DNA from: Nageia nagi
Lineage: Eukaryota > Plantae > Pinophyta
Assembly: GCA_050084985.1 (NCBI GenBank)
Contig: JBITNC010000002.1
Coordinates: 8,742,001-8,806,000 of the forward strand
Direction: 5' to 3'
Length of the DNA stretch: 64,000 nt
Below are positions 1-64,000 of the stretch, piece after piece. Each line of letters opens with the position of its first letter. The first letter of the stretch is position 1. The translations under genes and the position numbers were made by a program. A model generated the notes under the pieces. The model did not search any database and had not been told where the DNA came from. It saw only the letters and a list, made by a program, of their open reading frames with translations.

Positions 1-1873
1 GATGCTTATGCCTTTGTTGTTCTTGAGAAAAGAAAGAAGCTTGATAAGAGATCTAAAAAGTGTATCTTCGTAGGCTATGACAATCAGCATAGAGGTTATA
101 GGCTATATCAACCTTCTTCCCATGCAATCTTTGTGTCAAGGGATATAAAGTTCAATGAACTACCTAAAAAGTTTGCATATTATGAGAACCTTTATGAGGT
201 TGATGATCCTTCTATTACTCCTAACTAGTAAGATTTCAGTGTGGATTTATCACCTAAGGAACTAAACTCTCCAACACAAAGGATAATAAGAATTATGACT
301 ATTAATAAATCATTATTTACCAAAATTGATTGTATGAATGAACCCTCATCCTATAAAGAAGATTCAAAGCACGAGTGCTAGATGAATGTAATGAATGTGG
401 AGTATGAGGCTCTAATGAAAAATCAAACTTAAGATTTGGTTCCTTATCCTAATGAATGAAATATGATTGGTAATAAATAGATTTATAAGGTTAAATATAA
501 TTTAATTAGATATATTGAGAAATACAAAGCAAGGTTAGTAGCTAAAGGTTTTGCTCAAAAATATAAAATTTATTATGATAAAACATTTGATCCAATGGTA
601 AATATGCCTACTATCAAGGTAATCCTTACTCTTTCAATAGCTCAAGGATGAAAAGTTTTACAACTTGATGTCAAGAGTATTTTCTCAATGATTACATAGA
701 TATGGAAATCTACATGAATAAACCAAAAGGGTTTGTTGTGGAAGGCAAAAAATCACTTGTTTGGAAGTTAATGAAGTCCTTATATGGACTTAGGCAAGAA
801 TCTAGGGCCTAGAACAAAAGATTTTAGGATACTTTGAGAACATTAGGTTTTATAAATGCTTCTATAACATATATCTTTATGTGATAAACCAAAGATAAGA
901 TTTGATCTTGATTCTTCTCTATGTGGATGATGTATTTATTATAGGGAAAAATAAAGTCCTCATACAAGACTACATATCCAAACATAAGGCAACTTTTGAA
1001 ATGATTGATCTTGATCTATTACACTACTACCTTGGTATGCAAGTGTACCAATACAAAGATTATACTTACTTCAATCAATCTAAGTATATCTCATATATAT
1101 TGCAAAATTTTAGAATGGAAGAGTGCAAGCATGTTGCAATCCAATCTCTCCTGAAATCACTTTCTCTCTTAGTTTCAATTCTTAGTTAGTAGATGTTATG
1201 GCTTATATATAACTAATTGATAGTCTTATTTATTTGACTATCTCCAGGATAGATATTACCTTTGTTGTAAATTTGATGGCTCATTATGCAAAAGCCATAT
1301 GTTGAGTACTTCAATGCTATTAAGTAAATTTTGAGATATGTTACAGGCACTAAGGATCTTGCTCTCAAGTATGACAAGTTGCCTTATTTTGTGCTCTCAA
1401 GATTCTCATATTCTAACTATGGGGGAGAAAGAAATGATAGAAAATCAACCTTTGCTTATGTGTTTAGCATTGGTTCAAGTTCTATCTTTTAGGCATCCAA
1501 GAAGTAGCCTAATACTGCTCTCTCCACCATTGAGGTTGAATATCATGCAATGTCAGTTGTAGCCCAAGAAGCCATTTGATTGAGGCATAGTATGAAAGAA
1601 TTAGGATATGAACAAGTTCATCCATATCAAATTTCTTTATATAATCAATTAGATATTACTTTGGTAAAGAATCCTATTTTCCATCAAAGAATAAAGCATG
1701 TAGAAATCCAAGCCCATTTCATCAGAGAGAAGGTTTTGGATGGTATTCTACACTTGCAGTATTATCCATCAATCCTAAACTCTATAGATTTATTCACCAA
1801 GCCTCTTCATAAAGCTTAATTCTATAAGCTTAAGGAGTCTATTAGGTTGGTGAAGTTACCTTTAAAAAGGGAG
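1..1873 (+). mobile_element. Degenerate Ty1/Copia pol 3' half (end of INT region, RT, RNase H) with PPT
   Basis: Broken frames give KCIFVGY, KYKARLVAKGFAQ, QLDVKS, SLYGL, LLYVDD (ORF 902-1189) and KNPIFHQRIKHVEIQAHFIREKV...DLFTKPL (ORF 1580-1819). Purine tract AAAAAGGGAG at 1864-1873. Many stops and frameshifts. Confidence 0.95.
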
Positions 1874-2866
1874 TAAATATTGAATTCTTGTTGAATCCAT
1901 TGTAATTTCTTTCTTCTTAATAAAGTTGTTGAACTTTTATTTGGTTTGTATACTTTGTTTATACATTTTTTTTTTTATATAACTATAAGTATGGGCTTGA
2001 AATCTTAGTGATGACTTATAGTGTACCTCAAATCCAAGCACATTATATCAAGGAGAAAGTTCTTGATGCAACAACTGCAGCTCTATTCATTTGATTTTAT
2101 CTCTCTTGATTTATTCACTAGCCACCTTAGAAACTTTGTTGTGCACACTATGAAAGTTTCTTATAGTAGTGAAGTTATCCTCAAGGGGGAGTGAAACTTA
2201 AATTCATGTTTGTGATGATAACTTAATACTTAAGAGGATCTTTTTTACTTTATAGTGTTGATCTAAATGTGTGAGGAACTCATGGTACATTTTGTTTTGT
2301 TATCACTATGTGAAGAATCAGTATGTGTTTGTTAGCACTATTTGGTTATCCATATGTGAGTAACTTATATATGCATATATACTTTTTTATTATTGATCAA
2401 CACATATTTCTATATACAACAAATGACCATAAGTATTATCTTGTCATCTTCATGATGACTTATAGTGCATCATTGATCAGTTTATGGATAGTATTACTTA
2501 GTTCATTTATCTTGTGATTGATATAAATGTTATATGATACATTTAATTGATCTTGTTTACAAGTTACTTGTAGCTTTAATCTTTAGAGTGCATGTTACTT
2601 ACTTCATGTGGGCAAGTATATGGAGGCTTATATGTCAACTTAGTGTTGATCAACTACACTTACAGTGAAATCGGTTATGGTTAATGATTGTATTGTAAAC
2701 TATTTTGTTAAATAGTATTGTAATGAGTCTCAAACTAAGATCTTGCTTATTTCTTAATGATGTAAAAGTATTCATCTCCGCTTATATCTCTTTGGAGGAG
2801 AAATCTCTCTTACTCTATCTTTGTTCTTCTCTCTATGCTCTATCCCAATATTACATTAAGGAGGAA

Positions 2867-3345
2867 TATTAGAATTTGTAATGTAATATTGTGTAATATT
2901 TCTTCTTAATGTAAATTCACTTAATACTTAAAGTATCATTAGATACCTTAAAGTATTACAGGAATAAAAATAGGAGAAGTATTAAAAATAGGTAAAAGAT
3001 TAAAAATAGAAAAGGGAATACTTATAGAGTAGGTTTCTTCTTATAAAAAGAGAAGAACCCTCCCCTTCTCTAGTTACACAATTGTAATGCAAGCTTTGCT
3101 ATAGGTTTAGAGTGAGAGAGAGAGAAAAAGAGAGAAGATATTTTGTAAGAGAGGTCCTTGAGAATAAGAAGATCTTAGTTAGTGGATGTACTCCCAAGGA
3201 GAGAAGAATCACTTTATATCTTATGCTTATTTGTGTGATTGGATTTAGTTATTATGCTATTGTGTTGATATTAAAATTGCCTTCTTGAGATCTTGGTAGA
3301 TTATAAGTTAATTCAAAAAGGGTTAATTTCTTCACAAAATTCATA
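2867..3345 (+). repeat. Probable 3' LTR of the Copia element (end approximate)
   Basis: Follows purine tract AAGGAGGAA (2858-2866) and starts TATTAGA (decayed TGTTAGA). Contains GATCTT..TTAGTGGATGTACTCCCAAGGAG..GAATCAC, shared with the solo LTR at 26949-27487. Confidence 0.6.
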
Positions 3346-6300
3346 GTATGGAGGTAGCATATTTGGATATGCTTGTGGTAGGGTGAGAGATACGATATAC
3401 AAGGAGATGGATGATAACCCATGAGACACCTCGCAAGAGGTTGTATGAGGGGATGTACTATCATAGGAGTATGTGGACTAGTTTAAGGACCAAGGATGTC
3501 ATATAGAGGTCCTAAAGGAGGGCTCTTGCTTGGTTTAAGGAGGTCAAGAAACTAGCTCAAGTGAGAAGATCCCATGATGTACATAGGAAGAGACCCTAAT
3601 ATGTTGAGGTATTTAGATACAAGTGAATCACTTGATAGTTTAGGGTAAGGCAAGATGTACCTACATATCCTAAGTTTTATCTACAAGTATAAGCATAAAG
3701 GGCCTTATCAAGGAGAAGATACACTTCCCTAGATAATATGCCTGATGAGGCCATCATGATGCCAAATAGAGATGATGTTGGGACTACAATGGTATATGAT
3801 GCATGGTTAGCTCCCTAAAGGGAGAAGGTGGTGATTGATGGTAGGCTATAGGGTTTGCTAATAGGGGAGGCATCAACAACAACAACACTAGGAGGATGAA
3901 AGCCACAACTTATAGTGTGGCCAACCCCACATGTTCTAGGAAAGGTAATAAGGGATGTAGGAGCAATCGAAGGGGACATAGGGGGTCCTCAATTTGACCA
4001 TTGATTTTATGCAATGATGGAGGGGTAGGAGGCCTATCATGCAAACTAGTCAAGGAGAGGGAAACAACCCTCATGGAGAGAGATATTAGCATTATAGCAA
4101 GGGATAATGCTTGATAGGAATGAGATGCCATTATAGTAAAGTGGGATGCATTGCAAGGAGAGAGAGATGCAATCATAGTAGAGAGGAACAACATACTTGC
4201 ATATCTACATGATGCATAGATATAAGTATGATGCTTGAAATGACTCCTAGCAGTGACATAGAGGATGCAAACGAGTGCATAAAGGGTAGAGAAAGGGAAA
4301 TGTAATATGAAGGTAGTCATACCTTATGTCCAACATCATCTAGTGGTGGATGGCTAGCAACAAGAGGTAGCCAAGGTGCTTATCTTTTTAGGGGAAACTT
4401 TTTATAGTAGGGATTATGGTTGTTAAGCCATCATCGAGAGGGTGATCACCCTCAAGGAGCAGGATGAGGATACACACAACATACTAGAGGAGTGACACAC
4501 TTAGGACTTATCATGCCAGTAACAACCATTCTATGTAGATAGTTACATAGGATCCTCATCAAGCATGCTTATCAAGGATGAGCATTTTCAAGATGCCCCA
4601 ACTACCAAGAGGAGCCTAACAAGAGGCAAGAGGTCCATTAGGGGAAGTTGATGAGGGGGTGGGAGAGATGAGACTCCTCCCAGACACACTAAGGGTCCAT
4701 ACGGTAGAGGGGATAAGACCCCTACTTGAAGACATACAAGATCATTGGGGTAGGCTAGGAGACCATATTTTGATATGCACCTTTAAGCATTTAAGTTTGT
4801 ATACATATTTTTGATGGATATATACATATATTATGATCATTATGATGTACTCATATATTATAACTTATGGACATTATGATATGCATTATGGAAAATTATA
4901 TAATTGATAGATATATGGATTATGTTCATGGATGTACATTTGGTTATATATACATGATCATGTGTACAAGTTTATGTGTGTTGTATGATGAGATTATATG
5001 CACATATTTATGATTATGATATGATGATGTGATTCTTTATATTATTGATCCTCATTATGACATGCAGTAATAGTGTTATCCAATATGTTAATGATGTTGT
5101 TTAGTTACATGTATGCATGGTTTTACTTTGATGTATGGATGGACAATTACAATGAATATATGAATTTAACAAAATAATGTGAATGCATGGGTAAAACACA
5201 TGCAAATAAGCAATAATGACTTGCATGTATGGATAACAAACAATATGTATGTATGCAATCATCACATAACAAACACACATGAATATGGATAAATGAGAAC
5301 ATATTATTTATGGTAATTACATATGTATAAACAAGAACATATGTACATAATAAACTCAAAAACAATATACATATGATAAGATAAATTATTTCAATAAACT
5401 CATAAAATATATGCATATTTATGGTATATAACTAATTAGTAAATTACTTCTATATTTCAAGGAAATACCTTTAGGAAATTACCTAAAAATTAAGAAGGTT
5501 GCATATCTTGTTGATCATCAGGGGAAACTTCAATTCAAAATAAATATGCTCCTAAAAGCTCATCATCCATCTTAGATATTTATCTAGTTTCATTGGTTTA
5601 ACAATAGCCTTAAATTGGAAACCCTAGAAGAGAAGTAACCAACAATAGATTTTTCCTTGGATCACATGTTTGTTCAACAAATATATTAGAGCTTCATGAT
5701 ATGTAAAGAAAATGAAGGTAGTCACTAACATATGGTGTTAGAACTTTTGTAATACATAGATCATCTCCAAGATTCTTATTATAGCATAATATATATAGTT
5801 TTTCTTTGAGTTTACCATCTTTCTACTAGAAAAATATATGGAATGATTGATATTTTCTTCACCAAGTTATGTTAGTACTACCCTTATAGTTACCACACTA
5901 TCATCAAAATGTATATGTAAAATTTTCATTCAATTAGGAAAAATAAGAATGGGGTTTGTTAATAACTTTAATTTCAATGTTTCAAAACTCTCTTGACATT
6001 CTGATGACCAATAAAATTGATTATTTTTAATATTGAGGTTATCAATAGGTTCAATGAGGATAATATAGTTCTTAATAAAAAATTTATAATGCTCAGGAAC
6101 CTTCTTATTTCTTTAAATATTATCGATAGTGGATATTGAGTAAAGTTACTATTTTGGTAATATCCATCATGAGTCCTTCCTTGCATATAATGTGACCCAA
6201 TAAAACACCATATGGGGTACTAAATAAGCACTTTTTCAAATTGAGTGGAATTTGCAGTTGGCAACATTAGTCAGACATTAATATTAATGACTAAAATAAT

Positions 6301-9300
6301 GGATAAAGTCTTTGAAAGCATCCACCATGATCCTAGAGAAAATAGTAGGAGCATTTGTAAGTATAAAAGGAATTATATATATATACATATATATATTGAT
6401 CCCCACTCAGTTGTAAACATGGTAAACTTCTTCAATGATCTTAAGCTACTTGGTATCTATAGAAACTATCAATAAAGGAATATATTTCTTATATAGCAAA
6501 AAATTTTAATTTTTCTTTCTATGAAGGGTATAGGAAAAGGATCATGCTTATAGGCTTTATTTAATTCCTAAGATCTACATATATTTGAATCATGCTAATC
6601 TTCTTATATTGGATGATCATGGGACTAATCTCATTGGTATTATCAATCAAAGAAACGATCTAGTATTAACCATTTTATATATGCCTTCTTTAACTTAAAC
6701 TTTAACATTAGGATTTAGTTAGTAAGGTCTCTGCTTTTGAGGTTTACATTAAGGTTTAAGTCTAATTTTCATTATCCCAATATCCTCCTTTATTCCTTTT
6801 AACTCAATGTAATATTTGAGAAATAAATATTGATAATATTCCACCAAAAGTTCAATAATCTTATCTACCTATAATTTCATCCATTAGTCACTAAGGCTTG
6901 TCAAATTTGGAGATGTTGCTTATTTGATATTGATTTTCCTAGTTTTGATCTTGTAATCATATGGAGTAATTCTATCCTTCTCAATGATTACATATCAGTC
7001 CTTCTTCTACTTCTAAGGTTTCGAGGTCTATCCTTAGGATCATCATAGCCTATGTCATTATTTTTATTAGTCATTGCTACTAAGGGGTGGGTGGTTAGTT
7101 CTTGCAGGTTGTTGGAAAGGATTTTAGATTTTGATAATTATTGCATAAATAGGAAGTTTTATATTCATAGTAATTTAGATTATTATCGAATAAGGATAAA
7201 GTTTTTATAAGATCATCCTGTAGCTCATTCCAATAGGTGGTACCTTTATGGAGCTCTTGTTGTATATACCAAGATTTGAAAATTACATCTAAATTTCAAA
7301 TAAATAAATGGATGTAGTAAAGTGGAAAAGTAATGTTTTGAGGATTTCGTATTAATTTGCACTATTGAATATGGTTTGAAGGGTTTATATTACCACACAA
7401 AATTATTTTACTATTATTATCAATTTTAGCTATTCAAATTGAATTTTAATGTATTTCTTGATATCATCCTAGTTATTAAAGAGAGTTTGTGGGTACTCCA
7501 CCATTGTACAGGAGTTGCTAATAATGTATCATCGAGGGCATAGTTTCTACTTCTTTTATATTTTAATATATTTTCCATTTGTTGTAGGAAATCATTGAGG
7601 TTTGTTAGAATATTATATTTTGGTATAACATTGTATCCCTAACGTTCCATAATAGGTCAGTAACTTTTGAATCTTCCTTAAAATCGCCGCTATGGAATAC
7701 TAGTTCTCCCTCCGTTATAGGGTTTATATAATCTAAGAATCCATCTAATTCTTTTTTGATATTCATGTTATAAAGGTCATTAACCCTTAACAAATCTAAA
7801 GAATTGTTATCGCTAGATCTTGGAAAGTTGATGTATGTGTATTCCATCCCTTTATCCAATGGATAATGAACCTAGGATTCATCATTAGAAATGATAATTT
7901 TATAAGTTTTATTATTGATGAATAATTCAAGGTCTAACAAGGTATTGTGGGTCAAAATATCTCCAAACATATTAATAATATCAAATTCTATTTGTGACTC
8001 AACACCAATAAAGAATACAATAACATCTTTTAAAATTCCTTTGGGTTTGATTAGTGTTCCATCCACCATGGTGAAATTTTGAGTAGGTGGTTGTAACAAT
8101 GGGCATCCCAATTGATGCCAAGTATTGATTGACATAATATTAATATTCATACCTAAATCTATGATAATATTCTTTCCCAACCTTCAATTGATTTTAGCGT
8201 GAATCATGATAGGTCGTTGTTTCCATGATTTGTTAATTTTATCCATGCATATATTCTTAGGAATTTTCTCAGCTTTATTCTAAAGGGTAGAAAATTATTT
8301 TAGCATCATGTTCTCTTCTTTTATGAATTGAACAAAATTCATTTAATGTTTTAGTTTAATTGATAGTAAGTTTGTTAGAAGCTTCTTACAATGTTAATTT
8401 CTTTGGCTTACATTTATATCACATATCTACAAATAATTTGGTATAATCATCATATCTATGATCATTGTGTTGATGATAATAATTATATTTCAAGTGTGGT
8501 CTATGCTGTGGATATTCAAACTATTAGTGTGATGGGTCACCATAATTGCAGCATACTCCTTATCATCCTTATTCTCTACCATAGTTATTGTATCCACCCT
8601 AATAATCTCTTCATATTCTACTTTTATTCCCTTTATTATAATTTATATTATCATTATTTGTCAATGCTTGATATCCTACCACCATGGGGAAATAAGTGAT
8701 GGTACCTTCATTTACAAATTGACAGGGCTCGGGCCTCTTATTAGGTTGGTAGGCCATTAGTTGTTGTTGAATATCATAAGATCTTGGATTTATTTTGATA
8801 TCCTTTTCAATGTTGTTGAGAAATTATTTTCCTCAACACTAATCAATTTAATGGTTTTTGGATCCAAATATCCTACAATTTGGTCCAAGCATGTTAGGAA
8901 TACCTCATCATCAAACTCTTTCTACCAGATAGTCTTGAGTAGTATGCATTCCTATGGTTTGATAATATTTATAGTATTCTAAAATAGGTTTCTTCAAAGT
9001 GGGGCATATAGTAGCAACATGACCTTCCATGATATATAATTGATACTATATTTCCTTCCTCAATGGGATACTTGCAAGCTACAAAGCTAACTCATTTAGT
9101 TGTTTGGCAAGTAATACAATTTTTTGTTCAATATCCTGGCTTATCGCACATAACCATTTAAATTATCAAGGTTGAGATTCAACTTCTATGATGAATCTAA
9201 GTGCTTCAGTGTAGCTAGGAGTATTCTTCTCCATGCCACACCTTATATATGGTCTTAATCAGGAAATAAACCATTCAATATTCTACTTTTTAGTAATTGA

Positions 9301-11900
9301 CTCTTGAAGTCTTCTCTATGTAGCTTTCAATATTCTATTAAATTCATGTATGCATTCTCTAGGTGGTTGAACTAGCTCCCTTATTTTTTTGACACTTTCC
9401 ATCTCATCCTCAAGGAAATGGTATTTAGCTTTGAAAGCATATTCAATATCTACCCATATTCTAGTTATTTGGTTTGGGGATGTCTTCTTTATTTCATAAG
9501 AAATTGGATAATTTTCTCAAACTATCCCTTATCCTTGTTAATTTTCTTAGTTTGGTTGTTAGTTATTTAATTGATGTGGTAGTCTCTCTCTTCATTGGTG
9601 ATGTCAATTTTTTGTCCCAGGTAGATCTAGATGGATATCAAAATATTATTCTCCAATAACTGCGAATATATTTTTGAAATGGGAATCATCACAAGTTTTT
9701 ATAACAAGCAATGGTTCATCATGTATTTTGGTAGTTCTATGGTGACTTTCTATCACTTTCAAGATGTAATTCATAAGTCATCAAATTGCATAAAGGGTGG
9801 GGAGAGTACAAAAAAATTTGGAGGACTCCATCATCTCTTTGGTTGATTTGTTAAATTCATATCTTCAAGAGTATTAACTTGTGTATGTAGGTCTAAGGAC
9901 TCTAGGTATCACCTTTTTAATGATTATGGGATACTCATTTTTAGTATTTGATTGTTAACTTCATTGTCAAGTTCTCGATGATGTTCAACCTCTTTATTTT
10001 CTATCTTAGATTCTTCTTGAGGTATTTATTTAGTTTCTAAAGAGGGGTTTCCTTGTTTATCTGGTGATCCTAGAATGGGCTGAGGGTTTTCTTGATTCTG
10101 ATCTAATCCTACTTCTAGCATCTTATCCATTATATCAATGTCCCTTTTCACTTTATCACCCTAGTTTATCTCTAACTTTGGTACTTATTCTATCTCTTCT
10201 TCATTCTCTTTTTCTCCATTTTTCTATTCTATTCTTACTTCTAATTCTAACTCAAATACTTCCTCTTGTCCTTATGGTTCTAACAATAAATCAAGATCTT
10301 GCTTTGGTTCGATTTCTACCATTCCTTCACTTTCTTAAGGTCTAATTTCCTTTCTTGGTTCAAATCTAAGGGTGTTGGGAGACTTTTGCACCACTTCTTC
10401 TACATACAAATTTACCATGAATTCTCTTAACTTTTTAATCTCAATAGTAAGTAATTGATCACTTTCTTGGTTTGCTTATATTTGATTCTTTTCATCAGAG
10501 CTAACTTTCTTTAAAATTTCTTTCAGTACATCATGAACTTATTTTTTTTGCTTGATCCTATTGTGTTCACTATCTTAGTTGGTACATTCCTTATTTCACT
10601 AAACTATCAAAATTATGGAATTCCTCTCAAGGGTAAGGAAAAGCATCTTACCAAGAGTCTCACCTACTCCACTTCCTTTCACTCATATCATCAATATTCA
10701 TTTTCTAAATCTTGATTTTCTATTAACTTTACCCCATATCAAGTATCCCCTTCTTCTTCCTTTTTATCTATTATAGTCTTATTTGGAATTTTTTCAATAG
10801 GATCCACTTCTACTAGTGTTAACATGATGTGATGTGGTATAGTTGGTGAGCTTATAAATGGTCCAAAGAGGTAGTCAACACTTTTCTCTATTTCCTTATC
10901 TTTCTAAATCTAGGTGCTTTCTACTTCTACTCCTCCTTGACCCTGACTTATTTTCCTTATAATTTCTTCTTCCTCTTCAACTTCTTCTTCTCTTTAAAAG
11001 ACATTTATTTCTTCTTTAGTAACTTCCCAAGTTGAGTCTTCTATCGTTGTGGAAGCACCTTCTTCTACTAGTGGTTCCCATTCTACATATTTGTCATCTT
11101 AATTTAAATAGTATTTCATCCTCTCTTTCCTTTTCTTTTCATTACTTTTCCCCATCTCTTTTTCTAAATGTTTATTTACTCTAATTCAATTATTTTCTAC
11201 TCAATCCTTCATTTTATTAACTATTCTTCAAACTTTCATTTCTCTTTGTAGCACCTAATTTTAATTCCCTTTCCTAATCCTTAATTAGTCTCCATTCTCT
11301 AGGATTTTCTCTCCACCCCCTGATGCTTCCCCCTTTTCTATAGGTAGGAGAGAGCATTAGAGGCTTCTCCTTGCTCAATTAGAAATCATTTACAAAGCTA
11401 AGATAAGTTTTCCAAGAATATTTTCCAAGGTCCTCAAAAGAATTTATCCTTCCTTGCATCCTAAGATACCTAATCCTGTAAAGTGAATTTAGTAGTATAA
11501 GTATCTAATGGATTATGTACCCAATCATCAACCTTTTTGACCTAACCTTATTGAGATATAATAAGATAGATTATGTTATCTTTAGTCCACTTTAATTCAA
11601 GAATTTCAATTTTATTATAGAAATTTTTGAGTTGCCTAATAAACCAATAGTAAAAGAGGCTCAAGATTTCTACCTAGAACCATTCATATCTCTTATCCTT
11701 TGAAATGATTTATCTTATCTTATTTTTATTGAGTCTAGTTCAGTGTCTCATCTACTTCTCGAATTTATTTAATTGTTGGTAGAATAAAAGTTTAATGTAT
11801 CTCTCTAATGGGTTAAAAGGCATTCTTTAGTATGTTCCTTTCAAAATTCCATGGAAAGTTTACTTCTTTATTCATAGGTGTCCCAACAATGGAACTATTG
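3346..11900 (-). mobile_element. Degenerate Ty3/Gypsy non-chromovirus (Athila/Tat-like): gag-PR-RT-RH plus 3' region; integrase not seen
   Basis: Minus strand: PBS-like TAGTTCCATTGTTGGGA at ~11883-11899 (decayed TGGCGCCGTTGCCGGG type); Gag with decayed zinc knuckle near 9000-9050 (..EGHVATICP); protease IIDLGMNIN (ORF 7872-8180); RT YVDLRKLNKAYKHDPFPIPF near 6530-6580; RNase H remnants ~5500-5950. Confidence 0.85.
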
Positions 11901-12071
11901 ATTGATGTTCTATAACTTACACCAATTCTTAGATTTCTTACCCATAAATGAGAAGAGAATTTCCAATGATAAAATAACAATTGAAATAGTTAAAGTATGA
12001 ATAATAAATAATGAGTAACACAATGATTTTTAAGTACAAAAGGGGTAGTTATATTAATTTGAGAATTTAGT

Positions 12072-12224
12072 ACACATTTCTCTCATCCTTGATGCATTTG
12101 TTTGTTGCTAAATAGGTCTTTCTATTCAATAAGTCATGTCACTTCAATCCTATTATGATGATCTCTAACGATTTGCTTATGGAATGTTACATTGCTAACT
12201 TTCCTTTCGTCTAATCATTAGTCG

Positions 12225-12321
<97 letters not shown>

Positions 12322-12653
12322 TATCGCTAAATAGGTCTTTCTGTTCAATAAGTCATGTCACTTCAATCCCATTATGATGATCTCTAATGATTTGCTTATG
12401 GAATGTTACATTGCTAAGTTTCCTTTCATCCAATCATTAGTTGTTATATATATATATATATCATTATCTCTCTTTTACTCTCTTGCTCTTACACACGCAT
12501 ACATATTTCTCTCATCCTTGATGCATTTGTTTGTCGCTAAATAGGTCTTTTATGTTCAATAAGTCATGTCACTTCAATCCCATTATGATGATCTCTAACG
12601 ATTTGCTTATGGAATGTTACATTGCTAACTTTCCTTTCATCCAATCGTTAGTC
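12072..12653. repeat. Three near-identical ~130-150 bp direct repeats separated by (TA)n tracts
   Basis: Unit GCTAAATAGGTCTTT..TTCAATAAGTCATGTCACTTCAATCC..ATTATGATGATCTCTAA..GATTTGCTTATGGAATGTTACATTGCTAA occurs in copies at ~12072-12225, ~12319-12445 and ~12503-12653. Confidence 0.9.
12226..12318. repeat. (TA)n microsatellite, ~46 units
   Basis: Perfect TA run read directly. Confidence 0.98.
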
Positions 12654-13383
12654 TTTAGAGTCGTTAATCCTTTAGTTTTGAATTCTCCTTCTAACAATAG
12701 CAAATGAGGTTCAAATTTTGGGAGTGAGTTGTCTAAGTCCTGTGAAAATAAAATCTAAGATGCAATCAACACGGTAAATGTAAACAATAAGTTTGTAGAT
12801 ATTTATATATTCAAATTTAATTATGTATAGAGCATAACTCATTCAAATTCAAGATCAATTTATTGTGAATTTGCATCATATTTATTATGATTAACATTTA
12901 ATTAATTGTTTTTAAATAAGTTAAATCAATTTTTAGTATGAAAAATACTCTTGTAATACCAATAATTACTTTTTATATACCTTAATTTGGTTGAAAGTAT
13001 TCTTTTATGTCTACCCTTCTAAAAACTAAAAAATTAAGTTGCTTATGTTTGATTTATGATATCAAATTTTACCTAAATACTTCAACTTGGAGATCTTTAA
13101 CTTTCTTTTTGAATGTTGTAAATTGAATTTTATTCATGATTTCAATTAAGAATTTAATGAAATACTAATTTTTTTTATAAAATAATTAAAAATACCATGT
13201 TAATTATTCTTATATGTAAAATTGTTAAATTTATTTGAATCAATTTCATTAATTTTTCTTCTATTTTAAGATATCTTACTCTTATTTCAATCTATGACAA
13301 CACATTTGAGAAAAGGTATTCCATTTCGTAGAGAAATGCATTTAGAAAATAAATTGCAAGGACGTTCATATTCAAATTCCTCT

Positions 13384-13759
13384 GGCCCATAATGGTGAGC
13401 TTGAAAATCTTATTTGAATGCAGGTTAAAAAGATAAAAAGCAAAGAGGGTGTCTTCACGGCTGTAATTGGGAGGTTCTGCGAGAGGGATAGAACCGTGAT
13501 AGGTAGTTGGGCATTCCGTGAATGTCAGTGGAGGAGATGGGAATGGGATTCCCTAGCGCTTTCACCCGGCGCTAACCCTCACTCTGTACCCAAGCGTGGG
13601 GTCACGCTCTGAAGGAAACGTCCTCATCCACATTTGGGCCCCAAGTAATAAATCTAGACCTATATCATCCGCAATAAATAACATAGACAGGAAAAATGGA
13701 TTAAGCACTTTGATTTTTGAGCTAGATTATTTGTTTTGAATCAATTTCTAAGGTCCCAC
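13384..13759 (+). promoter_or_regulatory. Candidate promoter region of the MIR396 locus with TCP-type/site II motifs
   Basis: GGCCCA 13384-13389, TGGGCC 13635-13640 and GGTCCCAC (GGNCCCAC) 13752-13759, at the start of the CpG-retaining island. Telo-box TAGGGTTT at 14247-14254. Short motifs, so support is modest. Confidence 0.4.
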
Positions 13760-14427
13760 TGCGCACTAGTAGCATCTCCATATTTTGATGCCTTCACGAG
13801 GTGGTCGGCGATGCAGACGGCTTCCCACCTCGATCCAATTTACCCTTCCTCCCATTGGGTCTCTTCCATATTTTTGATGGGGAATAGTTAGAACTTTACA
13901 TGAAATCTAGAAGTCTGGAGACTTTGATTGGTTTTGGGAAATTGCTGCCAGATGTGGATTACAAAGTCTTAAGAAGAAAATACAATTTTTTTAATTACTG
14001 TTGATTGATTATGGAGGAGGTCTTGCTTTATGTTGCATACAAGCACTGACGATGGCGTGGGAATGCGTACAAAGAAGGACGTGCAGGTGACAGGCTGCAC
14101 GCATCGCCACCGTCAGAGTTTTCTGCACGCTAAAAGCACAAAAAAAAATTGACAGCCATATGGAGATGGTCATCGACTCATCACTCATGAAGAGAGCTTC
14201 AAAAAAAAAAAAATTTGATGTAAGATATCAGGAAGTGGAGTGATCCTAGGGTTTGGTAAAGGATTTGTGGGTTTGGTGATGTGCTTTCATTAAAGAATAA
14301 CTAAGTTTAGAGAACGTCAGGACTCTGATGGCCTTGTCTGTTGTTATAGTATTAACTATTTTGTTGCTACTGATGCATTGGTAGTACTATAGTTGTGATT
14401 GATATTATTATTGAGTTGGCTATCGTC

Positions 14428-14516
14428 AGAGGGGAGGTGGAGTGGGTGGTCGGAGTCGAGATCTGGGCTGGCGCTGGGGCCTTGACTCCACCGACACATT
14501 CCTTCAATTTTTTCTT
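14428..14516 (+). ncRNA. Candidate pre-miRNA hairpin, miR482/2118-like arms
   Basis: 5' arm GGAGTGGGTGGTCGGAGTCGAG (14439-14460) pairs at about 18-20 of 22 positions (including G:U) with 3' arm CTTGACTCCACCGACACATTCC (14481-14502). GU-rich lower stem. Not an exact match to any miRNA I recall. Confidence 0.5.
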
Positions 14517-14765
14517 CCTTCTTTTCCGATCTTCTATGGCCATGTTCTTCTTGTCCTGTTAGGGCTGTACTATACTGGTCTTGCATTTATTTTGCCACCA
14601 CGCGCCTGTGGTGGGGCTGGAGATGTAGCCTAGCTAGTCTTGATAAAAGTCTTCTGTTTCGTTTTGCTTGATATAGGAGACGGGATGGGGGATGGATATG
14701 GCGTTGAGAGATTTCTCACTTCTTGAGAAGAATTTTTCTGAGATGATGAAGGCATGGCTTGGAAA

Positions 14766-14886
14766 GAATCCATTCATGTTTTTCCACAGCTTTCTTGAAC
14801 TTAGTGCTCAGGTTTTGGGTTCCTTACAAAGGTCTCTTATGCGGGTACAAAGCTCAAGAAAGCTGTGGGAAAACAAGAAGGGATTC
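14766..14886 (+). ncRNA. MIR396: MIR396 precursor hairpin
   Basis: Exact mature miR396-5p TTCCACAGCTTTCTTGAACTT at 14782-14802. Star GCTCAAGAAAGCTGTGGGAAA at 14852-14872 with 2-nt offset. Lower stem closes with GAATCC/GGATTC. Confidence 0.98.
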
Positions 14887-16705
14887 GGTAAGACGAGGTA
14901 ATCGTGCCGTTTTATTGTCGAGATACAAAAGGTGAATTTCATGCCTGTACTGTAGAAAGCTGTGTTTTCTACGATTGGAATTCTAACTATGAAGTTGCAG
15001 CAACTATTCTTTTTGTTTTGTTTTTTTTTTTTTTTTTTTTTTAATTTTGTTGTGTGTATCGGTATTATGAGTTTATCTTTTTGCTTGAAGATCAAATTTT
15101 GTTGAAATCTATAAGGACGTTGTAGATTAGATTGCATGTTGGCTAGGGTTTCAACTTTCTGGTCACGGGAAAACTTTTTGCACCTAAAAAATTGTCCGTG
15201 CTTTCAAGCAAATTTTTAAAATAGATCCTGGTTTCCATCTTGAGATTTCAGATGTCAAATACTTTGTTTTTCCGGGTTTCTAATCCATTCGTATTAAACT
15301 TTTTCGCTAATATATTTCGTTCACAATGTTTAGTATCTCCATTTAACTCCCACACAGATCGGCTGACAATTCACTATATTCTGATTTGCATTACGTCGTC
15401 TCGATCTTTTTTGAGATCGGTAGCAGGCTTTAATGTATTGTGCAGGGTTTTAGCTGATCGCTGCATGCGTTTCTCTTCTCGTTCGACATCTATAGTTCCC
15501 AGATTTTACTATTTATAATGTTTAAATGGTTGACATGTATTTTTGGCTAAGGTTCAGGCCCTCGAATTGGATCTCGTTGATGGTGGTTACTCAAAATCTG
15601 TAGGAGCTTATTGATGCTTTTGATGTGGCATCGTTTGGTGGATCAAGTATTCAGACCTAATCCTGATCATGAAGAGATACCTTTTCATCAAAGCTATGCC
15701 GAACTTCAATAGGAGGTTGCTTTCAATTTATTGTGATGTTTATTCTAATCAACTTGAATCCGATGGGGAAAAGTAATTATTATCTATCACATAGCTTTTA
15801 ATTCACTCGACAGTTGATTATTCGTAAAATCAATACATTTCACCTGTAATAACATTTGAATTCAAAGGAACTGTTAAAATAAAAATTAGTACCATTTACG
15901 TACATTTTTCTTAATTTCTGTGGGAGGATGGTTGTACGTTTCTGCTTTCATACATTTCCCTTATCTAGTGCAATCACTGCTGGTGTGCTCAGTGGATTCA
16001 GCAACGGATTCTCGGCTACTTTAGAGGCCATGGATTTTAACTGCATGTAGAGAGGACACAGTGACATCACTGTAGTACTCAAATACTGTGTTTCTGAACT
16101 GCAGTGGATATTTACACTTGAAATAAATTTTACATTGAAATATATGTTAACATTAAAGTTGAAGATAATGTATCCTGGGAATAATTGGGAAATTTGGTAT
16201 TTTTATTCTTCATGATAACTTAATTATCAGAATGCTTGTTTTTATTTATGATGTTGCCTGAAGGTACTGAAATGGTTCATTTTAAATACGTTAATATATT
16301 TCCTACTGTTACTTGCTGACAGACGTTGCAGACGGAAGGCTCTTATGTGACTTCTGTCATAAAGTATGGTACAAAACGTTTTATACCTTGGTAGAATTAA
16401 CAGAAAACACATGGGTTTCTTCACAATGTAATGAACTCTGACTGGAAGCTGAAAGCTAGTCTCTGACCCTTGTATTCAGTATTGCTTTACAGCTGCAACC
16501 TAGGTTGTTTTATTCTCTGTCATGCCAGTTATACTTCTGGCTCCAGAGAAGAACAATGATTGAGGTTTGAGTTCTCTTGGCTTTCTGTTAGCTGAAGCGC
16601 TCTCCTTTATTTTTCGGACTTTCCTCTAGATTATATGTTTTTCATAACAGTATTGTCTTTATTTTTCCTATCCATATAATATTTCCTTTTCTTTTCTTCT
16701 ACCAG

Positions 16706-16849
16706 AACTTCAACGCCTAACCTCTATTTTCGCATACATGATGCTTTTGGCTGCCTGCATAGACAGAAAGACATTGAAAACGACCAAATCAAGCTGAAGA
16801 AAAGGTCGACTGTATCATCGCAAAACAGAGAAAGATTCAGGAAGCAGAG
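16706..16849 (+). other. Predicted 144-nt internal exon of the pri-miR396 transcript
   Basis: Strong pyrimidine tract TTTCCTTTTCTTTTCTTCTACCAG| acceptor and GAG|GTAACC donor. Purine-richer interior than the flanking T-rich sequence. Confidence 0.5.
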
Positions 16850-19800
16850 GTAACCCTATATATTTATTAATGTCAAGTTGATTTATATGTTATAAATTGG
16901 AAGCGTTTTCCTCACTTGCTTCTGCTATTAATAGGTCAACTCCTGATTCTTATTGTAATTGTCAAGTTCTTTTCCCAGATTTCACATTAAGGCTATTTGA
17001 AGGGGTAACCTTTGAAATTCACCATTTAGATTCCAGAAGTGGTTTTATATTGCGATTTGTTGTTTGCTATTGATAAGATAATTCAATCTATACTAGTAGC
17101 TAAATTCGAACCAGAAAAGAGCCAGTACTTCAGTAGTAGATAGTTGCTATTCTTGGAAATCAACTACCATCTCTGACTACAGTTCTATACATTGCTGATA
17201 TTTCTGTAAAGATCAATCTACAACCCTTGTGGCGTTGTTCCAAACGCACGCTTGCTTGGCTGAGAAAAGGAATTTTTAGGCGGTGGGGGCTTATCAATTA
17301 TGTACCATTAAATATCGGTACGCACAGTAGACGTCATGTGTAAGTCCTGCCATTTTCACATCGTATTCGATAGGGTTTCCTATTCGTAGGTTTCTAGTTT
17401 CAAGTCACTGGAGAAATGTCACTGATTTGAATCATTTCATTTTTTTCGTTTTGAGACTATACACTTGAAATCCAATAATTTCTCTACTTTTCTGATACTT
17501 TTGTATTCCATTTATTCACAACCTTATAGTAACTTTATAGTAACTTATAGTTTGTAGTCTTGTTTATTTATTGACATCAGTACCAGACTTGTAATGTATT
17601 GAGCTCAGGTTTAGCTCATTGACGGACGCTTAACCAGGCAGCATATCTATCTATCCACCTTAGCATATCTACTCGAACTTGAAATTCTTAATCAAAAGAA
17701 TCTTCACACAAATTAGGGGCTGATGAAATGAGGACTGGAGGGAGACCACCATTTAGTATTCTATTCAGATGTCTGAAGATCTACTTTCTTGCTGGTCGGG
17801 AAAGTCTGGATACAAGCTTTTGCAATTTGGAAGAACATTGATAATCTTTTTGAAGTTAAAAACCTTGTTAATAACACCAGGCAGTTGCGTCCATACACCT
17901 TTAAACATCAGCGTTGCCAACTAGTTATATGGACAACACCTTTAGTTTTCCTTTTTCTGCAATACAGATTGAATGTCTTTCACACTAATCTCTATTATCT
18001 CTACCCTTATAAATTTGATGATAAACATACATGTGATAATATTGTTTTATTTAATTAAAAAAATAATTTCGTTACGTAATACGTTACACAATAATTCAAG
18101 CTTTGAGCTTTTGATCCTATCAACTTCTACATGGTCTCTCGTTAAGAAGTTCAGAGTTTTTCATCTGTGACAACAATATTTAAGGTTGATTTGTCTGTAA
18201 CCATTGATCTCTGTACAAGATGGTGTTGAAAGCAAGACATTTTAATCTTTAATTTTAAAAGGTGATTAGAGCTCTACCTTACAGCAAACTGATTGGAAGA
18301 TTTGAAGGTGATGATTTGACATTCACAATATTGCTTACAATATGGGGTATTGCAGAGGGTTTTTATGCTTAATGAAAGTACTTCTCTTGGAATAGCAACT
18401 AGCTGCTACATCACTTTTAACTTTCGAAGCAAAATATATGATAAATTATCATGTTGTTAAATAAATAATTTGATTAAAAAAATGAATGGAAGATTTGAAC
18501 TTAAACAATATTTGTTTATAGATTTATTTGTTTATAGATTTATTTTATAATTAATAAAGTTACATTATCATCTTTAAAAATATTAAATTTATAAAAATAA
18601 AAAAATTTATATATTAATATGCATTGATGATCAGCCAAAAGAAGGTAAAACATACACAAGACAATGGAAGTGCCTAAAGAAGCTTCAGACATTAAAAAAA
18701 GCTAAGCACATTACTAATTAATTTTAGATGAGATCAGATAAAGTGTTCTTCTTTGACAAATATGATTGTCAAAGATATATTCAACAAATTACTACCTCAA
18801 AACAAACTGAAATACCATATGTTACAACTCTATATAAAGTTTAGAAAAGAAAGCTGTATTTAAAGAGAATTATTATAATATTCATTCTACAAAATCTTCA
18901 GTCAAACAACATTTAAACCAAAAAAAAAATTCTAAAACTAAATAATATACTTTTAAAAAATATTACTATATTTATTTACATTAAATTACGAAAACAATAT
19001 TTAGAAACCAGTTTCAATTGTGTTTTAGGAAAATGGATATATATATGCACTTACAAAATAACGTAAAACTGGATTCTTTCTTCTGGTAAATTACCACAAA
19101 TTGAAGCTGTGAAGCTCAACTCTCACAACCCAATGATGGGCTCTATCACTTCATCAACTCTGAAAGGACGAGGGAACAGAAGGCCATGCATTTACTATCA
19201 CTTTACGGGGGCAACTAAAGTTGGTTTATTCTCTGTTATTTGAACATTAGTTCTGTTACAACAAGATTGATGTTTGTTTTTAGAGTATTGTCCCCTTCCT
19301 CCTCCTCCTGCTACCTAGTCGATTATCTCTTTTTTCCCACTCCTCTCTATTATTATTTGTGTTCTGCCTGCTTACAAGAACTCAATGCCCAAGCCCGTTG
19401 CTTCTTCGATTTACTATGTTCATTATCAGAAGTCCATTTTCTTGTAAACCCACACTCCTTCCAAATCTGTGTAACTATGTGTTTTCGTTTTGGCTCCCAC
19501 AATCCGATCACATGTTTGCTCAATGCTGTTTCAGTTTTGCTTTGTTACGGGAGAACTTCACGTTATTTTCGAATACATATATCATGCAGTCGAGGTCCTA
19601 AAGGTCCCTATGGAGACGCCCAACCTGGCAGCCCAGACGGAAATGCACGGATCTGTTACGCAGCTGAGATCCCATAAGTCCAAAATGGCTTCTTTTCATT
19701 TATCTTCAAATACACTATACATACCACATTCAGTAAATAGGTCTTTATTAGACAAAAAAAATAGCTCCTCGGAGCTGTTCATCCAGGTACCGCACAGGTA

Positions 19801-22800
19801 CTACCAGCATTCTTTCATAATGCCGGGTCTAGTAATAGTTAGCAGCAGCTCAGATCTAAGCGGCTTCTCTCTCCGGAGGACTATCAGTTTCTGGCGTCAC
19901 CTGCGTCTACTTAAGCCTGTCATGCACAGACTTTTCCTAACGGCGCTCTCCGGACTCCCAGGCCATACTCACTAAATGCTGATTGGTACTCTCCTGACTT
20001 GCACACCTGATCCAGTTTTTCATGTTCGTCGCCGATTTCCCTCATTTTCTCAGGGCTCGATGCGGATCCGAAATCTTAGGGAACATACTACGGCTACCGA
20101 ACTACGAGGACCACGTTCCTTCATCAGGACCTGAGCACTTGACCAGGATCATATCTAATGGAAATATTTTGAAGCCTGATTACAAGAACATTCCTGTTTT
20201 AGAATGATTTGGGAGGGTACTGTGATCTTTTTTACAGCGGGTTCGTCCTCACTCCTCGTAGTATTAGTTTAGGATCTGGTATTGTTTTTTTCTTTTAAAT
20301 AGTATTTTGTATAATAAAATATTTAATTATTTATGAGGATTGCTGCTCTCTGAATATTTGGTTTTCACCACTAAGTTCTTATATATCACAGTATATTTGC
20401 TGAAATCACATCATTCCATATATATAATTCTTGGTCTTCAATTTGAAGATTGATGTTAGAGAAGCTAAAAAAATTACAGAAATAATATGATTAAACATGG
20501 ACATAAGTTCTACATGAAAGTTTTCCTGCCTGCAAAAATGTTCTGAAGGGTACAGTCAGTCTTAAACGTTCTCAAACTGTAAAGTTGTATAATTCAGTCA
20601 GAAGTAACTTGCATGATGGTACTATCAATTAATACTTTTAAACTGTAGAGCCGCCTGGCTTGGTATTTATCATCTATTTTTATATCGGAACACAATATTC
20701 AAAATATAATTACCGACTTTAAAACTCAGATTTGATGGCGTAAATATCAAAATGTCGCTTCTAGACATGGGGAATACTCTTACGTTTTTAAGTTTCTTAG
20801 CATCACGAGTATTTAAATTTTCTTTTGAAGCTTGTTGATGTAAAATAAATTACAGAGCAAACATGGGCTTATTCTCTGTATCAACTATGATCATAAGCTA
20901 AAAGAATACGCCCGGCAATAAAGGATGTTCTATTCTTTGTCATTGTTTCCCAAAAGCAGCATCTTAGTTTGGAACCTGTGATCTGCAAAATCATTATTTT
21001 TTTTATAATATCATGTTTTTGGAAAAGATAATGCATCATTTTTTTTAATAAATAACTGGATATTTGTTTTCAAAACAACATATCCTTCTTTTAATGTTTT
21101 CTAAAGATGGTTGTTGTTGCAACAATAAAATGTCAATAACTTTTCTAACAGTAAAGCAGAGAGATTTGTCCCTTCACACCCATATATTGTTCTGTGTTCA
21201 TATTGCAAGTGCAGGTCAGCTTCACTTTCACACAACAATCCAACTGGGTTCACGGTTTGTGACCGGCAACCGGCATTAGCTATATTGTACATTATGATGA
21301 ACAATCCAAGATTTCACCAAATATAGTTTACTGAGCACCACAGGTAAGATCAATGAGGAATTTTTTTTTTGTAAGCGGTGGCAATCTAGATGGATAATTG
21401 ATTGACAATACTGTGACTCAAAGTTTCTGTCACTTATGCTTGGTTTCCGGTTTCACATTTTCAAGTTGATAGGTGCTCAAATAAGATAAATGTAAAATAT
21501 AATAATTCTTATTTCAAAAGAAAGGAAATTGTATATAATGAAATAATGTAATTGTTATTGCTATATATCAATAATTTAGAAGAACTTCAAAATTATATGT
21601 TTAAGATCAAAATAATATAACTTTTAATATATGATAATGTTGATGATAATTATAAAATAGTTTTTTAATTCTATTATATTATAATATTTTTAAATTATAT
21701 AAAGTACATAAGATGATAGATACAAACTATAGTAGTAATTGTTAGAATCTATACTATGTGTAATTAATTGATAATCAATATTTTTAACCTATGTTTATGA
21801 AGAGACAATGAAACAATTTCAAATCCCTTAGGTCTTGTAGAACCATAGGGTATGTCGTGACAACATCATTGATTACATTAAAATATTTATTCTAACACGA
21901 GGTTATAATGGTACTAGTAGTCATATTTGAACCCACGATGAGGTAGAGAATATGGTAACTAGTTATCAATTTCTCTAGTCTAACGTAAAACAATAATTTG
22001 GCATTCCTTCACTTATGTTGAGGTGAATATTAATCATTATTGTTCGTAGTGGATAAATGTTTGATCATCGAGCCTTTGGTTGGTAACCAATGACATGAAT
22101 ATTGATGATGATTATAATATAAATTTGGAATCAATATTAGGATAAGGATCATTTATGTTGATAAGGTAGATCATGATGATTGATAATAAATAAAAAATGA
22201 TGATATTAACATTATAATGATATGCATTTTTTTTTTTGAGATTATTCGTCCCTCTTTCAAAACCTATAATCTTCATGTTATTTAAGATATCAATTGCATG
22301 GGTTGGGATTTTTATCAAGATCTAGGATTTTACTCATTGTATGTAGCGAAAACTTTTAGTTGATGAACTAGTTAAAAATAGCTATAATTTTGGATTCTCA
22401 ATTTTTAACTTGGCTAGTACAATGCACCTTTTTTCCCACCTTAACATGAAAATTTTATATGAATTTGTAAATTTTTAGGCTTTAATACCAAAGGTTATAC
22501 AATTTTTTTAACCTTTTTTTAATTATAACACCTTCATTTCTAATCATGTTGGGTTAGTTTTTACCTTGGAATTATTAAAATTATCCTACCAAATTAATAA
22601 CACAAAAATCCATACAAAATATTTTGATGTTTTTATTTCTATTCTAATGTACTCAATTACATAAGTTTCCATGAAAGACAAAGTACAATATGGTAATAAT
22701 TTAGCCAACTAAATACAATTATAATGAGATATCTTAGGACTTTCGAAGTACCATGAAGAAAGTAGGTTTGATGATCACTCAAAACTTGCAAATCTTGCAT

Positions 22801-23385
22801 CTGTAAGTTGAACATAACGATGTCATATTCTCTAACTTTGGACCCATCGAATTTAGATCCAACCTAACCATAGATATATGGAAATGATAGACTATTGTGT
22901 AAAGTTAACAAAATATTTTGTATTTGTATTTTGGGATGATGAGCTCATATTGTTTGCCCTCTTGGATTGTGTATGAACTTTTTTTCTTCTAGGGTTGTTG
23001 GTAATAGTTGTACGCCTTTTGGGAAGGGATTTATGCTTGGATTTAGTTAAGGTTGTTAAGTACTATAGTAATTTTACTATTATGAATAATTAAGACTACA
23101 TGTGGCTATAAAATTTAGATATTATTTGTATCAAAGGATTAGAAACCCTTCAATGCCTATAGTGGTGCTAGATCACCCTCTTTAAACCTTATCCATTTCT
23201 AAACTCTATCCATTTCTATCTTTTATCTTTCCTATCCCTTAAAATCAAAACCTAATAGATAAAAAGTTGACTTTCATACCAGAGATTAGTTTACAATAAC
23301 TTTTTACTCTTTATCAAAGAATTACATTGGTTAAAAGAGCATAAGTTATATCTTACATTAGGTAAATCAATAGTACTTTCTAATT

Positions 23386-26300
23386 TGATATGCCTACTGG
23401 TACTTTGACCCACTCATTCTGAATTCATAAGGTTATTACAAGACCTTATTGGAGACTCTGTCGTCAAAAACCCATAAAATTTCCCCTTGATAAATTTCAA
23501 GTTATATTCAAAATCAGTGTTAAATTTATATTCTTAAACTTGCTTGCCCTCTACTTTGCACCTCCTCACAAGTTTTATGCTAATAAGGAGAAGAGCAAGA
23601 GTTATAAGAACATCCTATATTTCTAAAATTTTATTCTAGAAGGAGATTAAAGAAGCAACCATTACCTACTATATATGAGACTTACAAGTTTTTAAATACC
23701 ATCCTTGTAAACCAGCTTCTTCCTCCAAACAATCCTCCTCATAGGGTTTTCATGGCTACCCAAGTGGCTCGTCCAAAGTTCCCACCATTTGATAATGGTT
23801 GTCCATTAAATTTAGCTACAAATGTTGTTATGCCTTAAGTTGTTATTAATAATAATCCTGGTTTTAATGGTCTAGATAATATTATTTCTACCTTTGAGCA
23901 CTACAAAAATGTCCTTAATTAAGCAAGGAATCATGATGTTACAACTAAAGATATTTTTCATCTATTTGCATGTAATATTTTCAAAGGCAAGATGGAAGAT
24001 TGGTATAGCTCCCTTCTGAATGCATCCATTACCACATAGGCTAATCTACCTAAGGTCTTTGTTGATGAATTTGATGAAGTTGTTGATCCTATGTCTCTGC
24101 TAACATAATTTACTTCTATCAAGAGGAAAAACAAGGAGAATGTTATTGACTTCAATAATCATTTTAAGAAGTCATGGACTAGAGTCCTAGTTTTTGTTAG
24201 ATATTAAGACTCTTTTTCCTACATGTATAATATGAAAGCTTTTGCACCCAAATTAGTTCACCTAATTAAGAATGAAAATGTTACTACTTTCCTAAATATC
24301 TATATAATTGTTATAGAAGTTGATTCATATTTAATAGTTGTGGGGAAGTTACCTACTAAAATTGCCATGCCCTATTATCCTAAAATGTCACTTCAATTAA
24401 AGCCTCTTGCTTTGATAGCTCTATTTGTTTTAGCCCTAATTCCAATGAGAGTTGTTGATCCTACAATAATTATTTCTAAAATATTTGAGCTTTAGGAGTT
24501 GAAGGCTATCATTAAAGACATGTAGAATAAGTTTCTATCAAGAGAAATAACTAGCCCAAAAAGAAGGTATGAAAGGTATGAACCAAACAATGAAAGAAGG
24601 ATGGTTTTATAATGTAAAAGATCAAGCATCTTCTTTTAGTAGTTCATCAGTTACTGCTAATACATGTGATTAAAGTTCCATGATAGATTATTGGTGTTCT
24701 ATTTACAATGATCCACATATACCAATTTCTTATGCAATCTGCATTGATCACTATAATCTGGTTATAGAGGGTAAGCAATTGGCTTCCAAGGTCAAGCAAA
24801 ACATGATAAATGAAAAGAATCCCAATATTGTATACATGACTTCCACAATCAATGATGTTATCTTTCATGTTTAAATAAGGTTTGCTAAGTAAGCAAATCT
24901 GAAAATCAACATAAAGGAAGAACCTCCAATGTGTCAAAGATCAAACCTTCTATTGCAAGAAGAGATGAACCTCCTACTACATCTAGTTTAGTATAATTTG
25001 AAGAAGGCTCTTCTATGCATGACATTTTAGGACCTAAAACATTGCCTTCCAGATATGAGAATGAAAGAGAGTTAGTTGCAAGGAGCTTAAGGTTGCCTTC
25101 AATTACTCAAACTCAAAAAGAGAAAGCTTCTCAGTAATACCAAAGGAGATACCAATCAAATTATAAAGATAGGCCTAAATCTAATTACCCCTTCAATATT
25201 TTAAATGAGATGAAGAAAGCTCCTTTAGCTTCTATGTTTTATGCATTATTGATTCTTAAACTGTTAGATTTGTTAAAAGAGTATTTAAAAATTGCTATAA
25301 TGATTTCCTATACCCTTGCCATATCTTTAGCCTAGTTAGAAATCATTCATGGGATGGGTAAAAATAGACCTTCTCCATTTTGCATTTCTTTAAGAATGGA
25401 AGATTAGCTTGTACACAATTTTCTTGTAGACACTGGAGTTGTTACTATTGTAATGTTAAAAGTTGTTTGTGAGGATATAAGTCTAAATTACACAAGAGAC
25501 ATAACTGGTGTTCTCCAGTTAGATGGTAGTCTAGTAAGAACTATTGGTACCATAAAAGATGTTTCTATTTCATTGCATAAATTACCATAATTATCTTTTC
25601 CACAAGAAATTATTGTAGTTGATCCACTCCATTTGTTTGACCTATATTTGTCAAGAGAGTTTATGAAAAAGATAGGGGTTATCTGGCTAATGATTTAACT
25701 CACATAGTTGTTCCTTATGGTGAGAGAAAGATAAATCAAAGGACTTATTCCTATCATTTAGAGAAGTTAGAACAAATTAATATGAATCTTTTGAAAGATG
25801 AAAAAGGACTATGTAAAGACCTTTTGAGCCACAGACATGAGAAAGATGACCAATCTAATCAGATGATTGAGAAAATGAGGGATGTTGATATTGGCACATA
25901 CTGTATTCTATAACCTAATTATGTTATTCTTGTTGTCACTCAATGAAGATTAGACAAAAAGATTTATGGGTAATGCATTTTAATGGAATAAAATGTAAAA
26001 ATAGTGGTGGAACTAGTATTGTTTTTAAGTTTCCATCTGAACCATAAAAAATATTTTCCTTTAGACTCACATGGAACTGTACAAATAATGCAATAGAGTA
26101 TGAAGCTCTTTATCTTGGCTTAGCAAAAGCAATCAAATTGAGATTTAAGCGTTTATCAGTTATTGGAGGCTCTAAATTTATCATTAACTAAGTAATGGAT
26201 AAATGTATAGTTAAGCATCACTATCTCAAGGCTTATAAGAGTAGGTTAAAGACCTTTCAAAAAGTTTTTTATTTTAAACTTTCAAGCAGTAAGAATATAT

Positions 26301-28920
26301 CACAATACTTTAGCTAATCAGTTAGCTTCTAAGGTAGCTAATTATGGTGTGACTACCCATTCCAAATCCAAAATAGAGATCAAATTGGTCTTTAGGCTAT
26401 CTGTACCGGATAATGACTATCAAGAGTAAATATTTGATAGTAATCCCTAGATTAATCAATTTATACAATATTTTGTGTACTCCTTTGATGAGGAAACCAC
26501 TCGAGATGACCTTTAGGATAAGGATATCATTCAACTAAAGAATAAATTCATTCCAAAAACCCTTATTTCTTTAGAAAAAGTCATTAACAAAGAGGATAGA
26601 TTCAAAACTTCTTCGCAACAAGATTAGAAGAGAAATTACCATGAAATCGAGGTCCTTTCAAATAAAAGAGTGAAGGTTAGAATAGATGTTGTTCCTCATG
26701 AAATTCGAGATATGATCCTTCTCTCTAGAGAGTTTTAAGATATCATAATATGAAATTATTAGAACCTAAAGACATAATATGGATGTAGTCTAGCACTCAA
26801 TCAAGCTTAAAGAGGAAACTGTCCCTTTTAGAAAAAAAACAAAGAGCAATAAATCCCATAATTGAGGTTATGATGAAATAAGAGTTGATCAAACTATTAG
26901 ATGCAGGGATAATCTTTGCAATTAAAAATACTACTTTGGTCTTGAATTTGTTAAAATATATAATGCATAATGTGTTATGTATCTACAAAAATAAATATTA
27001 CCTCCTTTATATTATCCACTTAAATACATTACTTTAGAAAGTATTTAAGTGAAAGAAAAATTAAGGAAGACTTGTCCCCACACACCACCTACTTGTAAGG
27101 TCATGCTTATCCATAAGGATAAAGATAAAATCATGTATACTGGGTCTTGGTGTGTACCTTGGATAATAGGATGATCCAACAAAGAGATTTTACCTATAAA
27201 TAGTGGTTCTACCCTCATGGTTCTATAACAAGTTTTGGAGCAAAGTTATGCTCTTAGTTGTGTAAGGAAGTAGGAGTTGAGTTATAAGAGAGAGTGCTTT
27301 TTAAACAATAGAGATCTTGGATTAGTGGATGTACTCCCAAGGAGGGAGGAACCACTTTATATTAGTGTCTCTTATGTTAATTTGTAAGATTACTTGCATT
27401 GAGTTTGAGTTTATATTACGTTAGAGTTGAGTGTTTTCAAGGGATCTTGGGATTTAATAAATTACCGTATTACTTCAATTTTCATTAGAATCTAGTACAA
27501 GTTTGAAACAAGAGTGGAGAGATTCACTTATGAGTAGATTTTGGAAATCTTAACCAAGCATATTTAAAAGATCATTATCCAATCCCACTCATGGACCATA
27601 TTTTACATACAATTGCTAGAGTAGAATGTTTTTCATTTATTGATGGATTCTCAAGTTTCAATCATATATGGATGAAGGACAATGATCAACATAAGATTGT
27701 GTTTATAACTAAGTGGGGTATTTGTACCTTGAAAAGAATGCTCTTTTGTCTCTTAAATACTGATGTAACCTTTCAAATAGCTATAGATCATGATTTTGGT
27801 CCATTGATCTACAAAATCATTTTAGTAGACCTTGATGATATTACTATCTTTTTAAAACACAGAAGAGATCACTTGGGTCACCTCATAGATATGTTTGAAA
27901 AATGTAGAGTTTTTATCATTTCTCTAAATACCAAAAAATTAATTTTTATTTTCAAGGAAAGTAAGTTGTTAGGGAATGTAGTTTTCAAACAAGAAATGAC
28001 CATTGAACTAAAAAGAGTGATAGCCATAAGAAATATCCATTTTCCATCCCACAAGATAGCTCTTCAATCTTTTCTAAGTCACTTTAATTTTTTAAGAAAA
28101 TTTATTCATGAATTTGGTCATATCATCAGACCCATTTTATATATTCTCAAAAATGATGTGCCATTTCTGTGAATACCAAAAGCAAGGAGAATCATTTAAC
28201 AACATTAAGGAAGCTATTCTTAGTTCTCCTATTTTAAAGAAATCTTATTTTAATAGGGCTTTCATTTTATATATAGTGGGATAGGATAAAAGCAAAGTTA
28301 TAGTCATTACTCAAAAGGATGAAGACAAACAAGAACACCCAATTTTGTTTTATAGTAAGACTCTCTATGATGCAAAAACTAGATATACCTTTATTGAGAA
28401 ACATGTCTTTGCAGTCATGAGAGCCCTCAAAAAGTTTAGATATTTTCTCTCACATAGTCAAATATTTATTTATACCCTTCATTTGGATATCAAGAACTTC
28501 ATAATGCAAAGGAATATTAAGGTGAGAAAGCTAGTTAGATCAATAAAATATTAGAGTTTGTTGTAGATATTAGACCTACAAAGTAAATTTGAGGTAGAGC
28601 ATTATATTGGTTCTACTCGAAATCAAGATACTACCTCTACTTTAGACAATGATAGTGTTTCCACTTCAAATATTATATAGGTAAACATTCATCAAAATGA
28701 TGAAAAGAATGAGGTTATGTTTGAATTTAAAATGACACGAATCAATGAGTTTCTAAGGTATTTCAAGATTGGGATATGTCTTTTAATTTAACTCCTCAAA
28801 GAAGAAGATTTAGGCTTTAGGAAATCAACTATACAATCATTGATACTAAATTATATAGGAGGAATTATGATAGAGTGTTACTAATATGTATCAATGATAG
28901 AATTCATTTGCTCATCCTTA
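23386..28920 (+). mobile_element. Degenerate Tat-lineage Gypsy with order gag-PR-aRH-RT-RH, truncated in INT
   Basis: Decayed tRNA-Arg-type PBS TGATATGCCTACTGGTAC (23386-23403); Gag ~23750-24500; protease LVDTG near 25425; additional RNase H WVMHFNG...TNNAIEYEALYLGL at ~25965-26340; RT ORF 27591-28172 (FIDGFSSFNHI, VDLDD); RH ORF 28345-28554. Confidence 0.92.
26949..27487 (+). mobile_element. Solo LTR (539 bp) inserted in the RT of the Tat element
   Basis: Starts TGTTAA and ends TTCATTA. Flanked by GAATT (26944-26948) and GAATC (27488-27492). Removing it rejoins the RT motif (..NLVQV*NKSGEI..). Related to the LTR at 2867. Confidence 0.88.
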
Positions 28921-30289
28921 AATGGGTTTGTTACATCCTTATTCATATAAATAATCGAAACGGTACGTTTGCATATTCATCTAAATAATATGTTTACATC
29001 CATATGTAAACAATGTGTCTACATATTCATGAAAATGATTATTTTAAATTTTATGTAAATGATGCATTTAATTATTCATGTAAATGTCTACATATTTATG
29101 TAATAATGTAAACATTTTGTTTACATCCATATATGTAAATGGTGCATTTACATATGGAAACGATTAAGCTAGAAAAGTAAATAAAAAGTAACAAGTAACA
29201 ATAGACCTCAATGACATCTTGCAATGCTATTACTTTTATCACATCTTATTTTGCATAAATTTAATTGTTAAAGTAAACCTTAGCCTCAACATTCAGGTTC
29301 TCTAACTTGTCCAAACCAACATCAAGAGTGTCATCCTTATGCCTGCTTTTGAACTTAACCACACTAGCAACAATAATTTTAAATAATGAATCATTTTTCT
29401 ATAGTCATGTTCTATCTCAAAAAATAATTATTTTCTTTGGAAATATTTCATATATTTATCATTAATTTCATCAAGCAAGGTTTTTGCTCTCTTCTTCTAA
29501 GTTGTTAAAACTTTAACTTTCTCAATAACTTTACATAATTTACTTTGACATTCGTTTCCTATTGATATAGATTGGGTTTGATCTGGGATGTTTTCAGGTA
29601 GTATCTAAGATGAAATTAGAGTGGATTAAAGGTTGGGTGGATTTGCACTATGTTGAGAGTGAGATGTAATCGAAATTAAATCCCAACAAGGCTGGGATGG
29701 AGTTGGATTGTGATGAGACTGTTATGGAGTTGACTAAGGTAACATGTGTTCAACAGTATCTTTTGGACAACGGTTGGTCTTTTTGTTAACATTCATAGTC
29801 TCCCACATCCAAGTTTTCCAAATTACCTAATGGGACTATTGCAACACTGGCAAACTTTATTCACAACGAAATTGTCTGTAAAAATCTTAAAGATTGACCT
29901 TGATACATTGAGCCACTTCTTGTAGATTTTTCCCAAGAATGTTCTTGTGGAGGTGGGGATTGCAATGAGGATGGAGTGCCTAGTCCTACATTGGAAAAAA
30001 TATTTGTTAGTGTTAAATGATAAAAAGAATTGATAAGATAATTGATTAAATTTAAATGAAAAAAATTAAAATTAGCTTATCTAATCAGTTGGTACACTTA
30101 TGTATTTTCAATTTAAGTTGGGAAAGTAAAAAAAACTTTGATTTGTATGATATTTTTGTAGAGAGTTACGAGAAATTTAAATAATTATCCATGACCTAAA
30201 TGATTCATCAACATAAAGAAAATTATTCGTTAGAATAAGAAAAATGATTAATTAACATAAATAAAAATGATTCATTAATTGAAATGTTT

Positions 30290-33200
30290 AATTCATCGAA
30301 AGGAGATGCTTGTTCATGCACCAGATTTCTTGTCAATGGTAAATCCCTACTATGCAACCTTTTCCAACATTGTTTCACCATATCCCACCATGAGGGCTTT
30401 ATAATAAGGTATAGACATCCATCAAATAGTACTTGAAAATATTTTTTCATTGAATATTATGGTTATGAATGCCCTAATATATATATGATGCAAATATAGT
30501 TTAATGGACTACAATGAGTATATGATATGAACAAAATTTGATTTTATGAAAAGACTCAAGAGAATTTTAAGCAGATGCAATTGTTAGGAATAAAGCTAAA
30601 TTATATTGTAACCTTTTGTTAGGATTCTTCTAAGATGTGCCACCATGGTAGCTTTATAAGAAGGTATGAATATTATTGCTATTAATGCTAGACATGGTTT
30701 TTTAAATTCCAAACACATAATAATCACCCTCTTTCATTTGTAAACTAAAAGGGTGATATACTTTCATACAACTTTATATTTTCATCTAGATATAGATATT
30801 AATAACTTTCATCATTTATTTTATTTGAAATATTATAAATTAACATATTTTTCAGTTTTGGTAGTTCCACTCATTTTGTAATGATGCATCTACTGATGAC
30901 CCCTTAAATAGAAAATCTATAGTTTGGATGCAAGTGTGAATTTCAAATGTTATTTAATGTATTGAATTTACATGTTAAGCATTTTACAAAGAATTTTATT
31001 TCTCTTTAAGAAATATCACATTTTTCCTTAAAACATTTTTAGTCATTTTTCTAAAATTTGAAAACTTCTTGGTTATCCCTTTTCCTTAATAAAAAAGGAT
31101 GTCATTTGTACTTTTGAGTGTTGCATATGATTTAGTGTATTTGATAGCCTTTATTTGCTACCCTAAGTAGTCCTTGTCAATTTAAGATCTAGTTATCCTT
31201 TACTCCCTGCATCTTTTGTATAATTGACTATCTGTAACTAAGATTGTTTCTTCAAATTCATTAGTTGTAATAAAAAAATATTAGTTGAATACATAAATAT
31301 AACAATGAATATAATATAATACGTGAGCAACATATTATTTAGTACTATAAAATTTCTAAATTTATTTTTTGCATTTATGAAATTTTGACAAATGTGGTGT
31401 GAAGATTCTCATGATGCATTTACATTAGATTATACATGTTAAAATTTTAATTGATAGAATGATACAATTAAGTTGAAGGGGACCGAACTATAAAATCGAT
31501 AACCCATGAAATGGATATGATTGAAGAGATATTATTTTTTCCTTGTTAATTTGAGCAAGTTATAGTCATGTATATAAGTTTAACATATAATGATGGTTCT
31601 TAAATTCAACATTGTGTGTATATTACTTCTCAAGTGTGCACAATGTGATTATTCTTTTGTTTGGTTTCTATAAACTAAATTGCTAAGGCATGTGCACAAA
31701 TGCATCCTTACCAATACACTTGACACACTACCCATATATTGTATGAATATTGATTCATACTCATTTATTTTATAACATCATATATTTTGTATTCTAAACT
31801 ATATCTAATATGTGAATATGCTTATATTCACCATGTCTATACTTTCTTGGTATATATAAGTTGTATAAAAGCTCACAAATGCTTCTTCTATATATTATTC
31901 ATTTTTTACAGTAATTTTTAATGGCTTTTAGCTTTTTGTGTATTAGCTTGTGGTTAGATATTTCTTGGTTGTTACAAGGGATATTATTGTGAGGGATATG
32001 ATTCATGCAAATAAATATCATCATTTTGAATATGAAGAATGTTCTTATAAAGGATATTACTAATGCAAAGTAATGCAAGCTTTGAATAGTCTTACATGAT
32101 GATATGGTGTATACTTTTAGGTAAAAAGGGAACTATGTTTCATTTAATTTTTTAAAAATGTGTTGTTATTAAATATTTGTACAAATAGACAATGTTGTTG
32201 ATTGTTAATTTAAAGGATATGCGACTCATGGTTGTGATAAGGATGCACTTGAGTTTTTTGGTTGATCCAAAAATTGAACTAAATTATAAATATTCCTAAT
32301 GTATACATTAAAAAGAGATGAGCCTCAAAATTTGAGGTCAAAACACTACAAAAAGGACTGCCAACGATCCATTTTTGATAGGGAGAAATGTAATATGAAA
32401 GGATGGAGTCACTGGGGAAGATAAAGAGTCAAGTGCAGACCAAGGGGAATTAATTTTTCTTTAATTAGACTACCTAGGGAATTCATTCTTGTTAAGAGAG
32501 AGGAAAGAGAAATTAAGAAATTAATATTTGGGAGATGGTAGCAACTTCTTGAGATTTGAGAGTAAGGATTAAGGAGAAGCCATTGAAGAACTAGTCTAGA
32601 AACATCTTAAAACACTTAAGAGGGAGGTTCAAGAAGAAATTACATATTCTTGATTCAATTTTGAACTTTATAAATACTTGTAAGAGTTGAGTGGAGGTAT
32701 TAAAGAGGTATTGTAGACTTCAAGAGGAGGAGTTCAAACTATTAGAGGTAGTATTTTATCCATTGATATATATTTTAATACTTCTTGTGGTGAAATCCAT
32801 GAAAGTGTTTTTTTTAGATTAGATGTACTCTCACATTGAAGGGAACCACTATAAATAATTATTTTGATATGGATATGTAAGTTTTTATCATTTAACTGTT
32901 ATTCAATATATTATTTTAGTATTTAGAACTTGCAATTTAAATTGGCGCATAAAATTCCTTAGGAAGAGGATCGCTATTGGTATATTTATAGGAAAAATAG
33001 ACTGCCAACAATCATCAAATAGTCACCATCAGTCCTTTTCTAAAAACAAATGTTAAAACTTCAGTATTAAGTTAATATATATGTGATGATCTCATGAATA
33101 ACATGGCTTATTGAGATTTATAGATCAAGTGGTATCAAAGAAAAGTTATTATTTTTGTTGGGGTAATTACTAATCCATTGCAAAATAAAGTTATGATTAT

Positions 33201-36200
33201 CTAGAATTTGGTTGAGAAAGCAAAGAGAAATGACCATAAAGAATGATGAGTTTAAGAGGAAAATTGAAAGCATAGAAGAAATGCTTAAAGAATTGAACAC
33301 AAAAGTGGCAACATTAAAGACCATTAATGCAAGAAGGGAATTTGATTTGGGCGAGAGTTCACATAAAGGACCAAATTGACCTTTGAAACTAGAAGTAAAT
33401 TTTGATCTTACATATTTTAGATGTGATATTAGAGATAGTTCACATTAGGCACCAAATTTTCCTTTGAAACCAGAGATAAATTTTGATCTTAAATTTTTTG
33501 GAGATGAAATTAATACTAAAAAGTTAAATCAATGGTTAAAGAAAATGTAGGTATTTTTTAGAGTGAAAAATATTGAATATGGAAATGATAAGACTTAGGT
33601 AGTTGCTCTCAAATTATAAGGACATGCTTTAGTTTGGCGGGAAGCATATTATGATTTCATCAAGAATGGTGATGAGTTTAGTGTGATAAGTGGGAGGATT
33701 TTCAAGGATCTTATACAAAATTAATTCTATCCTCTTGGCCATAAACAAAATCAAACCATGGAGTGGTTCCTTATAAAACATGATAAAGAGGAAAAAAATT
33801 GAAGTATATAACTGAATTCAAATATAGGGCTATAATAATTGGTGTATCCTTGAAAATCCAAGAGACTTTGTTGAAGTACATTAAAGGTTTGCATAGTTAT
33901 CTTTATTATACTATTTTACTTTTTAATCATATTGATTTAAATCATATTTTTATTCAAGCTCAACATTGGGAGGCTTGTGGGAAGTTCAAAAATAAGGACA
34001 AATATTGCATCAAGAAGCCATAAGGATATGGGAAAGTTAATGCCACATCAAAGAAGAAAGGTGATGATAAAAAAATTCATTGTAGTGATTATGATAAATA
34101 TGGTCATGATGAAAAATGTTGGAAAACCCATTTGGTATTATTTACTTATAAGAAAAAGAAGGAAAATAAGCATGATGAGAAAAATAAGAACTAGCTAAAT
34201 TGTTTAGTGAAGATAATCTAGAAGATTGTAAAATTGTTGAAAATTATTTAGATGTTGATGAGAGGATTAATTGTATAGTTATGATAGGATTATGTTCAAA
34301 TAATTAAGAGAAGAAGAAGATTCAATTGTTCTACATCAAGGTTCAAGAAAAAAATACCAAGATTGATGTTATTTTTTTTTTATCATGGTTCACAAGTGAA
34401 TATGATTACCAAAGACTTGGTGGAGAAGTTAGGTATTGAGATTCATCCTTATCTAAGACCATATCCATAAGGGTGGATACATAAAGATGCCAAGATGCAA
34501 GTCATACACCAATATAAGTTCAAGTTTTCTATCAATATTGATCACATTGATGAAGTCTTATTAGATTTTATACCTATTAATGTTGCTAAAATTATGTTGG
34601 CAATTCCATATTTATATGATAGGGATGCAGTTTATCATGGAGAGAAAATATATATCATATTTTGAAAGATGGTAAGCACTTTGTTACAAAGGCTCATCAA
34701 AACAAAAATAAAGCTATAATTACATTGGGGAATAAGTCTCTGATAAATGCATCAAGGAAGCTCATACTTATAGCAATGAAACATCAAGGAATGGACCAAT
34801 GTAATTAGATTATGAAAGTAAAATTGATACTAAAGAAATCAAGAAATCACAAGAACAAGGTTAGAATGAGAGTGTAAGGTTTAATGGGATCTCACTCATC
34901 ATTTACACTTATTGGAGGATCTCAATTATCATTTATTCTTGTTGGAGCCTGGATTATATCATGGAGTCCATGGAATGTTGTAACTTATCATCCATGGGGA
35001 TTAAGGTGGTATGGATATCCTTGGGGAACTTAGGCTCCTCATCCTTATTATCTATAAGTATTTTAAGATCAAATGCCTTTGCATTGGGAAGGTGTGATTC
35101 AAAAATTAAATTAAATTTTTAATATTCTTAATGTATGCATGAAAAGGAGATTAGACTCTAAATTTGAGGTAAAAACTCTACAAAAAATGTATCTAATGAT
35201 CCTTTGGAAGTTATTAAAAATCCATTTTCAATAGGAAGAAGTGGAATCTAAAGGGGTAGATTTATTGGGGAAGTTAAAGAGTTGAGTGTAGACCAAGAGG
35301 CATTAGATTTTCTTCAATAAGACTACCTAGGGACTTCATTCTTGTTAAGAGGGAGGTAAGAGAAAATAATAAAATAAGATTTAGGATATTGTAGAAAATT
35401 CTTGAGCTCTTAGAGGGAGGATTAAGGAGAAACCATTAAAGAACTAGCCCAAAAACTTCTTGAGCCACTTAGAAGAGGTTTTAGAAGCAATGTCATATTC
35501 TTGAGTTTAAGTTTAAACTTGAGAAATACTTGTAAGAGTTTAATGGAGTTATTGAAGAGTTGTTGAATAATTCAAGAGGAATTAAAAATATTAGAGGAAT
35601 TATTTTTCCATTGATGTATATTGTAATATTGGCCAAATCCATGAAAATGAGCTCTTTTATACTAGATGTACTCTTACATTGAGGGGAACCAATATAAACA
35701 TTCATATTCATGTTTATATGTAAGTTTCTATCATTTACTATCTTGTTTTAGTAGCAAAAAATTGCAATTTAAATATGAACATGAAATTCTTCAAGAAGAG
35801 GACTACCATCTGCCCATTTTTGGGAAAAATAAATCACCAACACTCCTTTATAGGCTATTGTCCATCTTTTTTTGATAATAAATGTTGTTAAAATTTAATC
35901 TTAAGTTAATTTATATGTGATGATTTCATAAATAACATATCTTACTAAGATTTACAAATCATTGGTCTGATGAAGCACTTATGAACCAAAGCTAAGAACA
36001 TAACCTTTGTATGCATTCTACTTATATAACCACACAAGTCTAGTGGGTAAGGTTGTAAATACTTTAATAACATTAGTAATTCTTATTATATTATTTGTGG
36101 GATGAATAAATTTCCATGTATTATTGACCTCCTCATACATGTAAGCTATCTTTAGTGATATAAGTTAAATGTTTAGTCTATAAGGATTAATTTTTTTATA

Positions 36201-36230
36201 TAATTCATGTAAATTTGGTTTCTTAGTTAG
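30290..36230 (+). pseudogene. PLS-class pentatricopeptide repeat (PPR) pseudogene split by an LTR element
   Basis: Fragments: NFKQMQLLGIKLN and FVRILLRCATMVAL*EGMNI (~30560-30680). GYATHGCDKDALEFFG (32215-32262) continues after the TSD as LMKH..ITFVCILL..SLVGKGCKYFNN..CIIDLL (35967-36150), matching the GYAMHG..EAL..F / ITFV.VL.ACSHAGLV.EG..YF / ..C.VDLLGRAG consensus. Confidence 0.85.
32263..35961 (+). mobile_element. Complete non-autonomous LTR element carrying only Gag and protease remnants (chromovirus/CRM-like termini)
   Basis: LTRs 32263-33127 and 35095-35961 (~865 bp, TGATC/TGATT...ATCA). PBS TGGTATCAAAG 33130-33140 (iMet). PPT-like GGGAAGGTG. Perfect TSD TTGGT on both sides. Gag ~33190-34200 and protease ~34320-34700. 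No RT, RH or INT. Confidence 0.93.
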
Positions 36231-37273
36231 GTACATAACATAAATGAGTTTCTTATAAAAAAATTCATGACATGTATTACCACACAAAATTTTTGAGTAT
36301 GAAAATTCCTAAAAAAATTCATAAAGTGATCTCTAAAGAAATAAAATAAAAAGCAAAAAAGAAAAATTAAAAAAAAAATCAATCTAAAAACTTTTATATA
36401 TATATATATATATATAATCTATTTTTAGTTTTTTGGATCAAGTTGACTCTCAAAATTATCATTAACTTTTATAATCTGACTAACTATTTTCGTTTGTGCC
36501 ATTCTTCTATTGGTTGGATTGAGTTGACCCTTAACATTATCATTATATTCTCTAATTTTACTAACTTCTTTTATTCATCACTTTCTAGTTAGTTAGATCT
36601 AGTTTCCCTTCAATAGTTTTATAATCAATATCTCTGATTCGATCAACTAAATTTTCTCAATTCATTTTTTAATCGATCATATCAATAGGCTTATCAACAA
36701 GAATTTTTGTATCATCATCATCTTTCTCGATTTGACTAACATATTCCCTTTGGTCAAATCAAATGCCTTGTTAAGTTTTCATCCAGTGATATTATCATCT
36801 TTCCCAATCCAACCAATATATTCTCTTGGTTAGATCAAGTAACTTATCTACCAAATGTTTCACCTTACTCACCTAGTTGCCTTACTCAATTTGACCAGTG
36901 CATATCTACCTCGATCACTATGAAAACTCTAAACATCCTTAACCATTGATTTAATGTTATGTATACTTTTGGTTGCATTCCATGTGTCCCATTTGTACAA
37001 GCCACAACCTATATGTATGAGATCTTCCCAGTAGCCTATAGAGGTTAGATCAAGATCAAGGTTAAGGATTTGGAGTTAGCTTTTTGAGAAATAAAGCATT
37101 TTCAAAATTCAAACTTCATCAACCTCCTATTGGATCTGACTAAAGAGAAAGGTAAATGATAATACATATTATTAACCTTCATCTCAATCCCACTACAAAA
37201 TATATTATAATAGGTAATCAAAATGAGCTTGAAGATAGCAAAATGGATCTTAATGAAGATTGAAGGTAAGTTT

Positions 37274-37415
37274 TTATATACAAGAATGGGTTGGATCAAA
37301 GATGAAAATAATAAAAAAATAACTAACGAATGTTAAAGTCTCATTATATACAAGAATGGGTTTGAGCAAAGATGAAAATAATATAAAAATAACTAATGAA
37401 TGTTAAAGTCTCATT
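37274..37415. repeat. 70-bp tandem duplication
   Basis: TTATATACAAGAATGGGTT...GAATGTTAAAGTCTCA starts at 37274 and again at 37344. Confidence 0.85.
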
Positions 37416-39699
37416 CAACTTGGCCCAAATATTTTGAGCAAAGCTTAGTTGGTCAGACCTAATCAAATGACTACACTGAGTGAAGATCGTTATTAAAAAT
37501 GAGTCAATCCCAACTAAAGGGAAATAACAACTTAGAATTTTTTTGAAGGAAATATGGTCAAATCCGTAAACTCTATGTCAACAAAAAATTAAGATTTTTA
37601 GTAAGAATGTCTATCCAACTCAATGCTTTTCAAAAGTCACTTTGGTAAAACCTACAAAATTAATGATAACTCAAATGCAAGTTGTTGATATTCATATCAA
37701 TCCAATCTATGATATTGGACTTAAAAAAAATTTAAAATGTTCTTATGTAGTTAGGTTGATATACTATTAGCAAAGTGACAAGAGGTGCAATGCAAGCGAG
37801 TGGAATATGCTCAAGTGAAAATATAGATGAATGTGGTGCTTCCATGTTCTAGCAATGCCCCAATGCAAACACAAACTAAGATAGATTCATAATGGTAAAT
37901 GTTTCCTTAATGATTGAGATGACCTTCACAAAGTAACTCTCAAGCTTCAAAAGAACTCTCCAATAATGCAAGAATAAATCCTTGAAGCAATACTCTAAAG
38001 ATAGAATGCTTGAATGGAAAAATATTCAATTAAAAATGATTTCAAACGATGAAAATATCGCAAGGGAGGCCTCTATTTATAGGGAAAGGAGGGGAAATTT
38101 CACTATTAGATCCAATGGCAAGATGGTTGCCCAAGATACAAAGTTAAAGATGATAGTTACAAAATAATGATATCCCTTGATCAAGATTAAAATGAAGGTT
38201 TATAAGCATGCATAAGCACAAATGAACCTTAAGTGTCATTTGATATCGATATGTGGATGCTCAAGATCCTCCTAGTGAGAAAAGATATTACAAATTAATT
38301 TGAGTCACACATATGGATGATCAAGATTGAGCATCGCACTCAAGCACAAATCAACCCTAAGTTCCATATGATCAAGGGGAATGAATGGTTCAGATTGACA
38401 TAAGGAGTTAATGATCACAATTGAAAGTTATGATATGGGTTAATCATAATTTAAGAATTTTTAATATGATTTAAGCTAAATTAAGCCTAATTAATGTAAT
38501 TAATAATTATTTAGAAATGAATTAAGGATTAAAATGTTAAAATATACCCTTTTTAGGTATCTACATTTTCCCCTTCTGCAATGCATCTTATGATCAAGGC
38601 AAGATAATATATAAAAATGATTGAAAGGAATAGGTTAATGAAGAAGAAGGAAGAGAGAAATTTAATTGATGATGGACGAGAATTAACCTAATCAAGGAAG
38701 TTATGTATTTATGCATATTAAAGATTTAGACAAATGCTTTAAGCATAATGAATGACTTCAAAATGACTTGGAATCAATAGTTTTGTTATCATGTGTTTAC
38801 ATCATATTGTCACTAAGCATAAAGACTTGGTGCCAGCTGAAGTAAGTTATGAAAAAAAGATTTTATTTTTTTCCTAATAGAAAAAGGGTTAATGATATCC
38901 TAAACCTTGATCTCAATAAAAATACACTTCCATAATTAGGGAGTGAAAATGATGTGATGTCCTAAGTTACAATGAGGGATAAATAATTTCCCCCTCAAAT
39001 GAGGAGTTAAAGAGGATTAAGGATGAGGTGATGATACCATTGATGAGAAAAATAGAGTAGATGATGAAAAATGATGAGGATGAAAGGGAGCATGATGCTT
39101 ATTTTGAGCATAAGGTGCCTACATGAAACCCTAAAAGATGTATGATGCTTCAAGCATAGCAGAGGATTAAAAGCATAAGGATAAGTATTAGCTAGTCATT
39201 TGCAAATTATGAGTGTGATGCTTCCAAAGAGAGTTATGAGCTTTCTAAGCATGTTTTTGAGATCATAGAATCACTTAAAGAGGTTAGGAGAGATTGTAGA
39301 AGGATATAGGATGATAATGGATAGTTATATAAAAAACTCGAGCATTGTTAATCAATTTTTAAGGGTAAAAAAGAACTTTTTGGACTTTTTAAGCTATTTC
39401 TTATTAGTAGAAAAGGGGTAGTTAGTCATGCGCTATGTATTCATAAAAATGTGAGTGCTTAGTGCTACGGTATATGTAGTTCTCATAGAGTGCACATAAA
39501 GACACATTGTTAAGGGGAGGATATTAGGGAGCATTGATGCTTCAAGCAGGGAATAGAAACTTATGGAGAGCAATGGTGCTTCCTTAAGAAGTACAATGAT
39601 AGGGGTAAAAACACTGATGATTAGGAAAAAGTCACAAAGCAATTAGTTGTTAGAAAAATTGGTGACCATTTTTTATGTAGGCCAAAGATTTAAAACCAC

Positions 39700-40720
39700 A
39701 TAAGCAGTTTAGTCCTAGATTATTTAAGTTGTAAACATACCTAACAAAGGCAAAGTGTGATCTTATTATTACAATTGGATTCAAATAATTTTGATAGGTG
39801 GACTATATTCATATCAATAGCATCATGATGGTAGCATTGATGCGATTATGAGATGATCATCATTACACTTTTCAATTGGCAATGAGTGAGATGACCTTGA
39901 TACTTAAGGATATATATGAAATTTAGTAGGTTTTGATTAAAGGCATAGTTGTAGTACTTTAGAAATATGGGTAGCATTAGACTAGGGATTTGACCAAATT
40001 ATATGGTATTGAGGTGATGCCACAAATCATAGAAAACCTTAATAATGGAGCTATTCAGATATATCCTCAATATCCAGAGTCATTGGAGGCTTGAAGATTG
40101 ATAAAATTTCTAATTATGAATATCATATAATTATTTCTACCAGAATTCCATGGAAGGTCATTTCGCTTGTGGTTTATTTCATGTACTTCTAGATATATTG
40201 GAGCATCATCTAGTCTTCTCATAAGATGTGCACTTGTTGGCTTAGTGCTATTGAGAGATTATAGAGTTTTCTTGGGCATAATAATATGGTTTGAGTGTCA
40301 ATATTATAGTGCAGATCTAGACATACAAGCATATTATGATTGATCATCAATTTATCTTGCTATATTATATTCATAATAGATTCATTCCACAAGTTGCATA
40401 TGTTTTGAGATACAGATAGGATGATGAGAGTTTTAGTTTCATAGGTTCTAATGATGATGAAAGCCATTAACAATGCTCTACAAACTTTTATATCTTTAGA
40501 TATTATAAATAGGCCATATTTGGGAGGTCCTATCAAGGATACTAAGTTGGTAGAGTTACAACATGCTCGCTATGGAGGTTGGATTTTTGCTTATCAATTT
40601 GAATTTTTAGAGTATATTTAGATGGTTTGTATGATGCATAAATTGAGATGAGATAAGATATATCTCCTATCATTTTATACAACTAATTTCAAGTAGATGG
40701 GTAGTTGCAAGGCCATTATG
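39700..40720 (+). pseudogene. Degenerate plant mobile domain (PMD, aminotransferase-like) ORF
   Basis: ~39834-39945 translates ALMRL*DDHHYTFQLAMSEMTLILKDIYEI**VLIKG, matching the PMD consensus ALVERW..ETHTFHLP.GEMTITLEDV..ILGLPI.G. Confidence 0.8.
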
Positions 40721-42482
40721 TAGATCTAGTTCCTATGGACTAATTAGGATTTGTATTTGTAACTAGAGATGATGTAGGTATCATACTTACATATGACACA
40801 TGGTGGGCCCAACAGTTCGATGGTGAGAAGAGGGTACAACGATGGATTTATTGGAAGGACAAAACTTAGGTGATAGGGACTACAAGATCAACTACATAGG
40901 TTGGATGATTCAAGGGATTATGGTAATAATGGAGATGATAGGACTAAAGATCCTAATTTAAGGTGGGGGATGGTAGCTTGCAGTCTAAGGATGATGCACT
41001 AGTGATGCTATGGGTAGAGTGTAATGCTCTACAATAGTTACTTTTGATTAAGGATACATAATTAGCAGCAATGGATGCTAGAGTTTTAGCTATGCAAGTA
41101 CAACTAACAAAGATGGCTCATGTACATAACACTAGGAACAAATATCGATGGGAGTGAAATGAGTCTAGGTAGAAAGGATATTATAGCATTTTGAGGTTTG
41201 TGTGGTAGCATTGAGGTGGTAGATTACAAATTTATCATAGGAGGTTGCATATTATTATCATGCACTTTTGGGAAGAGTGTTAAATTTTTTTTGTATATAC
41301 TAAGTGGTAGTGCAGGGTCTTTAACTGCAACATGATCTTATCTAAGAGGTACGACTGTATCATGAGTAATGATTGGTATCAATGCATATGGAGGAGGGCA
41401 TGATAGAGATCATGGTTACATGAGATCTCAATGGTCATCAACTTTACAGTCTCCTTCCTTGTGATTGATACATTGTATTATAGCCCTTAGTGGTGATGTA
41501 TTCTTTTTGCCCAAAGAGGTATGATGTACATTAGTCCATTTTTATGATATATTATATGATGATGAGAATATGATTTATGCATGTGTTATGCTTATATGTT
41601 TATGATGATGGATGCATGTGATATTTAATTAAACACAAATAATGAACTAGAGAAAGATTAAACACCTAAAAATTAGACTCAAAATAAGGAATCCAATAGT
41701 TAGATATACTTGATGATACATAAAATACATGATATGATAAGAGAAAAAATATGAATGCTCACATAGTGAAAAATAGATACAAAATGAGTTTAAATAAATT
41801 TTGATAACTTTCAAAAGTGCATGAAAGATAAAATTTGATGAAGAATAAAATGATGATATTTGATTCATAAACTGAAAGATACACATGATTGGCAAAATAA
41901 AACTCTGAATGCATAAACTAATGATTTTGAAAATGAAGGTGATTTGACCAATTTTTTAAGCTAAAATAAAAAATAACTTTAATGAAAAAGTAACTTTACT
42001 AAAAGGTGGTCCAAAAAAATTGTATTTCATTTAACATTTTTTGTTGATTGAGATGATGCCAAATTCAAAATCTTTATTTTTTGGTTGATTGTCTATATTA
42101 CCAAGAATAATATTTAATGAATTTCAAAGATGATTTACTATGTTTAAAAACTAGAATTTGTTTGTAACTTTTAGGCTGGGTCAAAAAATTCAGGAAAAGC
42201 ATAAGTTGACTTCAAAAATAATTATTGATTTTGAATTGAAACATGAAAATCGATGATATAACATGACAAGATGAATCTCAATGAAGAACTTATGATTGTT
42301 TTAAATCAACAAAGTAGAAATGTATTCTTAAAGGTGGCTTTGAATGTGATTTTGATAATTTGATATGTAATGAAAGAGGGTTTATAGGTGCAATAGATGA
42401 ATGCAAGAGGAGAACAAAATATTTATAGAATATTTGGGGATTGATTTTTGCCCTACCATGTAAAGAATAAGTTCTATATTTT

Positions 42483-43449
42483 GGGTAAGTGCAAGAAGAT
42501 GAGTCCCACTTTTGGGCAAAAAGTGGAAGTGTTTTCCCTAATTTTTAGGTTTGCTCATACGTGATCTCAAAATTTGAAGCACTTAGAGTTTGATTCTTAA
42601 CAAATGTTAATTAGGTAAAAATATAGTTCTCAAATTCTAGTTTTAAAATATGTAATTTATTCTAATACTTAGATGATAGAAATTAATATTTGGTAGGCAT
42701 GTTTAAAAGCCATTGTTTAAAAAATACAGTTTCATGACCATACCCCCATTGTGTTTAGAAAGCATATTGGACCTTAATTAAAATATATTTTAAAATCCTT
42801 TTGGATAAAGATACCTAATACACTAAATACTGTGGAGGATATTATTTTGTAATTTTTTCATGAATATTTTATTTTTTATTAATTTTTTATTGACTGTGTT
42901 TATTGTTTCACAAATTGCTTATGTTCGATAAACATAACTTGACCTAAACTTATCATTTTTAATTTATTTATTTTTTATCTTATGAAGAATTGTATGTAGA
43001 TTGGGAACATATATTATGTTTTTCACAATTCTAAAAAAATAAAAAGTTGTTAAACAAATACAAAACCCATTATTTAAAAAGTATAATTTCATGACCATAC
43101 CAATTGTATCCGTCAATCATAATTGGACCTAAATTAAAATATTTTTAAATCCTTTCGGTTAAAGATACCTATGACACTAAAGATTATGGAGGATATTTTT
43201 TTAATGAATTTTTTTTTTATTGGCCATGATTATCAATTTGAAAAATGCTCATGTTCGGCAAGCATAATTTGAATAAAACTTATCATTTTTAATTTATTTT
43301 TTATTTAACTTGTGAAGAATTGTATGCAAATTGTGCACATATATGCTTTTTCATAATTCCAAAATAATAAAAAATTATTAAACAAATACAATAACCTATC
43401 AATTCATAAGACTTCCTCCAAAGTGGGACTCATCTTCTTGCACTTACCC
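42483..43449. mobile_element. Non-autonomous TIR DNA transposon, 967 bp
   Basis: Perfect 30-bp TIRs GGGTAAGTGCAAGAAGATGAGTCCCACTTT (42483-42512, inverted at 43420-43449). TTTT on both flanks. Internal ~350-bp direct duplication. No coding sequence. Confidence 0.92.
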
Positions 43450-46055
43450 TTTTCCAATGCAAAAGTTATCATTCAATAGCCTTGATTAGATTTAGAATTA
43501 ATGAAAGCAAAAAAGATAGAATAAGAGAATGATGATAAGAAGAAATGGTGAAGGTTGACTTCCTCCTAATGTATGAAGAACAAGTGTTAGCTTTTATGAT
43601 GAGAATTGTTCAACAACCAAGTACGATTGAGTTCTTTTTAAATATGTAGGATGAGTACTAATGATCAAGTTGAGAGATGACATTCAATAGTCATAGAAAA
43701 CCAACTTCCATGTTAGTTGTACAAAATGTGCATTGGCTCTCAAAATAGAAGGGATCATAAAATAGTCCTAACTCATTTTGTAATGAATAGATGAAATGAT
43801 TCATGAAAGAAGATTAAAGAGAAGAAGTGACATGTATCAAATATCTCAAAGTCAACATTAATCTAATCAATTATTTTCCCACATAATCATAATGGTGTAT
43901 GAAATAAACTAAATTCCATGATGAGATGTGTAATTATCAAAAAATAAGAGAAAATATTATTGATGATGTTGAAACACTTAACATTGATGCACATAAGGAA
44001 AAAAATAAGTATAAGAAGAAAAAATATGATGGATATCAACCTTGAAAAGTACCAAGAAGATATAGAAGAAGCATGTTTATTGAGTGAGAGGATATCTTCA
44101 TGCATTATTTGTGTGACTCATGATTTGTGCTTAACTTTGATTAGGGAAAATAAGTTAGTTTATTATTTTTTATGTGAAACCACATTGTGGTCTCTACTAA
44201 AGTATTTATATCAAAAGATATTATATTCATTGTAGGAAAACTAAGACTAGGAATATGATATGTGTAAGCTAATGAGATAAATGTGTTGAGTGTTACATGA
44301 ATGTGTAGGGTAGACATGGTCATCCTAATACGATGAGCTGAGTGAATAATTTAAAAAAAAAATTAGATAGATAACTATATTGATGGATGAACGAATTGGA
44401 ATGAATATTATCCAATGTCGTTAACTTTTCATAGGATGATAGTATTTATTAAGTTTAACTTTTTCTTACTTTGATATATATGGATTCTTTTTCTTGTTTT
44501 AATGCTTTTTACTTTGTAATATATTTTGTATTGACTTTTACTTGGATAATAATGTATAAAATTTTACTTTTTGACATAAGACATAAGCTTCCTTTTCCAT
44601 TCTACATTCAGGCCTCTTCTTAAGGTCATATTATTAGATAATAGAAGATATTTTCTTTTATTTTTTCCATCTCTTTTTTTACTTGCTATTGAATTTGCTA
44701 GACTCTCATTCATAGGGGGGTGGAATTTGTATAATAAAAATAAAGGATGGCATAATGTTGTCTCAAAAGAACTACATAGGTGTGTCACACAGCTAATCAA
44801 GTAGGACTTCGACATCTTATAGATGCAAACTAAATGATAAAACAATGGATGTGTACACCTAAGTGGGTATATGAGATGGAAGGGACAAGTAATAATATGA
44901 CATATTGGATTAAATTTTTGAATATATGTAAAGATAATCAACACAGTCTAAGATATAGACACAAGCATAATTCCACTTTTTATGTTTTTGGGTTTATTAA
45001 TATTATATAGAAAGTCAAGCACATAATGGTCAAAGGTGAATGATGTTAATTGGATCAAGCAATGGTTCACCTTCTAATGTAGCTAATCGATATTCCCTAG
45101 ATCCATATTTATGAGTGATAATGAATGGAACAAGCTAGTTATGTGCGAAGTTACATTTTAATGCCTCTATTCTTCTTATATTACCTCTTGATTTTATTTG
45201 AGAATAAGATAAATAATTTGGAATTAAGTAGCTTTTATGTGCTTTTTGTAAGACCTTTTGATATACTCTTTATAAATTTTGAGGTATTGTAAGCCATTGA
45301 CATATTTTTCATCCAAGGTTTCTAATTATACCAGTTGAATATGCCATTGATCCTCATCAAAGATAAAAGATTATATAGTAAAACAAAGTTAAGGAATATC
45401 AATCTTGAAAAGTATATTTTTCTTTGTACATAAGTGATAAGGGAGTTTCCCTAGTTGAATTTCTAATACTGATACAATAATCTTATAGTGTTAATGGTAA
45501 TTGAAGATGCCAATCATGACCAATTTTACTTGTAATTTTCTTGAGAATGTTGATGATTATTTTATTAGATGCCTCATCTTGACCATTTTCTCATGGATAT
45601 TAAGGAGTTGATAACCCTTGTATAATACCATACTAATTGAAATAAAGTTGTGTGACATTCTTGTTTTGAAATGGAGTATCATTATCTATGATGATCTTAC
45701 GAGGGATGATAAATTTGTAGATGATATGGTACTAACTAAATTTTATAATTATCTTGCCTCTTGTTAATGAGATAGGAATGGATTTTACCCACTTTATGAA
45801 GTACTCTATTTTAATAATGATGAAATCATATCTGTTATAGGATTTTAGATGAATTTATCGATTGACATTAAGCCCCCACTAAGAAAATGGATATAGCTTA
45901 GGTATTTGTTAGAGTGCCTGAGCAAGTATGTGAATCTTGTTGGAGTGTTTCTAACATTGAAAGTATTTTTTGAAATATTTTCAACAATATTTTTCTATTG
46001 TAGGCCAATAATAACCCACGTGGAGGATTCTCTTTGAGGTTGCTAAGCCACTAAA

Positions 46056-49000
46056 TTATCTGAAATGGATTTCAAAAGGTGAAAAATAAAGGTTTTATAA
46101 TTTATGTTTTGTTCTATTCTATATTAAATATCTCTCTTCCATGATTCCAATAATTCAAATGATAAAGAAAATAGAGCTATGGTTTATAAGTTATGGATTT
46201 ACAAAATTTGGACTTAAAAAAAATGCAAAATATGCATGGAAGGCTCTATTTACAGACTCATCGAGAGCATCTTGGGCTTATTCAAAGCTTCAAATTTGGA
46301 TCATTGGTATCTTATATTATGAAGAACATATTTTTAAAATTTTAATTTATTTGTATGCAAAAAATGAAAGTTATGAAGCTTACAAAATGGTAAATTCTCA
46401 TTCTAAGTTCATGATAGTCAAATTTTGACAACTACTGGGTGGAAATCTACGTTAGAGACCAACTTGATGATGATGTTGGGAGCTACCAATAAGGATTTAA
46501 TGTGTAAAATTTTTACCAATTAAGCTACATATATCCAAAAATACCTGGATTAAATTTCATGACATTTTGAAGTATAGTGATGAAGTTGTGGTCATGACAC
46601 AATGGCACCATAAGTAGTTTTGACAGTTTTGTAAAATCCAAAAAAATAGGAGAATATAAACATATAAGGCCAAAACAATGCTATGAGAATTGTAAAAGAG
46701 GGAGAACATTGTTGGAGAAGAATATGGAGAGGGTGAGAGAGCATATTTCAAATGAAGGAGAGTATTTTTGATAGGTTAGAGTAAATATTGTGAAGAGAAA
46801 AATACCCAAGTTTAGTATTATTATTATAACCATGTATACTCCAAAAATGTAAAACCTTAAAATTATAAAAAGGTATTAGGAATTAGGAACAAAAAATTCC
46901 CCTTTAGTGAGATTCCTCCCAAATGAGAGAATGTGTTGGTGTGTGTGTGGGAGTTACACTATGTACAAAAATGTTTGAAAAACTAGAAAAGACTGTGGAA
47001 AAAATCATAGCCATGGAAAGTGAAGAAAAAAATAAAGGAAAACATAATTTTCATGATAAAACAAGTGGATGACATAATCTTCATGATGGAAAAAAAAGGA
47101 GACAAGAATTAGTTCCAAATATATCAACCCAAGGATAGAGACATGGGACTATGCTCAAGACTTTCATTGAGAAGAGAGTCATCTTCCAAGTAAGGGATTC
47201 GGTAGTAGCCTATAGTGATCATGTGATTTGAATTTTACAATCAAAATAATGAAGACTAAATATCATACAAGTGATATTGTAAGAAGGTACCTATAATAAT
47301 GGATTGCAATTTTCTGGATGTAGACCACATCATTTGAACCAAGGTAATAACTGTGTCAATATTTTTATGTGATTGATTTTTATTTTTTCAAGCATTAAAA
47401 TGAATAAAATGTGAGATCCAAAATAAATCCTGAAGTAGGGTTTGTGGATCAAGTTGGTATCAGAGAAGTTCTTTTATTAGAAATTGATGGAGCTTGTTCG
47501 AAAAGTGGAATGGGTGCTTTTGTAGATTCATGGATTGGAAGCATGAAATGTTGAGATAAAATTTCACTTTTTTCATCAGTATATTTTTATCAGCAATTGA
47601 AAAATCTTTCCATTGCAATATTTATCTCTACATGAATTCTAGTGGGAAGAAGCACACCTCTTCTCAGTAGTTATGATAACTAAGGAAGTTGTGTTGGAAT
47701 AGAGAATCTTTTGCTTATTGATTTACTAAGAATGCAAAGTGATGTACCTGATCTGCCAAGAAAATTTAGATTGTATGATCCAATCTAATAAGTAGATCTA
47801 TATTTGTGTGAGGATTATTTTTCTTTGTTATTTTGATCCCAAGGCTTTTATGGGACCAAAAGTCCCTCAAATGGGATGAGTGATCTAAAATGGATTTCAA
47901 AAGGAGAAAAATAAAAGTTTCAAATTTTGTTTTTTGTTATCTTCCATGATTCTAACTCTTTAAACAATGAATAAAACATAGCTATGGTTTGTAAGTTATG
48001 GCTTTACAGATTTTGGAGTTAAAATTAAAATAAAATGGAAAATATGCATGGAAGGCTCTATTGACAGACTCACCAAGAGTATCTCAGGCTTATTCAAAGC
48101 TTCAAATTTGGATCATTGGTACCTAGTATTATGGTGAACATATGGTTAAAATTTAAAGGAATTTGAGTGAAAAATGTGAAATTTATAATGCTTGCAAAAT
48201 GGTAAAATCTCATTATACATTCATGACTCAAATTTTGACTACTAGGTGCAAGTCTACATTGGAGACCAGCTTAATGACAATGCTGGGAGCTACTAGTAAG
48301 GAGTTAAGGTATGAAATTTGGACTAGTTAAGATAAATATATCCAAAAAACACATGAATTAAATTATATGATATTTTGAAGTATGTTCATGAAGTTATGGT
48401 CGTGACAAAATGGCACCAAAAGCAGTTTTGATAGTTTTGTAAAATCCAAAAAAATAGGAGAATATAACCATTTAAGGTCAAAAAAATGCTACAAAAATTG
48501 TAACAGAGGAAGAATATTGTTGGAGGATAATATAGAGAGGGTGAGAGAGCATATTTCAAATGAAAGAGAATATTGTTGAGAGGTTAGAGTAAATATTGTA
48601 AAGGGAAAAATACCCAAGTTTAGTACTATTGCTATAACCATGTATATTCCAAAAATGTAAACCCTTAAAATTATAAAAGGGTATTAAGAGTGTGGAAAAA
48701 AATTCCCTTTAGTGGGATTCCTCCCAAATGGGATAATGTGTTGGTGTATGTGTGAAAAACTCCAAGTGTATCAGAGTTACACTATGTACAAAAATATTTT
48801 TGAAAAAAACAAGATGACCATGGATGAAATCATAGCCATGGAAAGTGTAAACAAAACTAAGGACAACATCATTGCCATAATAAAACAAATGGAATATATA
48901 ATCACCATGATGCAAAAAAATTGGAGACAAGGAGTAGTTCTAAATATGTGGATCCGAGGATAGAGACATGGGACTATGCTCAAAGACTTTTGTTGAGAAG

Positions 49001-49277
49001 AGACTTGTCTTCCAAGAAAGGGATTTAGTAGTAGCCTATAGTGATCATGTGATTTGACTTCGACAATAAAAATAATAAAGACTAAATATCATGCAGGTGA
49101 TATTATAAGAAGGTTACTACAATAATGGATTACAATTTGCTAGATGTAGACCACATTAATTGAACCAAGGTAAAAATTGTATCAATCTTTTTATGTGATT
49201 GATTTTTATTTTTGCAAGCATTAAAATGAATAAAGTGTGAGATCAAAAATAAATTATGAAGTAGGGTTTATAGATCA
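46056..49277 (+). mobile_element. Complete non-coding LTR element: ~1.4-kb LTRs around a 429-bp internal region
   Basis: LTRs 46056-47451 and 47881-49277 (T(T/G)ATC...GATCA). PBS TGGTATCAGAG 47455-47465. Purine tract GGGATGAG before the 3' LTR. Perfect TSD CTAAA (46051-46055, 49278-49282). Splits the host integrase frame. Confidence 0.94.
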
Positions 49278-52119
49278 CTAAAATATCCCCCATAAGTGCC
49301 ATTATGTGCTTCTTGAATTGTTTCTAGAGTTTTAGGTACATTAAAGCGATGAAGAAGGACTCTATAAAAGCTACATAGGTAAAGGATCCCCAAGTATGAC
49401 AAAGTGTGTTATATTTTATTGGAAGATTCATTTATTATTTCTATTTATTTCATTTGGGATAAGTCCTTCATTGAGATAGTCATTGATATATGTGTACCAT
49501 ATAGGAAAGTATCCATGCTTAACAACATTAATTGATGAAATATTCTAATGCTTGAAGGATGGTTGCTGCAACTTATGAATGACAATATAGATTTCCTCTT
49601 CTTCATATGTTTATAGAGTAAAATATATCAAGTAATCCATTGCATCTACAAATTTATTAGCTGTTATTAGATTGGATTCAATGTGATAGTGTTTGAAATA
49701 CTTTAGAAGTTCATTGACTAAATATTTGTATTTCTTGAGAACCTAATTTTTGCATTATTAGGATCCATTGACTTGATTAAGGATAAGCTAAGAAAAATCA
49801 TAGATAAGTAAGATTTTTATACCCAATGAAATAGCCATTTGCAAGCCTAGCATGAGTGCTTAATATTCTACCATGTTATTAGTGCACTCAAAGTTTAATT
49901 TAAAATACAAAGGGAGATAAAACCCTTGAGGTTTGATAAGGATAATGTTAGATCCATCCCCTTGCTCACATTTGGATCCATCAAAATGAAGGTTCATTTC
50001 AAATTCCTCTTTTTCAGCATTGATATGTTCTTCTTTCTCAAGGATGTTAAGGATAACATCAAATAGAAATTCTAGGAGCAAAGATTGATTGTCTATAACT
50101 AGAGCTTTTACTAATGATTCATAATGACTTGGCCCTTGATGAAATTTTGGTTGATGAATTTTATTTCAAACTCTATAAGTACTATGATACACTTAAAAGT
50201 AAATTAATTAAGATAAGTTTTACTCATCACTTACTTTAAGGAACTAGTACTGTATATGATATAAGTTTTATGATTGATCATGTAGTGCCTTAGATTTTTA
50301 GTCATATAGAATATGTCGAGATAAATTTTTTCATTGTAGAAATATATCATTTCATAGTCTATAAGAGTGCGACTAATGTAGTATACTAATTGTTGTCATC
50401 CTAATTTTTCATTCTTCGAGGTGAGCATAGCTCCTAGGGAAAAGTCTCTAGAATATGTGTAAAGATAAAATGGATCATATTCACAAGGAGAAGCCAATAC
50501 GGGTGGAGTTAGAAGACATTGCTTGAGCAAGACAAATGCTTCTTGATAATCCTTATTCCATTCAAACTTTTCTCACTTTTTGAGTAGCTTGTTAAAGGAA
50601 CAATAACAATATGATAGCTAAGCTATGAGGTAATAGATGGCTTGGATCTTTCCCTGTAATGATCTAAGTTATTTGAGATTGGATGATAGAGGTACATTAA
50701 CAATAGCTTTCACTTTGGTAGGATCTACTTCAATATATTGATGTGAAATAATGAAGCCAATAATTTTCTAAATAAGATCCCAAAGATGCACTTATTAAGA
50801 TTAAGTATGATTTTGAATTCAAGGAGTTTATCAAAGATGTTTGTGAGTACAAATATATGGTCTTTTAGTTGTTTATACTTAGAAAGAAGATCATCTATAT
50901 AGTCTTACACAATGTTGTGCATCATGTAATGGAATATATATGTCATGTATTATTGATAAATGGGACAAAATGGCATGAAATTATAGCAAAAAATCCCCCA
51001 AGGAGTTGTAAATGCAATCTTATGTTGATCTCATTATAACTAGAGAAGCCACCCCTAAGTGAAAACATTTCATGGCCTACTATAAGATCCATAAGTTGAT
51101 CAATGTTAAGGAATGGAAAATAATATTTTGGGTATACCTTATTTATGTCCCAAAAATTGATGTAGAATCTTATTACTCTAGTTGATTTGACCACATGCAC
51201 TATGTTAGAAATCCAATATGAGTAGTAAATGGGTTTTATGAACCATACTTCTAGCATCTTTTGCAACTCTTATTTGAAAAGAAAGGTAGTTATGGAATGC
51301 ATATTTTTGAGCTTTTATTGTATGGTTTGGTGTCTTTCTTGGTGATAATGTTGTGGACCATAATGTTAGGGTATATTCCAGGTATGTATATGTAAGGCCA
51401 TAGAAAAGCTTTAAAATAATTTCTTAAAGTAGGTACAATGAGTTCTTGCTCCTTATTTATCAGAGATTGATTGATTAATACTATAATTAGTTGTTCATAA
51501 GATACAATGTTGTGTATTCTTACAAATATACACTCAAAATTTGAGTAATTCTACTATTCTTCATTATTTCATTTTTTTAATACTTGAAAGCTATGTATAT
51601 AAGAGTACCTAGAGGAAATGCCATTCTTTTAGAGTCTTCATGTCTTGTAAACATCTTATTGTTTAAACCCTTACTCCTTTATCATTTCTTTTCCCTAAAG
51701 TGTTGAGAGTCATTCTTTTTAGTAAATCAAGTCACCCAGAAATTTTATCTTTCTTCAATACCTAAGAAGTATGTAAATAAGGTTTACCCAAAATTTTTAT
51801 CAATAAGACTTGTGTCAAATTTGTATTCTTTTATTCTTTAATAGCTGAGAGTTTAGAATCCCCAAAAATCATGTCATCTTCTCCAAGTACAATCAAGAAG
51901 TCATGTATCAAAGATTCTTGAAGTCATATTTGTTGCCTTAGAGTCTCTAGGAATTGTTGGCATGAAAGTCCAAGATTTGTATATATGCAAAGTTCAAATT
52001 TTGAAAAACACCAATAGTATCCAAGGATTTTGAAGCATGATGTCATAACTTTTGATCAAAATTGATAGGCCCTAGAATAAGTAGTAGCAGGTGTAAATTT
52101 TTGAAGAATATCAATAGAG

Positions 52120-52515
52120 CCTAATGATTTTAGAAGATGATGTCATTTTTTTCTATGGAAATTAGTAGGTCCTAGAGAAATCAAAAATTCTATAGAGCCC
52201 ACCCATCCTGGTAGATGACCTCATGAGTTTTAGCTAAAATTAGCAAGTCCCAAAAGAACCAGATCATTGATAGAACTTAAGGATTTTGAAGGATGACATC
52301 ATAAATTCTAGCTAAAATTAGCAAGTCCTAGAGAAATCAAAAATTCTATAGAGCTCACCCATCCTGGAAGATGACATCATGAGTTTCAGCTAAAATCAAT
52401 GGGTCCCAAAAGAACCAAATCATTTATAAAACTTGAGGATTTTGAAGGATGACATCATAAATTTTGGTTAAAATCAATAGGTCTCAGAAGAACCAGATCA
52501 TCAACAAAGCTCAAA
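52120..52515. repeat. 78-bp tandem array (5 units, alternating A/B, 156-bp higher-order period)
   Basis: GATGA(C/T)..CAT anchor at 52136, 52214, 52292, 52370 and 52448. Confidence 0.9.
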
Positions 52516-52607
52516 AGAAGATAGATCCTACCAAATAAATAAAAGAGTAGTGCATAAGAAAGAACACCTAGATCCACTTCATCTTAAGTGTTTGACCCTC
52601 AAGGCCC

Positions 52608-55600
52608 TGTTAATGCGTTGATGTCAACTCATTTTCACATAATAATGGTAATTTTACTTGATTCAAGTGAACATAATGTCTACCACCCATAATTACTTTG
52701 ATTACTAATATCAATAGTAGATCATAAAGATTATAAAGAAGCAAATGAAGGTTAATAAAGCATACAACCAAATCATACCAATCAGAGTGTAGTCAAATAC
52801 CTACTCAATCAGCTATAGTGCTACCTTCAATCAGCAATAATGTTATATTTAATTAGCTATAGGGATGAGGAAGGAGCAATCAATAACATGTTAGAAAGAT
52901 TGTAGCTCTATGGACATGGCTGACCAGAAGTTACAAATCCCTAGATAGTTCAAATAGTTAATGTTAATTAGTACTTGTTCATTGTATAATCTAGCATAGT
53001 TGTAACATTTATATAAATAGTGCTATTATAGTTACTTCATTCAATGCTAGTAGTAATATACATTAATGAGATTCAACCACCCAAAGAAGGAGGGAGTTGT
53101 ATAAATAGCTAGTTTTTAGAAATTAAGAAGGTTGAATATTTTAACAAATTTTCCCTAATCTATAAAAGCAATTCACATATGATAATGCAAATAGACAATG
53201 CTTTGCCCTCTTGCAACAAAGTGGCTATTATTGCTTTTGTGAATGTTATGTGTGGAATGTCTTCTTCAAATTATGGCTATGTATAATGATTATGAGACCC
53301 TAAGTGCAAGATAGTATGCTATTCTTAATCTTAGCTATGGATTGCTTCCTATGCTACAATGCTTGGGTTGTAAATTTCCTATTCAAGTTGTAAATTTCTT
53401 ATTACTTTTGACCTTAAACATAGATAGGAATTGACCTATAAATCGAAGATTGAGCAAAAAACCAACACGAGCACATCCCCACCATATTCTACTCTTTCAA
53501 AGAACCTACCATTGCAAGAAGTGGAGAACATGACCATACCAAACCCTTGAGGTTATGCTATATCGATCAATAGTAGCAACTTCTATTTTTAGCATGCTCG
53601 ATGGGACACAAGCTAAATATCATATTTAGCAAGAATTTTTTAGGCCTAATAGCCTCATTTGGTGGGTTATTAAATTGATATTTCAATATTATAAGGTTTT
53701 TGTAACCTTATTGGTGACTTTGCTGTCAACTAGTCAAATGTTTTGAACCCTAACACCTCTAGAATGTAGACTAACTAGAAGTAGTGCTAGAAATTCCCTT
53801 AGACAACCTAGATTTTAAGAGCTTTCACTTCCTCATAGGAGGATTAGATGAAATATATCTCAGGTTATATCTCCTTTGATCCATTTAAAGGCTACCCCTT
53901 TATCAATTGTATTTGACTCATTTCTAAAAAATCCTTCACCTTCTGCACATCCTCCAAGTATGGTTCAACTAGTAAACTTCCCTGCCTAGAATAATAGTCA
54001 TCCTTTAGTTATAGCTGCTAATTCACCACATATACCTCAAGTAACTTTTAAAGTTTTGCCTAAGTATGATGGCTCTGAAAAGATCCATATGAGGACTATC
54101 AAGATGTCTTGTTGTTAGCTTCAAGCTTTGACGTCAATGATGAAATTGTGATGATAAAGTTATTATCATACTCTTTTGAAGGTAAAGCAACCAAGTGGTT
54201 TAGAACTCTCACCTCCTAATCTATAATTCATGGGAAGAGTTGTGTTAGGCCTTGATTAAAATATTTTCTATAGATGGTAATGATAGCATGTTTTGTAGCT
54301 TCATAGCATGTATCAAAAGGCATCTACATAAATCTATTGATGATTTTAATATCAAGTTTAAAAGAACATAGAAATCCATACCAAAAAGGATAATACCAAA
54401 AAATGCTCAAGCTTTGGTATATTATAGAAAAGCTTTTCTTCCTAACCTCAATATGCTTATTGTTATGTTAGGAGATACATTCTCAGATGTTTACCAAATA
54501 GCAAAGACTGTAAAATATACCTTGGTGTTCTCTAGTAAAATGTAGCACAAAATAATCATGCTTATATTTATAAGTTTATTTTCTAAATAGTCTCCACAAA
54601 TAGGTCACCCTAGAGTTTTGGCCTTACCACCTCCTTCCAAACCTACTATTCAAAATTAGCTACTATCATTACCTACTCTTGCATCCACAAGCATTGGTAT
54701 TGAAACTAAATATTAAGAAAAGGAGAGAATAAGGTAGTCGAAGATAACTATAAGAAATATAACTAATAAGCTCACTCTGCAAGAAAGGTAGAATCATGTC
54801 TTTAACTATAGAATATATGATAATCAATATCAACCAAGATTCTAGCTTAAATTTAATTAGCCAAAATAATCTAATCCTTCTAAATCAATTGAGAATGTTG
54901 TTATAACTAGTACTTTAGATAGTGATATTTTGAGTATTACGGAGTGGTGTTCACCATGTTTAGCTTCTCATTTTCCAAATTCATGTGTGATATATCAACA
55001 TCAATATTTGGGGTTACATTCTAACTAGATGATAGAACCTACTTCATATCCTACTTCTAACCTCACAATGGTCAACTTTTGGGTTTCAAGATTTGTTGAA
55101 GAATAAGCAAATTGTGTTCAAACTGAAGCAACTTCTTCAGTAGCCCCATAGTAGCCTCAAACCACTAAACAATATTGATCTCCCACTCAAACCCAACCTA
55201 AACCCAAGAAAGCTAAGACTCCTTTACCTTAGCCTCAGAACCAACATCATTAAGTCCCATTTAATCTAGGTACTATTCTATCCAACCCGACTACTAGTGC
55301 CCCAAGTGAAATAAACCTTGCTATAGTAAAAAAAGAAGTCCCAAAGAAAGAAAGAACCAACACATTGATATATCCTTTTATCACTGATTATCATAAAGAA
55401 AAGGCTACTCAACATTTCAAAACACATCAGCAATCTACACCAAGTAAGTCCATCCCATATGCTCTTTATAATATTATAGAAGAATTAAAGAAAACTCCTT
55501 CTAGGATGACAATGTTTGATGCATTAAAGATGCTAGGTTAATTAGATCTTCCGCAAGAAACTTTAAAGTTAATAAATAGTAAAAAGAGGGAAAATAAAGA

Positions 55601-58600
55601 AAATCCTATCTATGTTGTATCTAAAGTTATCCCTCCAGCTCCAATAGGTATAACAAGACCCCCACCTTTCTATTTATCCCTGTGATTAGAAGGTTGGGTA
55701 GTAAATAATTATATGACTGATACTGGAGCTACCATAATTGTTATCACCAAAGCTATTACAAATCAAATGAAATTGTACATTATAAGATGCATTGATAGTG
55801 TCATATAGTTGGATTTTTTCTCAGTTGATGTTGTTGGTAGTGTTAAATGTGTTCAAATAACCTTGAATGGCTTTCCTGATATTCATGTTGTTCAAGATAT
55901 TATTGTAGTTGATCTTCCACCTCTATTAGAAATTTATCTTTTCAAAGAATTTACTGCTAAATTGGGAGGGTACCTGGCCTTAGACTATAGTCATCTTCTA
56001 CTTCTTTTCCAAAATAAACAAATGAAAATTTTGAATGAGAGCACTAAAATTATCCATCTCAAGAAGATCAATGAAGTAAACTACATAAATGATCCACAAC
56101 CAATGGAAATATTTGAAAGTGACACACTAAGGAATCACTACTAACAACTAAATTTCTATCAACCAATGATTTGAATTAGTTATCAATGATAAAAAATGTG
56201 AGGTATGGATAATGTATTTTGATGGTTCTTGATGTATACATAAATGTGGAGTTGGAATGGTCTTCAAATCTCCAAAGGGGACTACCAAAATATTCTCCTT
56301 CCAATTCACATGGACCTATATAAATAATGTTGTTGAGTATAAAGCCCTTTGCTTAAGGCTATCTAAAGCAATTATTATAGGTATTAAATGCTTGATTGTC
56401 TATGGTGATTCTAAGTTAGTCATCAAGTAAGTCAAAAATAAGATTAGTGCAAAGCACCATTATCTAAAAAACTACAAGAATAGAGTGTGGGATTTATTAG
56501 AGTTATTTTTGGCTATCAATTTTGTATCTATTCCTAGAAAGCATAACCAAGTAGCTATTGCACTTGCTAGAAGAAGAGCACATTATAACCCTACTCATCA
56601 TAAAAGAGGGTCTTTTGGAGTCAAAGTTCAATGTAGGCCTTCAATACTTGATGTTGCAAACTTCTAGTAGGTATTTGACTTTGATGAGCATATTATCAAT
56701 TTTTTTGTAGATGAAGTAGTGGCTCACATTTTTAGTACTCAAGAGATGCCTAATTGTTTCCAAGAATCAAACATCATTCAACTTAGAAATAATGTAGTAC
56801 CAAAAGAATTGCTCTTTTTTAAAAGACTATTTGATTCAAAAGATGTCTTGAGGGCTAAATCTTCAATCATCTTGAAGGAGAATTATGTTGAGTTGGAGGT
56901 AGAACTTGATAAATTCATAAAAGTTATTTCATAATGTTCTAGTGAAGAAAAGGCTACTATGTATTAGATTTATCATGAGTTTTTCTAGGTGATTGCTTAG
57001 ACTTATGATGATCTTAAGACATATGATAAAGATGTCATCCAACGCATGGTTGAGATTGAACCAAAAGCTAAACCATACAGGAAAAAATAGAGACCTGTAA
57101 ATCCAAAAATAGAAGAAGCTATAAAATAAGAGTTAATCAAGCTCCTAGATTCAAAAATTATTTATCCCATCAAGCATTCTTCTTGGGTTGCAAATTTAGT
57201 TCTAATGAGAAAGAAAGTGGAGAAATTAGACTCTATGTTGATTTCAAAAATTTGAATAAAGTTTCCCTAAAATATAATTATCCTCTCCCTCATATGGAGC
57301 AAATCCTGCATATAGTAGCTAGAGCTTGCTATTTTTCAATGATTGATGGTTACTCAAGATTTAACCAGATTTGGGTGAAGGATGAAGATCAGTTCAAGAT
57401 AGCATTTATGACTAAATAGGGCATATTTGCTTTTCAAAGAATGCCATTTGGTCTTTCTAATGTAGGAGCTACTTTTCAAAGAGCCATGGATTATGCATTT
57501 GAAGAGCTAATAAATAAGATTATATTGATCTATCTAGATGATATCATTATCTTCTCCAAAAGTAGAAGTGATCACCTGGAACATCTAAGATTAGTCTTTG
57601 TAAAATGCATGAAGTTTAACATTTCAATCAACTTAAAAAAGTCAATTTTTATGGTCAACCAAGGAAATTTACTTGGCCACATTATCTCAAAAAAGGGGTT
57701 GGCAATTGATCTAGATAGAGTAAAAGCTATAGAGGCATTGCCACTTCCCTCTAACAAGAAGGCGTTACAATCATTCTTTGGTCAAATCAATTTTATTAGG
57801 AAATTTATTAATAATTTTTTGGGAATTCTATCTTCAATCACTTCAATGCTAAAAAATATGTATTTTCCTACTCTTATGAAGCAAAAGTAGCCTTTAAAGA
57901 GATGAAAAAAGGCTATAATAGAAGCTCTTATGCTCAAAAATCCTAATATGTCAAAAGATTTCATCATGTATGCACATGGAGTGAATAGAAGCATTACCGT
58001 AATTCTTGCACAAAATGATGATAATAATAAGGAACACCTAATTGCCTTTCATGGTCAGACACTACATCAACACCAACAAAGGTACTTATTTATTGAAAAA
58101 TAAATATTTTCCATTATGAAAGAACTTAAAAAGTTCAAATATTATATCTTTCACAATAGAATCCTTGTATATACTATTCATCCAAATATAAGAAATTACA
58201 TTATACAAGGAGATGTAGGTGAAAGAAGAGTTGGTTGGATACTAAAATAATGGAATATGATGTAGAGATCAAGCCAACCAAGTTGATCAGACGTAGAGCT
58301 CTCTAAAAATATGGTTGAAACTTCATATATGATTGCTCTAGTGGAAGAATAGTAGCAACTTAATTAGGAAAATGATTGGATTAAGCAAATTATTATTTAT
58401 TTTCAAATGGATAAATGCCCTAAAGCTCTATATAGATTCCAAAAAAGGAGATTCAAATTGCATACCCTTAAATTTATCATGATAGATGATCGATTATATA
58501 GAAATGTTTTTGATCAAACCCTTCTCAGATGCACAATTGAAAATGAATCTTGAAGGATATTGGATGAATTTCATTATAGATTCTTTGGTGGGCATTATAG

Positions 58601-61600
58601 TGGACCTACTATAGTAGCAAAAGTATTACAAGCTGGATACTACTAGCCCACTATATTTTAAGATTGATTCAAGATTGTATGGGAATGTGATAAATGCAAT
58701 AGGTTTATGGAAAAAAGAAGACAAGCTACCATGCCTCTCAAACCTGTGATAGTTGAAGAGCCTTTTCAATAGTGGGGTATGGACTTTGTTGGTGTCATAA
58801 ACCCTAATTCCTTAGTAGGCCACAAATTTATTTTAACTGCAATAGACTACTTCACTAGATGCTCAAAGGTAATGCCATGCAAAAATGTAGACCAAGCGGT
58901 AATAGAAATGATTAAAAGAATTATCACCCACTTTGGAATCCTATAAACTAGAGTGTCAGATAATGGTCCAACATTAATCAAAGGTAATCTATCAATCTTT
59001 GTAGCTCACTATGAAATCTACTAGTTATTCTCTTCAAACTATTACCTACAAAGTAATAAGGTAGCTGAATCAACTAACAAAAATTTGACCTAGATCATCA
59101 AGAGAACAATTGAAGGGAATCATAGATAGTGGCATACATAATTGGACTATGCATTATAGGCTGATAGAATTAGTATAAAATTAGCAATAAAGACATCCCC
59201 ATATGCATTAGTGTATGGTAAAAGACCAATTTTGCCAGTACACATGGAGTTACCAACTTTAAAAATCTTGCAAGAAAGGGAAGACCATGACTTTGAGCCA
59301 TTACACTTTAGATATAATCTGCTCTTGAAATTGGAAGAAGATTGCAATAAAGCATATGAGTCATTCCAACATCGCTAGCATATCATCAAGAGGTGGTTTG
59401 ATAAGAAAAAATATTCTCAGGTGAAGTTTGAACTAAGTGATATTGTCCTCAAATAGGATGATGAAAGAGCAAGATCCAAAAGACACCAAAAATTTTACTC
59501 TTTTTAGAGTGGACCCTATGTCATTACCTAAGCCATGCAAAACAATGCATTCAAGTTACAAGATGTTATCGATCCGAAGAATTACCTATTCCTACCAATG
59601 GGATCTATTTAAAACATTACCAGGTGATGAAGTAAATTTGCATTCCCTGTAATACATTGTATAATATAAATATTATAAATATTTATTTCAAAAAAAAAAT
59701 TATTATTATTGCATAATTTTTGAAAAAGTAAATATTCTTTAATGATCAAATTTAATTCAGTATTATTAGGAGTTAATGTTATCATGCTACCTAGCTATCA
59801 ATTTTAATTCAACTTAATCAAGAATTAATATTGACACATTACCTAGCTATCACTAAATTAAATAGCATTTAAGGAAAGATTTCTTTAGATTTTATGAACC
59901 ACCATACAAGTACTACAAATTAAGTCTGGTGTGCTTTGAATTTATTAATCTAGCTTATGCTAACTTAATTTGTATAATGTGTGAGTCTCGAGATCCTTAA
60001 GAAATAATTACCATTAATGAAAATCTTACCAACCTTAGACAAATAAAACTCCTCCCATGCTCCATAGTTTTACACTTAGCAAATTTTGAGCACTCAAGTT
60101 TTTAGAGCATTTAGAGCTAAGAGATTTCAAAGTCGAGTTGTATTGAGAAATAGAAAACTTGGTGATCAGTTTTAATGATTACCAAAGGTTCAAAGAAAGG
60201 TGATAATATCATGGCAACCTCTCAATCATCTTTTACAATTGAAGTGCAACAAATTGACAGTAACCTTCTCTCTCTACAAGAAAAATATCTCAAGAATGCT
60301 TTAGGAGTGAACTAGATTGCAATGGGAGTTATCAGTCATATGGATACATGGAGAGTCAACCCTAGCCATATTCTTTTGAGGCTTAGTACACTTGAGGTGA
60401 GTGGAAAAGGAAAGTATCTTGCTCATTCAAGAGGGGTTGTTATTATTGATCAAGGCTTGGCATATTATGTGCCCTATGAGTCTTTCACCTGCCCAGAGCT
60501 CTTATACTCCCTAGCACACAAGCATCATCAAAAGGGGTACCAAATTGGTATGTTCAAAAGCACTAAAGAGGGAGATATAATTGAGCTAGTTTTTTAAGCA
60601 ATGTTAGATTACTCTTCTAATTCTATTGTCCAAGCATTTGCTATTCCAGTAGACTGAACATTTCATGTCAAAAAATAGATTAATTTGAAAAAAGAGAAAT
60701 TTGATTTTTACATTAATCAAAATGAGATGCTGAGCTAAATTAGTGGAAGATACCAAGATAGTAGAAAGGTAAAACTCTTGGTGAGCTACCAAATAGCTCT
60801 TTTTGAAGGGAAGAAAGATAGAGAAGTGTTGCAGGCACTTGCAGTCATTCTAGAAAAGAAGACCTAGATAGAAGTAGATGAAGCTATGGTGCACATGGCC
60901 TATAATATCTTAGAAGCCCATGTTTGCTATGATTTATTGGATTTTATAATTGAATAAATCAAAATATATTTATTCAAAATAGGAAAATTAGATTTTATAC
61001 ATTCTTCCTATCTTTGGTGGCTTTTTGTCCATCAAAATTTTGACAACCTTATAGAGGCAGTGCTACCAATTGAGCCAACTAGTTCCAGTGCTACGATAGT
61101 GCTAATTGACCTGACGATGCCAATTTTGACTACGTTGCATGGATCCTCCTATGAGTTTGTGGACAAGTTCTATGCAATCATAGTAAAAATTTTGACTAGA
61201 AAACTTCCTAGTAGGCTACACAAGAGCACAATGAGGGAGCTACAAGGTAAGAATAAAATCGATGACTGGTACTTATTAAGAGATTACATCATAATAATAA
61301 GGTATGGGTATTTTGAAAAACCCTTCTTTTTTCCCAAGTATGTTACCCTCCAATTTTATTCAATAGAAATGGGTAGGTAGATTTGTGCTATAGAAAATAA
61401 ATATGGTGGTGGGCCAAATTTTAAGTCTATTGTAAATATACCAGCATCTACCAAAAATTTCACTCTATTAGAGATAGGATGTACAGATAGTATTACCCAA
61501 TTCAATGTACAAAATTTCAAATTAGATAAGGTGGGAACTGCATGGATGTATGACCCATCATGAGAAATGATTCAGTTGATACAGATTAGCAAAAAATGTC

Positions 61601-64000
61601 TATCATTCATCCATGACAGTAGACCCCATATTGAATATTTTGTAAATAAGATGGAGTAAGAGGTAGAATTATACCCAGATTGGAAATTTGTATGCCTAAA
61701 GAAATCCTGGATGGCTCTAAAAAGAATAAGGAAATATAGAAACTAAGAGAATAAGAGGTAAGATTTTGTCCTCAACCTAGAGGTCTTCATCTAATTAACA
61801 AATCTTGGGAAGGGTCCAAATAAAATTCATTATTTTATTAAATTCATATTTAAGTACACTACAAAAATTCACCACATTGAAGGTGAATTATTTCAAAAAT
61901 TTAAATATGATAAATATTGGGAGGTAGAGTATTCTAAATATCCTTTGCCAAAGTTGGAATAGCCCCTTTCTCTTCATTTTTATGAGAAACCTACTGCAAA
62001 AGAGAGGATAGTGCAGATAGAGTGAACATCTGATGTGGTTCAAGCTCTAAAGAAGGGGGAACAAGATCCTTTAGACACCATAACTTCTTCCTAGAAACCT
62101 TCTTCCAAGAAGAAAAGAAAGATCCAAACTCTTGCTCAAAAAGAGCAAAAATTAAAAAAGGAGCAAAGGCCCATAAAAAAGCCTTGATCAACCATAGTAA
62201 GGTCATAGTCACAAGTGATTATACCTTCACCTTCAGAGGTAGTGGAAGAAGTTCCAAGAGTGATCATATAAGAAGCAAAAAAATTTGATCTTGAAGAGTT
62301 TAAAAAGCCATAAGATACTAAAGCTAGTGGTGCAGAACAAGCTCAAGAATAATAATGAGAAGAAACCTTGGTAGAAGAAGAAAGCCAAATGCAACAAAGC
62401 AGGGAAAGTGTACCTAAGGCCAAAAAGATAATAACAAGGGCACCTAGAGGAGAGCCAAGAGATGATGATGATAATGATGATGTTGATGATGAATTCAAAA
62501 AGAAAGACTCTAGCCCAATGGATAAGCCTAAGGAAGAAGGTGAGGTAATGGAAGAGGTTAAACTAGAACCAATAGTCCAGCAGCAAACTCCTCCCCAATA
62601 ACCCTAACCAATTTAGCAAGCTGAGACACCTATTGCAGGTGAAATAATTTCCACTCATTCTTTTATATCTATTGCCTCATAAGAGAAAATAAAGTCCATT
62701 TTTTCTACACAAATTATACAACCCATTGATTGGGCAACTTTTATAAATAAATCTCCTATGCTCCTTGAGCAACAGTCAAGAATTTTGAGTAAAGTGATAG
62801 AGATAGGAGATATACAAATTGCTCAGATGCTTTTCAAAGATGGACATATGGAGTTGAATCCCATGGTGGTAGTAAGTGTAAATATGTAGAGTGCACCAGC
62901 TATTTATTAGTTTAGATTTTTGGTGAACACTTCAATGGTAGTTAGAAAAAGTCTTCAGTCAATGGAGACTAAAATTGGAAATTGAATAAGAAGATTGATC
63001 AATATAAGAAAGATTGCTCCTAAGTTGCAAAATAGCAATAAAGATTTGATTATAAAGCTTGAGAAGCAAAAAATGGAATTTGATAAGAGCATGGAAACAT
63101 CAAAAGATAAGGTAGACACTAAAAACCAAGTAATAGAAGAGCTCAAAGCTCAAGCTACAATTGTGGATGCTTAGAAAATGAAATAGATTGAGGTTAAAGT
63201 GCAAACTATCAGTGCAACAAATAAAATTCTACCAAAATATAATGCAAAACTATTATTTCTAATGAAGAATTTTAAAAAAATCCTTGGTAGAGCGAGTTGG
63301 TGATAGAATGATAATATTATCTCACTTGCACTTACTCAAAGAATAAATAATATAGGCCATTAAAGAATTTCATGCTTAAAGTGCTTTTCATAAGCTAGCT
63401 CTAGACATACCCAGAAAAGTGTTAAAGAGGATGCAAGTCTAAATAAGGATTCTAACCAAAAAAGAGTTTATGACAATCTCCCTAAAGCTTAAGTAGTCTT
63501 ATCAAAAAAGAATTCAAGAAATCTATGATCTCTAGAGCTTAGCATTCAACATGGATATAAATAAACAACAGCTCATAATAGAGTTAGGATTTGTTAATAA
63601 ATTCTTTAATTCTTTAGTTGAAATAAAAGCTAACAAAATATGGAAAGAGCATAATGTATAGAGTAGTGCTACCAATTGGGTAGCTAATACCATATAATTT
63701 TTGGAACAATCTTTCTTTGAAACACAAATCTCAGATCTATAGCAAATAAATGAATTGGCTCAGAAAGCCATTGTAAAGTTTTTACATGTTGGAAAGCTAA
63801 GCAGTATCTTATAAGGGTTTAAAGTAGATACTGAGAAGATCAAGGTATCCTTCATCCTCTAACAAGCTTATCACAAAGAATTAAGTGAACTAAATAAAAG
63901 GATGCAAGCATTTCTCCCTCTAAACATGATGGTAGCAATTGAAACTACAACCAAGTCCACTACTGGGCAAGCTACTAGGAGCAACAGTTGATGAGTTATT
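52608..64000 (+). mobile_element. Degenerate Tat-lineage Gypsy gag-PR-aRH-RT-RH-INT plus long 3' extra ORF; runs off the window
   Basis: Probable 5' LTR from TGTTAATG at 52608 to ~53586. PBS TAGCATGCTCGATGGGAC 53590-53607 (decayed TGGCACGCCCAGTGGGAC, tRNA-Arg type). Gag ~53950-54600; PR TDTGAT near 55720; aRH WIMYFDGS ~56205-56600; RT MPFGLSN..YLDD (ORF 57441-57890); RH ~57950-58300; INT GGHYSG..GMDFVG..DYF ~58370-59620. Confidence 0.95.
60211..64000 (+). pseudogene. Degenerate retrotransposon 3' extra ORF of unknown function
   Basis: Starts ATGGCAACC at 60211. Successive plus-strand fragments (60322-60597, 61060-61380, 62368-62601) are broken by isolated stops. An acidic low-complexity segment is followed by K/E/L-rich coiled-coil-like sequence near 62950-63250. 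Confidence 0.7.

What the first reader, a model, noticed from the sequence alone, without database searches (positions are those of the whole stretch)
14428..14886. Unannotated miR482/2118-like hairpin 250 nt upstream of MIR396: possible heterologous polycistron
Seen: a 22-nt duplex (14439-14460 with 14481-14502) on the same strand as MIR396. The 3' arm ends CATTCC and the 5' arm starts GGAGTGGGTGG. Established: miR482/2118 are 22-nt 3p miRNAs typically ending ..CCCAUUCC that hit the NB-LRR P-loop (GMGG.GKT) and trigger phasiRNAs, while miR396 controls GRF growth factors. The arm's complement (GGAATGTGTCGGTGGAGTCAAG) departs from the P-loop consensus, so targets may have shifted. Inference: one transcript could co-produce a growth miRNA and a divergent phasiRNA-trigger miRNA. 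This is the best candidate for an undescribed system in the window.
Basis: partly seen in the sequence, partly recalled or inferred. Interest (0 to 1): 0.8.

Follow-up and report, generated by a model that had tools for sequence, protein, structure and literature searches.

The report
MIR396 transcript carrying an extra hairpin
A conifer-type gene for the growth microRNA miR396 has a second, weaker hairpin on the same spliced RNA; its ends resemble the defence microRNA miR482, but it does not match that family's targets and is likely a passenger, though whether it yields a small RNA is untested.

Summary
The hairpin is real (arms 14439-14460 and 14481-14502; z about -3) and lies 270 nt 5' of a true MIR396 (14772-14881). 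Assembled contigs from 4 studies run through both hairpins. In a related species that contig splices GT-AG from 14932 to 16322, so both hairpins sit in the first exon of one non-coding transcript. The miR482/2118 label fails on the arm that matters. The 3' arm keeps the family's 3' end but shares only 3-5 of 12 seed bases and scores 0.9 bits on a profile of this genome's MIR482 loci (members 21-25). It pairs with none of 29 P-loop sites (penalty 9.5-17.5; control miR482 4-10). No target excess was found genome-wide. The hairpin is weaker than true MIR482s (MFEI 0.75-0.81 against 0.93-1.13), lacks their symmetric lower stem and has no paralog. Its arms are unchanged in one fully resolved relative, but 5-10% of random placements are too. 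No small-RNA data were available. Verdict: an ordinary MIR396 gene with a probable passenger, possibly a decayed MIR482 (0.6); a genuine second miRNA (0.3) stays open and is cheap to test.

The parts
13793..14931 (+). First exon (5' end not fixed) of a spliced non-coding pri-miR396 that holds hairpin A, hairpin B and MIR396
   Evidence: Single contigs X1 13894-15001 and X2 13793-15001; X4 13958-14932 and X6 14191-15000 in relatives; X4 loose end matches 16324-16353 at 27 of 30 letters (compared by eye); donor GT at 14932. Longest + strand ATG ORF in 13700-14940 is 69 aa.
14428..14522 (+). Hairpin B, the finding: short stem-loop with MIR482-like ends, a purine/pyrimidine lower stem set off by an asymmetric loop
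   Evidence: Folds; arm-to-arm pairing probability 0.91 within the whole exon; MFEI 0.75-0.81
14439..14460 (+). 5' arm of hairpin B (predicted star, 14441-14461 if diced); begins like MIR482 star arms
   Evidence: 11-14 of 22 identical to the 5' arms of this genome's MIR482 loci; profile 13.9 bits, members 10.6-22.8 (partly circular)
14481..14502 (+). 3' arm of hairpin B (predicted mature strand if diced; 5'-U forms could start at 14482 or 14483)
   Evidence: 10-12 of 22 identical to MIR482 3' arms, members 14-22 among themselves; seed 3-5 of 12, profile 0.9 bits
14772..14881 (+). MIR396 precursor; mature miR396 14782-14802, star about 14852-14872
   Evidence: Rfam RF00648 E 1.9e-16; fold z -6.7 to -8.6; one of 10 pattern matches in the genome
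14046..14119 (+). Hairpin A, another leader stem-loop; probably not a miRNA
   Evidence: MFEI 0.64 on +, multi-base bulge; change at 14111 breaks a stem pair in runs X4, X6, X9
16323..16849 (+). Downstream exon of the same transcript (acceptor AG 16321-16322; donors at 14932 in a relative and 15716 in run X3)
   Evidence: Joints 15713>16321 and 16847>21213, both GT..AG read with cut +2; splice letters checked
21215..21374 (+). Likely terminal exon with an A-rich loose end (probable poly(A) site)
   Evidence: One contig of run X1 (tables 5, 7, 8); genome letters

Best explanation
The locus is a MIR396 gene whose spliced non-coding transcript carries a second, weaker stem-loop 270 nt upstream of the miR396 hairpin in the same exon, and that stem-loop is likely a passenger, possibly a decayed MIR482/2118 copy, that yields little or no working small RNA. 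Shown: both hairpins, their strand, contigs that bridge them, GT-AG splicing on the + strand, and the failure of the 3' arm to pair with P-loop sites. From established knowledge: DCL1 cuts miR396 out of the downstream hairpin and miR396 represses GRF mRNAs. Inferred: hairpin B folds stably in the primary transcript but is a poor DCL1 substrate (lower stability, no symmetric lower stem, two registers) and has no target to be selected for. Inferred, about even odds: it descends from a MIR482/2118 hairpin whose mature arm was scrambled by small indels while the outer ends survived; otherwise it is a chance fold of a G-rich tract followed by a pyrimidine-rich tract.
For: One exon: contigs of X1, X2, X4, X6, 4 studies, bridge both hairpins; the X4 contig then continues into 16324+; 3 GT..AG joints. 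Weak precursor: MFEI 0.75 against 0.93-1.13 for the 6 MIR482 loci of this genome folded the same way; the 5 distinct true loci show a near-symmetric lower stem, B a 1-versus-10-nt loop in the MEA structure. Not miR482 in function: best penalty 9.5-17.5 at 29 P-loop-type sites against 4-10 for the genome's own miR482 (30 of 36 matches fetched, L062 dropped as the MIR482 locus itself). The arm that should be under selection is the one that has drifted (0.9 bits against 21-25). No target excess: 201 matches against 201 control with G:U allowed. The four sites with penalty 3 or less among those scored (L020, L031, L131, L132) lie in no recognisable intact gene. No paralog; none of the 9 other MIR396 pattern loci has a B-like sequence, and one has an unrelated leader hairpin nearly as stable (-24.0 against -27.3) that is not kept in its paralogs.
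Against: B is the most stable duplex among the 10 MIR396 leaders and pairs at 0.91 in the whole exon, close to MIR396 at 0.94. It meets the usual duplex limits (recalled: at most 5 mismatched positions, at most 3 in asymmetric bulges). In run X4, the one relative with a complete difference list, both arms are unchanged while changes fall at 14438, 14474, 14505 and 14506, the pattern of a conserved miRNA; MIR396 arms behave the same. By hand, those changes would shrink the basal bulge and weaken the rival register. The MIR482-like end-motif pair occurs once on both strands of the 64-kb window, at B; column-permutation p 0.002 (partly circular). A 22-nt 5'-U form exists in the miR2118 register (14483-14504). 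Non-coding or UTR targets cannot be seen in genomic scans.
Confidence: 0.6

Rival explanations
1. Hairpin B is a genuine second miRNA gene within pri-miR396 (a non-homologous polycistron). DCL1 would release a 21-22-nt RNA from the 3' arm, a MIR482/2118 derivative or lineage-specific miRNA that no longer targets NB-LRR P-loops and acts on non-coding, UTR or retroelement transcripts.
For: Same exon as MIR396; stable duplex; ends in the register of true MIR482 duplexes, whose stars start with the same six bases; arms unchanged in X4; gymnosperm MIR482/2118 often lie in clusters on one transcript (PMC3347991) and also target non-coding PHAS loci (PMC4651229). At least 53 of 80 three-mismatch matches to the 3' arm are one retroelement coding motif in the orientation that would be targeted.
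Against: Low MFEI and poor lower stem; invariance in X4 is reached by 89 of 910 sliding templates, or 30 of 594 outside B and MIR396; X6 has an extra base after 14440 at the 5' end of the star arm, and the X5 and X6 difference lists are incomplete; no target excess; the retroelement match has a mismatch at seed position 8 and lies in broken frames; no like sequence in the spruce, Araucaria, Ginkgo or Cryptomeria lists searched.
Confidence: 0.3
2. Hairpin B is a kept structural element of the pri-miR396 leader that tunes miR396 output (folding, stability or DCL1/HYL1 loading) without giving a small RNA of its own.
For: It folds independently and stably in exon 1 and is retained in organisms B, C and D.
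Against: None of the 9 other MIR396 pattern loci has it; no compensatory change was seen; the whole exon is 92-96% alike among these relatives, so retention is expected.
Confidence: 0.1

Closest known systems
MIR396 (Rfam RF00648)
   Same: Downstream hairpin matches the model end to end; the mature sequence equals spruce miR396g/h (PMC4651229 table S2) and Araucaria miR396 (PMC6448024).
   Different: Long first exon with extra stem-loops. In spruce, no other table entry shares a contig with the six MIR396 loci checked (a, d, e, g, h, u; 6 of 21 listed).
miR482/miR2118 superfamily (this genome: L079, L123, L124, L125, L126, L128)
   Same: Short 3'-arm hairpin; 5' arm starts and 3' arm ends with family-like letters; 6-7 of the last 9 bases of the 3' arm agree.
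   Different: Seed 3-5 of 12; no P-loop pairing; weaker fold; one bulge on each strand, so no built-in 22/21 asymmetry; no clean lower stem.
Non-homologous polycistronic plant pri-miRNAs (Ath-MIR859-774, Ptc-MIR482-1448; Merchan et al. 2009, PMC2812943) and pine MIR482-1448-2118 clusters (PMC3347991)
   Same: Two unrelated hairpins less than 1 kb apart on one strand and one transcript.
   Different: In the known cases both miRNAs are sequenced and usually hit related targets; here the second product and any target are unproven. MIR396 does not occur in the main text of PMC2812943.

Membership tests
MIR396 | Hairpin with miR396 on the 5' arm matching the family model | tested here: met
   RF00648 full length, E 1.9e-16, 77.8 bits (gathering score 80 missed by 2.2); mature identical to published gymnosperm miR396
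miR482/2118 | Mature 3' arm similar to family members, seed included | tested here: not met
   10-12 of 22 identical (members 14-22), seed 3-5 of 12, profile 0.9 bits against 21-25
miR482/2118 | Complementarity to the NB-LRR P-loop coding sequence | tested here: not met
   Penalty 9.5-17.5 at 29 sites against 4-10 for the control miR482; best site anywhere in those ORFs 8.5
miR482/2118 | 22 nt with a 5' U (all 19 spruce sequences, PMC4651229) | tested here: inconclusive
   The 22-mer ending at 14502 starts with C; 5'-U 22-mers are possible from 14482 or 14483; the duplex has no net asymmetry. Length needs reads.
miR482/2118 | Star arm and hairpin ends like family precursors | tested here: inconclusive
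   5' arm 13.9 bits, within the members' range; permutation p 0.002; but the reference loci were found with a pattern that fixes those letters, and the comparison is post hoc
miR482/2118 | Triggers phased siRNAs from its targets | not testable with these tools
   No small-RNA or degradome run was offered
Plant miRNA (annotation criteria, recalled from Axtell and Meyers 2018; paper not held) | Foldback under 300 nt; duplex with at most 5 mismatched positions, at most 3 in asymmetric bulges | tested here: met
   64-95 nt; 1 mismatch and 2 single-base bulges
Plant miRNA (annotation criteria, recalled) | Precise miRNA and miRNA* reads with 2-nt overhangs, replicated | not testable with these tools
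   Only assembled contigs were available
Non-homologous polycistronic pri-miRNA | Both hairpins on one transcript | tested here: met
   Bridging contigs in 4 runs of 4 studies, one spliced; contigs are assemblies, so a single molecule is not shown
Non-homologous polycistronic pri-miRNA | Both hairpins give mature miRNAs | not testable with these tools
   No small-RNA reads

The most novel reading that the evidence does not exclude
A MIR482/2118-derived hairpin has been captured into the first exon of a conifer MIR396 gene and re-aimed by indels away from NB-LRR P-loops, so that one promoter makes the GRF-repressing miR396 together with a new 21-22-nt miRNA acting on non-coding or retroelement transcripts (the commonest near-match is an integrase-like coding motif present in at least 53 copies).
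Probability: 0.2. Interest if true: 0.6.

Novelty: new member of a known kind. Interest (0 to 1): 0.3.

Why it matters
On the best reading it is one more MIR396 gene with a long structured leader, of use for annotation only. If hairpin B is diced, it would be a pairing of a deeply conserved growth miRNA with an unrelated, probably defence-derived miRNA on one transcript. Searches did not turn up such a pairing (judged from listings and the passages named). It would also be a natural case of a miRNA changing targets by indel. The co-transcription evidence makes the question answerable with one small-RNA library.

Tried and rejected
Rfam at gathering level found nothing in the window. No RNA holder listed: all 16 runs are guessed RNA; I rely on splice joints, not the label. 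None of the 4 organism-A runs covers 12400-13603, and X3, X5 and X9 have gaps around 14311-14460; run X3 has a contig starting at 14461, the edge of the 5' arm. Contigs cannot show starts, so none of this was used. Exact search of metagenome contigs: 1 hit, a bacterial transposase-like ORF, chance. L020, the only 2-mismatch site for the 3' arm, lies upstream of a TATA-like box and a small ORF; no Pfam match. Of the 79 non-self matches, 43 were translated in context and the other 36 were judged by sequence as the same repeat motif; of the 201 matches, 100 were listed and 31 examined. 5' arm search: 28 matches against 26 control, mostly one repeat family sharing 16 purine-rich bases only (20 loci examined), so a repeat origin was rejected. 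One receptor-like kinase (L115) has a 5'-arm site of penalty 4.5-5, but its 29 closest paralogs score 7.5 or worse, in or at the edge of the shuffled range (30 of 150 fetched): a single weak lead. The idea that the 5' arm is itself a miR482 target or mimic was rejected: best penalty 10 for 10 family forms over 13701-21400. Hairpin A as a third miRNA was rejected. The sigma-70 scan is irrelevant for a plant; no TATA-like word was found in 13301-14790. Full-text search for arm 14-mers: 0 papers. The Cryptomeria supplements held only 6,813 characters, so that blank is weak; miRBase and PmiREN could not be searched. Earlier scan notes: nothing. The relatives' hairpins were not folded as sequences; the effect of their changes was reasoned by hand.

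Full report
Observation. The window holds a MIR396 precursor at 14772-14881 on the + strand (Rfam E 1.9e-16; fold z -8.6). About 270 nt upstream on the same strand lies the reported stem-loop (hairpin B). Its arms, 14439-14460 and 14481-14502, form 20 pairs with one mismatch and one single-base bulge on each strand. It folds better than shuffles when cut tightly (3-13 of 500 shuffles as good for four boundary choices) and not when flanks are included (17 of 200). It ranks 4th of 337 stem candidates in the window. In the whole exon its arms pair with probability 0.91, MIR396 with 0.94, but two registers compete at the base.

Organism. The genome is 4.3 Gb. It has the miR396 variant typical of spruce and a MIR482 whose mature sequence is identical to an Araucaria miRNA (L079; Aang-nmiR046). 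I infer a conifer.

One transcript. All runs offered were contigs with RNA status guessed. In organism A, X1 (13894-15001) and X2 (13793-15001) each give one contig across both hairpins; X3 and X8 do not (2 of 4 runs). Three GT..AG joints on the + strand and an A-rich loose end at 21370 indicate spliced, probably polyadenylated RNA. In relatives, X4 (13958-14932) and X6 (14191-15000) bridge both hairpins (2 of 4 runs; X5 covers B on a separate contig; X9 does not cover B). The X4 contig goes on into sequence matching 16324-16353 (27 of 30 letters, by eye), which is a splice from the GT at 14932 to the AG at 16322. Transcription therefore starts at least 600 nt upstream of B. A second internal start is not excluded, and contigs do not prove a single molecule. 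No + strand ORF of 120 aa or more lies in 13700-19200.

Is B a miR482/2118? I found the genome's own family loci by pattern (9 loci, of which L079, L123, L124, L125, L126, L128 fold as MIR482 hairpins; L127, L129, L130 were dropped as poor folds or low-complexity matches). B's 5' arm resembles their star arms (11-14 of 22; 13.9 bits), but that test is partly circular. B's 3' arm, the would-be mature strand, keeps 6-7 of the last 9 bases yet only 3-5 of 12 seed bases, and scores 0.9 bits against 21-25 for members left out in turn. Against 29 P-loop-type sites from the genome it scores 9.5-17.5 penalty points in three registers, the control miR482 4-10. By eye, its complement reads like the P-loop codons with a 4-base insertion and a 3-base loss, which would fit decay by indels. 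True loci have MFEI 0.93-1.13 and a near-symmetric lower stem; B has 0.75 and an asymmetric basal loop. Spruce members are all 22 nt with 5' U (PMC4651229, passages); most 22-nt miRNAs come from asymmetric duplexes (bioRxiv 10.1101/310920, abstract start only). B has no net asymmetry, though a 5'-U 22-mer could start at 14482 or 14483.

Shifted targets? A three-mismatch search with the 3' arm gave 80 matches against 14 for the control, but at least 53 are two spellings of one repeat motif that translates like a retroelement integrase (label recalled, not tested). With G:U allowed there is no excess (201 against 201). The four sites at penalty 3 or less among those scored are in no recognisable intact gene. 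The 5' arm gave 28 against 26, with one kinase site at 4.5-5 that its paralogs do not share. Non-coding and UTR targets remain possible; spruce miR482/2118 has such targets.

Conservation. B is present in organisms B, C and D. Only for X4 are the differences accounted for (38 of 39 substitutions listed and all 27 gap letters). There both arms are unchanged and changes fall at 14438, 14474, 14505 and 14506. This looks like a miRNA, but the exon is about 95% alike overall, and 89 of 910 sliding templates (30 of 594 outside B and MIR396) are equally clean. X6 has an extra base after 14440. B has no paralog and is absent from the other 9 MIR396 pattern loci, one of which has its own unconserved leader hairpin of similar strength.

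Literature. Non-homologous polycistrons are known, including MIR482-1448 (PMC2812943, passages) and pine MIR482-2118 clusters (PMC3347991, passages). Searches listed no paper that, from its listing, reports a MIR396 plus MIR482 transcript; I read passages of only the papers named. No B-like sequence was found in full text, the spruce tables (supplement 4 searched; one search listed its miR482/2118 rows), Araucaria (abstract, passages, section 16 whole, supplements searched), Ginkgo (passages and supplement searched) or Cryptomeria (supplements searched only, little text held). These were exact short-word searches and would miss variants; supplements I could not see, miRBase and PmiREN may hold a match.

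Verdict. Co-transcription is well supported; a working miR482/2118 is not; processing is untested. I put 0.6 on a passenger or decayed hairpin in an ordinary pri-miR396, 0.3 on a genuine second miRNA, and 0.1 on a structural regulator. Interest 0.3; 0.6 if small-RNA reads show a re-aimed MIR482 derivative.

Noticed in passing
window 14046-14119: Second leader stem-loop (hairpin A) in the same exon, GC-rich with a multi-base bulge; a change at 14111 in three relatives breaks a stem pair.
   Followed up: yes
window 14932-21374: The pri-miR396 is alternatively spliced: donors at 14932 (relative), 15716, 16850 and 17340; acceptors at 16322, 17608 and 21214; the first donor lies about 50 nt 3' of the MIR396 hairpin.
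   Followed up: partly
window 14352-14437: An 86-nt AT-rich stretch just 5' of hairpin B has no change in run X4, the longest clean stretch of the exon (one change in X6 at 14356); it forms a small hairpin. Unexplained.
   Followed up: no
L124:1500-1570 (G000:C4:143692449-143692518): A MIR482 hairpin so symmetric that both strands match the family pattern and fold (MFEI 1.13 and 1.0); could give sense and antisense miRNAs.
   Followed up: no
L010, L011, L012 (G000:C2:32.35-33.02 Mb) and L014-L016 (C2:332.48-332.66 Mb): MIR396 loci are grouped on contig C2; L014 and L015 are tandem copies 3.3 kb apart. L016 folds poorly and L018 does not fold, so they may be decayed copies.
   Followed up: partly
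L020:835-1227 (-): 130-aa ORF with a TATA-like box upstream and no Pfam match; looks like a small plant protein gene.
   Followed up: partly
window 27534-28172 (+): Reverse transcriptase fragment (PF00078, E 1.1e-9), retroelement remnant.
   Followed up: partly
window 12226-12318: (TA)46 microsatellite upstream of the transcript.
   Followed up: no
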